Translations under genes and position numbers: made by a program
Part shown: positions 1-64,000 of the stretch, one piece after another
How positions within the stretch are numbered: position 1 is the first letter of the stretch
Layout: the number at the start of each line of letters is the position of its first letter
Origin: an uncultured delta proteobacterium
Lineage (GTDB): Bacteria; Desulfobacterota; Binatia; Binatales; Binataceae
Assembly (NCBI GenBank): GCA_963724765.1
Contig: CAVRVY010000001.1
Coordinates: 1,024,001-1,088,000 of the forward strand
Length of the DNA stretch: 64,000 nt
Direction of reading: 5' to 3'
The notes under the pieces: model-generated
What the model was told of the DNA's origin: nothing
The model's database searches: none
Seen by the model: only the letters and a program-made list of their open reading frames with translations

Positions 1-45
1 GGCTTGCGTTGTGGGTGGCAGCGCAAGATCCGGCCGGGAGGGGAC

Positions 46-1086
46 ATGATCTTTCGCGAATTGAACAACGCCAAGTGCAAGACCTACCTGCTCGCCTCCG
101 AAAGCATGGAGCGCGCGGTGATAATCGATCCGCTCAAGGACCGCGTCGAGCGCTACCTCGGCGTGCTGGCGTACCATCGGCTCAAGCTCGATTTGATCGT
201 CGACACCCATACGCACGCCGACCATCGCAGCGGCGCGCACGAGCTCTCGGAGCTCACGGACACTCCGGTTGCGATGCATCGGCGGGCCCCGGCGCCGCAC
301 GTCACGATGCACCTCGAGGACGGCCAGCGGCTGATCGTCGGCGACTTCGAGCTCAAGGTGCTCTACACGCCCGGCCATACTCCCGATTCGCTAAGCCTCT
401 ACGCCGAGGACCGTGTCTTCACCGGCGATTGCCTGCTCATTCACGGTACCGGGCGCGCCGACTTCGCGGGCGGCGACGCGGGCGAGCAGTACGACTCGAT
501 CACGCGCAGACTGTTCACGCTTCCTGATTCCACCCTGGTCTACCCGGCGCACGACTACCGCGGCCATAACCATTCCACGATCGGCGAAGAGAAGGGCTCC
601 AATCCGCGCGTGGCCGGACGCTCGCGCGAGGCCTACGTCGAGCTGATGAACAATCTCGGATTGCCCCTGCCCGAGGGGATCCAGGAGGCGCTGCAACCCA
701 ATCAGACCGAGATCGAAGCCGCTGCGATCCACTTTCCCACGCTCGCCCAGCTCAACTCGGTGCGCCAGCTTTCGCCGGCCGAAGTCGCCGAACGCGTCAA
801 CAGTACGGCCGCGCCGCTGTTGCTCGACGTGCGCGAGCCTGACGAATACGCGGGCGAGCTTGGGCATATCGCGGGCGCGCGGCTCATCCCGCTGCGCGAG
901 CTGCCTGAACGCGCGGAGGCGGAACTTGCGCCCTTCAAAGATAAAGACCTCGTGGTGATCTGCCGCGCGGGCGTGCGCAGCGTGACCGCGGCGGCGATTT
1001 TGACCGGTCTCGGCTTCGAGAAGGTCTACAGCATGAAGGGCGGGATGCTCGATTGGGACGACGCGCGCCTGCCCGTCGAGCGCTAG
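46..1086 (+). CDS. MBL-fold persulfide dioxygenase (ETHE1-like) fused to a C-terminal rhodanese domain
   Basis: THTHADH, TPGHT, FTGD and YPAHDY MBL motifs; C-terminal LLDVREPDEY...CRAGVRS rhodanese loop; GGGAGG RBS before ATG 46. Confidence 0.9.
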   Translation: MIFRELNNAKCKTYLLASESMERAVIIDPLKDRVERYLGVLAYHRLKLDLIVDTHTHADHRSGAHELSELTDTPVAMHRRAPAPHVTMHLEDGQRLIVGDFELKVLYTPGHTPDSLSLYAEDRVFTGDCLLIHGTGRADFAGGDAGEQYDSITRRLFTLPDSTLVYPAHDYRGHNHSTIGEEKGSNPRVAGRSREAYVELMNNLGLPLPEGIQEALQPNQTEIEAAAIHFPTLAQLNSVRQLSPAEVAERVNSTAAPLLLDVREPDEYAGELGHIAGARLIPLRELPERAEAELAPFKDKDLVVICRAGVRSVTAAAILTGLGFEKVYSMKGGMLDWDDARLPVER

Positions 1087-1128
1087 AGATCCGGAGCGCA
1101 CGGGGATCAGGGATCGCCAGGGATCGAG

Positions 1129-2349
1129 ATGACAGCGAGGAGAGCTTGCGCGAAGGTTAGCGATAGACACGTCCGGCTGCTCGCCCTGGCGCTGGTCAAC
1201 CTGGCGCTGTTCCTTACCGGATGCGGTCAGTCGCCGCAGAGCCTGGCCACGCGGTATCTCGCCGACCTGCAGCAGTTCAACTACCCGGCCTGCTACGCGA
1301 CGCTCACCGACGAGGACCGCGCCGCGCGCCCGCTTATGCAGTTCCTGACCGAGATTCCGCTGGCGCCCGACGTCGATCCGATCTGGTTTCGCGCTATCCT
1401 TTTCAGTACGCGCTACGAAGTCGGCCAGCCGCAGGTCAACGGCGAGCGCGCAGTGGTGCCGGTCAAGGTCACGATGCCCGATCTCACGCTGTGGGAGCGG
1501 ACGATCGACGCCAAGGCGGGTCCGCAGGATTCGCTCAACGCCGCCGCCGACAAGTCGCTCGAGGCCGGCCTCTATCCCAAGATCAGGTTCGAAGACGCGC
1601 TGGTGATGGTCAAGCAGCAGCATCAATGGCGCGTGGTGGCGGACTTCGCGCGCCGCGACCTGATCCGCGACGGCAATCGCGAGGCCGTCGGCATCTACCA
1701 TCGGCAGGACTATTCCCGGGCGGCGGCGGCCTACCAGGCATTGATCGATCAGCTCGGCAAGCAGGAGTTCAGCGGCAGCCGCGGACTGGAGTTCTTTTTC
1801 AAGCGCAGGCTCAAGATGATCGAAGACCTCCAGGCGCAGCTCCCGGCGGCACGCGCGTACATCCCCAGGCTCGTGCTCAGCGACGTCGCGGTGAAAATGT
1901 CAGAGACGCGCGTGCCAGCGATCTTCGGCCGCATCAATAACGCCGGCGACCGCGGCGTGGACGAGGTGCGGCTGACGGTGACCTACTACGCGGGGCGCGG
2001 CGCCCAAAGCAAGCTGCTTTACCAGGAGAGCCACAGCGTCGTCGTGACGCCAATCGAATTCACCGGTTTTGTCCGCCCGGTGCTGCCTTTCGTGCCTGGC
2101 GAGACCCGTGACTTCGGCTTCGAGCTGGTCGCGCCGGCGCAGATCCAACAGCAATCCGAACCGACTCTGACGGTGGGCTCGATTGTTTTCACGCAATCCA
2201 AGGCGCCGCTGCCAAGGCTCGCGATCGAAAACCTCGCTCCGGCGGCGCCGCAGCCCTCGGGGGCGCCGTCATCCGCACCTATGCGGTCCTCGCCGGCGCC
2301 TTCCACGCCGGCGCCGCCCCGGCCGCGCGCGACGCCGGGTCCGCACTAG
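1129..2349 (+). CDS. Hypothetical lipoprotein with Pro-rich C-terminus
   Basis: 406-aa ORF with a hydrophobic signal ending in lipobox LTGC; genome-typical codon usage. Confidence 0.7.
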   Translation: MTARRACAKVSDRHVRLLALALVNLALFLTGCGQSPQSLATRYLADLQQFNYPACYATLTDEDRAARPLMQFLTEIPLAPDVDPIWFRAILFSTRYEVGQPQVNGERAVVPVKVTMPDLTLWERTIDAKAGPQDSLNAAADKSLEAGLYPKIRFEDALVMVKQQHQWRVVADFARRDLIRDGNREAVGIYHRQDYSRAAAAYQALIDQLGKQEFSGSRGLEFFFKRRLKMIEDLQAQLPAARAYIPRLVLSDVAVKMSETRVPAIFGRINNAGDRGVDEVRLTVTYYAGRGAQSKLLYQESHSVVVTPIEFTGFVRPVLPFVPGETRDFGFELVAPAQIQQQSEPTLTVGSIVFTQSKAPLPRLAIENLAPAAPQPSGAPSSAPMRSSPAPSTPAPPRPRATPGPH

Positions 2350-2353
2350 ACAA

Positions 2354-3277
2354 TTGGCTACTCGTCTCACGCTCGCGGTTCCCACTCATAATCGCGCGGC
2401 CACGCTCGGCGAAACCCTGGCGAGCCTCGCGGCGCAGAGTCTGCCCGCGGGTGGGGAGGCGGAATGCATCGTGATCGATAACAACTCGACCGACCGCACT
2501 CCCGCGGTGGTCGCGGCGGCCGCCGCACGCGCGCCGTTTGCGATGCGCCGCGTGTTCGAGGCGCGCCCCGGCTCGAGCTTCGCGCGCAACCGCGCGGTCG
2601 ACGAGGCGGCGGGCGACTTTATCCTGTTCATCGACGACGACGCGGTAGCCGATTCCAACTGGGCGGCGCTGATGCTGGACGCGATGGAGCGGCGCGGACT
2701 CGACGCGGCGTGCGGGATGGTGCTGCCGCGATGGGAAGTCATGCCGCCGCGATGGCTGGGGCCGTCGTTGTACGTGCGCTTCGCGGTGCACGACCAGCAC
2801 GCGATCGCGGCCGCGCCCCTTAAGGACGCCGAAGTTCTGCGCAACTACTTCAGCGCCAATGCCGGCTTTCGCCGCGAGTGCTTTACGCGCTTCGGCCGTT
2901 TCCGCGAGGACCTGGGCGTGGTCGGCGGCAACCCGATCTCTGGCGAGGACACGGAACTGTTCGCGCGGATCATCGAGGGCGGCGGCGCGATGGGTTTCGT
3001 TGCCGAGGCGCGGGTTCATCACCTGGTGCCGGCCACGCGTATGAATCCCAAGTACCTGCGGCACAAGGCCTTCGCCTTCGGTGTGGGTACGGCGCAGGCG
3101 GGCGGCCGGAGCCATAATCATCTCGACAAGCTGCTCCGCAACGCGATACGGATGGCGGCGGCGGCGGCGCGCGGCGATCGTGAACGCGCGCTCTGCCACG
3201 AGTTGGAGTGCGCGAACTTCTTCGGCTACTGGTGGGGGCGGCTTCCCAAGCGCGCTGCGCCGCCGGCGAGCCGTTGA
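2354..3277 (+). CDS. Glycosyltransferase family 2
   Basis: LAVPTHNRA, VIDNNSTDRT, ARN, FIDDD and GEDTE GT2 motifs; TTG start just after the upstream stop. Confidence 0.88.
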   Translation: MATRLTLAVPTHNRAATLGETLASLAAQSLPAGGEAECIVIDNNSTDRTPAVVAAAAARAPFAMRRVFEARPGSSFARNRAVDEAAGDFILFIDDDAVADSNWAALMLDAMERRGLDAACGMVLPRWEVMPPRWLGPSLYVRFAVHDQHAIAAAPLKDAEVLRNYFSANAGFRRECFTRFGRFREDLGVVGGNPISGEDTELFARIIEGGGAMGFVAEARVHHLVPATRMNPKYLRHKAFAFGVGTAQAGGRSHNHLDKLLRNAIRMAAAAARGDRERALCHELECANFFGYWWGRLPKRAAPPASR

Positions 3278-3352
3278 ACGCGCCGGGAGCGTGTCTTTTC
3301 AGCCGCCGATTATGAAGTCATAATCGTAGGCGACAATTTGCCGAGGCAATCG

Positions 3353-3841
3353 ATGAGTCTCAGGGACAAACTGCTGAGCGAGACCCGTCAGGATCGCGAG
3401 GCGCGCGAGCGTCAGGAGGCCGAGGAGCGTTCGCAAGGGGTTTTGCACAAGATGGTGGAAGCGATGCGGTCGCTCTGCCATCTGGTAGCCAACGACTTCC
3501 TGGGTGAGTACGAAAAAGAGCGTCTGGCGACGGTCCGGCCGCTCACGATGAAGATGGAAAACCCGGCGCTGAAGGGCGTCTTTTTTCCCTATCTTGCGGT
3601 CGTCGCGCGGAGCGTCGAGGTGACCCTCAAGCCGGTCGGTCCTGTGTTTGGCATTCCATTCCGCGCGGACCTGTCAAATGAGTCGGCGACTTATGCACTG
3701 CTGTGGGATGGTGCCGGGACCCTGGTGCACAACTGGAAAATCGCTAGCGTGGACAAGGACGCCGTCCTTCAACGCGAGCAGGCCAAGGTGCTTACCAAGG
3801 AGAATTTCGAGGCAGCGTTCGAGAAACTCCTCGGCTTCTAA
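3353..3841 (+). CDS. Hypothetical protein
   Basis: Globular-looking ORF with an N-terminal charged helix; GAGG RBS upstream of ATG 3353. Confidence 0.65.
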   Translation: MSLRDKLLSETRQDREARERQEAEERSQGVLHKMVEAMRSLCHLVANDFLGEYEKERLATVRPLTMKMENPALKGVFFPYLAVVARSVEVTLKPVGPVFGIPFRADLSNESATYALLWDGAGTLVHNWKIASVDKDAVLQREQAKVLTKENFEAAFEKLLGF

Positions 3842-4012
3842 CGAATCCTCCTTTTCATCTTGAGCGACGCGACTCTGCGAAGTCCTTCGACTGCGGCAGA
3901 CTGAAGAAAGAAAGCTCTACCGAAGAGGCAGACTCGCTGCGCTTCAGGAGGGCCGCGGACGGCCGGTGCTGCACCGAGGGCATTTCGTGAGCGGCCCTCG
4001 GTATTCAGATTT

Positions 4013-4429
4013 CTACTTCAGATAATCCAGCATTCCGCGCCGCAGCATCCCTTCCAGGTAAGGAATCACGTCGCTCATCCGCGCGAGCGCGTCCACCGTT
4101 ACCCATCGGCCTTCGGCGTGCTCGCCAGGCATGAGGACAAGTTCGCGGCGCGCATCCGCCGGCCGGCATGCGAAAAGCGCCTGCACGTACGGATCCGGCG
4201 GCTCCTTGTAGAGCCCGAGCGCGCGCTCGATCTCAATCGCAAGTCCGGTCTCCTCGCCGACTTCGCGCGCGAGGCACTCCTCGAAGCTCTCGCCGAGCGT
4301 CAGATGGCCGCCGGGGAGGTCCCAATGGCCCGGCCGGTACGGCATCCGGGCCGCGCGCCGCAGCACCACTAGGCGTCCGCGGTCGGCGATTATGCCGTGT
4401 ACTCCGATCCAAAACTGCGACTCCGCCAT
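4013..4429 (-). CDS. NUDIX hydrolase
   Basis: Nudix box PGGHLTLGESFEECLAREVGEETGL. Confidence 0.9.
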   Translation of the reverse strand: MAESQFWIGVHGIIADRGRLVVLRRAARMPYRPGHWDLPGGHLTLGESFEECLAREVGEETGLAIEIERALGLYKEPPDPYVQALFACRPADARRELVLMPGEHAEGRWVTVDALARMSDVIPYLEGMLRRGMLDYLK

Positions 4430-4570
4430 CTGATTTCCGCTCTGCGCGTCTGTGCTCTGCGCGTCTCTCTTCGGTTCGTGTGAAAAGCGTGCGTCCAGAG
4501 TAATCGCGCGGTACGGCCTGCGCCAGCATGGCGCACGCGTCGCGCATCGGCGCGGCGGAGCGCGCCGGCG

Positions 4571-6172
4571 TCAGCGGGGGCGGATGGGGCCGCGCGGCGC
4601 GCGGCCCCATCCGCCCCCGCCGGGAGTTTCGATTCGCACGCGCTCGCCCGCCGCCAGCCGCTCGTTGGCCTTGCCGGGCAGCCGGAGTCGCCGCCCATCG
4701 CGCACCAGGTAATTCGCGCCGGACTTGCCGGGACCGCCGCCGGCAAGCCCCCACGGCTGTGTGATGCGCCGGTCGGTCAGCAGGCTCAGCGTCGCCGGCA
4801 CCAGGCACTCCAGCTCGCGAATCAGTCCGTCGCCGCCCGGGGCCGCGCCGCGGCCGCCGGAGCCGCGCCGCACCCGGTACTCGGTGACGCGCATCGGGTA
4901 GTATGCTTCCAGCGCCTCGATCGGCGTGTTGAGCGTGTTGGTCATGTGCGTATGAAGGCCGGCGGCGCCCGGATGGCCGGGGGCCGCGCCGGCGCCGCCG
5001 GCGATCGTTTCGTAGTAAGAGAAATGCCGCGCGCGGATCGAGTCGTAGCCGCCGAGTGTCATGTTCGACATCGAGCCCGAGCTTGCCGCCGGGATGCAGT
5101 CGGGCGCGGCAGCGGCCAGCGCGCGCAGCAGAACATCCACGATTCGCTGCGAAGTCTCGACGTTGCCGCCCGCCACCGCGGCGGGTGCGAGCGCGTTAAC
5201 GATCGAACCGGGCGGCGCGATCACCCGGATCGGCCGCATCAGCCCCTCATTCGCCGGCACCGCCTCCGCGGCCAGGCATTTCATCACGTAGAAGGTCGCC
5301 GACAGCGTGATCGCGTAGTTGGCGTTCACCGAGCCGCGCACCTGCGGCGCGGAGCCGGTGAAATCGACGATCGCGCGACCGCCGCCGATCCGAATCGCAA
5401 CCCGGATTGCGATCGGTCCAGTGCCGACGCCGTCGTCGTCAAGGTAATCGACCGCGCCGTATAGACCCGGCCGCAGACGGCGAAGCGTCGCGCGCATCAG
5501 GCGGTCCGCGTAATCCTTTAGCGCCGCCATCGCCGCAGCCACCTGCGCTCGCCCGCTTGTCGCCACCAGCCCGCGCAGCCGCTCGGCGCCGATGTTGAGC
5601 GCCGCGATTTGCGCGCGCAGGTCGCCCTCGCGTTCCTCGCGCACTCGCGTGTTGGCGAAGAACAGTTCCAGCACGTCGCGCGCCGGCTTGCCCGCGCGCA
5701 CCAAGTGAACCGGCGGCAGGCGGAAGCCCTCCTGGTAAATCTCGGTGGAGAGCGCCATCGAGCCCGGCGCCATCCCGCCGATATCCGCGTGATGGGCGCG
5801 GTTGGCGGCGAACGCGAATGGGTGGCGCTCGTTGCCAAGGAAGATCGGCGCTACCAGGGTCAGGTCCGGCAGATGCGTTCCGCCCGCGAATGGATCATTG
5901 ACCGCGGCAACGTCGCCCGGGCCGAGCTCCAGCCGTTCGATCGCGGCGCGCACGGAAAGCGGCGTGGAGCCGAGATGCACTGGAATATGCGCGGCCTGCG
6001 CGACCAGTTCACCGCCGCCGTCGAACAGCGCGCACGAAAAATCATGGCGCTCCTTGATGTTGGGCGAGAAGCCAGTCTGGCCCAGCACGACGCCCATCTC
6101 CTCGGCGATTGCGGCGAGGCGGTTGTTCATCACCGCAAGCGTCACCGGATCGAGACTCATCGCGCGCTTCAT
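4571..6172 (-). CDS. Hydantoinase B / 5-oxoprolinase family subunit
   Basis: FSPNIKERHDFSCALFD, HIPVHLGS, NDPFAGGTHLPD, HTHMTNTLNTPIE and ETPGGGGWG motifs. Confidence 0.93.
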   Translation of the reverse strand: MKRAMSLDPVTLAVMNNRLAAIAEEMGVVLGQTGFSPNIKERHDFSCALFDGGGELVAQAAHIPVHLGSTPLSVRAAIERLELGPGDVAAVNDPFAGGTHLPDLTLVAPIFLGNERHPFAFAANRAHHADIGGMAPGSMALSTEIYQEGFRLPPVHLVRAGKPARDVLELFFANTRVREEREGDLRAQIAALNIGAERLRGLVATSGRAQVAAAMAALKDYADRLMRATLRRLRPGLYGAVDYLDDDGVGTGPIAIRVAIRIGGGRAIVDFTGSAPQVRGSVNANYAITLSATFYVMKCLAAEAVPANEGLMRPIRVIAPPGSIVNALAPAAVAGGNVETSQRIVDVLLRALAAAAPDCIPAASSGSMSNMTLGGYDSIRARHFSYYETIAGGAGAAPGHPGAAGLHTHMTNTLNTPIEALEAYYPMRVTEYRVRRGSGGRGAAPGGDGLIRELECLVPATLSLLTDRRITQPWGLAGGGPGKSGANYLVRDGRRLRLPGKANERLAAGERVRIETPGGGGWGRAPRGPIRPR

Positions 6173-6174
6173 CG

Positions 6175-8182
6175 TTAAATCTCCAGGTGCAGGTTGCCGA
6201 AGCCGTCGGCACGCAATGTGAACTCGGGCGCGACGTAGGCAGTGGCGCTGAGTTCGACCACGATCGCCGGTCCGCGAATTCTGACGCCCGCGCCGATTGC
6301 GTCGCGCGCGTATACCGGCACTGCTCGCGCGTGTCCGTGGGCGATGACTTTGATTCGGCGCACGGGCGACGGTGGCGTCCGCCCACGCGAGCGCGCAAGA
6401 CGCTCGGGTGCGGCGTTAGCGCCGGGCGCGGTCGCGCGCAGGCGCAAATTGACGACTTCGACCGCCGCCTCGGGGGCGGCGTAGCCGAAGGTGTGGCGAT
6501 GGGCCGCGTGGAAGTCTGCGGCGAAGCGCGGGGTAAGCCGCACCTCGATTTCGTAAGATTGGCCGCGGTAGCGCACGTCGGCAAAAAGCTCGACGCGGAT
6601 TTGGGCGGGGCGCGCGCCTTCCGTCGCGAGTTCGCGCCGCGCCCGCGTGAGCATCGGGGCCGCGCGCGCGACGAGGCGGCGGGCAAGGCGGCGGTAGTTG
6701 GGCGAGGTCTCGCGCACGGTGAGCGAGTATTCGCGTCCCAGCGGCGCTTGCAACGCGCCCCACGCGCACAGCAATCCGGGATTGCGCGGCAGCACGATAT
6801 GCCGGATGCCGAGGTCGAGCGCCAGTTCGCAGGCGTGCATCGGGCCCGCCCCGCCAAAGGCCATCAGCGCGAAATCGCGCGGGTCGAAGCCGCGCTCGAC
6901 GGTTATCACGCGCACCGCGCGTTCCATGTTGGCGTTGACCACGCGGATAACGCCGCTGCGCTGCGCCGATCGCGTCCGTGCGCATCGCACGGCCGAGCGC
7001 GGCAATCGCTTTTGCAGCGCGCGCGGGATAAAGGCGCATCGCGCCGCCCAGGAAATTCTCCGGCACCAGCCGCCCCGCAACCAGGTTGGCGTCGGTGACG
7101 GTCGGCGCCTCGCCGCGTCCATAGCAGGCCGGCCCCGGATCGGCGCCGGCGCTTTCGGGGCCGACCTTGAGCGAGCCGCCAGCGTCGACCGCCGCGATCG
7201 AGCCGCCGCCTGCGCCGACGGTGTGGATGTCGATAACCGGGGTGCGGACGGCGTAGCCGCCGGGGTAGCTGAGCGTGCGGATTGCGGCGCGGCCGTCGAA
7301 CAGAGAGACGTCGGTCGAGGTGCCGCCCATGTCGAAAGTGATGAAGCGATCGACGCCGGTTGCACGCACCAGCGCAGCCGCGCCGATCACGCCGGCGGCG
7401 GGGCCGGAAAGGATCGTGCGGACCGGTTCGTCGCGGGCGAGCCGCGCGCCGATCGCGCTGCCGTTGGATTGCATCACGCGCAGGCGTGCCGCGCGCAGAT
7501 CGCGCTCCAGCCGCCCGAGATGGGAGGACATCCGCGGCGCCACGTACGCGTTGACCACGGTGGTCGAGAGCCGCTCGAACTCGCGGTATTCGGCGAGGAT
7601 GCGATGGGAAATCGAAAGCGGGAGGCCAAGCGGAGTGAGCGCGCGCGCAAGCCGCTGTTCGCTCGCGGAATTGGCGTAAGAATGGAGCAGGCAGACGGCG
7701 ATCGAGTCGGCGCGGCTTGAAGCGGCGGCGCGACGCACGCGGTTAAGCTCGGCGGCGGTGAGGCCGAGCGCAACCTTGCCGTCGAAGTAAGTCCGCTCGG
7801 CGACGCCCAGGCGCATCGCACGCGCGACCAGCGGCTCCGGGCGCTCCGGCGCGAGCGAATAGAGATCGCTGCGGTTCTGACGGCCGATCTCGATAAGGTC
7901 CTCAAAACCGGCGTTGGTCAGCAGCAGGACGCGCGCGCCCTTGCGCTCGAGCAGCGCGTTGGTCGCCACGGTCGAGCTGTAAGTGACCAAATCGGGGAGC
8001 AGGTCGCGATGCGGTTCGTGCTGCACGCCTTCAAGCATCGCTTTAAGTCCGACAATAACCGCGCGCGCGGGGTCGTCGGGCGTCGAGAGCACCTTATGCA
8101 CACGGAGGTGTCCGCCGACGATCGCGACCAGGTCGGTGAACGTGCCGCCCGTATCGATTCCGATGATAACGGTCGTAGCCAT
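6175..8182 (-). pseudogene. Hydantoinase A / 5-oxoprolinase family subunit, frameshifted near 6955-6965 (pseudogene or sequencing error)
   Basis: The N-terminal part (GIDTGGTFTD, DMGGTSTDV, GPESAGADPGPACYG) is in ORF 6416..8335 and the C-terminal part (GVIRVVNANMERA, FGGAGPMHA, RYRGQSYE) in ORF 6175..7365; one extra base in GCAGCGCAGCGGC. Confidence 0.85.
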
Positions 8183-9129
8183 CAGGGCTTGAGCAATACC
8201 TTGAAGTTTGACGAGCGTCCGGCGGCGGCGAAAGCGGCCAGCGCGTCGTCGAGCGCAAAGGTGCTCGAGATCAACGGTCGCGGATCGACCTTTCCCGAAG
8301 CGAGCGCCACGATCGCCGGCCCGAACCGGCCGCATCGCGAGCCCACGATCGTGATTTCGTTGATCACCGACTGGGCCAGGTTGAGCGCGGCGCCGGCGGC
8401 GGCAGTGCTCTTGAGAATTATCGTGCCGCGCGGGCGCACCAGCGCGAGCGCGCGGTTAAGTCCGGCGCTGTGCCCCGTGCAATCAATCACCACGTCGAAA
8501 CCCGGATCGATCTCATCTTCAAGTTGCACTTTAAGTCCGAGCGCGGCCAGGCGATCGAGCTTGTCGCGATGATGTCCGACGAGCAGGGGCGCATAGTCCT
8601 CGGCGCGGAGCACGATTGCCGCAAGCGCGCCGAGCCGCCCGTCGCCGAGCACGGCGATCTTGTGGTCGCGCGGCAACCTGGTTTGCTCGAAGATCTCATA
8701 GATGGCCGCGACCGGTTCGACGAAGACGCCAAGCTCGTCGGATAATGAATCGGGCAGGACGATCAGGTTTTCGTCGGGCAGCCGGAGGTACTCGGCGAAC
8801 GCGCCGTCGCGGCCGACGATCCCGAGCACGGTGCGGCTGGGGCAATGGCGTCCCAGGCCCTCGAGGCACCAAGCGCATCGCCCGCATGACGCATTGATTT
8901 CGCCCACCACGCGGCATCCCGCGAGCGCGCCGGTTCGGGTGTCGACGACATCACCGACGAACTCATGGCCCGGCACGCCGCGATACGACATGTACCCGCG
9001 CGCCAATTCGAGATCGGTGCCGCATATTCCGGCCATCCGCACGCGCACGATACTTTCGCCCGGCGCAGACGCGGGATCGGGATAGTCGTTACGCACGACC
9101 AGTTGGCGATCGAGCAGCAGTGCGCGCAT
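8182..9129 (-). CDS. Zinc-dependent alcohol dehydrogenase (MDR family)
   Basis: GICGTD, GHEFVG, CGRCAWC...HC structural Zn cluster, GDGRLG; TGATG overlap with the hydantoinase A start. Confidence 0.9.
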   Translation of the reverse strand: MRALLLDRQLVVRNDYPDPASAPGESIVRVRMAGICGTDLELARGYMSYRGVPGHEFVGDVVDTRTGALAGCRVVGEINASCGRCAWCLEGLGRHCPSRTVLGIVGRDGAFAEYLRLPDENLIVLPDSLSDELGVFVEPVAAIYEIFEQTRLPRDHKIAVLGDGRLGALAAIVLRAEDYAPLLVGHHRDKLDRLAALGLKVQLEDEIDPGFDVVIDCTGHSAGLNRALALVRPRGTIILKSTAAAGAALNLAQSVINEITIVGSRCGRFGPAIVALASGKVDPRPLISSTFALDDALAAFAAAGRSSNFKVLLKP

Positions 9130-9179
9130 CGGCCGATTGAAACAAAAAAGCCGCCAGGTCCGCTACTGGAGCGAGTCCG

Positions 9180-9320
9180 CTATTTACGGTCGGAATCTTG
9201 GCGACGCGCTGTCGGCCTAAGCAATGAGTCAACGAACCACAGGGCGACGACGCTTAGAAGAACCGCGAGCCACAAACGCATCGACGCGCGAGATTGGGGA
9301 GGTTTTTTTTCGTCGTCCAC
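9180..9320 (-). CDS. Putative 46-aa single-pass membrane protein (not in ORF track)
   Basis: GTG..TAG gives MDDEKKPPQSRASMRLWLAVLLSVVALWFVDSLLRPTARRQDSDRK, with one hydrophobic helix flanked by charged ends. Confidence 0.45.
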   Translation of the reverse strand: MDDEKKPPQSRASMRLWLAVLLSVVALWFVDSLLRPTARRQDSDRK

Positions 9321-9493
9321 TGTTAGGGACTGCTGTCTCGGGGCGGCGGCAAACGCGCTTTAAGCTAAGCATTACGCGTACCAGCTAACAGAGGAATCAA
9401 ATGGCCGATCTTTTGCAAAAACTGCTTCTGTGGCGTTGCGGGAGTGCAACCCGCGCCATCAAAATGCCTCAGAAGCGAGACGAGGCCCTGAAT

Positions 9494-9865
9494 TCAGTCG
9501 GAGGATTTGGTTTTCGTGCTTTTTTCGGAGGAAGACGATCCGCTGCTCTTGTCCGAATTGCCGCTCTTTTCCGACGAACCCGACGAAGCGGTCGCGGTGG
9601 AAGAGCCGTTGGCGCCGTTGCTCGCGGATTCGGCGGCGGGCTTGTCGCTGGATTTGTCGCTCGAGGAGTCGGCGGATTTGCCGCTGCCCGAGCGGGCGTA
9701 GTCCGTGGCGTACCATCCCGAGCCTTTAAGCACGAACGAGGTGGCGGAAATCATCCGCTCGACCTTGCTCTTGCACGTCGGGCAGCGCTTAAGCGGCGGC
9801 TCGGTGATGCGCTGCGTCGTCTCGAAGGTTCCGCACTTGGGGCAACGATACTCGTATATGGGCAT
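9494..9865 (-). CDS. FmdB-family zinc-ribbon protein
   Basis: [12 protein letters not shown]...CPTC...[13 protein letters not shown] followed by a Ser-rich tail. Confidence 0.9.
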
Positions 9866-9991
9866 TTCGGTTGATGGATCGGCTTCTGACGCTCTTGTGC
9901 CTTAGGTAATCACGCCCCGCAGCCTTGTCAATTAGCCTTAGCCGGCCATGACTCGCTGGGGATTGTCACTTCACTCTCCATCTTCCCAGAA

Positions 9992-10252
9992 TCAGGTCCG
10001 CGATGCCATCGCGGCCACTCTCGTGGCAATCGCGGCCGGATCGTCGCAGGTTATCCGAAGCAACTTCTGCCGCGCCGTCGCACCCGCGACCAGCTCCACC
10101 GCCGAGCGCGCGACGCCGGCTATCCGCGCGACCGTCTCGATAAGCTCCGCGTTGGCCTTGCCGCGCTCGGGCGCGGCCGCGACACCGATCACCAGGCCGC
10201 GCGGGTCGACCCGCAATATCCCGACGCGCGAGGCGCCGGGCCGCGCCATCAC
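9992..10252 (-). CDS. DUF167 (YggU) family protein; true start probably further upstream
   Basis: ARPGASR...VAAAPERGKANAELI...GATARQK; position after yggT. Confidence 0.8.
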   Translation of the reverse strand: MMARPGASRVGILRVDPRGLVIGVAAAPERGKANAELIETVARIAGVARSAVELVAGATARQKLLRITCDDPAAIATRVAAMASRT

Positions 10253-10313
10253 CTTGAGCGTAACCGAGCCGGCGCCGGCACTCAGCCAGGGGGGAATCGG
10301 ACGATTTTGTGAA

Positions 10314-10619
10314 CTAGACGAAGCCGTAGGCCAGCGCCAGGGAGAGATGGGGTATCGCCCATTGCTGGAGAAAAAGGATCACGATGATGACCACCATCGG
10401 CGAAAAATCGATTCCGCCGAAAAGGACCGGCATATGTTCGCGCACCCAATCAAAGACCGGTTCGGTAATCCCGTAGATTGCGCGCACTATGGGGTTGTAA
10501 GGATCGGGTGAAATCCATGTCATGATCGTCGCGGCGATGATGATCCAAAAATAGAGCTGCAGAAGTCCCGAGAGCATTCGGGCAATAAAGAAAACCAGAT
10601 CGACGTAAGCGCTGTTCAA
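10314..10619 (-). CDS. yggT: YggT family membrane protein
   Basis: WISPDPYNPIVRAIYGITEPV...GGIDFSP. Confidence 0.88.
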   Translation of the reverse strand: MNSAYVDLVFFIARMLSGLLQLYFWIIIAATIMTWISPDPYNPIVRAIYGITEPVFDWVREHMPVLFGGIDFSPMVVIIVILFLQQWAIPHLSLALAYGFV

Positions 10620-10651
10620 TTTGTTTTCGCGCGCCCTCGGCGTCGCCTCCC

Positions 10652-11509
10652 CTAGCTGACGCGTCCGAGTTCGCGTGAGCGCTCGGCCGCGGCATGTATG
10701 GCACGCGCCACGATATCAGAAAAGCCATCCGCGCCTAATTGCTTCAGCGCAGCTTCGGTCGTGCCGCCGGGCGACGCGACGATCCGAATCAGCTCGGCCG
10801 CAGTCATCGGCGAGCGGCGCATATTCTCCTCCGCGCCGCGAATCGTCTTGAGCGCCATCCGCAGCGCGAGATCGGCGGGCAGCCCCTGCGCGACCGCGGC
10901 GTCGGCGAGCGCCTTGGCGAAAAGATACACGTACGCGGGACCGCTGCCCGAAAGCGCGGTCACCGCGTCGAGCAGCGTCTCGTCCTTCAGCGCCACCGCG
11001 TCGCCGACAGCGCGGAAAATTTTAAGCGCGAAGGCTTCGTCCGCCCGGGTCGCGTTGCGTCCGCGCACCAGCGCCGCCATCCCTTGACCAACCATCGCGG
11101 GCGCGTTCGGCATCACGCGGATCACGCGCGCGTGGCCGCCCAGCGCGCCCTCCAGGCGGCCCAATGTGACCCCGGCCGCGATCGACACGAAGAGCTTGGA
11201 GGCGAGCCCGCCTTTGCGCGACGTGCGGTCGCCGCCGCCGCCGGCGCGGGCAAGCTCGGTCAGCACGGCGTCGATGGTTTGCGGTTTTACCGCGAAAAGC
11301 ACGGCGCGCGAGGAATTCAGGACCTCGAGATTGTCGGTCGTGACCTCGATTTTGAGCCCGCCTTTGGACCCACCCTTAAATTTGCGCCGGCGCGCCGCGT
11401 CGACGTCGGAGGCGATCAGATCGGAGGCTTTGAAGACCTTGTTTTCAACCAGGCCGCGCGCCAGCGCCTCGGCCATGTTGCCCGCGCCGATAAAGCCCAG
11501 TTTTTTCAT
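10652..11509 (-). CDS. proC: Pyrroline-5-carboxylate reductase
   Basis: GFIGAGNMA, AVKPQ, RVMPN, LSGSGPAY, VASPGGTT. Confidence 0.96.
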   Translation of the reverse strand: MKKLGFIGAGNMAEALARGLVENKVFKASDLIASDVDAARRRKFKGGSKGGLKIEVTTDNLEVLNSSRAVLFAVKPQTIDAVLTELARAGGGGDRTSRKGGLASKLFVSIAAGVTLGRLEGALGGHARVIRVMPNAPAMVGQGMAALVRGRNATRADEAFALKIFRAVGDAVALKDETLLDAVTALSGSGPAYVYLFAKALADAAVAQGLPADLALRMALKTIRGAEENMRRSPMTAAELIRIVASPGGTTEAALKQLGADGFSDIVARAIHAAAERSRELGRVS

Positions 11510-12195
11510 CACGCACGTTCGCCAAAGATCGCGCGGCCCACGCGCACGATCGTCGCGCCTTCTTCGATCGCCACGTCGAAATCTCCGGTCATTCCCATGG
11601 AAAGCTCGCTTAGCGCAAGCCCGGTGGCCGCCGCAAGCCGATCGCGCATCGAGCGCAGCGCGGCGAAGTGGCTCCGCGAGCGCTCTGGGTCGGAGGCCGG
11701 CGGCGGAATCGTCATCAGGCCCAGGATTTCCACTGTCACGCGCGCCTCCTCGATCAGCCGCTCGACCGCGCTGGCCGCGACACCGCTCTTGGACGCTTCG
11801 CCCCCGGCGTTCACCTCGATCAGCACCGGCACGCGCGGCGCAGGACGCGCGCGCCCCAGCGCGAGGGCCAGGCGCGCGGAGTCCAGGCTATGGATGAGTG
11901 TGAAGCGATTTGCGGCGTCGCGCGCCTTGTTGGTCTGCAGATGGCCGATCAGGTGCCATTGCAGATCGCTCAGATCGGCCAGCGCATCCTGTTTCCCCGC
12001 CGCCTCCTGCACGTAGTTCTCGCCGAACTCGCGTGCGCCGGCCGCGTAGGCGGCGCGAATCGCCTCGGGCGGCTGCGTCTTACTCGCAAGCACGAGCCTG
12101 ACCGCGGCCGGGGCGCGTTTTGCGCGAGCCGCCGCGCGTGCGATCCGATCGCGCACGCTCGCCAGCCGCGCGGCGATTTCGTCGTGTGTGAGCAT
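11509..12195 (-). CDS. yggS: PLP homeostasis protein (YggS/PLPBP)
   Basis: ASKTQP, FGENYVQE, WHLIGHLQTNK, LSMGMTGD, VRVGRAIFG. Confidence 0.95.
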   Translation of the reverse strand: MLTHDEIAARLASVRDRIARAAARAKRAPAAVRLVLASKTQPPEAIRAAYAAGAREFGENYVQEAAGKQDALADLSDLQWHLIGHLQTNKARDAANRFTLIHSLDSARLALALGRARPAPRVPVLIEVNAGGEASKSGVAASAVERLIEEARVTVEILGLMTIPPPASDPERSRSHFAALRSMRDRLAAATGLALSELSMGMTGDFDVAIEEGATIVRVGRAIFGERA

Positions 12196-12223
12196 CAGCC
12201 TTGGGTCAGCATCCGGCTTGCCC

Positions 12224-12814
12224 TCAACTCCCCGCTCCGCGCGACACGATCGCGTTGCGCCGCAGTGCTGCGAGTACCTCGCCTAGCGGCAGGCCCATCA
12301 CGTTGTCGCGCTCGCCCTCGACCGCCACCACCAAGCCCGCGCCCTCGGCCTGGATACCATACGCGCCCGCCTTGTCCATCGGTTCGCCGGTGCGGATGTA
12401 GGCGTCGATTTCGTCGTCGCCAAGCGCGCGGAAACGGACGCGGCTGGTGACGGCGCGGCTTTCGACTACGCGGCCGTCGCGCGCGAGCGCGAAGGCGGTC
12501 ACCACGGTGTGGAAGCGCCCGGAGAGCGTGCGTAGCATGCGATGGGCGTCGGCGTGGTTGCGCGGCTTGCCGAGAATTTCGCCGCCGCATTCGACCACGG
12601 TGTCCGCGCCCAGCACCAGTGCGCCGTCGGCGCGCCGTGAGACCGCGAGCGCCTTCTCCTCGGCCATCCGGAGCGCGAATTGCGCGGCCGGCTCGTCCCC
12701 GTGGCGGGTTTCCTCGACGCCGCTTTCGCCAAGCTCGAACTCGACTCCGGCTGCCGCGAGCAATGCTCTGCGCCGCGGCGAGGTCGAGGCGAGAATCAAT
12801 CTGGTAGCGGCCAT
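12224..12814 (-). CDS. maf: Maf-family nucleoside triphosphate pyrophosphatase
   Basis: LILASTSPRRRALL, GADTVV, GEPMDKAGAYGIQ, NVMGLP. Confidence 0.93.
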   Translation of the reverse strand: MAATRLILASTSPRRRALLAAAGVEFELGESGVEETRHGDEPAAQFALRMAEEKALAVSRRADGALVLGADTVVECGGEILGKPRNHADAHRMLRTLSGRFHTVVTAFALARDGRVVESRAVTSRVRFRALGDDEIDAYIRTGEPMDKAGAYGIQAEGAGLVVAVEGERDNVMGLPLGEVLAALRRNAIVSRGAGS

Positions 12815-12989
12815 CGTTAAAATAAATCCATTGGCGAAAAAACCGTCGGCAAAATTCCGCTGGAGAGTCCGTTGGCAAAAGGTTGCAGGAGCCCGCCGGA
12901 CAGCGCAAGCGCGGCTGCGTGCCGCGTTGTTGGTTGGGCGATGGCAGTGTGCTTACACTGGCGCTAATTCAGTGCGGGGGCAAAAGCCG

Positions 12990-14009
12990 ATGAGCGAGCT
13001 GGTCCACAAATTCGTCAAAACCAACGGCATCAGGATGCACGTAGTTGAGGCCGGCAAGGGCTTCCCGGTGGTCTTCTGCCACGGCTTCCCGGAGCTCTGG
13101 TACTCGTGGCGTCATCAGCTCCCCGCGCTCGCCGACGCCGGCTTTCGCGCGATCGCGCCCGACCAGCGCGGCTACGGCGATACCGATTGTCCCCAGCCGG
13201 TCGAGGCTTACCAGGTGCGCGAGCTGGTGAAGGACATCGTCGGGATGCTCGACGCGCTGGAGATCGACAAGTGCGTGATCGTTGGCCACGACTGGGGCGG
13301 CTTCGTCAGTTGGCAAAGCGCGATGCGCGCGCCGGCGCGAATTGCGCGCGTGATCAATCTCAATACGCCGTTCATGCCGCGATGGCTTCCGTCGACGCCG
13401 GGCAGTCCCGAGAATCCCAAGATAATCTGGGTGACGAGCCCGCAGCCCGCGCCGCTCAAGCCGACCGAGATGGCGCGGCAAAATGCCGCCGGCAATTTCC
13501 ATTACGTGCTGCACTTTCAGCAGCCCGGCGTCGCCGAGGCCGAACTCGAACGCGACGTGCGGCGCACGCTGCGCGGTCTTTATCGCGACCCGATGCCGCT
13601 TGCGCCGCTCGCGGAGCGGCCGGCGCCGGGCGTGTTCGGTCCCGCGGGCGGCGGTCTGCTGGATCGCTTGCCCGACGGGCCGCTCGGCAAATACATGAGC
13701 GAGGCCGACCTTGAGGTTTACGTGAAGGCGTTCGAGAAAACCGGCTTTCGCGGCGGACTCAACTGGTATCGCAATATCGACCGCAACTGGGAGGAATCGG
13801 CCAACCTCGCCGATCGAGTCGATCAACCGGCGCTGATGATCACCGCCGAGCTCGACTTCGTGCTGTGGCCCGAGCAGACGCTGGGCATGGAGCGATGGGT
13901 GCCAAATCTCAAGCGCGTGAACATCAATGGCTCCGGCCACTGGACCCAGCAGGAAAAGCCTGCGGAGGTAAACGCCGCGATACTGGAATTTCTGTCCGAC
14001 CTTCGATAA
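12990..14009 (+). CDS. Alpha/beta hydrolase, soluble epoxide hydrolase-like
   Basis: HGFPELWYSWRHQ, PDQRGYG, GHDWGG, GLNWYRN, GHWTQQE. Confidence 0.92.
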   Translation: MSELVHKFVKTNGIRMHVVEAGKGFPVVFCHGFPELWYSWRHQLPALADAGFRAIAPDQRGYGDTDCPQPVEAYQVRELVKDIVGMLDALEIDKCVIVGHDWGGFVSWQSAMRAPARIARVINLNTPFMPRWLPSTPGSPENPKIIWVTSPQPAPLKPTEMARQNAAGNFHYVLHFQQPGVAEAELERDVRRTLRGLYRDPMPLAPLAERPAPGVFGPAGGGLLDRLPDGPLGKYMSEADLEVYVKAFEKTGFRGGLNWYRNIDRNWEESANLADRVDQPALMITAELDFVLWPEQTLGMERWVPNLKRVNINGSGHWTQQEKPAEVNAAILEFLSDLR

Positions 14010-14082
14010 AGCCCTGGCCTCGCTATGATCGTTGCGCGCCCCCCGGATTGAATTGGCGCGGGCGTCACGTTACCCTATAGCG

Positions 14083-16258
14083 ATGTTTGTGAAGCCAAGT
14101 AGTGGGCTATTGGGTTTGGTTATGGTGGTGGGGTCGGCCGCGCTTCTGGCTCCCACGGCGCGGGCGCTCGGTCCGGTCAATGCGGCGGCCGCTCCATCGA
14201 TTCGCGGCGACGCACGATCCATCCTCGGCCAGTTCGGTGTCCTCGCGATCGTTCCGATCAACCCGGAGCAATCCTTCGTCGAGGGCTACGAAGCTTACCG
14301 CGCGCACGATCTGATGAAGACGATCGAGCGGATGACGCTCGCGGCCGACAAGTACCCCGCGCTTGCCGACTACGCGCTGTTCTATCTCGGGTCGGCCCAG
14401 CGCGACAGTGGCGACAATCAGAACGCCGCCGCGACTTTCCGGCGGCTGAGCTACGGCTATCCGCAAAGCGTCCTCGCCGATGAAGCGTCGCTCCAGTACG
14501 CAGAAATCGAATTCAAACTGGGACGGCTCGGCGACGCGCAGACGGCGGCCGCGGCGCTGGCTGCTCGCAATCCTGACCCGGGAATTGACTCGCAGGCGCG
14601 GCTAATCGAGGCGCGCGCCTCGCTCGGCCTTGGCGACGCGCAAGGCGCCTTCAGCCAACTGCAGGCGCTGCGCGAAAAGTATCCGCAGGGCGCTGCCGAC
14701 AGCGATGCGCGCACGCTCGCCTACTCGATTGCCGCGGCCCATCCCGATCTGATCGACACTCACTCGCTCGGCTACCATCGCCGCGAGGCCGCGTTGCTCC
14801 TGCACGAGGGCCACTCCGCCATGGCGCTTAGCCAGGTCGACGACGGCGCTGGCGCTCGAGCCTCCGGCCAGCGTGCATGCCGAGTTGCTGTGGCTTAAAG
14901 CCCGCGCGCTGCGGGCTGATTCAGACCGCGAGATGCTCGCGCTCGACGCCTATCTCACGTATGCGCCGCATGGCGAAATGGCTCCTGAGGCGCTCTATCG
15001 GCTGGGGCATCTGCAATGGCGTACCGGCGATACGAAGGCTGCGCGCGCGACGTTCACCAAACTGGTGCAGGAATTTCCCGCGCGCGAGATCGCGCCGGCC
15101 GCGATGTTCGACATCGGGCGCGCGTACGAGGACGACGCTCAGTGGGACCTCGCGCGCGCCGCGTACCTGCGCCTGGTCCGCAGCTATCCGCATAGCACTG
15201 AGGCCGCCGATGGCCGCTTCCGCGCGCCGTTTGCGCTCTACATGACCGGGCACTTCGACATGGCCGCGCGCGAATTCGCCTCGATGCAGCCGATGGCCGC
15301 GTCGGCCTCCGAGCGCGACGGGCTCTCGTACTGGCATGCGCGCTCGATGGAGCGCTCCGGCCAAAGCATCGCGGCCACCGCGATTTACCAGAGTCTGGCG
15401 CAAAGCACCGCGAGCAACTACTACCCTGAACTGGCGGCGCGCCGGATCGGCGCGCCCACGGCCCAGTTGGCCGCGGCGGACGCGCCTTCACTCGACGCCG
15501 CCGTGCCTTCCGTGGCGCCCGGCACCCTTGCCGCGTTTCATCTGGACCGTGTCACCACGTTGAAGCGGCTCGGCATGACCTATCTTGAACCGCCCGAGTT
15601 GCGCGCGCTCGCCAACGTGGACTCGAGCGACCCGCGCGTGCGCGATTTCGTGCTCGCCGAATTGCAGCGCACGGGCGATTGGTATGCGGCGATCGAGATA
15701 GCAGTGCGGTTGGAGAAGACCGGCAGCCTCGATTCCTCGACCACCGAGCGGCTGCGCTACCCGCGGGCTTACTGGGACATGATCGCGCAGGCCGCCAATG
15801 GCGACGCGCTCGACCCTTACCTGGTGCTGGCGCTGGTGCGCCAGGAGAGCCTGTTCAATCCGCAGGCGCGATCGGTGAGCGACGCGCGCGGCCTGATGCA
15901 GTTGATGCCGGCTACGGCCGACCGGATAGGGCCGTCGGCGGGTGTCGAGCAGGCCTCGCTCAACCTCTATGATCCTTCGCTGAGCGTGCGCGTGGGCACC
16001 GCCTATCTCAAGGACCTGTTCGAGATGTTCGGCGGCGATCCATTCAAGGCGGTCGCGGCCTACAATGCGGGCGAGCATGCGGTCCAGCAATGGAACGCCA
16101 AGTATCCCGGCGACGACGATCAATGGGTCGAGAATATCGGCTTTCGCGAAACCCGCGACTACGTCAAACGGGTGATCGGCGGCTTGCGGGAGTACCGGAT
16201 GCTCTATCCGTCGCACACGGTCTCCAGCGGCGCGACTCGGCCGCAGGGCCCGTCATAG
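14083..16258 (+). pseudogene. TPR-repeat soluble lytic transglycosylase (Slt70-like), split by a +1 frameshift near 14845
   Basis: ORF 14032..14898 has a signal peptide and TPRs; ORF 14873..16258 has TPRs and the SLT domain (RQESLF, ARGLMQLMP, AYNAG, ETRDYV); the frames join at GTC GAC GAC G GCG CTG. Confidence 0.8.
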
Positions 16259-16484
16259 GGCCGTCTTCAGCAGAACCGCCATCGGCCGGCAAGCTGCGGG
16301 CGTTCGCGCAAAGGACTTCCTGGGGAGAAAGTGCGCGCTCCGCTCACGAGGCCACTAAGCGACGGCGCTAAGGCCGGTGCCATGACACATGTCAGCGGGG
16401 TTGGGTCTCGCTCAGTCGCCCAGTGGCGATGCGACGAGCGCCTCCGATTGACCGCGATCATTCGTCTGCTTACGCTACGACGCT

Positions 16485-16655
16485 ATGAAACTGCTCAACC
16501 GCCAGTTGTTCGTCCTCGTACTTAGTGTCGGAGCGTGCGTGACCACGACCGGGTGTTTCTCTTGCACTACGGTGCATAACCCACCGCCTCAAGTCACCAT
16601 CCAGCAGTCGCCTCCTGTGGTAGTCGCGCCTAATCCGCCGCCTCCAGCCCAGTGA
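16485..16655 (+). CDS. Putative 56-aa Pro-rich lipoprotein (not in ORF track)
   Basis: MKLLNRQLFVLVLSVGACVTTTGCFSCTTVHNPPPQVTIQQSPPVVVAPNPPPPAQ; signal peptide plus TTGC lipobox-like site. Confidence 0.6.
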   Translation: MKLLNRQLFVLVLSVGACVTTTGCFSCTTVHNPPPQVTIQQSPPVVVAPNPPPPAQ

Positions 16656-16720
16656 CACTGTTGCGAGGCCCGCAATTTCGCTCATGTCTCGGAACAATGC
16701 AAAAAAATTAAAGACTAATT

Positions 16721-16815
16721 TGGCTGAGGGGGTAGGATTCGAACCTACGAGCGACTTTCGCCGCTAACCGGTCGTTTTTACAACCGGTTGCCTTCGGCCA
16801 CTCGGCCACCCCTCA
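16721..16815 (-). tRNA. Non-canonical class II (Ser-like) tRNA or tRNA-like RNA with an enlarged anticodon arm
   Basis: TGAGGGG/CCCCTCA acceptor followed by G-CCA; D arm GCC-GAGTGGCCGAA-GGC; long variable arm AGCGGC-GAAA-GTCGCT; T arm GTAGG-TTCGAAT-CCTAC; anticodon stem ACCGG/CCGGT encloses 12 nt (TTGTAAAAACGA). Confidence 0.75.
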
Positions 16816-16840
16816 GTGCGCACCTGCCAGCGCAAGATCG

Positions 16841-16912
16841 GGAGAGCGCGCTAGGATTCGAACCTAGGTCTTCGCCGTGATCGCGACGCACTACGCTCTG
16901 TGCTACGCGCTC
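16841..16912 (-). tRNA. Non-canonical short tRNA-like RNA with a 4-bp anticodon stem (central triplet UCA)
   Basis: GAGCGCG/CGCGCTC acceptor, TA linker, D arm GCAC-AGAGCGTA-GTGC, TCGC-GATCACG-GCGA, variable AGAC, T arm CTAGG-TTCGAAT-CCTAG; 3' end is TCC(C), with no encoded CCA. Confidence 0.65.
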
Positions 16913-16920
16913 TCTATTCG

Positions 16921-17220
16921 CACAATGCTTGGGACTTGGATCAGATAGATTAAACCTCTATTCCAGGCACAACTTGGCGTCTTCGAACATCCAAGGCCGC
17001 TCCTGACATGGATTAAACCGGAGGCATCGCTAAGAAGTTCCATAAGCGCCTAATCTTCCCTAAAGTTGCCGTGTGGGTTGTACAAAAACTTGTACCCAAA
17101 CACTTCGATTACCCCCCGCCATGCACCCCTGCGATGGTCCGTCCGCAAGCGGAATGCAACCGCTTACCTAAATGAGTTACTGCGAGATTTCGCAATCAAA
17201 TCAGGGAGTTATGCGGCAAT
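16921..17220 (-). ncRNA. Candidate structured non-coding RNA upstream of the tRNA-like pair
   Basis: Lower-GC tract without a convincing ORF; several hairpins and long-range complementary segments found by eye. Confidence 0.35.
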
Positions 17221-17330
17221 TTGGTTCTCGTTTCGTGCATCGTTGGCCAGCGGAATCGCTTCGGAATAGCGATAGAAACTTGTCAAGATAGCGTCCAGGT
17301 AGCTGCGGCCGTAGTGTAAAGGATCGAAGG

Positions 17331-18227
17331 GTGATAGCAGTCGGCGAGCCGCTGCCCGGACCATTCATCGGTATCGACGTCGGCGAGAATTTTCTCGACC
17401 TCGCGATCGTCGATGCTCCGCCACGCACGCTGGTTTTTAAACGCGTCGGGCTCGACGGACTGAAAGAGCCTGTCTGCGACACGCTGGCAGAGAAAATCAA
17501 AGACGCGGCGCCGGGAATCGATGCGCGCGCGATAGCACTGGTCGACTCGCCGCGATGGCCGCGCGATCTCGATTGGTCGCGCGGAACGCACAAGCGCGAT
17601 CCTGCGCCGCGCGGACGCGAGGTCGACGCCGTCCTGCGGCAAATCTATCGCACGTTAGTGGCTGTGCCCGCCGGCGAAACTCGGATGCCGGGGCTCTCGA
17701 TGTTCCCGACGCCGCGATATGACTACTTCGCGCGATGGGCGCGCGATCCACGATGCAAGCCGCATCTGAGCGCGATCGCGGCCGAACTGTTCGGCGGGCT
17801 TTTAGATGATGATCGTGATGCGGGCGGTCCGACGCAGAGCGGTGGCGGAACTTTCACTCGCTTCATGCTGGCCGGGTTCGGAACCTATCGCGCGCTGGAG
17901 CGGCTCGGCGTGCCCGTCTTCGAGTCCTATCCCGACCTGCAGTTGCGCCTTTCGTCTCCATCGACCTCGCTTCCGCCCAAAAAGCAGCACGCGAAAGCGT
18001 TGGCCGTGCGCCGTGATATCGTCGCGTCGCTCGCGGCAGGGCTTGGGCTTCGCGACGCGCCCATGCCGAAAACTGTTGACCAGGCTGACGCCGCGGCGCT
18101 GGCGCTCGCGGCCGCCTCCTCGGCGCTCGGCGATACATTGTGGGTGGTTCGCCATCCATGCGAGGGACGTTTCATGCTCGCGCTCGACGCTCGCCAGGCG
18201 CGCTGCCTCGGCATAGGAGGCGCTTGA
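17331..18227 (+). CDS. DUF429-like protein (predicted RNase H-fold nuclease)
   Basis: N-terminal FIGIDVG, ALVDSPR, GREVDA, VFESYP and DQADAAALA motifs. Confidence 0.7.
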   Translation: MIAVGEPLPGPFIGIDVGENFLDLAIVDAPPRTLVFKRVGLDGLKEPVCDTLAEKIKDAAPGIDARAIALVDSPRWPRDLDWSRGTHKRDPAPRGREVDAVLRQIYRTLVAVPAGETRMPGLSMFPTPRYDYFARWARDPRCKPHLSAIAAELFGGLLDDDRDAGGPTQSGGGTFTRFMLAGFGTYRALERLGVPVFESYPDLQLRLSSPSTSLPPKKQHAKALAVRRDIVASLAAGLGLRDAPMPKTVDQADAAALALAAASSALGDTLWVVRHPCEGRFMLALDARQARCLGIGGA

Positions 18228-18291
18228 CAAGCGTTGATTCAACACGGGTCAAAGTTGCTTGGCGGACCCGGGCGCGCAAACATAGATCTCG

Positions 18292-18978
18292 ATGTCATCA
18301 CAGCGCGAATTCAAGGCCGTATTCTTCGATCTCGATGGAACCCTGGTCGATATCCATGGTCCGCTCTATACCGCCGTGCGCAGCGCGCTCGACGACCTCG
18401 GCCACGCCCCGCCACTGACCCGCGAGCACTACCATCAGGCGCTCGCGCAGGACGATCCGTACCTCGGCCTGCCCGAGGACAAGCGCGCCGAGTACACCAA
18501 GCTGGCGTTCGCCTATTTTCTCGCCGAGATCGACCGCACCGAGCGGCTTGAACTGCTGCCCCACGCGCAGGAGACGCTGGCCGAGCTCAAGCGGCGCGGC
18601 TACGCGACCGCGATTATCACCAGCCGTCCCGGCGACTCGCAGCGGTTGGTTCAGAAACTTGCGATGGTCGGGCTGGCGTCTTACTTCGACCAGGTGATCA
18701 CGCAAACCGGCACCACGATGCGCATCCTCGACAAGACGCATAGCCTCAAGCAGGCCGCGATGCGCGCCGCTATGTTGCCGCAGGCCTGCATGTACGTCGG
18801 TGACGAGCCGCGCGACGTGATGGCCGCGATGAATGCGGGCTACGGCGCGTCGGTTGCGGTCGCCACCGGGCCCGCCAGCTATCGCATGCTCAGCAACCAT
18901 CCGCAGTACCGCGCCGATTTCGTGATGCGCTCGATGGGCGAACTGATCGGATTGCTGGACCGGCTCAAGACCGCTTAG
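18292..18978 (+). CDS. HAD-superfamily hydrolase/phosphatase
   Basis: FFDLDGTLVD, IITSR and MYVGDEPRDV motifs. Confidence 0.9.
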   Translation: MSSQREFKAVFFDLDGTLVDIHGPLYTAVRSALDDLGHAPPLTREHYHQALAQDDPYLGLPEDKRAEYTKLAFAYFLAEIDRTERLELLPHAQETLAELKRRGYATAIITSRPGDSQRLVQKLAMVGLASYFDQVITQTGTTMRILDKTHSLKQAAMRAAMLPQACMYVGDEPRDVMAAMNAGYGASVAVATGPASYRMLSNHPQYRADFVMRSMGELIGLLDRLKTA

Positions 18979-18994
18979 CGTTGAGACGGCGCAC

Positions 18995-19774
18995 TCAAAG
19001 AAAGCTCAGGTGCGGCGGGGCCGCGGCGAATTCGGCGCGCAGCGCTTCGAGACTCTTCAGATCGTCGACGGTGCGAAAAAGTCCGCGATGTACGTAACCA
19101 AACATCGCCTGTCCCCGCTCTAGCAACGGGGCGAACAGGTCGCCCATCAGGCTGAACGGTGGCGGCGTGGGCGGCATCAGCTCGAACAGCGCCGGCTCGC
19201 ATAGCAAAACGCCGCAATACATGAAGGCCTCGAGGCGCGCCTCGTCGGCCGCGTCAAGCGCAGGTCCGTAGTCGTCGAATTCGACCGGCGCACGGCGCCC
19301 CAGCAAGCGCATTCGACGCACTCGCGCCTGCGGGTCGATTTCGATTCGGCTGTAGCTCCGGGGCGTATCGCTTTCGCGCAGCACCAGCGTCGCGAGACCG
19401 CCGCGGCGGCGATGGAAGTCCGCGAGCGCATGCAGATCGAGATCGATTATCGTGTCGCAGTTGAGGATCGCGAAGGTCTCGCGGCCGAAAAGTTCGCGCA
19501 GGCCCACCAGTGGGCCGCCGGTTCCCAACAGCGCCGTCTCGGGCGCATAGGTTATTCGCAGGCCTATCGCGTCGCCGCCTCCGAGCGCGGTCTGCACGGC
19601 GGCTGCCAGGTGATGGACGTTGATGACGACCTCGGTCACGCCGGCGCGCGCCAGCATCCGCAGCGGATAGTGAATCAGCGGACGCCCGCCGACCTCGACG
19701 ATCGGTTTGGGCACGGTCGCTGTGAGCGGCATCAGCCGCTCACCCTTGCCCGCCGATAACACCAGCGCCTTCAT
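18995..19774 (-). CDS. Sugar-phosphate nucleotidyltransferase, MurU-like
   Basis: MKALVLSAGKGERLMPLTATVPKP, LGTGG; adjacent to an AmgK-like kinase. Confidence 0.85.
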   Translation of the reverse strand: MKALVLSAGKGERLMPLTATVPKPIVEVGGRPLIHYPLRMLARAGVTEVVINVHHLAAAVQTALGGGDAIGLRITYAPETALLGTGGPLVGLRELFGRETFAILNCDTIIDLDLHALADFHRRRGGLATLVLRESDTPRSYSRIEIDPQARVRRMRLLGRRAPVEFDDYGPALDAADEARLEAFMYCGVLLCEPALFELMPPTPPPFSLMGDLFAPLLERGQAMFGYVHRGLFRTVDDLKSLEALRAEFAAAPPHLSFL

Positions 19775-19825
19775 CGGTCCGTTGTTGCCTCTCGCACGAC
19801 CTCGCGCATTGCCTCGCTCGCGGCG

Positions 19826-20965
19826 TCAACCCACGTCGAAGGCCGCGCGCAATCGGGGAAAGTCGTTTTTCGCCGGGGGCCTTGCCAGCAGCGTCAGTAT
19901 CCTGCGCGCCTGCGCTGCCGCATGCGGAATAAATGCCGCGTAGCCCGGCTTGCCCTGGCGCTCGAGCGCGTTGAAGCGTCCGATAACCTTGAGCGCGTGT
20001 TGCAGCACGCACAGATGATAGCTGTTGATGAACTCGTCAGCATCGGGGCAGGGCGCGCCGCGGCGCGCGAGACCCGCAATGTAATAGTCGAGCAGCCGGC
20101 GCTCCGTTTCGGGACCGATTACGCGGCCGGTGTCGCGGGTGGTGAGCAGCACGGCGAGGTCCTGCGCGGCGGGCGCGAGCAGCGCATCCTGAAAATCAAT
20201 CACCCGGATGCGTACCCGGACGCCGTCGTTTTGCGCGAAAAGATTGTGGCCGTGGTAGTCGCGATGCGACAGCACGCGCGCAAGAGCGCCGAGCCGCGCC
20301 GCGAGGTCGTCAAGCTCTGGGGCGAGCGCGCTGAGATTGGTGCCGGGTGCGACGCTCGCCGATCCCGTCACGATAAAATCCTCCATCTCCCATCGGAATA
20401 GCCGCTCGTCGTATGCGATCGACGCGGCGATACATCCGTGGCCGAGCCGCCGCGTGCCTTCAACATGAATCAGCAGAAGTTCGTCCACGGCGCTGCGATA
20501 AAGCGCCGCCGGCTTGGCGACGCCGTCAAGCGCAGCCTGGAACAATGAGGTCTCGCCGACGTCCTCGACCAGCAGCATCCGATGCTCTGGGTCCGCGACG
20601 TAAATTTCGGGTACGGCCGCGCCGATCGAATTGAGGAAGCGCTGCACGTTCAGGAAGGGCGGTTCGGCCGGCGGAGCGGACACCAGATTCAAGGCGCGCA
20701 CGTAAGCGGGCAGGTCGTCGGGGCCGAGGTCGATAGCGATCGCGGCGGCGGGCTGGCTCGTCTTTGATGCGGACGCGGTCGCGCTGGACGCGTCGCCATA
20801 AGGCGGCGCGTCCAGCGCGACCCGCCAGAAGCGGCGGTTCGACGCGTCGCCCTTGAGCATTACGACGCTTGCGGCGCGCGCGCCGGGCCATCGGTCCGCA
20901 AGCGCGCCGTCGAGCCATCGCGCGAGCGTTGACGCGAGCTTTGAATCGACGTCCCTGGAAGACAC
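19826..20965 (-). CDS. APH-family phosphotransferase, AmgK-like anomeric MurNAc kinase
   Basis: GDASNRRFWR, EDVG, HRDYHGHNL, IDFQDA, LKVIGRF. Confidence 0.82.
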   Translation of the reverse strand: MSSRDVDSKLASTLARWLDGALADRWPGARAASVVMLKGDASNRRFWRVALDAPPYGDASSATASASKTSQPAAAIAIDLGPDDLPAYVRALNLVSAPPAEPPFLNVQRFLNSIGAAVPEIYVADPEHRMLLVEDVGETSLFQAALDGVAKPAALYRSAVDELLLIHVEGTRRLGHGCIAASIAYDERLFRWEMEDFIVTGSASVAPGTNLSALAPELDDLAARLGALARVLSHRDYHGHNLFAQNDGVRVRIRVIDFQDALLAPAAQDLAVLLTTRDTGRVIGPETERRLLDYYIAGLARRGAPCPDADEFINSYHLCVLQHALKVIGRFNALERQGKPGYAAFIPHAAAQARRILTLLARPPAKNDFPRLRAAFDVG

Positions 20966-21081
20966 GACGCGATCTTAGCCGCTGCACGCGGCGGCGGCCA
21001 TGCGTGCGGGCCAAAGCCCCCGTACGCATGGCCGCCGCCACGCAGCTCATGCATCGCGCTGGCGCGGCGGGCGCGTTTGCG

Positions 21082-23217
21082 CTACGAGTCCGACCGCGCC
21101 GCGCCGCCGTCAAGGCTCATCAGCTCTTCGTACAGCCGTTCGATTTCGCCGCCGAGCCGCTCGTAGGCAGCGATGAGTTCTTTGGCGTCGGTGCGTTTCA
21201 GGTAGAAGTTGGGGTCGTTCATCTGCTCGCCGAGCGCGGCGCGCTCGGTTTCCTTGCGCCCGATATCGCCCTCGAGCGTCTGGCGCCGGCGGGCGCGCCG
21301 CTCGCGCTCGCGGCGCTCCCTGATGTCGTTGTCGTGCGCGGTGGCGCCGTCCGCCCCGGCTTTGCCGGGAGCGGACGGCGCTGCTGCGTGCGGATTGCCT
21401 GGGCGTCCGCCGTTGCCGGCGGACGCGCCGTTGCCGGAACGTCCGCCGTTGCCGGAACGTCCGCCGTTGCCGGAACGTCCGCCGTTGCCGGAACGTCCGC
21501 CGTTGCCCGAGCGTGCGCCGGGGTGCGCGCCGCCTTCGGCGGCCCGCTCCGCGGCTGCCGCCGACGCTGCGGCACGGGCCGCGGCGCCATTGGCCGCGGT
21601 GGCGGCGGACTCGGCCGCCGCCTTCTTGGCCAGGTAGTAGTCGTAATTGCCGAGGTAGCGCGTCGCGTGGCCCTGGCCGACCTCGATAACCTCGGTCGCC
21701 AGTTCGTTGAGCAGGTAGCGGTCGTGACTGACGATCACCACGGTGCCCGGAAAACGGCGCAGCGCTTCGAGCAGCGTGTCTTTGGCCACGATGTCGAGGT
21801 TGTTGGTCGGTTCGTCGAGGAGCAGGCAGTTGTTGCGATGCGCCAGCACTTTGGCGAGCGCGAGCCGCGCGCGTTCACCGCCCGAGAGCACGCCCGCGAG
21901 CTTCAGCGCGTCGTCGCCCGAAAAGAGCATCGCGCCGAGCAGGCCGCGAATTTCGCCGGTCGACATCCCCTCCGCCGCGTCGCTCAGCTCTTTGAGCGCG
22001 GTCTTGCTGTAATCGAGCGACTCGGCGAGGTTCTGCGCGAAGTAACCGATCTCGACTCCCGCGCCAACGGTGCGCTCGCCGGCGGTCATCGGTTCGATCC
22101 CCGCCAGCAGCTTCATCATCGTGGACTTGCCCGCGCCGTTGGGTCCGACCAGCGCGATTCGTGCGCCGCGCTCGATCGTCAGATCGACGCCGTCGTAAAC
22201 GGTGATGTCGCCGTAGCGTTTGACCGCGCCGCGCAGCTCGAACACCCGGCGACCGCCGCGCTCGCATTGGGGGAAACGGATCGCAGGTGGGTTTTCACTG
22301 CCCGCGGGCGGCTCCAGCCGTTCAATTTTCTCGAGCTGCTTTATCCGGCTTTGGACCAGCTTGGCCTTGCTTGCCTGGTAGCGGAAGCGGCTGATGAAGG
22401 CTTCCATGTGCTCGATCTCGGCGCGCTGGTTCTCGTAGGCCGCCTGCTCCAGCTCGCGGCGCTGCTCGCGCTCGACCAGGTAGGCCGTGTAGCCGCCCCG
22501 GTATTCGACCAACCGGCCGCGTGAGACCTCGACCGTGCGGTCGGTCACGCGATCGAGAAAGTAGCGGTCGTGCGAGACCAGAATTATTCCGCCCGGATAG
22601 TTTGCCAGGTAATCCTCGAGCCAGTTGCGCGCCTCGAGGTCGAGATGGTTGGTCGGTTCGTCGAGCATCAGGAATTCCGGCCGGCGCACCAACAGCTTGG
22701 CCAGCGCGATACGCATCCGGATGCCGCCGGAAAACTCGGCGACGTCGCGCGCGAGGTCGGCCTCGCTGAAGCCCAGCCCGAACAGCACCGCCTTGGCGCG
22801 GCTGTCGGCCTCGTAGAAGCCGTGGCGCTCCAGTTCGCTCAGTACGTCACCGAGTTCGGTCAGTGCGGCGTCGTGCTCGGGGCCTCTATGATGCTTGGCG
22901 AGCACCTCTTCGAGCTCGACCCGGCGGCGGTCATGCGTTTGCATTTCGCTCAGCGCAGAGAGCGTTTCCTCTAGCACCGGCCGGCCGCTCATCTCGGGTG
23001 CGTCCTGGGGCAGATAGCCGACAGAAGAGCGCTGGGGACGCGCGATCCGGCCGGAGTCGGGCGTGATGACTTCGGCGATCATGCGCAGCAAAGTGGTCTT
23101 GCCGGCGCCGTTGAGGCCGACCAGACCGACCCGTGCGTCGTCGGCCATCGCCCAGCTCACGCTGTCGAAGATCGTGCGTCCACCGTAGAACTTTGAGACT
23201 TTATCGAGCGCTAGCAT
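21082..23217 (-). CDS. ABC-F family ATPase
   Basis: Two nucleotide-binding domains (GLNGAGKTT, SGG, LDEPTNHLD; GPNGAGKST, LSGGE, LDEPTNNLD) and no membrane domain. Confidence 0.94.
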   Translation of the reverse strand: MLALDKVSKFYGGRTIFDSVSWAMADDARVGLVGLNGAGKTTLLRMIAEVITPDSGRIARPQRSSVGYLPQDAPEMSGRPVLEETLSALSEMQTHDRRRVELEEVLAKHHRGPEHDAALTELGDVLSELERHGFYEADSRAKAVLFGLGFSEADLARDVAEFSGGIRMRIALAKLLVRRPEFLMLDEPTNHLDLEARNWLEDYLANYPGGIILVSHDRYFLDRVTDRTVEVSRGRLVEYRGGYTAYLVEREQRRELEQAAYENQRAEIEHMEAFISRFRYQASKAKLVQSRIKQLEKIERLEPPAGSENPPAIRFPQCERGGRRVFELRGAVKRYGDITVYDGVDLTIERGARIALVGPNGAGKSTMMKLLAGIEPMTAGERTVGAGVEIGYFAQNLAESLDYSKTALKELSDAAEGMSTGEIRGLLGAMLFSGDDALKLAGVLSGGERARLALAKVLAHRNNCLLLDEPTNNLDIVAKDTLLEALRRFPGTVVIVSHDRYLLNELATEVIEVGQGHATRYLGNYDYYLAKKAAAESAATAANGAAARAAASAAAAERAAEGGAHPGARSGNGGRSGNGGRSGNGGRSGNGGRSGNGASAGNGGRPGNPHAAAPSAPGKAGADGATAHDNDIRERRERERRARRRQTLEGDIGRKETERAALGEQMNDPNFYLKRTDAKELIAAYERLGGEIERLYEELMSLDGGAARSDS
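21404..21511. repeat. 18-bp tandem repeat, about 6 units, encoding SGNGGR within the ABC-F linker
   Basis: cgtccgccgttgccggaa three times perfect (21440-21493) plus degenerate flanking units. Confidence 0.9.
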
Positions 23218-23614
23218 CCGGGCAAATTCAGGCTATTCCAGAAAATTCGGTTAATTCCGTAAAGGGCGCGGGGAGCGTGCAGCGCGTCTTCCGGGAAGGC
23301 ACGCGGCGCGTATCCCGATGTGCCGGCCGCGCCGCCTCGGGCACCCACCGCGGGCTCGCCTAAGCCCATCATTGTAGCCGTATCGGCGGGCGTGCAAAAG
23401 CCGCGGGCTGCGATCGGGGCCATCTTAGTTCTTGCTTAACTCTCGGTGCTTACTTAACTCTCGCGTAACGCTTGTCCGGCGGGCCGAAGTCCACGCTGCG
23501 TGCATCGGACGCCGGGGTATGGACGGGACATGGCACAATCCGTTTAATGGTGGGTAAAGTCTGATGGGGAGAGCCCGGACCGGCGCGGCCGTCCGGCGAC
23601 AACGGAGAGACGAT

Positions 23615-23959
23615 ATGCCCGCAATCCGGGACGGCGACCACATCCTCGTAATCGATCGCAAGCTTTTTCACGACGACAACACGCGCTTCTTCGTCGGCGT
23701 GGTCGAAGAGTACGATGACCGAGTGATACGCCTGCGCGGCTTTCCGTTCCATCTGAGTCCCTACGAGGTCACCGGCGTGGAGCGCCATGGCGAGCAGCGA
23801 GTAAGAGTGCTCTCGATGTCTGGCGACATATTGCTCTACATGCTTCCGCGCGAGACCGAGCTCGACAAGATGCAGTTGCGCCGCTCGCCCAAGTCGCTCC
23901 AGATGACGGACGGCGGCGCGGTGACGATCGATCTCAGCGAATGGCTGATGCGCGCTTAA
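23615..23959 (+). CDS. Hypothetical protein
   Basis: GGAGA RBS before ATG; beta-rich sequence with normal codon usage. Confidence 0.7.
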   Translation: MPAIRDGDHILVIDRKLFHDDNTRFFVGVVEEYDDRVIRLRGFPFHLSPYEVTGVERHGEQRVRVLSMSGDILLYMLPRETELDKMQLRRSPKSLQMTDGGAVTIDLSEWLMRA

Positions 23960-24408
23960 GGTTCGCGGCCGCGCTTGCCGGGCTGCTGCTGGTCGCGATA
24001 GGGCCGTCGCCGGCCTTAGCCCAGTCGCAACAGAATCAGGATCTGTCACAAGAACCGATGCCCGCGCCCGGGGCCATGCAGACGCCGGCAGCGATGCCCG
24101 GACATAGCTTCAACCACGTCGACCTTCCGCAACCGCCCTTGATCACGATGACTGCCGTGCCCGGCTACGGCCCCGCGCCGCTCACGGTCGGATTCTTCGT
24201 CAATACGGTCGACCCCGAGGGCAAGGGCTTCGTCTCGTACGTGTGGAATTTTGGCGACGGGCAGGTCTCGATGGATCCGCCACTGAGTTTTTTCCACACT
24301 TACACAACCGCAGGCACCTACGTCGCGACGGTCAACGCGACCACCGCGGACGGCCGCACTGCTACCACCTATGTCGGAATCACGGTGCGTCCGGGCGTCC
24401 CCGATTAG
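23941..24408 (+). CDS. Secreted PKD-domain protein
   Basis: Signal peptide ending ALA; GPAPLTVGF...YVWNFGDG...HTYTTAGTY. Confidence 0.85.
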   Translation: MADARLRFAAALAGLLLVAIGPSPALAQSQQNQDLSQEPMPAPGAMQTPAAMPGHSFNHVDLPQPPLITMTAVPGYGPAPLTVGFFVNTVDPEGKGFVSYVWNFGDGQVSMDPPLSFFHTYTTAGTYVATVNATTADGRTATTYVGITVRPGVPD

Positions 24409-24413
24409 GCGGC

Positions 24414-25097
24414 TCAGTCGCCCGGGTTGAGAATTTCGACCTTGCCGCTTTCCAGGTCGTAGCGGGCGCCGACGATTTTCAGGCTGCCATCGGCGACGCG
24501 TTTTTTGAACTGCGGCGAGCGCGCCAATGTCTTTACCTGGTCGATCACATTCAAATCGATCGCGCTCGATTCGAGATTGTCGCCGCCTTTCTTGCGCGCC
24601 TGCTCGACCGCCGGGCAGATGTTGGCGAAGATTTCGGGTAGTTTGGCCGCGGGCTTGCTGACGCACTCAGCGAGTGCGCCTTTGACCGCGCCGCAGCTCT
24701 GGTGACCCAGCACCATGATCAAATTCGTGCCCAGGTGATCGACCGCATAGTCGATACTTTCGAGGCCCGCGCGGGTGACCGTATTGCCTGCCAGGCGTAT
24801 CACGAAAAGATCGCCGAGCCCCTGGTCGAAAATAAGCTCCGGCGGCACCCGCGAATCCGAGCACGATAAGATCACCGCGAACGGCGCCTGGCCGGCGGCA
24901 AGTTCCTCGCGCCGTTTGGCGTGAAGATGAGGATGGCCGGTGGTGTCGCTCTGGAAGCGCTGGTTGCCCGCCATGAGTTGCGCGAGGGCCTGAGCCGGAG
25001 TCATCGCCGTAGCGCCCATGTCAGCGGCCGCCGAGACCGTGGAGAGTTGCCCGGTTCCAAAGATCCAAAGCGCGGTCGTCAAAACCGCAAACGTCAA
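24414..25097 (-). CDS. Beta-class carbonic anhydrase, probably exported
   Basis: LMAGNQRF, CSDSRVPPE, GDLFVIRLAGN, LGHQSCGAV; start uncertain (see finding). Confidence 0.92.
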   Translation of the reverse strand: MTFAVLTTALWIFGTGQLSTVSAAADMGATAMTPAQALAQLMAGNQRFQSDTTGHPHLHAKRREELAAGQAPFAVILSCSDSRVPPELIFDQGLGDLFVIRLAGNTVTRAGLESIDYAVDHLGTNLIMVLGHQSCGAVKGALAECVSKPAAKLPEIFANICPAVEQARKKGGDNLESSAIDLNVIDQVKTLARSPQFKKRVADGSLKIVGARYDLESGKVEILNPGD

Positions 25098-25277
25098 TTG
25101 TATTCAACGCATCTCGGGTAAACGCATCTCGGGTTCCTCTTTTTTTGCACTCGCTCGTTCGCATGAAAACACGCTGCCTCCGTCTCAACGAACCGGGATT
25201 TTATCATCCTTGTTCGCCGATTGAAGGTGTACCGCGCGCGCATTGACAGCGGCGTATCGCTTGGCAACTAAGTAGAT

Positions 25278-25769
25278 ATGCGACGCGTGTGGATTTCCGC
25301 TTCAGCAGGATTGGCGATCGTGATCGCCCTGAGCGCGGCCGGATGCCTCTCCGAGGCGATCAAGCAAAACCAGCAACAACTCGATCAGCAGAAGATCGAA
25401 CTGGAGCAACTCAAGCAGCAGGTAGCGGATCTCAAGGCCGCCCAACAGCCCTCCTATCCGACCACCCCGCCGCCGCCCGGGTCGTGCGACAAGGCCGTGA
25501 TGCAAGTGGCGACCAAACACGGTGGTGAGCGGTTTGCGGCCAGCGAATTTGACAAGGCGCTCGGCTACTACCAGGATGCCGTCACCGCCTGCCCGACCAG
25601 CGCGCAGGCTCAGCTCAACGTGGCGCGCGCCTACGAGGCGCTAGGCGATCGCGACCAGGCGATAGGCTATTACAGGCGTGTCGTCCAGTCCGCGCCATCC
25701 GACCACGACGCCGACCCTGCCGTCTCCGAGCAGGCGCAACAGGCGCTGGCGCGGCTGGCTGCAAAGTAG
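25278..25769 (+). CDS. TPR-containing lipoprotein
   Basis: Lipobox AAGC, coiled coil, TPR helices. Confidence 0.8.
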   Translation: MRRVWISASAGLAIVIALSAAGCLSEAIKQNQQQLDQQKIELEQLKQQVADLKAAQQPSYPTTPPPPGSCDKAVMQVATKHGGERFAASEFDKALGYYQDAVTACPTSAQAQLNVARAYEALGDRDQAIGYYRRVVQSAPSDHDADPAVSEQAQQALARLAAK

Positions 25770-25826
25770 TGCCTGCGTGATGGAAGCGACTCGAACGACC
25801 GAACGCGTGTGAGGAGGGATGCTCCC

Positions 25827-26621
25827 TTGAAGGACGTATTCAGCGTCGAAGGCAAGGTCACAATCGTAACCGGCGGCGGCACCGGAATCGGCGCCGTGAT
25901 CGCGCGCGAGTTCGCGCTGCGCGGAGCGCCGGTGCTGGTCGCAAGCCGCAACGCCGGGCATCTGGAGCCCGTGCGCGACGCCATCCGCAAGGCCGGCGGC
26001 AAGTGCGAGATGGCGGTGTGCGACGTGCGCAACGCGGAGTCATGCGACGCGCTGGTGGCCGAAGCGGTCAAGTACTTCGGCCGGCTCGACGTGATGATCA
26101 ACAACCACGGCGCGAGCATCGCCGCCCCCAGCCTCAAGCTCTCGCCCAACGGCTGGCGCGCGGTGGTTTCGATCAACCTCGACGGCGTGTTTTTCTGTTC
26201 CAAGGCCGCCGCCCGCCAGTTCGTCGAGCAAAAGGGCCCCGGCACTATCATCAACCTGTCCTCCACCGCCGGCGTTCACGGCTCGGCCACGATGCTGCCC
26301 TATGCGGCGTCCAAGGCCGGCGTGATCAAGCTCACCGAATCGCAGGCCGCCGAGTGGGGCCATCTGGGTATCCGCGTCAACTGTATTGCGCCCGGCCCGG
26401 TCACCACCGAGGGCGCCGCCGAACGTATCTGGCCCAATGAGAAGGTCAAGGCCGCGATGCTGATGTCGCGCGCGCTGCAACGCTTCGGAACCTGCGAGGA
26501 AATCGCCTACCCGTGCATCTTCCTCGCCTCCGACGCGGCGAGTTTCATCACCGGCGCGCTGCTAATCGCCGACGGCGGGAACCTGCGTTACGGCGACGCG
26601 TTGCAAATCCTGCCCGAGTAA
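25827..26621 (+). CDS. SDR-family oxidoreductase
   Basis: TGGGTGIG, YAASK, IRVNCIAPG; GAGGAGG RBS before TTG. Confidence 0.92.
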   Translation: MKDVFSVEGKVTIVTGGGTGIGAVIAREFALRGAPVLVASRNAGHLEPVRDAIRKAGGKCEMAVCDVRNAESCDALVAEAVKYFGRLDVMINNHGASIAAPSLKLSPNGWRAVVSINLDGVFFCSKAAARQFVEQKGPGTIINLSSTAGVHGSATMLPYAASKAGVIKLTESQAAEWGHLGIRVNCIAPGPVTTEGAAERIWPNEKVKAAMLMSRALQRFGTCEEIAYPCIFLASDAASFITGALLIADGGNLRYGDALQILPE

Positions 26622-26769
26622 GTCCCGCCCGAATAAGCCCTGCCCGAGTAACGGTCGGGCAGGGGCGCGGCACGGCTCGGCAAGGCGGCGCTTGTCGCAG
26701 CGCGGCGCGCCGTGGTATCCGAAATCGCGCGCTGTTGGATTCGGGCCGCCGCCGAAGGGATAGAGAAAC

Positions 26770-27915
26770 TTGGATTTCGGATTCAGCGAAGAGCAGGAGA
26801 TGCTGCGCCAGAGCGCCAGGTCGCTGCTCGAGCGCGAATGTCCCTCCACGCACGTGCGTCAGATGATGGAGGACGAGCGCGGATATTCGCCCGAGCTGTG
26901 GCGCAAGATGGCGTCCCTCGGATGGCTCGGCCTCGTGCTGCCCGAAGAGCATGGCGGTGCCGGACTCAACTACGTCGATTTGGTGGTGGTGGCGGAGGAG
27001 ATGGGCCGCGTGCTGCTGCCGTCGCCATTTATCTGGACTCTGATGTTCGCCGAGGCGATCAGCCGCGCCGGCTCCGACGAGCAGAAGCGCCGTTTCCTTC
27101 CCCCGATCGCGCGCGGCGAACTAATTGCCACCGCCGCCCATCTGGAGGCGAACGGAAGCTGGGAGGAAAGCGGCATCACGATGGTCGCGCGCAAAAGCGG
27201 CGCGAGTTTCGTGCTCGAGGGCGAGAAATTGTTCGTCAACGACGCGCACATCGCCGATTTCTTCCTGGTCGCGGCGCGCACCGGCGGCAAACGCGGCGGC
27301 CGCAAGGTCGACAAAGACGTGACGCTGTTCGCGATCAGCGCGAAGCGCCCCGGTATCACGGTGACGCCGCTCAAAACGATGGATCAGACGCGCAAGCTCG
27401 GTGCGATCGCGATGCGCGGCGTGAAGGCGACGGCGGCCGACGTGATCGGCGAAGTCAGTAACGGATGGCCCGTGCTGGCCGCTGCGATCGATCGCGCCAA
27501 GGTGGCGCTCGCGGCCGAGATGATGGGCGGTGCGCAGAAAGTGCTCGAGACCACGGTCGAATACACCAAGGTGCGCGAGCAATTCGGCCGCCCGATCGGC
27601 AGCTTCCAGGCAATCCAGCACAAGTGCGCGAACATGATGGTCGACGTCGAGGGAGCGAAGTCCGCCGTGTACTACGCCGCGTGGGCGGTCAGCAACGACG
27701 CCGTCGACGCCGCGACCGCCGCGGCGGTCGCCAAGGCCGCCGCCTCCGACGCTTACCGGCGCACTGCGGCCGATGGCATCCAGGTCCACGGCGGGATCGG
27801 CTTTACCTGGGAGCACGACATGCATCTTTATTTCAAGCGCGCCAAGTCCTCGGAGTTCACCTTCGGCGACGCCAATTTCAATCGCGAGATCGTGGCGCAA
27901 TTGATCGGGCTATAA
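26770..27915 (+). CDS. Acyl-CoA dehydrogenase
   Basis: DFGFSEEQEMLR, REQFGRPIGSFQAIQH, QVHGGIGFTWE. Confidence 0.94.
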   Translation: MDFGFSEEQEMLRQSARSLLERECPSTHVRQMMEDERGYSPELWRKMASLGWLGLVLPEEHGGAGLNYVDLVVVAEEMGRVLLPSPFIWTLMFAEAISRAGSDEQKRRFLPPIARGELIATAAHLEANGSWEESGITMVARKSGASFVLEGEKLFVNDAHIADFFLVAARTGGKRGGRKVDKDVTLFAISAKRPGITVTPLKTMDQTRKLGAIAMRGVKATAADVIGEVSNGWPVLAAAIDRAKVALAAEMMGGAQKVLETTVEYTKVREQFGRPIGSFQAIQHKCANMMVDVEGAKSAVYYAAWAVSNDAVDAATAAAVAKAAASDAYRRTAADGIQVHGGIGFTWEHDMHLYFKRAKSSEFTFGDANFNREIVAQLIGL

Positions 27916-28002
27916 AACGGTCCGGGCTATAAATTGATCGGACTATAAATCGAGCGCGACGGGGCGGCGCGCCTGCGCGGGCCGCCAGGGAGAATTTCAA
28001 CG

Positions 28003-28461
28003 ATGGTGGACAAGAGCATAGTCGGCAAAACCGGCAAACCGTTTTCGATGCCGATCGAATGGGGCAAGGTGCGCGAGTTTGCCCGCGCGGTGCGCGATCC
28101 CAATCCGATCTATTTCGATCCTGAACTGGCCAAAAAGGAATGCGGCGGGATTCCGATACCGGTCACTTTTCTCCAGACCAGCGCCTTTTGGCAGTCCGCC
28201 GAGTCGATGCCGCCGCTCGATGTCTTCGACATGCGGCGTATCCTGCACGGCGAACAGGAGTTCGAGTTCTTCAAGCCGATCCTTGTGGGCGACACCTTGA
28301 CCGGGGTCGCGCATGTCGCCGACATCTACGAAAAGGAAGGCGGGCGCGGCGGCAAGATGACTTTCCTGGCGGTCGAAACGACCTACAGCAATCAGAAGAA
28401 CGAAAAAGTCGCACGTTCGCGCTTCGTGCTGGTCGAGACCGGCCACGCAGTCGGCGGATGA
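28003..28461 (+). CDS. MaoC/FAS1-like dehydratase N-terminal (hot-dog) protein
   Basis: KVREFARAVRDPNPIY, LHGEQEFEFFKPI. Confidence 0.85.
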   Translation: MVDKSIVGKTGKPFSMPIEWGKVREFARAVRDPNPIYFDPELAKKECGGIPIPVTFLQTSAFWQSAESMPPLDVFDMRRILHGEQEFEFFKPILVGDTLTGVAHVADIYEKEGGRGGKMTFLAVETTYSNQKNEKVARSRFVLVETGHAVGG

Positions 28462-28520
28462 GCTGAGCGAACAGGCGATCGCAAGTGTGCGCGGAACATT
28501 TACACCACAGTGAGGCAGCC

Positions 28521-28946
28521 ATGGCATCGAAACTGAAATTCGACACGATAAAAGTTGGCGACGCGATTCCCACCATCACGATCGACAACGTCGCGCGCCC
28601 TGATTTCGTCCGGTACGCCGGGGCCTCGGGCGATTTCGTGCCGCTACACTACGATCAGACTTTCGTCGAGGCGGCCGGTATTCCGACCGTGTTCGCGCAG
28701 GGGATGTGGACCGCGGGATGCCTTTCGCGATGCCTGACGGATTTTGCCGGCGCCGGCCAGGTCCGTCACTTCAAGGTGCGCTTCGCGCGGCAGGTATGGC
28801 CGGGCGATACGCTGACCTGCCGCGGCACGGTGACTGCCAAGAACGAAGCGAACGGCGAAAAGCTGGTCGAGGGCGAGCTCGAAGTGGTCAATCAGAAGGG
28901 CGAGGCCGCGGTCAAAGGCGCGTTCCGCGTCGCCGCGGCCTATTAA
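28521..28946 (+). CDS. MaoC-family dehydratase
   Basis: YAGASGDFVPLHYD, VRFARQVWPGDTL. Confidence 0.87.
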   Translation: MASKLKFDTIKVGDAIPTITIDNVARPDFVRYAGASGDFVPLHYDQTFVEAAGIPTVFAQGMWTAGCLSRCLTDFAGAGQVRHFKVRFARQVWPGDTLTCRGTVTAKNEANGEKLVEGELEVVNQKGEAAVKGAFRVAAAY

Positions 28947-30024
28947 GTTCTGTATAATATAGTGACAAATGCTCTGGTCGGTGCTAATATGTGGCGCATG
29001 GGTAATCCAGCGGGTGTGCGGCGGGATTTCGCTGCGTTGGAAGAGCGGCGGATGGAGGCGGCGCGATTACTGCGACAAGGGCTTAGCCAGTCCGAGGTCG
29101 CGCGAGAGTTGGGCGTACACCGCCAGTCGGTTAGCCGCTGGGCGCGGGAACTTGGAGCATCGGGAGTGCGCGGCCTGCGCAAGGCCGGACGCACCGGGCG
29201 TCCAGCGAAGCTCATCCCGGCCCAGTTGCGCGACCTCGAGCGCGCACTCAAGCGCGGACCCGAGGCGTTCGGATTTGCCAGCGGACTGTGGACCGCGAGT
29301 CGGGTGCGCGATCTCATCGAGTACCGGACCGGGGTGCGATACCACGAGGACCACGTCTGGCGCATCCTGCGCAAGCTTAACTGGACCTGCCAGCGTCCCA
29401 CTGGAAAAGCGCTCGAGCGCGACGAGCAGGCAATCCGGCAGTGGAAGAAGTACCGCTGGCCGCAGATTAAAAAAAAGCGCTCTGCGAGCGGCGCACCATA
29501 GTGTTCATCGACGAAAGCGGACTGAGCGAACGGCCGCATCGGGTGCGGACCTGGGCGCCGCGCGGGCAGACTCCGGTGCTGCAGTATCACTTCAACTGGA
29601 AGGTGCTGTCGGCCACAGCCGGCATCACCTGGTGGAACTTTTACTTCCGGCTCTATCCCACAACCATCCGCGCCCCTCAGGTGGTGGACTTCCTCGGCCA
29701 CCTGTTGCGTCATCTGCCGGGGAAGCTGTTGGTGGTGTGGGACGGACTGCCGGCGCATCGGGCGCGCTTGGTAACCGAATTTATCCGCGCGCAGCGTGGC
29801 CGGCTGGCGCTCGAGTGGCTGCCGGGTTACGCGCCGGAACTCAACCCGGTGGAGTACATCTGGGGTTACTGGAAACACCACGAACTGCCCAACTTCTGTC
29901 CCCGCGATTTCACCCAGCTCAGCCATCAGGCCCGCCGCGCGCTGCGCCGCATGCGTCGGCGCCCACGCTTGGTGAGATCCTTCTGGCATCAAGCAAAACT
30001 GTCACTATAAAATGCAGGACTTAA
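28943..30024 (+). mobile_element. IS630-family insertion sequence
   Basis: Imperfect terminal inverted repeats ttaagttctgtataatatagtgaca / tgtcactataaaatgcaggacttaa; TA duplication at 28941-42 and 30025-26. Confidence 0.93.
28998..30010 (+). CDS. IS630 transposase, two ORFs joined by a -1 frameshift at A8G (29469-29477)
   Basis: ORF A carries an HTH/wHTH; ORF B carries the DDE motifs FIDESG, VVWDG, YAPELNPVE; slippery run ATT AAA AAA AAG. Confidence 0.9.
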
Positions 30025-30081
30025 TAGGTGTTCGCTCGATCACCCATGGCGCGCAGGGCGCGCCGAACCTAAACTTGGAGT

Positions 30082-31542
30082 GTGATGTCCGAACTGCGCT
30101 ACGTGATCATTCACGGCCATTTTTATCAGCCGCCGCGTGAAAGCCCGTGGACCGGACTCATCAGTCCCGAGCCCGGCGCCCTGCCGTTCCCGAACTGGAA
30201 CGAGAAAATTCTAAGCGAGTGCTATATCGCCAACGGGCGCGCGCACATCATGGACGGGCGCGTGGCCCATATCCGCAACAACTACGCGGCGCTTAATTTC
30301 GACTTCGGCCCGACGCTGATTAGCTGGCTGGAACGCCACGGTGCGCATGCCTATCGCGCGATCCGCCAGGGCGACCAGCAGAGCCTGCAGACGCGCGGCG
30401 GGCACGGCAACGCGATCGCGCAATCCTACAACCATTCGATTCTGCCGCTGCTGCGCCCGCGCGATCGCGCATTGCAAATCGCCTGGGGGATCGAGGATTT
30501 CGTAGTGCGCTTCAAACGCCGGCCCGAAGGGATGTGGCTGCCGGAATGCGCCGCCGACCACGATACGCTCTGCGACGTCGCGGCGGCTGGAATGAAATTC
30601 ATCATCCTGGCGCCCGAGCAGGGCACTTTTAGCGGTGCGCGGGCGGGACGCCGCGGCGCTGGCCCTTTCATCTGGCGCTCCGAATCGCGGAGCCTCGCGG
30701 TCTTTCGTTTCGATCGCGACCTTTCGCGCGCGGTTTCATTCGACCACGCCCTGGCGGACGGCGGCCAGCTCGCGAATTCGATCGCCGAGGCGGCGACGGA
30801 GATCGAGCCTGGAGGGGTCGTGATGGTCGCGACCGACGGCGAGACCTTCGGTCATCACAAGCGCCACGGCGACGCCGAGTTGGCCCGCGCGATCAACGGG
30901 CTGGAGCTGCGCGACGACGTGCGGCTCACCAACTGCGCCGAGTACCTGGCGCTCTTTCCGGAAGGTGTGGGCAGTTTCGAGATCGGCGCGCCGAGTTCAT
31001 GGAGCTGCCCGCACGGCGTCGAGCGATGGCGCGCGGCGTGCGGATGCCGCCTGGAGCAGGGGACAAACCAGGACTGGCGCGGGCCGCTGCGCGAGGCGAT
31101 GGACTTCGTGAACAATCATGCCACGGCGGTTTACGATCGTTTCGCGCCGCCCCTGGTCGACGACGCCGCGGCCGCGCTTAACGAATCGATCCGGCTTGCG
31201 AGCGACGCCAACCCGGCGCTGCACGAGGAATTTTTCGTCCGTCATCGGGTACCCTCCGAGGCCAACCGCGAGAGCCTGATGCGCCTGTTCGAGATGGAGC
31301 GGGCGGCGCAGGCGGCGCTGACCAGTTGTGCATGGTTTTTCGACGACTTCGGCGGTCCCGAGGGGCGCGTGGTGCTGCGATGGGCGGCGCGCGCGGTCGA
31401 GCTGGCCGCCGAGTTCTCGCTCAGCGTCGAGTCCGAGTTACTCGAGCGGCTGCGCCAGATCCGCTCCAACCGCCGCGAGACCGGCGACGCCGGCACGTTA
31501 TACTTGAGCCTCAAAACACGCGAAGCACGCGGGAGGGTATGA
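30082..31542 (+). CDS. Glycoside hydrolase family 57 / DUF3536 protein
   Basis: [56 protein letters not shown]. Confidence 0.88.
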
Positions 31543-31547
31543 TTGCC

Positions 31548-33506
<1,959 letters not shown>

Positions 33507-33614
33507 CGGCGCGGGTACACGGCTCGCCGTTACGCCTGACTCTGGGATTGTTGAGGATCGGAGCTTTCAGGAGAATAGCGTCGCCGCTGGCGACGATGCC
33601 CGCTCAAAATAAAA

Positions 33615-33644
33615 GGGATTTATTTACTAAAGTAAATAAATCCC
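33615..33644. terminator. Perfect AT-rich 14-bp inverted repeat; likely terminator of the minus-strand gene, or a protein-binding site
   Basis: gggatttatttact-aa-agtaaataaatccc; followed by TTTTATTTT on the minus strand; lies between convergent genes. Confidence 0.55.
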
Positions 33645-33738
33645 AAATAAAGACGGGACGCACGCGGCTTTTGAAGCCCTATGCGCCCCGTCTTCCTTTT
33701 CACTCACCGCCTGCGTGGCGGCTTGCGGCGGAGTCTGC

Positions 33739-33981
33739 TTAACGGACCCAGCGCCAGTGGCCGCCAATGAGCTGCCAGTGCCATCCGGGCCGATGCATTA
33801 TCGGACTGTAGGCATAGCCCGGACCATACGCGTAGCCTGGACGATAGGCGTACGCCGGATGATTGATGCTCCACCAGTGCGCGTCATGATGGTAGTAGTG
33901 ATCCTGCGCCAAAGCCGGCCCGGCGAACAGCGCGCCAGCCATCGCGACAGTTACCAGCAGCGTTGCGATCTTCTTTTTCAT
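33739..33981 (-). CDS. Small secreted His/Tyr/Trp-rich protein
   Basis: GGAGG RBS; MKKKIATLL...PALA signal peptide; PGYAY repeats. Confidence 0.75.
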   Translation of the reverse strand: MKKKIATLLVTVAMAGALFAGPALAQDHYYHHDAHWWSINHPAYAYRPGYAYGPGYAYSPIMHRPGWHWQLIGGHWRWVR

Positions 33982-34185
33982 GTTCCTACCTCCCTGCCAT
34001 CGGGGAGCGAAAGGCGAAACCGTCCGGACTTCCGGAATTGCTGCGGTCTTCGCTGTTTTTGTTTCGCTCTTCACCAGGAGAACCCTTTTCCGGCCTTCTG
34101 CTATTAGAGACGCTGGCGGCCTGTGGCGGTTACAGGGGGGAGCGCCTTGCCAGCCGTGTCCCGCTGATGATAATCTGTTTTTCGT

Positions 34186-34206
34186 GTGGGCTTTCGCCCA
34201 CTTTTT
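34186..34206 (+). promoter_or_regulatory. rimP-leader-like hairpin/attenuator
   Basis: GTGGGC-TTTC-GCCCAC-TTTTT upstream of rimP, just downstream of a possible TTGCCA-N16-GATAAT promoter. Confidence 0.55.
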
Positions 34207-34479
34207 CGTTTAGCCGGTTCGCCCGATGAGTGCGGCGCTCGGGCGCAGAAACCTCCTGAGACAGAGTCGGACTGCGGTGGGGCGCTGCGAGAGCCCTCTT
34301 TCGGGCGTGGTGCGCGGATGGCGCGTGGCGGGACAGTATCGGCGCGAGGTGGCAGGTCAGCGGCGCGCACGCCCCGGCCGCTGGCAGATGAGAGAGCTGA
34401 CAGAAGAGATATGAGGGCAGGCGGAGATTTTCTTGTGACTGACGCAGGCGCGAGGGGAAATCACAGGCAAGACCATAAG

Positions 34480-34974
34480 ATGGTAGTGCAGCTCCATCCG
34501 GTGGCCATGCGCGTGGCGGAGCTGCTCGACCCGCACGTCGAGCGCCAGGGCTTCGAACTCGTGTCAGTGGACTATCACAAGGGCACGCGCAGCTCGCTCT
34601 TGCGCTTGCTGGTGGATCGGCCGGAAGGCGGTATCGCGCTGAGCGATCTGGAGCGGCTGAGCCCGCTGCTCGGCGATTTACTCGACGTTTACGATCCGAT
34701 CGACGGGCGCTACACGCTGGAGGTCGCTTCGCCCGGGGTGAACCGGCCGCTGACAAGGCTCGGGGATTTCGAGGCGTTTGTCGGCCAGCGGGTCCGGATC
34801 AAGACGCATCGCGCGATGGACGGACAGAAGTCTTTCATCGGCGTGCTTGCGTCGGTGAGCGCGGAAGGAGTGGAAATCGACGACGAACCCAGCCGGCGCC
34901 GCCTAAGGATCGGCTTCGGCGAGATGAAGGGAGCGAACCACGAATACGATTTTGACGGAGCCGGACGCCGATGA
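34480..34974 (+). CDS. rimP: Ribosome maturation factor RimP (start uncertain, alternative 34411)
   Basis: LRLLVDRPEGGI...DPIDGRYTLEVASPGVNRPL; precedes nusA. Confidence 0.92.
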   Translation: MVVQLHPVAMRVAELLDPHVERQGFELVSVDYHKGTRSSLLRLLVDRPEGGIALSDLERLSPLLGDLLDVYDPIDGRYTLEVASPGVNRPLTRLGDFEAFVGQRVRIKTHRAMDGQKSFIGVLASVSAEGVEIDDEPSRRRLRIGFGEMKGANHEYDFDGAGRR

Positions 34975-35076
34975 AGCCGCCAAGCGCTGTGCGCGCGGCC
35001 TCGAAACCGCCGGTTCAGGATTGGCCGATAGATTATTTGGCGGCGCATGCAAGACATCGCGCCCCGTGGAGGCCGT

Positions 35077-36492
35077 ATGACCGGAGAGCTTAACCGGGTG
35101 ATCGAGCAGGTTTCCAAGGAAAAAGGGATCGACAAGACGATCGTGATCAGCGCCGTCGAGGAGATGATGCATTCGGCGGCGCGGCGCACGTTCGGTAACG
35201 AGCGCAATATCGAGTCGCGCTACAACTCGGAGCTCGGCGAGGTCGAGCTGTTCGAGATCAAGACGGTGGTCGACCAGGTCGCCAACCCGCAAGCCGAGGC
35301 CACGGTCGACGAGGCGCGCGCCAAGTACGATCCCGAGGCCGAGGTCGGCGACGAAATCCTGATCAAGCTCGACACCGCCACGATGGGCCGGATCGCGGCG
35401 CAGGCCGCCAAGCAGAACCTCATCCAGCACATCCGCGACGCCGAGCGCAAGCAGATTTTCAACGAGTTCAAGGATCGCAAGAGCGAAGTCGTCTCGGGTA
35501 TCGTGCAGCGCTTCGAGCGCAAGAACATGATCGTCAACCTCGGTCGCACCGAGGCGATCCTGCCCGAAAAGGAGCAGATCCCGCATGAGCGCTATCGCCA
35601 GGGCGATCGCATCCGCGCCTTGATTCTCGACGTCGATCTGTCCGAGAAAGGCCTCTCGATCGTGCTCTCGCGCACCGCCAACGAGTTCCTATGCAAGCTG
35701 TTCGAGCAGGAGGTGCCCGAAATCTACGAGGGCATCGTCGAGATTCGCCAGTGTGCGCGCGAACCCGGCGGGCGTGCCAAGGTAGCGGTCTACTCCAAGG
35801 ACTCCGACGTCGACCCGGTCGGCGCCTGCGTCGGAATGAAAGGGACGCGCGTGCAGGCGGTGGTGCAAGAGTTGCGCGGCGAAAAAATCGATATCGTGCC
35901 GTGGACCGACGACCAGGCCGAACTGGTGTGCCGCGCGCTCGCCCCGGCCAAGGTTTCCAAGGTGATCATCGATGAGGACGAGCACGCGATGGAGGTGGTG
36001 GTGCCCGACGACCAGCTTTCGCTGGCGATCGGCAAGCGCGGCCAGAACGTGCGCCTTGCGCATCGGCTCTCGGGATGGAAAATCGACTTGCGCAGCGACT
36101 CCGAGGCCGAAGAGGAAGCGCGCGCCGCGCGGGCCTCGCTCAACGCCATCCCCGGCATCGGTGACATCAACGCCGAACTGCTCTACCAGTGGGGCTTCCG
36201 CACGGCCGAGCAGCTCGCCGAGACCACCGAGGAATCGTTCGAGGTCGACGGCATCTCACCCGAGCGCGCCCGCCAGTTGATCCTGGCCGCACGCGAATGG
36301 GTTGCCAAGAAGCATACGGATGAAGAGGCGGCCGCGGTCGCGGCGGCTCAGGCCGCCGCAGAGAAGGCCGAGGCGGACGCGGCGGTGGCGGCGTCCGCAA
36401 ATGAAGCCGCGGCAGACGCGGCGAACGGCAGCCTTGAGGATCGCGATGGCGCGAGCGTAGGCGAAGAGGAAGATGCGGCGGCGAAATCATAG
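35077..36492 (+). CDS. nusA: Transcription factor NusA
   Basis: GRIAAQAAKQ, S1 domain, DPVGACVGMKGTRV, LSLAIGKRGQNVRLA. Confidence 0.97.
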   Translation: MTGELNRVIEQVSKEKGIDKTIVISAVEEMMHSAARRTFGNERNIESRYNSELGEVELFEIKTVVDQVANPQAEATVDEARAKYDPEAEVGDEILIKLDTATMGRIAAQAAKQNLIQHIRDAERKQIFNEFKDRKSEVVSGIVQRFERKNMIVNLGRTEAILPEKEQIPHERYRQGDRIRALILDVDLSEKGLSIVLSRTANEFLCKLFEQEVPEIYEGIVEIRQCAREPGGRAKVAVYSKDSDVDPVGACVGMKGTRVQAVVQELRGEKIDIVPWTDDQAELVCRALAPAKVSKVIIDEDEHAMEVVVPDDQLSLAIGKRGQNVRLAHRLSGWKIDLRSDSEAEEEARAARASLNAIPGIGDINAELLYQWGFRTAEQLAETTEESFEVDGISPERARQLILAAREWVAKKHTDEEAAAVAAAQAAAEKAEADAAVAASANEAAADAANGSLEDRDGASVGEEEDAAAKS

Positions 36493-36763
36493 ACCCGATC
36501 GCACCTGTCTTGGATGCATGACGCGCGACGCACAGGCCGCGATGGTGCGGCTGGCGGCGGTGGGCGGAGTAGTGCGCGCCGACGAGGATCGGCGCCTTGG
36601 CGGACGCGGCGGCTATCTGCATCCGCGACGCGAATGTCTGGAGCGCTTCGCGCGCGCCAGGACACGCGAGTTCCGTTCGCTGCGGGTTGCGCTCGACCGC
36701 GACGCGCGGGATTTCATTACGCGAATGTTACAAGGGCGGCTGGATAGCGAGAGCGCTCTCTAA
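36473..36763 (+). CDS. YlxR/DUF448 RNA-binding protein
   Basis: PDRTCLGC...GRGGYLH...C; lies between nusA and infB. Confidence 0.85.
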
Positions 36764-36776
36764 TAGAGTAGGCAAA

Positions 36777-39869
<3,093 letters not shown>

Positions 39870-40021
39870 GCGGCCCCAAGCGCTCGGGTCGCCCGCGCTC
39901 GACGCGCGCGTAGTGTTGCGGCGTATCGTGTCGATGAGCAACGCCGGCGCGGCCGCTCGCGAGGCGGCGTGATCGCTCGGCGCGAGTCGGCGCGAGGATG
40001 GGCGGGGCGCAGGGGCGATCG

Positions 40022-40309
40022 ATGGTTGTAGGAGTCTTACAGCTCACACTCTTTTTGCCGGAGAACCATTCGCTTAAGGGCAAACGCCAGGTGCTGCGTG
40101 CGATTAAGGATCGCGTGCGCTCCAAATTTAATGTTTCAATTGCCGAATCCGACAGCCACGACATGTGGCAGCGCGCCGAACTGGGTATCTGCCAGGTCGG
40201 CAGCGACCGCGCGTTCGTCGACTCGGCGCTGCGCGAGGTCGTCAACTTCATCGATTCGCTCGACCTCGCCCCGCTCGGCGAAGAGCGGCTCGAAATAATC
40301 AATTACTGA
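40022..40309 (+). CDS. DUF503 (YlxP) protein
   Basis: MVVGVL...HSLKGKR...FNVSIAE...WQRA. Confidence 0.88.
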   Translation: MVVGVLQLTLFLPENHSLKGKRQVLRAIKDRVRSKFNVSIAESDSHDMWQRAELGICQVGSDRAFVDSALREVVNFIDSLDLAPLGEERLEIINY

Positions 40310-40388
40310 ACGTCTGCGCGCTCAGTGTTTGAATATCATGAACGCGAAAAGTTGGGACGCCGCTTGTCAGGCGGTGAGGTAGTCCAGC

Positions 40389-41050
40389 TTGCGCAACACG
40401 GTCCGGCCGCTCACTACACTCGAGAAGGTTAACCTCGCGCTAACGATGACGTGGGCGGCGGGCTTTGTCGATCTCGTCGGCTATGTCTCACTATACGGGC
40501 TGTATACCTCGCACATGACCGGTAACACGGTCGCGATGGCGCGTCATATATCGGAGCTGCAATGGAGTGGCGTTGTGCGTCGCGGATGGCCGATCTTGAC
40601 GTTCGTCTTCGGCCTGATGCTCGGCGCCTTTAGCCGGCGGATAAATTCTTTGTGATGGTGGCGCTGCTCGCGATTCCGATGGGCATACAGAACGTGGTTA
40701 TTCGGAAGGTCGGAGGAATCAATGTTTACACGACCTTCGTCACCGGATCGCTGGTGAAATTCGCCGAAAATCTGTCGCAATACCTGTTCTGGGTGCGCGA
40801 TCGGACGCGTCGCCGCTTTCGCCGTCGCATTTTGAAAGTGCTCAGGATCTCGCCCCGCACGGTTCCCCTCCAGCGCACCGCGCTGACACTGAGTTTATGG
40901 TTAGCTTATCTGGCAGGCGCGGTCTGTGGTGGCATATCGATCCAGCGGTGGGCGCTGCTCGGAATGGTTGCTCCATTCGCGCTGTTGTCGGCGATCGCTC
41001 TATATGGGGCCTTTCGTCCATTAATTCCATTGTCGGCCGATGAGTGGTGA
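40389..41050 (+). pseudogene. YoaK/DUF1275 membrane protein, split
   Basis: The N-terminal part (AGFVD, TSHMTGNT) ends at 40655; the C-terminal part (MGIQN, TTFVTGSL) starts at 40652 in another frame. Confidence 0.75.
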
Positions 41051-41096
41051 ATGCGGCGTTTCGTGCGCGCTCTGGCGCGCGCTAACATAAACCTCG

Positions 41097-41447
41097 ATGG
41101 CTTCCGAACCACGCCGGCCGGAGCGCGTTGCCGAGATGGTGCTGCGAGAACTCTCGTCGATGCTCATCCGCGACTTGAAGGATCCGCGCCTGCGCGGCAT
41201 CACGCTTACCGGAGTCAAGATGACCGACGATTTGCGCCACGGGCGAGTATTCTTTTCGCATCTCGAGGGACAATCGCGCGCCGCCGAGGCGATCGCGGGC
41301 TTCAAGAGCGCAGGCGGATTCATCCGCCGCCAGGTGGGCCGCGCGCTTGGCCTGCGCTACGCGCCCGAACTTGATTTCGAATTCGATCCCGGTCCCGAGC
41401 GCGCCGCCCGTATCGACGTGCTGCTGCGCAGCGCGCGTAAGGACTAG
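41097..41447 (+). CDS. rbfA: Ribosome-binding factor A
   Basis: RPERVAE...DPRL...LRYAPELDFEFD. Confidence 0.94.
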   Translation: MASEPRRPERVAEMVLRELSSMLIRDLKDPRLRGITLTGVKMTDDLRHGRVFFSHLEGQSRAAEAIAGFKSAGGFIRRQVGRALGLRYAPELDFEFDPGPERAARIDVLLRSARKD

Positions 41448-41512
41448 GGCTGTCCTCGAGTGCCGCGACGCTTACGCCGCGCCGCCTTATCGGCTATCGT
41501 CGCCTCACCGCC

Positions 41513-42394
41513 ATGGACGGAGTTCTGCTTATCGACAAGCCGGCCGGGATCACTTCGGCCGAGGCCGTGCGCCAAATCAAGGCGCGCGTGCGGCCCGCGC
41601 GCGTCGGCCATCTGGGCACGCTCGATCCGTTCGCGACCGGCCTGCTGCCGATCCTGATCGGCGAGGCGACCAAGCTCGCACCGTTTCTTCAGGACGGTGA
41701 AAAAGAGTACGAGGGTGTAATCCGGCTCGGAGTCGAAACCGACACGCTCGATCGCACCGGCGCCGAGATTCAAACGGCCAAGGTCCCGGCGCTGACTTCG
41801 GAGATGCTGGCTGAGGCCACCGCGCGCTTCACCGGCAGGATCGTCCAGCAGCCGCCGATCTTTTCAGCCATCAAACGCGACGGAGTGCCGCTCTACAGGC
41901 TCGCGCGCCGCGGCGTCGAGGTCGAGCCGCCGCCGCCGCGCGAGGTCGAGATTTCGCGCCTCGTACTCGATGCGCCAGACGCGACATCGATCCATTTCGT
42001 CGCTGCCTGCTCAACCGGCACCTACATGCGCTCGCTCGCGCGCGATATCGGAGTCGCGCTCGGCACCGTGGCCCATCTGGCCGAGCTGCGCCGGCTGCGC
42101 AACGGCGCCTTTACGCTGGCCGGGGCACGTCCGCTGGCGGCGGTGCTGGACGCGCTCGCCGACAAGAATTCGGCTGGGATGATCGGGATGCGCGAGGCGC
42201 TTGCCACGATGGCCGAGGCTGAGGCCGACCCGATACAGGTGCGCCGATTGCGCAACGGCGACTCGCGCGCGCTCGACGGCCTCGCGCCGGAAGGCGCGAA
42301 GCTGTTCAAGGTGGTCAGCGCGGGCGCGCTGATCGCAGTAGCCGAGGCGACCTCGCGCGTCACGGCGCGTGTGATGCGGGTGTTCGGAGTCTAG
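41513..42394 (+). CDS. truB: tRNA pseudouridine(55) synthase
   Basis: DKPAGITS, GHLGTLDPFATGLL, PPIFSAIK, CSTGTYMRSLARD. Confidence 0.95.
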   Translation: MDGVLLIDKPAGITSAEAVRQIKARVRPARVGHLGTLDPFATGLLPILIGEATKLAPFLQDGEKEYEGVIRLGVETDTLDRTGAEIQTAKVPALTSEMLAEATARFTGRIVQQPPIFSAIKRDGVPLYRLARRGVEVEPPPPREVEISRLVLDAPDATSIHFVAACSTGTYMRSLARDIGVALGTVAHLAELRRLRNGAFTLAGARPLAAVLDALADKNSAGMIGMREALATMAEAEADPIQVRRLRNGDSRALDGLAPEGAKLFKVVSAGALIAVAEATSRVTARVMRVFGV

Positions 42395-42462
42395 ATAGCT
42401 CGCTGCCGCGTATCCTCATTCGCCCGCGCTGTAGTAACCTGCGTCCTGCACAGGAGGCGGCT

Positions 42463-44340
42463 ATGGCAGAGCGCGAACGCCAGGGATCGGCGCACAGTTT
42501 CGAGGTTGTGGTCGAACGCGACGTGATGGTCACGATGCGCGATGGGGTGCGCCTCGCAACCGACATCTACCGGCCCGCGCGCGGCGGCCCGGCCGTGCCC
42601 GGCCGCTTTCCGGTGATCGTCGAGCGCACGCCGTACGACAAAGGCCCAGCGCGCTTCGCCGTGACCGCACGCTACTTCGCCGAGCACGGCTACGTTGTGC
42701 TGATCCAGGACGTACGCGGGCGCGGCGGCTCCGAGGGCGAATGGTACGCCTTCGCGCGCGAAGCGCCCGACGGCTACGACACTATCGAATGGGCTGCGGC
42801 CCAACCGTGGTCCTCCGGCAAGGTCGGCACGATGGGGACCTCGTACATGGCGGCGACGCAGAGCGCCGCAGCGACGCTCAACCCGCCGCATCTCGCGGCG
42901 ATGTTCGTTACCGAGGGGCCGTCGAACTACTACCATTGCTCGATGCGGCATAACGGCGCGCTCGAGCAACGATTCCTCATCTACGCCTTCCACATGGCGG
43001 TGACGAGTCCGGAGGCGCGCGCCAATCCTGCTCTGCGCCTCGCGCTGCTGGAAGCACGCACCAACCTCGGCCAGTGGCTAAGACGGCTGCCGCTCAAGCG
43101 CGGCGCGACGCCGCTTCGGATGCTGCCGAGCTACGAGCAGTGGGCGATCGACCTCCAGACCCGCACGGTTTACGACGAGTACTGGCTGCAGCGCGGCTAC
43201 GCGATCAGCGAACATTACGCCGAGCACGCCGACGTTCCGACCGTCTACTTCGGCTCGTGGTACGACTCGTACGCGCGCGCCACGACCGAGAACTTCGCCG
43301 CGTTGAGCCGGCTCAAGCGCTCACCCCAGCGCCTGATCATGGGCCCCTGGGTTCACGGCGTGCGCGCCGACGAGGACTTCGCCGGCGACGCAAGCTTCGG
43401 CACGGAGGCGCTCGAGCACTACAACGGCCTGCGCCTTCGATGGTTCGACCAGTGGCTCAAGGGGCTGGACACCGGCGTTGCCGACGAGCCGCCGGTCAGA
43501 ATCTTCGTGATGGGCGGGGGCAGCGGCAGAAAAATCTACGACGTGCTCGGGCTCAACGCGCGAATCGATCATGGCGGGCGATGGCGCTCCGAGAGCCAGT
43601 GGCCGCCGGCCATCGCACGCGAGACGGCTTTTTATCTCCATCCCGGCGGCGCGCTCACGCCGCGCAAGCCCGAGGCCGCGGCTAGTGCGTCCACCCTGCG
43701 CTTCGATCCGCAAAACCCGGTGCCGACAGTTGGCGGCAGTATCTCGGTCGGCTTCGAGTTCATGCCGTCCGGCGGCTACGACCAGCGCGCGCGCTTTCCG
43801 CTGGCGGCCGGTGATTCGCTGCCGCTCGGCTCGCGTCCCGACGTGCTGGTGTTCGTTTCCGAACCGCTCAGTGAACCGCTCGAAGTGACCGGCGCGGCGA
43901 CGATGAAGCTCTGGGTGTCGTCGACCGCGCGCGACACCGACTTCACCGCCAAGCTCATCGATCTTTATCCGCCAAGCGCGGATTATCCCGACGGCTTCGC
44001 GCTCAACCTGACCGACTCGATCATCCGGATGCGCTTTCGCGAGTCGTGGACCAATCCCACGCCGATAACGCCAGGTGGGATATACGAGGCGCGCATCCCG
44101 TTCTACCCGATAAGCAATCTTTTCGCCCGCGGCCATCGTATCCGGCTCGATATCTCGTCCTCCAACTTCCCGCGCTTCGATGTCAATCCGAACACCGGCG
44201 GCCCGCTGGGCGAGCCCGGCCCGCTGATGGTGGCCGACAACACGGTCTATCATGCGGCCGCGCGTCCCTCGCATATCGTGCTGCCGGTTGGTGCCGGCGA
44301 AATGAGCATAGCGATCGCCAAGGGCGCATGCGGCGGCTAG
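42463..44340 (+). CDS. CocE/NonD family hydrolase
   Basis: MRDGVRLATDIY, QDVRGRGGSEG, GTSY, GPWVH, ISSSNFPRFDVNPNTG. Confidence 0.92.
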   Translation: MAERERQGSAHSFEVVVERDVMVTMRDGVRLATDIYRPARGGPAVPGRFPVIVERTPYDKGPARFAVTARYFAEHGYVVLIQDVRGRGGSEGEWYAFAREAPDGYDTIEWAAAQPWSSGKVGTMGTSYMAATQSAAATLNPPHLAAMFVTEGPSNYYHCSMRHNGALEQRFLIYAFHMAVTSPEARANPALRLALLEARTNLGQWLRRLPLKRGATPLRMLPSYEQWAIDLQTRTVYDEYWLQRGYAISEHYAEHADVPTVYFGSWYDSYARATTENFAALSRLKRSPQRLIMGPWVHGVRADEDFAGDASFGTEALEHYNGLRLRWFDQWLKGLDTGVADEPPVRIFVMGGGSGRKIYDVLGLNARIDHGGRWRSESQWPPAIARETAFYLHPGGALTPRKPEAAASASTLRFDPQNPVPTVGGSISVGFEFMPSGGYDQRARFPLAAGDSLPLGSRPDVLVFVSEPLSEPLEVTGAATMKLWVSSTARDTDFTAKLIDLYPPSADYPDGFALNLTDSIIRMRFRESWTNPTPITPGGIYEARIPFYPISNLFARGHRIRLDISSSNFPRFDVNPNTGGPLGEPGPLMVADNTVYHAAARPSHIVLPVGAGEMSIAIAKGACGG

Positions 44341-44422
44341 GTCATGGCAGCGTAGGGCGGTGAATTCGTGCGTATGCGCGCTCGGGCGTTTCAGTCCAGA
44401 GAGTACTGAGGACGGTAGTGGT

Positions 44423-44668
44423 TCAGTTTCGGTAAATCGGCGGCGGAGCTTGTCTGTGTTCATGGATCAAAGTTCCAAGCCAGACAATCCCGAAGAAAAT
44501 GGCGCCCAAAATCAATTCAGCAATATCGGTCCAGCCGTGAGTAAGCTTCAACAAAGGCTGATAGACCGGCTGCACGAACAATCGTAGAACTAGGCCTACC
44601 AGACAGACCGCAAAGAGAGCGCCCAGCCATGGTTTAGCGTCGTGGATGACGTGTTGTATGTTGACCAT
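44423..44668 (-). CDS. Small two-helix membrane protein (passenger)
   Basis: 81 aa with two hydrophobic stretches; stop codon supplied by the left inverted repeat. Confidence 0.5.
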   Translation of the reverse strand: MVNIQHVIHDAKPWLGALFAVCLVGLVLRLFVQPVYQPLLKLTHGWTDIAELILGAIFFGIVWLGTLIHEHRQAPPPIYRN

Positions 44669-44695
44669 CTCGCGATGCTAACATAACGTGAGGCT

Positions 44696-44944
44696 ATGCA
44701 AAAGCGCTCTCGTATGCCTCGCGACATCAATGTACTCGCGCACAAGACGCTCCAGATCGCCATCGGCGAGGACGTGGAGCCCGAGCCGAAACCCGATGAG
44801 GGTAAGAACCCCGCTGCTGTAGCTCTCGGCAAGCTAGGCGGCCCCAAGGGTGGAAAGAACCGATGGAAGGGCGTTTCCAAGAAGAAACGCTCCGAACTCG
44901 CTCGCAATGCTGCGCTTGCCCGTTGGAAGAAGCCCAAGACATAG
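44696..44944 (+). CDS. Small basic histone-H1-like/KGG protein of the type associated with IS1-like transposases
   Basis: PRD...GKNPAAVALGKLGGPKGG...RSELARNAALARW; TTGACC-N17-TAACGT ends 6 nt before ATG. Confidence 0.8.
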   Translation: MQKRSRMPRDINVLAHKTLQIAIGEDVEPEPKPDEGKNPAAVALGKLGGPKGGKNRWKGVSKKKRSELARNAALARWKKPKT

Positions 44945-45162
44945 TGGAGGCGGATGCTGCGCGTTAGCAACGCAACGCTCCCATTGGTTGTGCACTCCGC
45001 TTTACCTACTCCAACCGATTGACAAGTCGACCGAACTTTCGCCGCTCGCATTACGTCATGATGCGGAGTATAATGGAGCTATAGGTGGGGATTGTGCTGT
45101 CGGGAGTTTACGACTACAGTAGGTAACGTGTCAGGGAACGTGCCAGTGTGGAGAACACGAAG

Positions 45163-45603
45163 ATGAATCCAGACGAGTCCAAATTGATCGAGGAAACCAT
45201 CCGCGACCTTGAAGACGGACTTAGTGAACTTCAAGAGAAACGCGACATGATGGACTGGGATATCTCGCGGAAACAGGAGCGCTTGAAAGTATGGCAGGCC
45301 AAATTGGCCGAATTGTCGGGCGAGGCATTGCCGTCGCCGTCCCCGGAGCCGCACAAGCGTGCGCCGCGTGGTGCCAATCTGAGAGCCGTACTTGCGCTGC
45401 TTATGGATCCCGCCAGCCCGCGCCAAGGTCTATCTACGGCAGCGCTCGTCGATAAGGCCGCACTGCCGTTCTCAAGTGTACAGGCTGCGCTCAAGCAAGG
45501 TGAACAACAGGGGCTCGTCGAGCAGACGGATAACGGATTCTGGAGACCTAAGCAGCCCGATCCGCCGCAATTAACGATGGAGGCGAATGGAAAAGTGAAC
45601 TGA
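45163..45603 (+). CDS. Hypothetical coiled-coil plus probable winged-helix protein (passenger)
   Basis: N-terminal heptads; C-terminal GLSTAALVDK...SSVQAALK...GLVEQ..GFW; GGAGA RBS. Confidence 0.6.
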   Translation: MNPDESKLIEETIRDLEDGLSELQEKRDMMDWDISRKQERLKVWQAKLAELSGEALPSPSPEPHKRAPRGANLRAVLALLMDPASPRQGLSTAALVDKAALPFSSVQAALKQGEQQGLVEQTDNGFWRPKQPDPPQLTMEANGKVN

Positions 45604-45992
45604 CTGGACGAGGGAGTCCGTGGCCGCTGGCAGGCGACTCGGTTCTCTCTCTGATAATCGGGATGCCTGATGTAGGCGTTGGGTCAGAAGCAACTCAACC
45701 TTACCTCAATTCGGAGTCTCCCGCAACTCGATTCGTGTAATCAGGGCACGAATCGTAAGTGTCGAGGGACTTTATGCCTCAGAACAAACGAAACGATCCG
45801 CCACCGCCGCCGGGCTACCGTTGGGTATTCTGCCCACGGTTTAAGCATTGGCGGTCGGGGAAAGTCATCGAAGCAAAGGACTATGGCTTCGAAGCTTTCC
45901 GATTCCTAGTGCGCGGCTAATTGTAACCGGACACTAATCACCCTTAGCCCAGGGGCACCTTTCGGGGTGCCCCTGGCATGTATCGCCTTCGC

Positions 45993-46021
45993 TTGACAAT
46001 GCAAGAGCGTTCTCGTATATT
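45993..46021 (+). promoter_or_regulatory. Sigma70 promoter of the transposase, probably giving leaderless mRNA
   Basis: TTGACA-N17-TATATT ending 7 nt before ATG 46029. Confidence 0.7.
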
Positions 46022-46028
46022 GTTCAGT

Positions 46029-46859
46029 ATGAATCAGCTAGCCATCAATCGGCGGGTGCGGGTTGTTTCGTGCTTGGTCGAAGGGATGGGCGTCAATGCG
46101 ACTACTCGCGTAACGGGCGTCGCAAAAAATACCGTCCTAAAGCTGCTTCACGATCTTGGAACCGCATGCGAGCAATATCAGCGTGAGCATGTTCGCGATC
46201 TCGTTTGCCGCCGCGTTCAGCGTGATGAGATCTGGCAGTTCTGCTACAGCAAGCAAAAGAACGTACCAGAGAAATTTCGCGGGCAATTCGGTTTCAGCGA
46301 CGTATGGACCTGGGTCGGAATTGACGCGGACACAAAGCTGATCGTGGCTTGGCATCTCGGGAGGCGGGACGCTGGCGCGGCTCACGTTTTCATGAATCGG
46401 CTCGCGGGACGAATCAAGACTCGGATTCAGCTAACGACAGATGGCCATCGCGCATACCTTGATGCGGTGGATGAGGCGTGGGCTACGGAAGTCGATTACG
46501 CGATGCTGGTTAAGCTCTATGGCGGAGAGCCTGCCAGCAAGCCCGAGACACGATACAGCCCGGCCCAGTGCATCGGCACACGCCGCGACGCCATCAGCGG
46601 GAATCCCGATCCCGAGCACGTCTCGACAAGTTTTGTGGAAAGGCAAAATCTCACGATGCGAATGCAGATGCGTCGATATACCAGATTAACGAACGCGCAC
46701 AGCAAGAAGTTAGAGAACCATCGCCACGCAACCGCCCTGCATTTCGTGTGGTACAATTTCGTCAGGATTCATCAGACCTTGCGTTGCTCGCCTGCGATGG
46801 AAGCCGGTATCGATAGCCATCTATGGTCGATGGAAGAATTGGTCTCACTGGCAAACTGA
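46029..46859 (+). CDS. IS1-family DDE transposase (single ORF)
   Basis: N-terminal HTH (LVEG...TGVAKNTV), DEIW, WTWVGIDADTK, TTDG, STSFVERQN, RYTRLTNAHSKK. Confidence 0.88.
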   Translation: MNQLAINRRVRVVSCLVEGMGVNATTRVTGVAKNTVLKLLHDLGTACEQYQREHVRDLVCRRVQRDEIWQFCYSKQKNVPEKFRGQFGFSDVWTWVGIDADTKLIVAWHLGRRDAGAAHVFMNRLAGRIKTRIQLTTDGHRAYLDAVDEAWATEVDYAMLVKLYGGEPASKPETRYSPAQCIGTRRDAISGNPDPEHVSTSFVERQNLTMRMQMRRYTRLTNAHSKKLENHRHATALHFVWYNFVRIHQTLRCSPAMEAGIDSHLWSMEELVSLAN

Positions 46860-46883
46860 ACCAGTACCCTGAGGACCGGCCGC

Positions 46884-46912
46884 TTTACTGTCCGGGACCC
46901 CTCTGATAGGCT
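46884..46912 (+). promoter_or_regulatory. Probable rpsO promoter
   Basis: TTTACT-N17-TAGGCT with an extended TG, upstream of rpsO. Confidence 0.5.
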
Positions 46913-46955
46913 GCCTGATTAACTAAAAAGGAACAGGGAAAATAAGAGACTCCTG

Positions 46956-47225
46956 ATGCCCCTTGCAGCCGTCCGCAAGCTGGAAATTGTCCAGGCCCAC
47001 GCGCGCACTACCACCGACAGCGGTTCGCCCGAAGTCCAGGTGGCGCTGTTTAGCGCGCGTATTGAGCAACTGACCGAGCACCTGAAGACTCACGCGAAGG
47101 ACCATCATTCGCGGCGCGGACTTCTGCGCCTGGTCGGCAAACGCCGCCGGCTCCTGGACTACCTGCACTCGTGCGATGCCGCACGCTACCGGGCGCTGAT
47201 CGAACGACTGGGCATCCGGAGATAG
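46956..47225 (+). CDS. rpsO: 30S ribosomal protein S15
   Basis: [30 protein letters not shown]. Confidence 0.97.
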
Positions 47226-47370
47226 GCCGAACAAGCTTCGAGCCGCGCGGCCGCACGGTGCGGATGCGCGGGACACGGGCCGGCGGCTCCGCTGGCTTGG
47301 GTGTGCGTCGTTTAAGCGCCGATGTGGCGCGAGCAAAGCGGCCCTCCGTCCTCCCTCAGGTGTGAATCAG

Positions 47371-49467
47371 ATGTATCGAAAACTCGAGATAGATTTTTCC
47401 GGCCGCAAGCTGTCGCTGGAGACCGGAAGGCTGGCCAAGCAGGCGCATGGTGCGGTGCTGGCGCAGTATGGTGAGACCGTGGTGCTCGCGACCGTCGTGT
47501 CGGCCTACGATGCCCGTCCCAATATCGACTTCCTGCCGCTCACGGTGGACTACCAGGAGCGGACTTTCGCCGCCGGCAAAATCCCCGGCGGCTTTTTCAA
47601 GCGCGAGGGGCGGCCCTCGGAGAAGGAAATCCTGACCTCGCGGCTCATCGACCGCTCGATGCGTCCGCTGTTTCCCAAGGGCTACGACAAGGAAACCCAG
47701 GTCGTCGTGACGGTGCTCTCCGCCGACCGCGACAACGACCCCGACATGCTCTCGCTGATCGCGGCCTCGGCCGCGCTGGAAGTCTCCGACATCCCGCACG
47801 CCGGGCCGGTGGCGGCGGTGCGGATGGGCCGGGTCGACGGCAAGCTGATCGCCAATCCGAGCGCCGAGCAAATGGAGCAGAGCGACATCTCGATGGTGGT
47901 CGCGGCCAAGCCCGACTCGATCGTGATGCTCGAGGGCGGCGCGCAGATCGTGGATGAGGAACCGATACTCGAGGCGCTGTTCACGGCGCACGAGATGCTC
48001 AATCCGATCTTCGAGCTGCAGAACGAGCTGCGCCGCCTGGCCGGCAAGCCCAAGCGCGAGTTTACGCCCAAGGCGCTCGAGCCGGCGATGCTGGAGGCGG
48101 TGCGCCAGCGGATGGCGCCGGAACTCGAAGCCGCGCTCGCGATCGCAGGCAAGAAGGAACGCAGCACGGCCGTTTACGCGCTGTCGGACAAGACGGTGGC
48201 CGAGCTGGGCACGCGCTTTCCCGAGCGCCAAAAGGAATTGAGCGAGGCCTGCGAGAAAGTCATCCGCGAGCGCGTGCGCAGGGTCATCATCGAGCAGGAC
48301 AAGCGGATTGACGACCGCAAGTCGACCGACATCCGGCAGATCAGCGCGCAGGTGCAGATGCTGCCGCGCACGCATGGCTCCGCGCTGTTCACGCGCGGCG
48401 AGACCCAGGCCCTGGCGACGGTCACGCTCGGCACCTCGCAGGACGAGCAGAAGATCGACGCCCTGATGGGCGAGCGCTACAAGAAGTTCATGCTGCATTA
48501 CAACTTCCCGCCGTTCAGCACCGGCGAGGTCAAGTTCCTGCGTGGCCCGGGACGCCGCGAAATCGGCCACGGCGCGCTTGCCGAGCGCGCGCTGCTCCCG
48601 GTGCTGCCGCCCGAAGAGGATTTCCCGTACACGATCCGCGTGGTCTCCGAGGTGCTGGAGTCCAACGGCAGCTCCTCGATGGCCACGGTGTGCGGCGGCA
48701 GCCTCGCCCTGATGGACGCCGGCGTGCCGATACGCTCGGCGGTCGCGGGCATTGCGATGGGCCTGGTCAAGGAAGGTGAGCAGGTCCGCGTGCTCACCGA
48801 CATCCTGGGCGACGAGGACCATCTCGGCGACATGGATTTCAAAGTCGCCGGCACTTCAAACGGCATCACCGCGATCCAGATGGACAACAAGGTCGGCGGA
48901 GTGACGCGCGAGGTGATGCGCCAGGCGCTGCATCAGGCCCGCGACGCGCGGTTGTTCGTGCTGAGCGTGATGGAGAAGGCATTGCAGACGCCGCGCACCG
49001 AAGTCTCGATGTATGCGCCGCGCATCGTCACCATCCACGTCAAGCCCGACAAAATTCGCGAGATCATCGGCCCAGGCGGCAAGGTGATCCGCGCGCTGGT
49101 CGAGGAGACCGGCTGCAAGATCGATATCGAGGATGACGGCACCGTGGTGATCGCGTCCGCCGACGGCGCGGCGATCGACAAGGCCATCGCTTCCATCCAG
49201 GCCATCACCGCCGAACCCGAGGTCGGCCGCATCTACAAGGGCCGCGTGCGCAAGGTGGTGGAGTTCGGCGCCTTCGTCGAGATCATGCCCGGCACCGACG
49301 GCCTGCTGCACATCTCGCAGCTTTCCAACGAGCGCGTGCGCAGCGTCGAAGACGTCGTTCACGAGGGCGACGAGATAAGTGTCAAGGTGCTCGAGGTCGG
49401 GCGCGACGGCAAAATCCGGCTCTCTTTGCGCGAGGCGCAGGAAGAACTGGCGAAGAAGGCCAACTAG
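47371..49467 (+). CDS. pnp: Polyribonucleotide nucleotidyltransferase
   Basis: [44 protein letters not shown] and S1 domains. Confidence 0.98.
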
Positions 49468-49560
49468 CCGGGCCACTTTGGACCGCCGCATGCGACGATT
49501 CCGCCATGATTCAATCATGATTCAGCCATGTTTAAGCCATGATGGTGCGATAATTTCGCG

Positions 49561-50823
49561 ATGATACTAAAAGACGTTTTGCCCAACGGCCTGCGCGTGA
49601 TCAGCGAACCGATGCCGGCCGTGGTCTCGTCCACGATCGGTATCTGGGTCGAAAATGGATCGCGCTACGAAACCTCGGCCCAGAACGGAGTCTCGCACTT
49701 CATCGAGCATCTGCTCTTCAAGGGCACGCGCAAGCGCACCGCCGCGCAAATCGCCGAGCAGATCGACGCCGTCGGCGGCGTGCTCAATGCGTTTACCGGC
49801 AAGGAATACACCTGCTACTACGCCAAGGTGCTCGGCGCCGACCTGGCGATGACTACCGAGCTGCTGGCCGATCTTTTTCTCGATTCGGTCTTTGACGCGG
49901 CCGAGATCGATCGCGAGCGTCAGGTGGTGCTGCAGGAAATCTCGCAAGCAGAGGACACTCCCGACGATTTCATCCACGATCTTTTCAATCTGAAATTCTG
50001 GGAGGGCCATCCGCTGGCCCTGCCGATCTTCGGCTCGGTCGGGACCGTCAACGCGATCAACCGCGAATTGCTGGTCTCCTTCATGGCCGACCGCTACCGC
50101 GCGGGCCGGGTCTTTATCGCGGCGGCGGGGATGGTCGACCACAAGCGGTTGGTTGACGACTGCGAGCGGCTGTTCGGCGGAATTTCGGGCGACGGACGCG
50201 GCGAGCCGATTGCGCCGCCGGCCGACCGCTCCGTGGTTATCAACCAGGAGAAGGACCTCGAGCAGACCCATATATGTATCGGCGGGCCGGGAATCAGCCA
50301 GGCTTCGCCGCTGCGCTACGCCAGCTACGTGCTGAACACGGCGCTGGGCGGCGGGATGTCCTCGCGCCTGTTCCAGGAGGTGCGCGAGCGCCGTGGCCGC
50401 GTCTACAGCATCTATTCTTTCATGTCGTCCTTCCTCGATTGCGGTTACCTCGGAATCTACGCCGGCACCAATCCGGAATGGGTCGAAGAGGTGCTCGAGG
50501 TCACGGTGGGCGAGGTCAACAAAATCGCCCGCGTCGGGCTTACCGACGAGGAACTGGCGCGCGCCAAGAGCCAGCTCAAGGGCAACATGCTGCTCGGCAT
50601 GGAATCGACCGAGAGCCGGATGAATCGCGTCGCGCGCAACGAGATTTATTTCGGCCGCGAGATTCCGCTCGAGGAACTGGCCGCCGAGATCGACAAGGTC
50701 ACCCATGAACAGGTGCTCGAACTGGCGCAGACCTCGTTTCTGTCGGGCAAGATGGCGCTGGTGCTGCTGGGCGATCTGAAGGGGCACAAGTTCGGCCCCG
50801 ATGTTTTTGCCGAGCTCAAATAA
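49561..50823 (+). CDS. M16 family zinc peptidase
   Basis: HFIEHLLFKGT (HxxEH), NAFT, GGGMSSRLFQEVRE. Confidence 0.93.
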   Translation: MILKDVLPNGLRVISEPMPAVVSSTIGIWVENGSRYETSAQNGVSHFIEHLLFKGTRKRTAAQIAEQIDAVGGVLNAFTGKEYTCYYAKVLGADLAMTTELLADLFLDSVFDAAEIDRERQVVLQEISQAEDTPDDFIHDLFNLKFWEGHPLALPIFGSVGTVNAINRELLVSFMADRYRAGRVFIAAAGMVDHKRLVDDCERLFGGISGDGRGEPIAPPADRSVVINQEKDLEQTHICIGGPGISQASPLRYASYVLNTALGGGMSSRLFQEVRERRGRVYSIYSFMSSFLDCGYLGIYAGTNPEWVEEVLEVTVGEVNKIARVGLTDEELARAKSQLKGNMLLGMESTESRMNRVARNEIYFGREIPLEELAAEIDKVTHEQVLELAQTSFLSGKMALVLLGDLKGHKFGPDVFAELK

Positions 50824-50927
50824 GGTTTTGCCGAGACCCAAGTAAAGTTTCTCCGAGCTCAGCCGCTGCGCTTGCGCCGAGCCATCAAACATCTCTAGGT
50901 TCTTGCCACCGGCGCACAGCCGGCTGG

Positions 50928-52067
50928 ATGCCGTCATCGCTGGACCATCGCGAACGCTCGATCCTTGGCCTGACCACGTCGGATCGGTCGGTGGCGGCGA
51001 TGGTCCTCGTCATCAAGGTGGCAGTGCTGCTCTTCGGCGCTCTCGCCTTCCAGATAATCAAGAACGAACGGGTGCGCTCGCTTGCCCATCTGCTCTCGAT
51101 CTGGAACCGATGGGATGGGCCGCAATACCTGCTGATCGCACAGCACGGATACGCGGCATCGGGTGACCAGCGGCTCGCGCTGGTGTTCTTTCCGCTCTAC
51201 CCGTGGCTCATCCGGCTGACCGCGATAGTCGTGCGCGACGCTGTCCTCAGCGCGTTCCTGGTCTCGACGGTCGCCTCAGTGGCCGCGGGCGTGGCGCTGG
51301 CGCGGCTCTTTGCGATCGATTACTCGCGCCATCTGGCGCGCCGCGCGGCCTGGTTCCTTTTCATCTTTCCGACCTCCTACTTTATGCACATCGATTACAG
51401 CGAGAGCCTTTTCCTGGCGCTGGTGCTCGCGTCCCTCGTGGCGGCGCGCCGCGAGCGCTGGCTGCGGGCCGGTCTCTTTGGCGCGTTCGCCGCGCTCGCG
51501 CGGCCCAATGGAATCCTGCTGCTTCCGGCGCTGGGCGCCGACGCGCTGTGGGAGTTGTGGGGGACGCGTCGTTTCAATTGGCGATGGCTCTGGGCGGGCC
51601 TCATCCCGCTGGGCTTCACCGTTTATCTTTGGATTAATTACCATGTCACCGGAGATGCGCTGGCGTTTTTTAAACTTGAGCACTCCCACTGGTCTGACGC
51701 GCTAGTCGCGCCATGGAGCGGCATCCGGGTCAACCTCGACGTTGCGCGCGACTGGGATCCCTCGCAGGCCGCCATGATCGGTACCCAGGTGCTCTTCTAT
51801 CTCGCGGTTGGCTTGGCGGGAGCGATCGCCGCGGCCCTTTTGCTGCGCCCGTCGTATGCGGTGTGGATGGTGCTCAACTGGCTGCTGTTCGCGAGCCAAT
51901 CATGGGACATCAGCTCGCCGCGCTATACGCTGGTGATGTTTCCGCTGTTCATTCTGCTTGCGCGGCTCGCGCGAAGGCGCACCTGGGACGTGGCGATCAC
52001 CGTATGGTCGCTGCTATGGCTGGGGCTGTTCGTCAGCGAGTTCGTTTGCGGCCATTGGGCGTTCTGA
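50928..52067 (+). CDS. GT-C membrane mannosyltransferase-like (PIG-V type) protein
   Basis: RWDGPQYL, FFPLYP, YSESLFL, RPNG; multiple transmembrane helices. Confidence 0.8.
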   Translation: MPSSLDHRERSILGLTTSDRSVAAMVLVIKVAVLLFGALAFQIIKNERVRSLAHLLSIWNRWDGPQYLLIAQHGYAASGDQRLALVFFPLYPWLIRLTAIVVRDAVLSAFLVSTVASVAAGVALARLFAIDYSRHLARRAAWFLFIFPTSYFMHIDYSESLFLALVLASLVAARRERWLRAGLFGAFAALARPNGILLLPALGADALWELWGTRRFNWRWLWAGLIPLGFTVYLWINYHVTGDALAFFKLEHSHWSDALVAPWSGIRVNLDVARDWDPSQAAMIGTQVLFYLAVGLAGAIAAALLLRPSYAVWMVLNWLLFASQSWDISSPRYTLVMFPLFILLARLARRRTWDVAITVWSLLWLGLFVSEFVCGHWAF

Positions 52068-52141
52068 GCGAGCCCTGTGGACGGCTTGAATCGGATGGCG
52101 TTGCACCCGTCCGCCGACCCGGATACTTCTGACGATTGACC

Positions 52142-52582
52142 ATGACCCCGGTGATCAAAGTGCGGCGCGTGAAAACTTCCTCGATGCTGCCGCGCTACCA
52201 GAGCGCGCATGCGGCCGGCATGGACCTTGTCGCAGATATTGAAGTTTCACTTGAGATTACACCGATGGAACGCGTCGCCGTGCCGACCGGAATCGCCATG
52301 GAAATCCCGTCCGGTTTCGAGGGGCAGGTGCGCCCGCGCAGCGGGCGCGCGCTCGAAGAAGGCCTTACACTCGTCAATTCGCCGGGCACGGTCGACGCCG
52401 ACTATCGCGGCGAAATTAAAGTGTTGCTTGTGAACCTGGGAGGCGCCGCGGTCACGATTCGCCCCGGCGACCGAATCGCTCAGCTCGTGATTGCGCCCGT
52501 GGCGCGGGCCGAGCTGGTCGAGGCCGCTGAGCTCGAGCCAAGTTCGCGCGGCGGCGGCGGCTTCGGGCATACTGGAAGGTAG
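52142..52582 (+). CDS. dut: dUTP diphosphatase
   Basis: AAGMDL, QVRPRSG, PGTVDADYRGE, GDRIAQL, RGGGGFGHTG. Confidence 0.95.
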   Translation: MTPVIKVRRVKTSSMLPRYQSAHAAGMDLVADIEVSLEITPMERVAVPTGIAMEIPSGFEGQVRPRSGRALEEGLTLVNSPGTVDADYRGEIKVLLVNLGGAAVTIRPGDRIAQLVIAPVARAELVEAAELEPSSRGGGGFGHTGR

Positions 52583-52621
52583 CGGCGCGCGCGATACCCT
52601 CACGCGACGCGCTCAATATCT

Positions 52622-54055
52622 GTGTCAAAACCTGTGTCAAAAGAAGACGGAAGCGACACTTACGAATTTGACGCTGCGTTGATGGCCGTCACGCCGATCG
52701 ACGGCCGCTACCACGCGCGCACGCGCGCGCTGGCCGCCTACTTCAGCGAGTTCGCGCTCATCCGCTACCGCGTCCGGGTCGAAATCGAATGGCTGCTCGC
52801 GCTGGCCGCAAATCCTGCGATCGGGGAATTCACCCTCGATTCGGTCTCGGCGCTAAAGCTGCGATTGATATACGGCGAGTTCAAGCTCGCCGACGCGCGC
52901 CGCGTCAAGGAACTCGAGCGCACGACCAACCATGACGTGAAGGCGATCGAATATTTCCTTACCGAAAAGATCGCGGTAAGCGGTATCAACGTCCCGTCCG
53001 GGATGATCCATTTCGCCTGCACCTCGGAGGACATCAATAACCTCGCCTACGCGCTCATCCTCAAGGAGTTCTGCGAGCATGAGCTTGCGCCAGCGCTGGA
53101 TGCGATCGTCGCCACGGTGGCCGCGATGGCGCGGCGATGGCGCGCGGTCGCGATGGTCGCGCGTACGCATGGCCAGGCAGCGACGCCGACCACGATGGGC
53201 AAGGAGCTGGCGGTGTTTGCGGCGCGCTTGGAGCGCCAGCGCCGCGCGCTCGGCCGCCAGGAGTTCCTGGGCAAGTTCAACGGCGCGGTCGGCAACTTCA
53301 ACGCCCACCAGGCCGCCGCGCCCGAGGCCGATTGGATCGAATGTTCGCGCCGCTTCGTCGAATCGATGGATCTCGTGTGGAGTCCGCTCACCACCCAGAT
53401 CGAAAGCCACGACTTCATCGCCGAGCTGCTCGACCTGATGGCCCGTATCGATACTATCCTGCTCGGCTTCGCGCGCGACATGTGGGGGTATATCGCGCTC
53501 GGCTACTTCGGCCAGCGCACGGTGAAGGGCGAAGTCGGCTCGTCGGTGATGCCGCACAAGGTCAACCCGATCGATTTCGAGAACTGCGAGGGGAACCTTG
53601 GGCTCGCGACCGCGCTGTTTCAGCATCTGGCGGCCAAGCTGCCGGTCTCGCGATGGCAGCGCGACTTGAGCGACAGCACGGCGATGCGCGCGTTAGGCAC
53701 CGCGTTCGGCCATTTGATGGTCGCGCTGGAGGCGCTTGGGCGTGGGCTCGGTCGCGTTGAGCTCAACGCCGCGCGAATCGCCGCCGACCTGGAGGCCGAG
53801 GGCTCGTGGGAAGTGCTGGCCGAGGCGGTGCAGACGGTGATGCGCCGCCACGGGCTCGAAGATCCCTACGAGCGGCTGAAGGAACTGACTCGCGGCCGCG
53901 CGATCGATCGGGAGGCGATGCGCGGGTTCATCGCCGCGCTTGAGCTGCCGCCTGAGGTCAAGGCCCGGCTCGAGAAGCTCGAGCCGTGTGGTTACGTTGG
54001 ACTTGCCGCCGAGCTGGTCGATCGCTTCGCGCCCGGCGACAAATCCAAAAGCTAG
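52622..54055 (+). CDS. purB: Adenylosuccinate lyase
   Basis: PIDGRY, TNHDVKA, TSEDINN, GSSVMPHKVNPIDFEN. Confidence 0.96.
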   Translation: MSKPVSKEDGSDTYEFDAALMAVTPIDGRYHARTRALAAYFSEFALIRYRVRVEIEWLLALAANPAIGEFTLDSVSALKLRLIYGEFKLADARRVKELERTTNHDVKAIEYFLTEKIAVSGINVPSGMIHFACTSEDINNLAYALILKEFCEHELAPALDAIVATVAAMARRWRAVAMVARTHGQAATPTTMGKELAVFAARLERQRRALGRQEFLGKFNGAVGNFNAHQAAAPEADWIECSRRFVESMDLVWSPLTTQIESHDFIAELLDLMARIDTILLGFARDMWGYIALGYFGQRTVKGEVGSSVMPHKVNPIDFENCEGNLGLATALFQHLAAKLPVSRWQRDLSDSTAMRALGTAFGHLMVALEALGRGLGRVELNAARIAADLEAEGSWEVLAEAVQTVMRRHGLEDPYERLKELTRGRAIDREAMRGFIAALELPPEVKARLEKLEPCGYVGLAAELVDRFAPGDKSKS

Positions 54056-54208
54056 TTCCGGGACTTATTAGATGGCTTGGCCGGTTGTGCATAAGTGCCG
54101 CGTTTTGTGAACAAAGCAGAGCCCCGAAGGTTTGTCGCGCGCGCGCGGGTCGGCTACTTCAATATTCATCGACTGTTTGCACTTGAGTAAATTCCCGCTA
54201 ATGGAGAA

Positions 54209-54931
54209 ATGCCGGTGGAAGACGCTCCGCAGAAGCTCGAAATGTTTTATGAGGGCAAGGCAAAAAAACTCTATGCGACCGCCGATCCCGACCTCGTAAT
54301 CGCTTACTTCAAAGACGATGCGACCGCGTTCAACGCCAAAAAGCGCGGCACGATCGAAGACAAGGGCGTGATGAACAACCGCATCTCGGAGCTGTTCTTC
54401 ACCTTGCTCGAGCACAATGGCATCCCGACCCACTTCGTGCGCCGCCTGGACGAACGCGAGATGCTCTGCCGGCGACTCGACATAATCCCGGCCGAAACCG
54501 TGGTGCGCAATATCGTCGCGGGCTCGATGGCCAAGCGGCTGGGCCGCGAAGAAGGCGAGAAGCTCAAGCATCCGATCGTGGAATACTATTACAAATCCGA
54601 CCCGCTCGACGATCCGCTCATCTATCCCGAGCACGCCGTGCTGTTCGGATGGGCGACCGAGGAAGAGCTCGACGCGATTCACGCCATGGCGCTCAGGGTC
54701 AACGACGTGCTGAGCCGCTTTCTCGACGAGCGCGGCGTGATTCTGGTCGATTTCAAACTCGAGTTCGGACGCCATCACGGCAAAATCCTGCTCGGCGACG
54801 AGATTTGTCCCGATACCTGCCGCTTCTGGGACAAGGCCACACTCAAGAAGCTCGACAAGGACCGTTTCCGCCGTGACCTCGGCGAGGTCGAGGGCGCTTA
54901 TCACGAGATGCTTCGCCGGGTGTCGAATTGA
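54209..54931 (+). CDS. purC: SAICAR synthetase
   Basis: YEGKAKKLY, FKDDATAFN, LVDFKLEFG, DEICPDTCRFWD. Confidence 0.97.
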   Translation: MPVEDAPQKLEMFYEGKAKKLYATADPDLVIAYFKDDATAFNAKKRGTIEDKGVMNNRISELFFTLLEHNGIPTHFVRRLDEREMLCRRLDIIPAETVVRNIVAGSMAKRLGREEGEKLKHPIVEYYYKSDPLDDPLIYPEHAVLFGWATEEELDAIHAMALRVNDVLSRFLDERGVILVDFKLEFGRHHGKILLGDEICPDTCRFWDKATLKKLDKDRFRRDLGEVEGAYHEMLRRVSN

Positions 54932-54982
54932 GCGGACGGCGCGGCGGGAAATTTCTCGCGCAGAGGGCGCGGAGGCTTTGAG

Positions 54983-55243
54983 TTGCTGGTCAAGGTTTTC
55001 GTCACGCCACGCAAGGGAATTCTCGATCCCCAGGGACGCGCAGTCGAGCAATCGCTGAAGAGCCTCGGCTTCGGCGGCGTCGGCGCGGTCCGCGTCGGCC
55101 GGTACATCGTGCTGGAACTCGACGCGCCGAACCTCGAGCAGGCGCGTGAAACGGTCAGACAAATGTGCGGGCAACTGCTGACCAATCCGAATATCGAAGA
55201 CTACACCTTCGAGATCGAGCCTTCCGAGGGCGGCCCGCGATGA
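54983..55243 (+). CDS. purS: FGAM synthase subunit PurS
   Basis: ILDPQGRAV, VRVGRY, LLTNPNIEDY. Confidence 0.93.
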   Translation: MLVKVFVTPRKGILDPQGRAVEQSLKSLGFGGVGAVRVGRYIVLELDAPNLEQARETVRQMCGQLLTNPNIEDYTFEIEPSEGGPR

Positions 55244-55974
55244 AGTGGGGGGTAGTCCGCTTTCCCGGCTCGCTCGACGACGCCGACGCGCTGTGGGCGC
55301 TCGGCCAGGTCATGGGCCAGGAGGCGCGCGCGCTCTGGCACAAGGACGAGGACCTGGCCGGCGTGCAATGCGTGGTGCTTCCGGGCGGCTTCAGCTACGG
55401 CGACTATCTGCGCTGCGGCGCGATTGCGCGTTTCGCGCCGATCATGAAAAGCGTCGTGCGCTTTGCCAATGAAGGCGGCCTGGTGCTGGGAATCTGCAAC
55501 GGTTTCCAGATTCTGTGCGAGGCGCATTTGCTGCCCGGCGCGCTGATGCGCAACCGCTCGCTCTCTTTCATCTGCGAGCGAATCAACGTGCGGGTCGAAA
55601 ACGCAGCCACACCCTTTACCTGCGCCGCGCGCCAGGGCGAGGTGCTGCGCCTGCCGATCAAACATGGCGAAGGGCTCTACGTGGCGCCCGCCGAAGAATT
55701 GCGCACGATGGAAGAGCGCGGCCAGGTACTGTTGCGTTACACCGACGCCGCCGGCCACGAGCGCGACGAAGCGAATCCCAACGGTTCGACCAGGGCGATC
55801 GCCGGCGTCGCCAATGAAACCTTCAACGTCTTCGGCCTGATGCCCCATCCGGAACACGCGGTCGAGGCGGCGCTGGGCGGCGAGGATGGGCTCAAGATTT
55901 TTCGCTCGATCGTGACGAGCGTCGAGCGGACCGCCGCAGCCTCGGGCGCCGCATCTTCCAGAAGCCTGGCATGA
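55240..55974 (+). CDS. purQ: FGAM synthase glutaminase subunit
   Basis: [25 protein letters not shown]. Confidence 0.96.
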
Positions 55975-58295
55975 GTGCCGGCAAGAGCGCCGAGAGTCCG
56001 GTCGCGCTGGCGGGCGAGCCGGCGGTCGGCCTCGAACAGGCCCGCGCGCACGGACTCAGCGACGACGAGTATCGCGCGGTCGAGCGATGGCTCGGCCGCA
56101 CACCGACTTTCACCGAGCTCGGCGTTTTTTCGGTGATGTGGTCGGAGCACTGTTCGTATAAGTCCTCGCGGCGCCATCTGCGGATGATGCCGAACAAGGG
56201 GCAGCGCGTGGTCGGCGGGCCAGGCGAAAACGCCGGCGCGCTCGAGGTCGGCGATGGATGGGTCGCGGTCTTCAAGATTGAAAGCCACAACCATCCCTCT
56301 TTCGTCGAACCGTACCAGGGCGCCGCGACCGGCGTGGGCGGAATTCTGCGCGACATCTTCACCATGGGCGCGCGGCCGGTCGCCAGCATGGATTCGCTGA
56401 AGTTCGGCGCGTTCGAGCATCCGCGCACGCGCTACCTGCTCGGCGGCGTGGTCGGCGGAATCGGCGGTTATGGCAACTGCGTCGGCGTGCCGACGGTCGG
56501 CGGCGAGGTGATGTTCGACGCGGCCTATAACGGCAATATCCTGGTCAACGCATTCTGCCTCGGGCTTGCGCGGCGCGGCGAATTGCAAAGCGCGCGCGCG
56601 CGGGGCCCGGGCAATGCGGTGATGTACGTCGGCTCGGCGACCGGGCGCGACGGAATCCACGGCGCGAGCCTGCTCGCGTCGGCGGAGTTCGATGCCAGCA
56701 GCGAGACCAAGCGCCCGACGGTGCAGGTCGGCGACCCGTTCACTGAAAAACTGCTGATCGAGGCGTGCCTGGAGGCGATGCAGAGCGGCGCAATCGTCGC
56801 GATTCAGGACATGGGCGCGGCGGGGCTTACCTCGTCGTCGAGCGAGATGGCGGCGCGCGGCGAACTCGGAATCGAACTCGACCTCGACCGTATTCCACTG
56901 CGCGAAGCGGGACTGACACCGTACGAGATTCTGCTCTCGGAGTCGCAGGAGCGGATGTTGCTCGTGGCCGAGCGCGGGCGCGAGGCCGAACTCGCGGCGA
57001 TCTTCGCGCGCTGGGATCTGCACGCGGTGGTGGTCGGAAAAATCACCGAGGACCGGCGCTGGCGGGTGCGATGGCGTGGAAAGCTGGTCGCCGATATTCC
57101 GGCGGTCGCGCTGACCGACGAAGCGCCGGTTTACAATCGCCCCGCTAGCGAGCCGTCGAAGGCGGCGTCCACGCAGAGCGCCGCTTCAAGCGCGGCGTCT
57201 GTTTTAAACGCCGCTTCAAGCGCGGCGTCTTGGCCGCCGCCGGCCGAGGCCCTGCGCCGTCTGCTGGACAGTCCCAACGTCGGCTCCAAGCGGTGGGTCT
57301 ATCGTCAGTACGATTCGATGGTGCAAAGCAACACGATAGCCGGGCCGGGCAGCGATGCCGCCGTGCTCAGGATCAAGGGAACGAACCGCGCGCTCGCGCT
57401 GAAAGTTGATTCCAACCCGCGTGCCTGCGCGCTCGACCCCTACGTTGGCGCGGCGGCGACCGTGGTCGAGGCGGCGCGCAACGTGGCGTGCGCGGGCGCA
57501 CTGCCGATCGGGCTTACGAACTGTCTCAACTACGGCAATCCTGAGCGCCCGGAAATCATGTGGCAGTTCATCCGCGGCGTCGAAGGTATCCGCGACGCCG
57601 CGCTGGCGCTCGAGACGCCGGTGGTCAGCGGCAACGTGAGCTTTTACAACGAGACTGAAGGCCGCGCGATTCCGCCTACGCCCACGATCGCGATGCTCGG
57701 GGTGCTCGAGGACGCCGGGCGGCGCGTCACCCAGTTTTTCAAGCGTCCGGGCGACGCGGTTATCCTGCTGAGGACGGCGGCGGCGACGCTGGCGGCGAGC
57801 GAATATGCGGCCCTTTTCGCGGCTAACGGCGGATCTCTCGCCCCATTGGACCTCCAACGCGAGCGGGCGCTCATCGAGGGGCTGGTTGCCGCCGCCGATC
57901 GAGGGTTGATAAGATCAGCTCACGACGTCGCGGAAGGCGGACTGGCGGTTACGCTAGCGGAGTGCTGCTTCAATCCCGACAACGTCCTGGGCGCTGAGAT
58001 CGACGGGATGCCGGAGAGCGGTGACGTAGAAGTGTTTTTTGGTGAAGGCGCTTCGACCGTGGTGTTGTCGGCCGGCGACGACGAAGTCGAAAAGTTGCGA
58101 GGCGAGACGCTTCGAGGCGAGAAGCTTCAAGGCGAGAAGCTTCAAGGATTGTTCAGCGGAATCGAATTCACCGTGATCGGACGCGTGACTAGCGAGCCGC
58201 GGTTGAGAATTGCAAAAGTTATCGACGAGGACGTGCGCGAGTTGAGGCAAATCCACGAACAGGCGATTGCGCGGAGGCTTGCCGCAAATGGATAA
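55971..58295 (+). CDS. purL: FGAM synthase subunit PurL
   Basis: [35 protein letters not shown]. Confidence 0.97.
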
Positions 58296-59787
58296 AGTCC
58301 CGTCGCGAGAACTTTCGCAAAAACACCCGCAAGAGCTCTTCGTGGAAATCTCGCCTGAAGAGTCCAACCTCGACGCTTTCCACGAGGAATGCGGCGTCTT
58401 CGGCGTCTTCGGCCATCCCGAGGCGGCCAATCTCGCCTACCTGGGAATGTATGCGTTGCAGCATCGTGGACAGGAGTCAGCCGGCATCGTCTCGTCCAAC
58501 GGCAAGTCGCTGATCTCGCATCGCGGGATGGGCCTGGTCGCCGACATCTTCAATAGCGACGTGATCAATCGCCTCGAGGGCACCGCCGCGATCGGCCACA
58601 ATCGCTATTCGACCACCGGCTCGACCTCGCTCAAGAACTGCCAGCCGCTGGTGGTCGAGTACGCAGGCGGAGGGTTGGCGCTCGCACACAATGGCAATCT
58701 GGTCAACTTCGCCGAGCTGCGCGCCGGGCTTGAGGCCAACGGCTCGCTGTTCCAGTCGTCTTCGGACAGCGAGGTGATTATCCATCTGATCGCGGGATCG
58801 CACGCGCCCACGCTGGCCGAGCGCGTTGCCGAGGCGCTGGCGCAAGTGCGCGGCGCTTACTCGCTGGTGGTGCTGGCGCAGCGCGAAATGATCGCGGTGC
58901 GCGACCCGTTCGGCTTTCGCCCGCTGGTGCTGGGATCGCTCAACGGCGCGCCGATAGTGGCGTCAGAGACCTGCGCGCTGGACCTGGTGCGCGCCGACTA
59001 CATCCGCGAAATCGAGCCGGGCGAGATGGTGGTGATAAGCGACGACGGGGTGCGCTCGCTGCGTCCGTTCCCCTCCGCCGAGCCCAAGCGATGCATCTTC
59101 GAGTACGTTTACTTCTCGCGTCCCGACAGTTTGCTCTACGGACGCAGCGTTTATCAGGTGCGCAAGCTGCAAGGGCGTGCGCTGGCCCGGCAATGCCCCG
59201 TCGACGCAGATATCGTCGTGCCGGTGCCTGACTCGGGCAACGCCGCCGCGCTCGGCTACGCCGAGCAATCGGGTTTGCCGTTCGAGATGGGGCTGGTGCG
59301 CAGCCACTACGTTGGCCGGACCTTTATCGAGCCGCGCCAGTCGATTCGCCACTTCGGCGTCAAGATAAAATTCAACCCGGTCTCCGAACTGCTCCGCGGC
59401 AAGCGCGTGGTGCTGGTCGAGGATTCGCTGGTGCGTGGCACCACGCTACGCAAGGTGATCCCGATGCTGCGGCAGGCGGGCGCGCGCGAGGTCCATATGC
59501 GGATCGCGGCGCCGCCGACCACCAACTCCTGCTTCTACGGCATCGACACGCCGACCCGCGAGGAGTTGCTCGCCTCGAACCACTCGATCGAGGAGATCCG
59601 CAACTACATCACGGCCGACTCGCTCGATTACCTCAGCTGGGACGGCTTGTACTCATTCCTGGACGGCCCGCGCGAGGGCTTCTGCGACGCCTGCTTCACC
59701 GGCAACTACCCGGTCGAGATTCCGGCCAATCACGGGCCGCATCAGTTACGCCTGTTCGAAGCCGGCGACAACGCGCTCAGCCGCTAA
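58288..59787 (+). CDS. purF: Amidophosphoribosyltransferase
   Basis: [39 protein letters not shown]. Confidence 0.97.
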
Positions 59788-59942
59788 AGTCTCACGCTTA
59801 CGGGCTATTCGGTCGCGAGGCTGGCGCGAAAGCGCGAGCGGCTCACAAGGCGACCGGAGAGCCACGCCATTCACTACGAAGCATCCGGCGCTTGCGCTAC
59901 GGGGCGGATTTGCCCTATGCGTTTCGCTCGGAAGTCTCGACC

Positions 59943-60209
59943 ATGAGCGCGCGCGTATTCTGCTATTTGGCATCCGGCATCCTGATGCTCACGGCAACCG
60001 GATGCGACCCGGTGGTCAGCGTTGCGGGGGCCAATTTTCCGGACTGGCTTTTGTGCGCGGGCGCGGGCGCGATCCTCGCCGCGCTCTGCCATCCACTGTT
60101 TGTCGCGGCCGGCCTCGAGCGTGAGTTGCGTCCGCTGCCGTTGTTCTATGGCGGCCTGATAGCGATGTTCGCGCTGATCGGATGGGTCGCTTTCTTTAGC
60201 CGGGCCTGA
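59943..60209 (+). CDS. YtcA-family lipoprotein
   Basis: TGCDPVVSVAGANFPDWLLC motif; upstream of a membrane fusion protein gene. Confidence 0.75.
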   Translation: MSARVFCYLASGILMLTATGCDPVVSVAGANFPDWLLCAGAGAILAALCHPLFVAAGLERELRPLPLFYGGLIAMFALIGWVAFFSRA

Positions 60210-60220
60210 GGAAATGGACG

Positions 60221-61327
60221 ATGGCGGCGGCAGGCGGCGGACGATCGAGCGGAAATCTGGCGAGCGGAAATCTGGAGCGCCGGATTACTGCCCGAATCCT
60301 GTTCGTCGCGGTGATCGCCACCGATCTCGTGCTCGGCGCGTATGTTCTGCGCCTCTACTATCTCCATCCGCGCACCGACGACGCTTACGTGCGCGCCAAT
60401 ATCGTCGGGGTCGCGCCGGAGGTGAGCGGCACTATCGTCGGGCTTCCGCTGCGCGACAATCAGCACGTCAAGGCCGGCGACCTGCTGTTCGTCATCGATC
60501 CGCGTCCGTACCAGGCCGAACTCGACCTGGCCGAGGCGCGTCTGGCGCTTACCAATCTGCAGATTGAGGCGCTCGACCGTGCGATCGGCGCCGCCAAGGC
60601 GCGCCAGAAGGTGGCCGAAGCCGACGCGGACTACGAGCGCCAGTATCTCGCGCGCCTCGTGCCGCTCGAAAAGGAGGCGTTCGTCACTGCCAACAAGGTG
60701 GCCGACGTTCGCAGCAAACTTCTCGCCGCGCGCGCGGCGACCGAGCAGACGCGCAACGAGGTCGGTCAGGCCGAAAAGCAACTGGGGCAGGCCGGCGATA
60801 TCAACGCGCGCCGGGCCGAGGCCGAAGCACAAGTCTACAAGGCGAAACTCAACGTCGGCTATTGCCAGGTGCGCGCGCAGTTTGACGGCTACGTCACCAA
60901 TCTGAATACGACTGTCGGCCAGTACGCGAATGCGGGACGCGAGGTGCTGAGTCTGGTCGACAATCGCACCTGGTATGTGATCGCCAATTTCCGCGAGACC
61001 TTCCTTGCGCATATCGCGCCCGGGATGAGCGCCCGCGTCTATCTGCTCGGCTATCCGAACCGGCGCTTTCGCGGCGTGGTCGAGGGCGTCGGCTGGGCTC
61101 TGTACCAGAACAACGGCGCCACCGTCGCGGGCCTTGCCAACGTCGCGCCGACGCTCAACTGGGTGCGCCTGGCGCAGCGCTTTCCGGTGCGCATCACGCT
61201 CAAAGACGACGATCCCAGGTTTCCGTTCCGGATGGGCGCGACAGCGGTCGTGACGATCGACGGCGCGCCGCCGCAAGGCCCGCCTCCGACGCGAAGCCCG
61301 CTTCCAATAGGATCGCAGGCTCGATGA
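60221..61327 (+). CDS. HlyD/MdtN-like membrane fusion protein
   Basis: PRTDDAYV, DNQHVKAGDLLFVIDPRPY, WVRLAQRFPVRI. Confidence 0.92.
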   Translation: MAAAGGGRSSGNLASGNLERRITARILFVAVIATDLVLGAYVLRLYYLHPRTDDAYVRANIVGVAPEVSGTIVGLPLRDNQHVKAGDLLFVIDPRPYQAELDLAEARLALTNLQIEALDRAIGAAKARQKVAEADADYERQYLARLVPLEKEAFVTANKVADVRSKLLAARAATEQTRNEVGQAEKQLGQAGDINARRAEAEAQVYKAKLNVGYCQVRAQFDGYVTNLNTTVGQYANAGREVLSLVDNRTWYVIANFRETFLAHIAPGMSARVYLLGYPNRRFRGVVEGVGWALYQNNGATVAGLANVAPTLNWVRLAQRFPVRITLKDDDPRFPFRMGATAVVTIDGAPPQGPPPTRSPLPIGSQAR

Positions 61328-61346
61328 CCGAGGTTGCGCCGATGCT

Positions 61347-62939
61347 TTATGGGCGGGCCTGCGGCGGAATCGCTCCGGTCGCGTAGGCGACCGCGGCGGC
61401 CGAGATCAGGAGGTCGGCCCGGCTCCCCACCATTGTGTACCTGGCGTCGGCCAGATCGCGCTCGGCCGACAGCAGGTCGACGATCGTCGCGAGCCCGTGA
61501 TTGAACGATCCGAAATTCGAATCGTAGGCGGATTGCGAAGCCGACAGCAGCGCCTGCGCATACTGGTACTTCCTGAGCGCCGTCGTGAAGGCGTAGTAGG
61601 CGCGCCACACCTGGCTCGCGACGTCGAGTTGGTAGCGATAAACCTCGGCACGCGACGCCTCGCGATCGGCCTCGGCCTGCTCGATCGAATTCACATGCTC
61701 GAAGCCGGCAAACGCGTCCCATCGAAGCGCGACGCTGGCGGCGTACTCGGGCGCCATCGCCGTGAACTGCGGCGTGGGCGGGTTCGACAGCCGATAGTTG
61801 AAGGCGTGGCTGCCGTAATAGCCTGAGAGCTCGACGGTCGGATACATCGAGGCGCGCTCCAGGTCGACCGAGGCATCGCGCGAGCGCAGCGCTGCGACCT
61901 TGGCCGCAAGGTCGGGCCGCTCGCGCATCGCAAGGTCGATCAGGCGATCGACCGCGCCGCTGAGCGTGGCGGGAACCGCCTGGCCGCCGAAACTCTCGAT
62001 TTCCGGCAGCGCGTCGACGCGCACGCCGAGCGCGACCGCAAGGTCGGCCTGGGCATCGCTGACCCCGAGTTCCGCATTTTCCAACTCGTAGCGAGACCGC
62101 GCTTCTCGCTGGCGCGCCAACAGGACGTCGGGTTTGGTCGCCAGCCCCGCCGCACGGCTTTTTTCGACCGCACGCCGATCAGTACTCGCCAGACGCACGA
62201 TCGCCTGCGCGGCGACAACATTCGCCCGCTCGGCATCGAGCAGGTAGAAGCTCTTTTCGACGGCGAACACTACCTCCTGAATTTTGCGATTGAAGTGAAG
62301 ATTGGCCGCCATCAACTGTTCGCGCGCCGAGCGGGCGGCTGCGTCGCGGCGGCCGAAATCGGCGAGATCATAGTTGGCCGTGAGCAGGTCGCTGCTGCTC
62401 CAGTTCTTGAGCGTGCCCCAATGTTTCGGGACCTGGTCGACGATCCGCTCGTATCCGTTTTGGCTATCGACACGAACCGTTGGGTAAAAAGGCGCGCGAC
62501 TGATGCCCCACCCGGCCGCAGCCGCGCGCGCCGTCTGCCACGCCTCACGCGTATCGGGATTGCGGCTCAAGGCCAGATCGATCAAGGCCGGAAGATCGTA
62601 TTTCGTCCCCGATGCGGTCGCAGGACTATTGTGGTCGAAGCCGCCGGTCGCGGATTCGAGCGGGGCCTGAAGATTGATTGCCTGCTCGTTCGGGCCGGGC
62701 TGCCATTCATGCTGCACCGCCGCCGGCGCCCATCGAGACGGATTGAGCTCAGGCCGTTCGCCCGACGCGGCGCATCCGACAAGCCCGTCGAGCGCCAACA
62801 ACACGCAGAGGCTCGCGATCAGGCGCGTGTGCGGCCAAACGCAGCGCGCGCGAGCGCAGCGGCGACTGGCGCGGTACGCGGCGAATTCCGAGATACGACG
62901 TCGCAACGGCTTATCCGGTGGCGTCGCCGGGCGCGTCAC
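61347..62939 (-). CDS. TolC/outer-membrane efflux lipoprotein (start uncertain)
   Basis: Lipobox LVGC; LIDLALSRNP, ERPDL and GLATIVDLLSAE outer-membrane efflux repeats. Confidence 0.85.
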   Translation of the reverse strand: MTRPATPPDKPLRRRISEFAAYRASRRCARARCVWPHTRLIASLCVLLALDGLVGCAASGERPELNPSRWAPAAVQHEWQPGPNEQAINLQAPLESATGGFDHNSPATASGTKYDLPALIDLALSRNPDTREAWQTARAAAAGWGISRAPFYPTVRVDSQNGYERIVDQVPKHWGTLKNWSSSDLLTANYDLADFGRRDAAARSAREQLMAANLHFNRKIQEVVFAVEKSFYLLDAERANVVAAQAIVRLASTDRRAVEKSRAAGLATKPDVLLARQREARSRYELENAELGVSDAQADLAVALGVRVDALPEIESFGGQAVPATLSGAVDRLIDLAMRERPDLAAKVAALRSRDASVDLERASMYPTVELSGYYGSHAFNYRLSNPPTPQFTAMAPEYAASVALRWDAFAGFEHVNSIEQAEADREASRAEVYRYQLDVASQVWRAYYAFTTALRKYQYAQALLSASQSAYDSNFGSFNHGLATIVDLLSAERDLADARYTMVGSRADLLISAAAVAYATGAIPPQARP

Positions 62940-62979
62940 GCTCGAAGCCCAAAGTATGCTTTGATTGGCGGCCAGAGAG

Positions 62980-64000
62980 ATGACAGGGAGCGCCAAATGG
63001 AGAGCCCTGTTCGAAGAGCTGGAGTCGGTGCCAGGGCGATGGCGGCGGGCAGCGCGAGTCGGACTGATCACGGCGCTGGGCGCCGGCGCGACTGCCGCGA
63101 TGCAAATCGCGAATCCGCTCGGCTTGACGCTGCTGTTCAGTTTCGCGCTGCCCGAAGCGGCGTTCTCAGCGGCCCAGGGAACCGTCTTTCTATGCTTCGC
63201 GGCCGTGTTCCAGGTGCTCGGGTTGGTATTGGTCGGAGCTTTGGTCGACTCACCCGTCGTCCATATCACCGTCTTCATCCTCCTGTGTTTCTTCACCACC
63301 TACCTGATTTATGCCGTTCCGACTTTGGGGCGGCTTTGGGTCTGGATTCAAGTTCCGGTGGTCACCGCCTTTTACCTGGCGATGTTTCTGCCGGAGCAAC
63401 TGGCATGGGATGAGGCGCAGGCGTTTGCCGGAATGGCAATCGCCGTCGCCGTTCTGCTGCTGTGCAACAGTATCGTGCGGCCGGCCCCGGCCGAGTCGGT
63501 GCTGGCCGATTCGATCGCGACGACGCTCGCTCGCTCGCGCTCGAGACTCGCGCGGCTGATCGAAATTTCGTTGGGTGAGGTCCCGGCTGCCGACGACCAT
63601 CGGGTGGTCTCGCGTCTCGGCTATCATCTCTCGCTGATCGGCCCAATCATCACGTCGGCGAGCAGCGCCGCCGTCTCGGCGGCGCTGCTCGCCGACGTGA
63701 TGATTGCGGAGGCGGTCCGCGGCCAGACGGAACGTCTGGCCGCCGCCGTGCTCGCCAGCCGCAGCGGCAAGCGGACGCCTGTCGCCGCGGCTGGCGAACT
63801 ACGCGCGCTCGCGACGGCGATCGACCGCCGCCTCGAGTGCCGCGCCTCGGGTCTGCTGCGGGGTCGCGCCGGGCGCGCCGCAGGCGCGCCCGGCGCGACC
63901 CCGCAGCCGCAGCCGGCGCCGGCGGATAGCGGCGACGGCGGCGACGGCGACCTCGCCGCGCGGATCGCGCGCCTTTGCGCGGAGGCCCCCGAGCTGGCGG
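62980..64000 (+). CDS. FUSC/MdtO-like inner-membrane efflux protein, truncated by the window end (not in ORF track)
   Basis: Open frame from ATG 62980: MTGSAKWRALFEELESVPGRWRRAARVGL followed by several transmembrane helices. Confidence 0.7.
   Translation, partial: MTGSAKWRALFEELESVPGRWRRAARVGLITALGAGATAAMQIANPLGLTLLFSFALPEAAFSAAQGTVFLCFAAVFQVLGLVLVGALVDSPVVHITVFILLCFFTTYLIYAVPTLGRLWVWIQVPVVTAFYLAMFLPEQLAWDEAQAFAGMAIAVAVLLLCNSIVRPAPAESVLADSIATTLARSRSRLARLIEISLGEVPAADDHRVVSRLGYHLSLIGPIITSASSAAVSAALLADVMIAEAVRGQTERLAAAVLASRSGKRTPVAAAGELRALATAIDRRLECRASGLLRGRAGRAAGAPGATPQPQPAPADSGDGGDGDLAARIARLCAEAPELA

Follow-up and report, generated by a model that had tools for sequence, protein, structure and literature searches.

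A diverged tRNA-Ser(UGA) duplicate predicted to present no anticodon, in a species-specific insert of an uncultured deltaproteobacterium

What is to be made of a tRNA gene whose body is well preserved and whose anticodon arm is predicted to close into a hairpin? The question is raised by a 95-nt gene on the minus strand at positions 16721 to 16815 of the window, i.e., the whole 64-kb (64,000-nt) stretch of DNA analyzed here. ARAGORN detects two tRNA genes in the window, both on the minus strand (16721 to 16815 and 16840 to 16913), and reports the first as “tRNA-???” with “ta” in the anticodon field. The first-pass annotation had placed a Ser-type tRNA with a 12-nt anticodon loop at 16721 to 16815, and the ARAGORN coordinates are exactly these. 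The gene scores 46.5 bits against the Rfam tRNA model (RF00005; gathering score, 29) over 16724 to 16815 and by this covariance-model score is a member of the tRNA family. Both ARAGORN and Rfam annotate it as a tRNA.

The features of a bacterial class II tRNA-Ser are present: a long variable arm, G73, a Ser-type D arm, and homology to tRNA-Ser. The acceptor stem is UGAGGGG/CCCCUCA, with U1-A72, and is followed by G73 and an encoded CCA at the 3' end. U8 is present, the D stem has 3 bp, and the D-loop, GAGUGGCCGAA, retains A14, G18, G19, and A21. The variable arm is AGCGGC-GAAA-GUCGCU, and the T arm is GUAGG-UUCGAAU-CCUAC. That the acceptor end (U1-A72, G73-CCA) and the D, variable, and T arms pair well had been recognized at first reading, and ARAGORN and the Rfam alignment agree.

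The segment in the anticodon-arm region reads AACCGGUUGUAAAAACGACCGGUU. The combination of a 5-bp stem, a 7-nt loop, U33, and purine 37 that characterizes a functional decoder is absent, with 12 nt between the canonical stem strands, and no serine anticodon (NGA or GCU) is found in a 7-nt loop. The rebuilt arm (16766 to 16789, minus strand; tRNA positions 27 to 50) has the form AACCGGUUGU-AAAA-ACGACCGGUU, a helix of 9 to 10 bp with one U.G pair and a loop of AAAA, or of UAAAAA when read as 9 bp. The single wobble is U.G on the RNA strand; the other strand would give A.C. The minimum free energy of the whole molecule is -49.2 kcal/mol (z = -5.74; none of 200 shuffled sequences folded as well), and the minimum-energy and centroid structures both contain a 10-bp anticodon-arm helix capped by AAAA. 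When the structure was fixed, the arm gave -36.8 kcal/mol with a 5-bp stem and an open 12-nt loop, -44.0 kcal/mol with a 9-bp helix, and -45.4 kcal/mol with a 10-bp helix; in the nearest-neighbor model, the closed arm is thus preferred to the open loop by 7.2 to 8.6 kcal/mol. The four additional pairs have probabilities of 0.90 to 0.999. The 9-bp stem with a 6-nt UAAAAA loop proposed in the first-pass annotation therefore agrees with folds and energies that close the arm at 9 to 10 bp. Because the arm is closed and no anticodon is presented, the RNA is predicted to be unable to pair with a codon or to decode. The earlier expectation that it would not decode normally is in keeping with the fold, the energies, and the pair probabilities.

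The same arm could be regarded as the expanded anticodon loop of a decoder, either a suppressor of frameshifts or multibase codons or a tRNA that reads Tyr or Leu codons (through GUA or UAA) and inserts serine. Engineered tRNA-Ser molecules with loops of 8 to 10 nt can read codons of 4 to 5 bases, the letters UUGUAAA stand at the start of the loop, and ARAGORN also labels the gene “?(Tyr|Leu)”. Nevertheless, such a decoder is very improbable. The loop is predicted to be closed (pair probabilities of 0.90 to 0.999, with a gain of 7 to 8.6 kcal/mol), its 12 nt exceed the 8 to 10 nt of loops known to be functional, it is absent from relatives (164 family genomes and the matches listed for class genomes), and the genome already has tRNA-Tyr(GUA) and tRNA-Leu(UAA). 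The loops of frameshift suppressors are enlarged by 1 nt, or by up to 3 nt in engineered molecules, and are left open; a frameshift-suppressor identity was rejected on account of the 5 extra nucleotides and the predicted pairing of the loop, and the suppressor role suggested at first reading is unlikely with a loop closed into a helix.

An arm of this kind could also result from an assembly or sequencing artifact, namely, a chimeric join or a false indel introduced into a normal tRNA gene, and the genome is a 4-contig assembly with an estimated contamination of 5.16%. Parts of the 1 kb surrounding the gene occur in 10 public metagenome runs, which belong to seven studies of soil, peat, and freshwater sediment; the depth of the locus in these runs is 3 to 6x, and the 12 runs found include no RNA run. 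Logan contigs were compared for four runs from four studies, with run X1 as the best match. Run X1 may be the source sample of the genome. The X2 contig (record 8; 16473 to 16829) covers the whole gene, and the X4 contig (record 13; 16556 to 16807) covers the entire anticodon arm, each with 0 differences and 0 gaps; these runs belong to two studies, each distinct from that of X1. A contig of X1 (record 3; 16786 to 17215) includes the neighboring tRNA gene with 0 differences. The left junction of the insert that carries both genes is spanned by a contig of X2 (record 7), and the right junction is spanned by contigs of X1 (record 4), X2 (record 9), and X4 (record 16). An indel error, which the first-pass annotation had proposed to exclude by read mapping, is excluded by the X2 and X4 contigs, which are identical across the arm and show no 7-nt loop. 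With the arm reproduced in the contigs of two other studies, both insert junctions bridged, and a difference from the parent gene greater than a single indel, an artifact has a negligible chance of accounting for the locus.

Global alignment of the gene with the tRNAs of its own genome (G000) gave scores of 61 for tRNA-Ser(UGA), 34 for the next best, tRNA-Ser(GCU), and 32.5 for tRNA-Tyr. The gene shares its entire 16-nt variable arm with tRNA-Ser(UGA), and together with the scores for Ser(UGA) and Tyr this bears out the Ser-type body described at first. A tRNA-Tyr identity was rejected, and with it the earlier Tyr-type reading: position 73 is G and not A, the body is of the Ser type (61 versus 32.5), and there is no GUA in a 7-nt loop. 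Of the suggestion that the loop is UU-GUA-AA with a 5-nt insert, the letters are present, but a single 5-nt insertion does not convert the parent into this gene. The change from ACCGGU-CUUGAAA-ACCGGC to AACCGGU-UGUAAAAACG-ACCGGUU takes at least three indels and several substitutions, and the density of changes is approximately 3-fold higher in the anticodon arm than in the tRNA body.

Homology extends beyond the tRNA itself. The 13-nt run AGUCUUUAAUUUU in the 3' flank (16704 to 16716, minus strand), downstream of CCA, recurs without a mismatch in the 3' flank of the tRNA-Ser(UGA) gene of genus member G014 and differs from the flank of the tRNA-Ser(UGA) of G000 itself; the BLAST match to G014 extends 17 nt beyond the tRNA end. 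With the closest alignment score and this shared flank, the gene is evidently a diverged, full-length, DNA-level duplicate of the tRNA-Ser(UGA) locus of this genus, and the source of the copy was probably a G014-like lineage. Compared with canonical class II tRNA-Ser(UGA), it shares the 7/5 acceptor/T geometry, the 3-bp D stem and Ser-type D-loop, the 16-nt variable arm, G73-CCA, G2-C71, A3-U70, and the 3' flank; it differs in lacking a 7-nt loop and a Ser anticodon, in U1-A72, an A-U pair in the T stem, and three D-loop substitutions, and in its nonconserved locus.

The distribution of these differences bears on whether the RNA has been under selection. In an alignment of the gene with tRNA-Ser(UGA) from G000 and 12 relatives, the 13 canonical copies are nearly invariant among themselves, and all 13 have G1-C72. 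Outside the anticodon arm the gene is substituted at 7 positions relative to the parent, and no pair is broken: G1-C72 became U1-A72 and one T-stem G-C became A-U, both by changes on the two sides, and three bases differ in the D-loop. When 7 random substitutions were simulated in the parent, no pair was lost with P = 0.012, and intact pairs together with at least two double-sided changes had P = 0.0002; the probability for a random 12-nt loop to lengthen the stem by 4 pairs was 0.02. The argument made at first reading that intact pairing speaks against random decay is thus upheld, with two pairs compensated and a probability of approximately 0.012 for no break in 7 substitutions. The substitution pattern and the perfect arm helix suggest selection on RNA structure.

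A non-decoding RNA kept by selection would be cotranscribed with the neighboring tRNA gene, processed by RNase P and at its 3' end, and serylated. It would then have a role outside the ribosome, either supplying seryl groups, drawing off a tRNA-targeting toxin or nuclease, or binding up proteins that recognize tRNAs. This is a tentative possibility. It would account for the four other helices and the tertiary nucleotides being intact, the encoded CCA, the 7 substitutions without a broken pair and with two pairs compensated, the perfect helix of the arm with a wobble that pairs on the sense strand only, and the clustering of mutations in the arm of an otherwise conserved body. A precedent is offered by irregular tRNAs of soil bacteria, some of which are proposed by the study that described them (Mukai et al. 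2017, PMC5389517) to be charged but not used in translation. On the other side, U1-A72 departs from the G1-C72 of 13 of 13 aligned canonical copies, and further points against a selected RNA come from its distribution and its surroundings.

BLAST searches with both window tRNAs against 40 relatives and 164 family genomes returned only canonical-length tRNA-Ser genes, matched with a 5-nt gap, and the neighboring tRNA had no match at all among the 164 family genomes. Of 36 of these loci in relatives that were examined with ARAGORN, 35 were assigned to tRNA-Ser(tga) and one to tRNA-Ser(cga), all with normal loops; the 36 loci take in extra tRNA-Ser copies present in seven family genomes. A covariance model built on the gene with its 9-bp arm scored 122.4 bits against the gene itself and 85.4 bits against the next match, the tRNA-Ser(UGA) of G000. 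When the model was run against 150 class genomes, the 150 matches listed (632 further matches were weaker) were all 88 to 93 nt long, and there was no counterpart among the matches listed. Pattern scans in which the stem and flanks were fixed and the loop was left free at 7 to 14 nt gave 0 loci in a viral collection and 0 in a collection of 185,579 species genomes, with the proviso that the genome of the window itself may be missing from these scans. Two pattern matches in metagenomes were rejected, as ARAGORN found no tRNA there and the flanking DNA looks protein coding. The phage collection gave no match, and the only matches in the plasmid collection were tRNA-Ser genes from four Azospirillum replicons. 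Some of these negative tallies take in genomes flagged as unpublished (G058, G137, G174, G179, and G180). A full-text literature search, which is not proof of absence, revealed no bacterial tRNA whose anticodon arm is closed or 12 nt long in the texts it reached. Across the family, class, and pattern searches, the gene appears as a singleton. The conservation and covariation of the extended arm that the first-pass annotation had hoped to examine thus have no material, since BLAST and covariance-model searches yield a single sequence, and a lack of conservation in 164 family genomes, in the matches listed for 150 class genomes, and in the pattern scans argues against a selected RNA.

The locus is equally restricted. 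To the left lies a gene for a TPR and SLT lytic transglycosylase protein (14873 to 16258, plus strand; Pfam), which is found in 38 of 41 genomes, and to the right lies a gene that is weakly DUF429-like (17331 to 18227, plus strand; Pfam E value of 2.3e-4, below the curated cutoff), which is found in 17 of 41. The spacing of this gene pair is 1,078 nt in G000 and 29 to 92 nt in 11 of 12 genus members with both genes. In six relatives compared by blastn, DNA homology ends at approximately 16275 and resumes at approximately 17330. Gene coordinates, these breakpoints, and the junction alignment together delimit an insert of approximately 1.05 kb (16275 to 17330) that is present in this genome alone among relatives. 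In G009, the remaining genome of the 12, this intergenic site is occupied by another insert, of 1.6 kb, with a gene for a TPR protein and no tRNA. The locus contains no tRNA in relatives; the canonical tRNA-Ser or tRNA-Tyr whose presence there would have weighed against the first interpretation was not found, but neither was any other tRNA, and the insert is species specific, which weakens the case for a conserved function.

Pfam searches recognized no integrase or transposase within or beside the insert. Its flanking direct repeats are imperfect (16 of 21 nt) and were not counted as a target-site duplication. A promoter and terminator scan of 16250 to 17350 gave 0 and 0 sites (shuffle means, 0.3 and 1.1). 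A third tRNA-like unit, suspected from a “TTCGAAC” repeat, was rejected: a relaxed Rfam scan revealed no additional family in the insert, and the upstream 197 nt show no excess stability over shuffled sequences (z = -0.17). No gene for a toxin, transferase, or nuclease lies beside the tRNA-like gene, where the neighbors are housekeeping genes, and a 1-kb insert that has no enzyme, toxin, or antitoxin gene and is set among such neighbors speaks against a selected RNA.

The second tRNA gene of the window (16840 to 16913, minus strand) lies 24 nt upstream of the first on the same strand and is itself irregular. ARAGORN calls it “SeC” (tca), with UCA at the anticodon position, and it scores 51.1 bits against RF00005. 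Its acceptor and T arms are good. The anticodon stem has just 4 bp in the fold, A33 replaces U33, C37 replaces a purine, the D-loop lacks GG, and CCA is not encoded. A selenocysteine tRNA (8/5 branch, 6-bp D stem, and UCA) was rejected at this locus, as RF00005 is the sole Rfam match and the true tRNA-Sec of the genome lies at C3:1323593-1323688. With a best global score of 18.5, no tRNA of G000 is a close parent of this companion. The two tRNA genes of the window have the same 15-nt core in the T arm (repeat D6).

Convergent with the tRNA-like pair, the insert also carries an open reading frame for a putative lipoprotein of 56 amino acids (16485 to 16655, plus strand). No Pfam match was obtained for it. 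Its paralogue at C4:575120-575350 of G000 has 76% DNA identity, and a codon-by-codon reading shows that the differences are mostly synonymous, so that the frame is apparently a genuine gene. Homologues are scattered, occurring in 18 of 165 family genomes, and DNA homology with their loci is confined to the open reading frame. None of 11 such loci has an irregular tRNA beside the homologue, and the only tRNA, at 1 of the 11, is canonical; this lack of linkage elsewhere between the lipoprotein and tRNA-like genes is a further point against a selected RNA.

A block of approximately 170 nt (17138 to 17312, minus strand) at the other end of the insert is 74 to 77% identical to four copies in genus member G003 and recurs solely there in a search of 165 family genomes. 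Three of the four copies are oriented like a tRNA-Arg(ACG) or tRNA-Phe(GAA) gene that lies approximately 150 to 185 nt upstream of them; G003 has three copies of tRNA-Phe, one of them lower scoring (52.3 versus 72.3 bits). Two of the block copies head a repeat of >4 kb with 97 to 99% identity, in the first approximately 6 kb of which no integrase was recognized. From the repetition and the position beside tRNA genes, with no mobility gene found, we infer an integrative element, of which the insert would be a small remnant: mobile DNA that associates with tRNA genes.

The host genome (5.4 Mb in 4 contigs; 62% G+C) has a normal tRNA set, with tRNA-Ser(UGA, GCU, CGA, and GGA), tRNA-Tyr(GUA), tRNA-Leu(UAA), and a standard tRNA-Sec. 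It also contains other degenerate copies. The copy at C4:574962-575034 is a decayed version of a nearby tRNA-Arg(ACG), with the D-loop GG changed to AA and with broken or nonstandard pairs, and adjoins the paralogue of the insert lipoprotein; a gene at C4:37372-37444 is Arg(UCG)-like with a 6-nt anticodon loop.

Bacterial SerRS recognizes its substrate by the long variable arm and acceptor end and makes no contact with the anticodon, so that serylation is plausible. The genome has a single SerRS gene (C4:589428-589745), which could charge the RNA with serine, and U1-A72 may lower charging. No FemAB gene was found genome-wide in G000, and its six Acetyltransf_6 genes are all far from the tRNA-like gene. 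These three observations, the absence of FemAB, the distant Acetyltransf_6 genes, and the one SerRS, count against a selected RNA. The roles of Ser donor and anticodon-nuclease decoy that had been suggested at first reading gain no support from a genome that has a single SerRS, in which FemAB was not found, and where no gene for a transferase, toxin, or nuclease is adjacent to the locus. The full proposal of an anticodon-less seryl-tRNA maintained by selection, charged by SerRS, barred from decoding, coexpressed with the tRNA(UCA), and either dedicated to donating serine or shielding tRNA-Ser(UGA), as a decoy, from a tRNA-targeting toxin or phage factor, is an unlikely one.

The best reading, at about even odds, is that the gene is a non-decoding pseudo-tRNA, a well-preserved relic left by mobile DNA and devoid of a selected function. 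The tRNA-Ser(UGA) duplicate would have arrived together with a second aberrant tRNA on a remnant of mobile DNA, and its anticodon stem-loop would have been rebuilt into a closed hairpin of 9 to 10 bp that reads no codon. If it is transcribed, presumably with the companion, the intact acceptor/T/D core and CCA would probably allow tRNA-like maturation of its ends, and any role of the RNA would lie off the ribosome. The relic reading is favored by a singleton sitting in acquired DNA, by a defective companion and other degenerate tRNA copies in the same genome, by redundancy with the complete set of Ser and Tyr isoacceptors, and by the lack of an evident partner gene nearby or genome-wide. Like a pseudogene, it occupies acquired DNA at a site where relatives have no orthologue.

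Beyond the anticodon arm, the structure-breaking mutations that a pseudogene would be expected to show are absent (0 of 7 substitutions), and it is here that the relic reading meets its difficulties. All pairs outside the arm have survived the substitutions, two of them with both sides changed; several independent changes went into the arm, which is nonetheless a perfect helix and whose U.G wobble pairs only on the RNA strand. Each of these features may have arisen by another route. The T-stem double change could be one gene conversion event from the companion, as the 15-nt T-arm core is identical in the two genes. The compensated changes may be older, acquired while the copy, on the mobile element, was still working as a tRNA. 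Hairpin-templated mutation could build the arm helix in few steps.

The gene resembles tRNA pseudogenes of mobile elements in being species specific, in lying within a small insert with a repeat found beside tRNA genes in G003, and in having a defective companion and other decayed copies in the genome. It differs from them in that it is full length, its stems are intact, its changes are compensated, and CCA is kept, with no integrase or transposase in or beside the insert.

The nearest published parallel appears to be the irregular tRNAs of Mukai et al. 2017 (PMC5389517), in which polycistrons of irregular tRNAs are reported from forest and peat soil metatranscriptomes. The allo-tRNAs and irregular tRNAs of that paper share with the present locus a soil or peat origin, a tandem arrangement of irregular tRNAs, and a Ser-type body uncoupled from the anticodon. 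Allo-tRNAs as described there have an 8/4 or 9/3 acceptor/T branch of 12 bp, whereas the branch here is 7/5, so that the gene is not an allo-tRNA by this measure. In the same description, allo-tRNAs often lie near toxin-antitoxin genes, and none are found at this locus. Four motifs from the two window tRNAs had 0 occurrences in the supplementary tables of PMC5389517.

A further resemblance is with tRNA mimics, i.e., the tRNA-like domain of tmRNA, the bacterial Y RNA YrlA, and the tRNA-Other of Bacillus cereus, which share the acceptor/T/D core and the absence of anticodon function; tRNA-Other is an aminoacylated, noncanonical tRNA, as cited in PMC5389517. These mimics are conserved families with partner proteins (SmpB, Ro60, and LysRS1/2), whereas the present gene is a singleton, a recent derivative of a normal tRNA, and is matched by the Rfam tRNA model only.

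If the RNA is functional, it would be a natural tRNA that a synthetase can charge and that is barred from the ribosome. It would then bear on nonribosomal uses of aminoacyl-tRNAs and on tRNA decoys in conflicts with toxins and phages, and it would be a ready scaffold for synthetic biology. Given the single occurrence, the relic reading is the safer one. If it is a relic, the locus would be a clear example of tRNA-associated mobile DNA copying host tRNA genes, and it would show that decoding can be lost from such a copy although its tRNA body stays perfect, which should be borne in mind when tRNAs are annotated.

The acceptor end of the tRNA-Ser(UGA)-derived tRNA with the closed anticodon arm (minus strand, window positions 16721-16815; UGAGGGG/CCCCUCA plus G73) is one base pair apart from that of tRNA-Gln(CUG) in the same genome (UGAGGAG/CUCCUCA plus G73; G000:C3:1127080-1127155, outside the window). 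Given this distance of a single pair, the U1-A72 change therefore makes the acceptor end of the odd tRNA Gln-like.

A second irregular tRNA, with UCA at the anticodon position, lies at 16840-16913 on the minus strand. Its anticodon stem has 4 bp and is accompanied by A33 and C37, its D-loop has no GG, CCA is not encoded, and its acceptor stem is 8 bp as drawn by ARAGORN. No close parent was found within the genome, and there were no matches among 164 family genomes. A stretch able to form a hairpin (GGGUACAAG...UUGUACAACCC; 17075-17097, minus strand) lies upstream of both tRNAs and is partly complementary (11 nt, 91%) to 16775-16785, in the loop and 5' half of the odd tRNA's anticodon arm; this complementarity may well be due to chance.

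Other unusual tRNAs are found in this genome outside the window. A 91-nt tRNA-Sec-like tRNA with a GCA (Cys) anticodon (G000:C4:64275-64365) scores 61.9 bits against the Rfam tRNA-Sec model (gathering score, 47), and a standard tRNA-Sec(UCA) is also present. The GCA-bearing tRNA is similar to the selC*-type tRNA-Cys reported in PMC5389517. One of 40 relatives, G002, has a homologue (83% identity), which was not called by ARAGORN. Two aberrant copies are an Arg(UCG)-like tRNA whose anticodon loop has 6 nt (60 bits; G000:C4:37372-37444) and a decayed copy of a nearby tRNA-Arg(ACG) (46 bits; G000:C4:574962-575034), in which the D-loop GG has become AA and nonstandard pairs occur.

The plus strand at 16485-16655 encodes a putative lipoprotein of ~56 amino acids, one of two paralogues in the genome (the other at G000:C4:575173-575346). 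Members of this family, which is scattered (18 of 165 family genomes) and had no match in Pfam, have a signal-like N terminus followed by a Cys and a Pro-rich tail. A conserved block of ~170 nt (17138-17312, minus strand), for which no Rfam family was matched, has four copies in the genus relative G003 (L153 to L156), three of them located downstream of a tRNA gene, for Arg(ACG) or Phe(GAA), at a distance of 150 to 185 nt. A repeat of >4 kb (97 to 99% identity), whose open reading frames have no Pfam match, is headed by two of the four.

The intergenic site between the SLT transglycosylase and DUF429-like genes, which holds the ~1.05-kb insert of the window (16275-17330), is also occupied in another relative, G009, by a 1.6-kb insert (positions ~1377-3008 of L021, G009:C2:740500-744500). 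The G009 insert, which codes for a TPR protein of 407 amino acids, differs from that of the window. At least two uptakes of DNA have therefore occurred at this site within the genus.

Follow-up and report, generated by a model that had tools for sequence, protein, structure and literature searches.

The tRNA-like element E2, on the minus strand of the window (the whole stretch of 64,000 nucleotides analysed here), is in our judgement, with a probability of roughly 0.6, the damaged and probably non-decoding relic of a tRNA-like gene that came from mobile DNA. It would have arrived in the genome within a mosaic insertion of about 1 kb, together with a second aberrant element, E1, and would have lost two bases of the C run in the 5' strand of its anticodon stem. 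The shortened stem would then have re-paired in a new register of 4 bp with a 7-nt loop and, by chance, UCA at its centre, while the acceptor, D and T arms would have been left untouched by the deletion. The elements concerned are the following.

16840..16914, minus strand: E2, a tRNA-like gene recognised by ARAGORN, Rfam RF00005, its fold and a homologue alignment (A4), with a 7-9-bp acceptor, a 4-bp D stem, a 15-nt anticodon arm and a 5-bp T arm, and without an encoded CCA
16816..16839, minus strand: spacer of 24 nt between E2 and E1, read from the sequence
16721..16815, minus strand: E1, a tRNA-Ser(UGA) paralogue (Rfam, 46.5 bits); its variable arm is long, it carries G73 and it encodes CCA

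E2 was called by ARAGORN as 'tRNA-SeC, anticodon tca' at 16840-16913 (-), with an 8-bp acceptor, and its match to model positions 1-71 of Rfam RF00005, at 16843-16912 (-), scored 51.1 bits where the gathering score is 29. It shares with a canonical elongator tRNA an acceptor of 7 bp (GAGCGCG/CGCGCUC), U8, A14, a 4-bp D stem (GCAC/GUGC), a variable region of 4 nt (AGAC) and the UUCGAAU loop of a fully paired T arm (CUAGG-UUCGAAU-CCUAG). A9 is also present, and additional A-U and G-C pairs can bring the acceptor to 9 bp. E2 differs from a canonical tRNA in the anticodon arm, UCGC-GAUCACG-GCGA, which has 15 nt where a functional elongator has 17 (a 5-position stem and a 7-nt loop) and which, read as a 7-nt loop, carries A in place of U33 and C in place of purine 37. 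G18-G19 is likewise absent, the 8-nt D loop AGAGCGUA having no GG and Rfam placing C at G18, and the encoded 3' end is CCC and not CCA, which is encoded in 43 of the 59 tRNAs called by ARAGORN in the same genome. An earlier note on this DNA had described this anatomy from the letters alone, and ARAGORN, Rfam and our own reading of the sequence bear out every detail of it; its placement of E2 as the second of two tandem elements, about 25 nt upstream of the first, agrees with the 24-nt spacer.

The 20-22 stem pairs of E2 are all Watson-Crick. Its fold is better than that of 200 out of 200 shuffled sequences (z = -3.9), and the cloverleaf, at -32.1 kcal/mol, lies 2.5 kcal/mol from the minimum free energy of -34.6 kcal/mol. 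Stems as perfect as these are unlike long neutral decay, which speaks against a relic unless the lesion is recent; otherwise the RNA may still be used. A single Rfam search gave 66-72.3 bits for three canonical tRNAs and, for degenerate tRNA copies, 46 and 52.3 bits; E2 (51.1) and E1 (46.5) fall within the range of the degenerate copies and below the three canonical tRNAs. E2 does not look like a duplicate of a host tRNA, its best identity to the class-I tRNAs of its own genome being 63%, and BLAST found no second copy of it there. Neither promoter-like nor terminator-like sites were predicted in 16300-17400. Rfam matches to SpF41 sRNA (26.6 bits against a gathering score of 52) and to Plastid-ycf2 and MIR531 (far under threshold) were dismissed. 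A contig of the public metagenome run X1 (record 3) is identical to 16786-17215, with 0 differences, and is not independent proof since X1 perhaps stems from the source sample; the DNA contigs of runs X2, X4 and X7 do not cover E2, and no RNA run is listed for the locus.

A covariance model built from E2 alone (R1) and run over 150 relatives returned one outlier, at 62.8 bits, in the congener G005 (C12:243167-243243), which we call G005h; the next-best matches, at 54.2 bits or less, were ordinary tRNAs. A second model, built from E2 and G005h (R2), gives its two members 96 and 101.8 bits. All other matches stayed at or below 58.9 bits in 151 genomes of the class, where those checked were ordinary tRNAs, and at or below 63.5 bits in 151 genomes of the phylum, where the top matches were tRNA-Arg and tRNA-Glu. 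The genome sets overlap, and those used for BLAST over 61 relatives and 301 class genomes, for R1, for R2 in the class and for a model of E1 (R3) took in the unpublished genomes G033, G505, G598, G623, G628, G719 and G730; some of these gave tRNA-Ser rows and none gave a match to the E2 family, and no positive claim rests on them.

The comparison with G005h, which scores 55.1 bits in Rfam, is what identifies the change in E2. The homologue has a normal 5/7/5 anticodon arm of 17 nt, with stem UCGCC/GGCGA and loop CGACCAU, and in alignment A4 the arm of E2 is what remains of the G005h arm once 'CC' is taken out of the 5' strand of its stem and two transitions are made in the loop. The missing CC falls in the C run of the G005h stem, and we read the gap as a deletion in E2 because it is G005h that has the normal arm length. 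In the homology register the loop of E2 is CGAUCAC, position 33 is G in both elements, and the middle base of the 'anticodon' is U in E2 and C in G005h. By homology, then, the central UCA of E2 would not be an anticodon, since it is produced by the re-pairing of the shortened stem. The GG of the D loop is present in G005h and absent from E2, and of the extended acceptor, which in E2 can be drawn with 7, 8 or 9 bp, the 8th pair is retained in G005h and the 9th is not. Both elements are without U33. The absence from the intact G005h is an observation that speaks against damage as the whole explanation: the family may never have decoded, and the deletion may not matter.

Since E2 has neither U33 nor a purine at 37, and its arm is 2 nt short, it most likely decodes nothing. 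The acceptor/T-arm half is intact, so that E2, if transcribed, would probably still be excised in the manner of a tRNA by RNase P and RNase Z.

Across 73 shared columns, E2 and G005h are 81% identical. Differences are distributed unevenly: 2 fall in the 42 stem columns, both in one acceptor pair that changes from C-G to U-A, and 10 in the 29 unpaired columns (Fisher one-sided p = 0.0015 versus stems), and the flanks of the two elements cannot be aligned apart from 5 nt. A shuffle control, in which 259 of 500 shuffles reached the observed values, is powerless with two sequences. The bias of conservation towards stems and the one pair changed on both sides suggest that the tRNA-like fold has been under selection, on evidence that is real but thin, with two members and one compensatory pair. 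Homologues and covariation, for which the earlier note had proposed to look, thus exist in the form of one of each. Similarity of the two elements to tRNA-Gly is generic, and we rejected that ancestry for the family.

Other searches for relatives of E2 were made by BLAST and by pattern. BLAST over 61 relatives left E2 unmatched, even though G005 was among the genomes, and it is because G005h was missed there that we regard the BLAST negatives for E2 as weak. In 401 phylum genomes, BLAST with E2 returned 19-22-nt matches to the T arm and one short match outside tRNAs (80%, query 6-50); in 301 class genomes, with the whole insertion as query and the best 2 candidates per genome considered, it returned tRNA-Ser matches to E1 alone, and in phage and plasmid collections (18 records each) all the matches listed fall in E1. 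A pattern based on the loop found 11 loci in GTDB contigs, three of which contain 4 ARAGORN tRNAs, none E2-like. In JGI metagenomes a D-arm pattern gave 0 matches and the loop pattern at least 120 stretches; of the 80 loci examined, with 84 matches, nearly all belong to a single tRNA-derived repeat that is not related to E2 and that swamped the scan, the best local score being 23 of 74. Four specific patterns had 0 matches in IMG/VR, and a looser D-arm pattern at least 122 stretches there, of which 80 loci scored with R2 reached at best 56 bits, from ordinary phage tRNAs. E2 and G005h are, within these searches, the only two detectable members of what appears to be a small tRNA-like family on mobile DNA in the genus.

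The association with mobile DNA is clearest for G005h. Synteny of G005 with 4 congeners breaks off within a receiver-domain ORF, at L223:~7933, and past this break lie two features of note.

L223 8037-9344: gene for a P4-type integrase with an arm-binding domain, past the synteny break in G005
L223 c10170-10243, complement: G005h, 830 bp from the integrase gene

The order past the break is integrase, a 139-aa ORF, G005h, a GNAT acetyltransferase, the large and small terminase subunits and DUF3854. Judged by this gene order, G005h is cargo of a prophage-like element and does not mark where that element attached, since the island junction lies in the receiver-domain ORF and G005h is internal to the island. 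A scan upstream of G005h on the tRNA strand predicted neither promoter nor terminator. For the family as a whole, the position expected of mobile-element cargo is found on both sides: the syntenic site is empty in relatives of the window's genome, and the homologue sits between integrase and terminase genes.

In the window itself, E2 and E1 lie in a strain-specific insertion that contains and adjoins the following features.

14873..16258, plus strand: left flank, TPR and SLT lytic transglycosylase gene (Pfam, conserved synteny)
16292..16299, plus strand: 8-bp direct repeat AGCTGCGG, left-hand copy at the insertion edge
16300..17300: strain-specific insertion, about 1 kb long, that separates the SLT-domain gene from the DUF429-like gene (synteny, junction alignment)
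16485..16655, plus strand: small ORF of 56 aa with a lipoprotein-signal-peptide-like start, the core of a repeated segment of about 200 nt
17096..17326, minus strand: conserved non-coding module with TTGACA, upstream of E2 on the same strand
17301..17308, plus strand: 8-bp direct repeat AGCTGCGG, right-hand copy at the insertion edge
17331..18227, plus strand: right flank, gene with a weak DUF429 match (Pfam, conserved synteny)

The flanking genes are 1.07 kb apart in the window. In 11 of 16 congeners they share one contig and are separated by 31-118 bp; 4 of the 16 are uninformative, and in G009 the flanks are 1.6 kb apart with a gene for a TPR protein in the gap instead. Metagenome contigs bridge both insertion junctions, and two studies other than that of X1 supplied contigs matching E1 and the insertion at both its edges. 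The 8-mer repeated at the edges is not rare, since chance alone would put 5 copies in the window, where there are 4; it is only its position that is suggestive.

Judging from the separate affinities of its segments, the insertion is a mosaic. The segment of about 200 nt that holds the 56-aa ORF was aligned in five copies, in which the ATG is invariant, and a 75% paralogue of it in the window's own genome (G000 C4:575107-575350) adjoins a degenerate copy of tRNA-Arg. Pfam gave no match for the 56-aa ORF. A 75-aa ORF on the minus strand downstream of E1 (P0001) was rejected as a gene, the conserved frame of the segment being that of the plus-strand ORF, and it has no similarity to the ORF adjoining G005h. 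The TTGACA module is 70-76% identical to 4 copies in the congener G003, 3 of which lie just downstream of tRNA-Phe or tRNA-Arg genes; the sites in G003 include a pair of tRNA-Phe copies 2 kb apart. Conserved structure in the module is not convincing (covariation term +3, many pairs broken). From its position and motif it is possible that the module is a promoter or leader of the E2 strand, and, as a point against a relic, it could drive transcription of E2.

Taken with its surroundings, E2 is closest in kind to the aberrant tRNAs and pseudo-tRNAs of prophages and genomic islands. Like these it is strain-specific, its homologue lies between integrase and terminase genes, and the segments around it recur by duplicated or degenerate tRNA genes. 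It is unlike them in copying no host tRNA (63% identity or less), and in that G005h, though intact, also has no U33.

The neighbouring E1 was labelled 'tRNA-???' by ARAGORN and is, in contrast to E2, recognisably a duplicate of a host gene. Its global alignment with the tRNA-Ser(UGA) of its own genome scores 61, with U1-A72 and one T-stem pair changed on both sides, and by BLAST E1 and its 3' flank are 75.5% identical to the own tRNA-Ser(UGA) locus over 143 nt, extending about 50 nt into the flank. The tRNA-Ser(UGA) copies of relatives match it at 79-84% (BLAST). The anticodon arm of E1 forms a perfect 10-bp hairpin closed by an AAAA loop (MFE fold z = -5.7). A covariance model of E1 (R3, self-score 121.7 bits) found in 150 relatives no homologue with an extended arm, its matches being ordinary tRNA-Ser genes of 90 nt that score at most 85.4 bits; in this comparison E1 appears as a singleton. 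The remodelling of its arm does not look like random decay, since a 10-bp hairpin would need several mutually fitting insertions and substitutions and the changes elsewhere in E1 are compensated. SerRS recognises the long variable arm and G73 without the anticodon, and E1 keeps these recognition features. This concerted remodelling counts against a relic, as a hint that the pair may be used outside decoding. The earlier note had taken two adjacent tRNAs altered in the anticodon arm as a sign of selection; the rebuilt hairpin and the compensatory changes of E1 are in line with that idea, but the alteration of E2 would be a simple deletion.

The main alternative, which we consider clearly less probable, is that mobile DNA brought in E2, and perhaps E1 too, as a tRNA-like RNA that does not decode but still works. 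Such an RNA could be a substrate of RNase P and RNase Z that punctuates transcripts, a regulatory RNA with an active loop, or a decoy for tRNA enzymes, and its anticodon arm would be free to vary, being unused for decoding. Several of the results given above fit well: the stem-biased conservation and compensatory pair shared with G005h between unalignable flanks, the lack of U33 in both members, which may make non-decoding the family norm, the conserved module upstream on the same strand, and an E1 whose arm was rebuilt into a perfect hairpin while the long variable arm, G73 and CCA were retained. Nevertheless, E2 differs from its sole homologue by a frame-breaking deletion of 2 nt in the arm, neither a promoter nor a terminator is predicted, about 450 genome searches with covariance models brought no more members, the long hairpin of E1 has no homologue in 150 relatives, and no partner gene in the insertion hints at a function. 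The suggestion of the earlier note that E2 is a tRNA mimic or processing signal survives to this extent, with the cloverleaf body intact and the stems apparently under selection in the comparison with G005h.

A parallel may be drawn with the CI RNA of satellite phage P4, a small immunity RNA that is cut out by RNase P. It too is a small RNA of a mobile element, matured by the tRNA machinery without being a tRNA, and the integrase near G005h is of P4 type; E2 has no sequence or Rfam match to it at the thresholds used, and the parallel is a pure analogy for a non-decoding role. That E2 and G005h represent an undescribed family of non-decoding tRNA-like RNAs on mobile elements, with jobs outside translation, seems to us rather unlikely. 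If it were so, the candidates would be a regulatory RNA matured by RNase P, a decoy of host tRNA enzymes or, in the case of E1, a seryl carrier barred from the ribosome. If the family of E2 and G005h is used, it is probably not for decoding, and it would join the few tRNA-like RNAs with other jobs. A tiny tRNA-shaped family found in the mobile DNA of an uncultured soil lineage, lacking U33 and evolving so as to preserve its stems, would be of modest interest in itself.

We consider it improbable that E2 is a scar of site-specific integration, that is, a pseudo-tRNA or att remnant left by recombination of an integrase within the anticodon arm. Some integrase subfamilies do cross over in anticodon loops, E1 and E2 are both altered only in that arm, and about 50 nt of the 3' flank of E1 resemble the own tRNA-Ser(UGA) locus. 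The copying of other insertion segments beside duplicated or degenerate tRNA genes and the distance of 830 bp between G005h and an integrase gene would also suit a scar. A parent tRNA of E2 was found, however, neither in its own genome (63% at best) nor, by BLAST, in 401 phylum genomes, and the island of G005 is joined in the receiver-domain ORF and not in a tRNA, with G005h internal. Moreover, there is no integrase in or beside the insertion of the window, and the 5' and 3' halves of E1 and E2 fit each other perfectly, which is unexpected for a hybrid of two sources.

The resemblance of E2 to a selenocysteine tRNA is confined to a few features. The genome, an assembly of 5.4 Mb in 4 contigs with 62% G+C, contains a canonical tRNA-Sec of 96 nt on another contig, with 8/5 acceptor/T stems, a 6-bp D stem and a long variable arm (ARAGORN), and because of it the genome would not need a second UGA reader. 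ARAGORN also calls another odd tRNA of this genome, a Sec-like tRNA-Cys, and no similarity was seen between the module upstream of that gene and the insertion. E2 resembles bacterial tRNA-Sec in its UCA triplet and, if the acceptor is drawn with 8-9 bp and not with 7, in combining such an acceptor with a T stem of 5 bp, and it is this possible acceptor, together with UCA, that accounts for the SeC label from ARAGORN. It has neither the long variable arm nor the 6-bp D stem with a 4-nt loop. The statement of the earlier note that E2 has none of the hallmarks of tRNA-Sec therefore stands for the variable arm and D stem, and needs correcting for the triplet and the possible longer acceptor.

Nor does the precedent of short anticodon stems carry over. 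Bacterial tRNAs with a '4-bp anticodon stem' are common: they make up 5.6% among 1.7 million genes in the survey of Fakih et al. (2026, PMC13092985), where '4-bp' denotes otherwise typable tRNAs in which one terminal pair of a five-position stem is unpaired and the arm keeps 17 nt. E2 shares with these, and with the Blastocrithidia-type tRNA-Trp whose 4-bp stem promotes readthrough of UGA, the four pairs of its anticodon stem (PMC13092985); it differs in having two nucleotides fewer and no U33, and in an identity that cannot be assigned, its anticodon being untypable by homology. The precedent, which the earlier note had invoked, is not transferable to E2 because E2 is physically 2 nt shorter. 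A short anticodon stem met in a genome scan is thus not the same thing as the 4-bp-stem tRNAs linked to UGA readthrough.

The earlier note had offered an atypical UGA reader, and the ARAGORN label points to one as well. That E2 decodes UGA, whether as a suppressor or in a Sec-like way, is very improbable: UCA is central in its 7-nt loop, an 8-9-bp acceptor can be drawn, U73, C35 and A36 resemble part of the tRNA-Cys identity set, and both opal tRNAs of Cys type (PMC7609411) and a readthrough-promoting tRNA-Trp are on record, but the homologue has a normal arm, so that UCA would be an artefact of re-registering after the 2-nt gap, A33, C37, the missing G18 and the unencoded CCA are ill suited to decoding, a canonical selC is present in the genome, the published 4-bp-stem tRNAs (PMC13092985) retain a 17-nt arm, and the listed genes of the window and of the G005 island are open under the standard code. 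For annotation this calls for caution, as a tRNA finder labels E2 a second selenocysteine tRNA, yet its UCA and 4-bp stem would both follow from a deletion of two bases.

The selC* tRNA-Cys and allo-tRNAs (Mukai et al. 2017; PMC7609411) offer a further comparison. Their acceptor/T arms are of the 8/4 or 9/3 type, their variable arms are long and their anticodon stems are longer than that of E2, which does not belong to them, its T stem having 5 bp and its variable region 4 nt. They are odd tRNA genes all the same, and among those from soil bacteria some carry UCA and U73, as E2 does, some lie near transposon genes and some are pseudogenes (PMC7609411).

The intergenic site of the window's insertion varies within the genus. 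In congener G009 it is occupied by a different stretch of 1.6 kb, which encodes a 407-aa TPR protein (L248, C2:741600-743800). Two further features of this region, an open reading frame and a non-coding module, have copies elsewhere in the genus:

Window 16485-16655, plus strand: 56-aa ORF with a lipoprotein-signal-peptide-like start and a Pro-rich tail.
Window 17096-17326, minus strand: conserved non-coding module of about 170 nt, with TTGACA.

The 56-aa ORF had no match in Pfam, and copies with 69-78% DNA identity are present in the same genome (G000 C4:575107-575350) and in two congeners (L042, L043, L044). Four copies of the TTGACA module were found in congener G003 (L045, L046, L047, L048), and three of them follow a tRNA-Phe or tRNA-Arg gene, 150-260 nt downstream; the L048 copy is flanked by two copies of tRNA-Phe, and a gene with a Peptidase_S74 domain lies after the module. 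The module had no match in Rfam, and a structure search returned nothing convincing.

Contig C4 of the same genome also carries two tRNA-Arg loci (L077):

G000 C4:574959-575035 and 582611-582687: degenerate copy and intact gene.

One is a degenerate tRNA-Arg(tcg) with a mismatched acceptor, scoring 46 bits, and is separated by 7.6 kb from an intact tRNA-Arg(acg). Between them lie two DDE transposase genes, one HNH endonuclease gene and one DUF2321 gene, and the stretch looks like an island with a tRNA at one border and its decayed duplicate at the other.

E1, the tRNA-like gene downstream of E2, is a paralogue of tRNA-Ser(UGA) (window 16721-16815, minus strand). It carries compensated changes in the acceptor and T stem as well as an encoded CCA. 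In place of an ordinary anticodon arm it has a perfect 10-bp hairpin closed by the loop AAAA, and no homologue with such an arm was found among 150 relatives.

The D stem GCAC/GUGC, common to E2 and its homologue G005h, does not occur in the G000 class-I tRNAs whose alignments are shown in the comparison with E2. At least 122 IMG/VR viral contigs carry tRNA genes with this D-arm type (L249-L328). The loop-pattern matches listed from JGI metagenomes are dominated by a very abundant tRNA-derived repeat with GATCACG in the anticodon-arm region, which fills contigs of a few metagenomes (L078-L157); our guess is that it is of eukaryote type.

Other odd tRNAs were called by ARAGORN in the same genome:

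G000 C4:64275-64365: 'tRNA-Cys(gca)', 91 nt, 8-bp acceptor, long variable arm.
G000 C1:265448-265535: 'tRNA-Pro(tgg)', 88 nt, long variable arm, CCA.
G000 C4:37370-37444: 75 nt, anticodon loop of 6 nt.
G000 C2:392592-392672: 81 nt, 8-nt loop.
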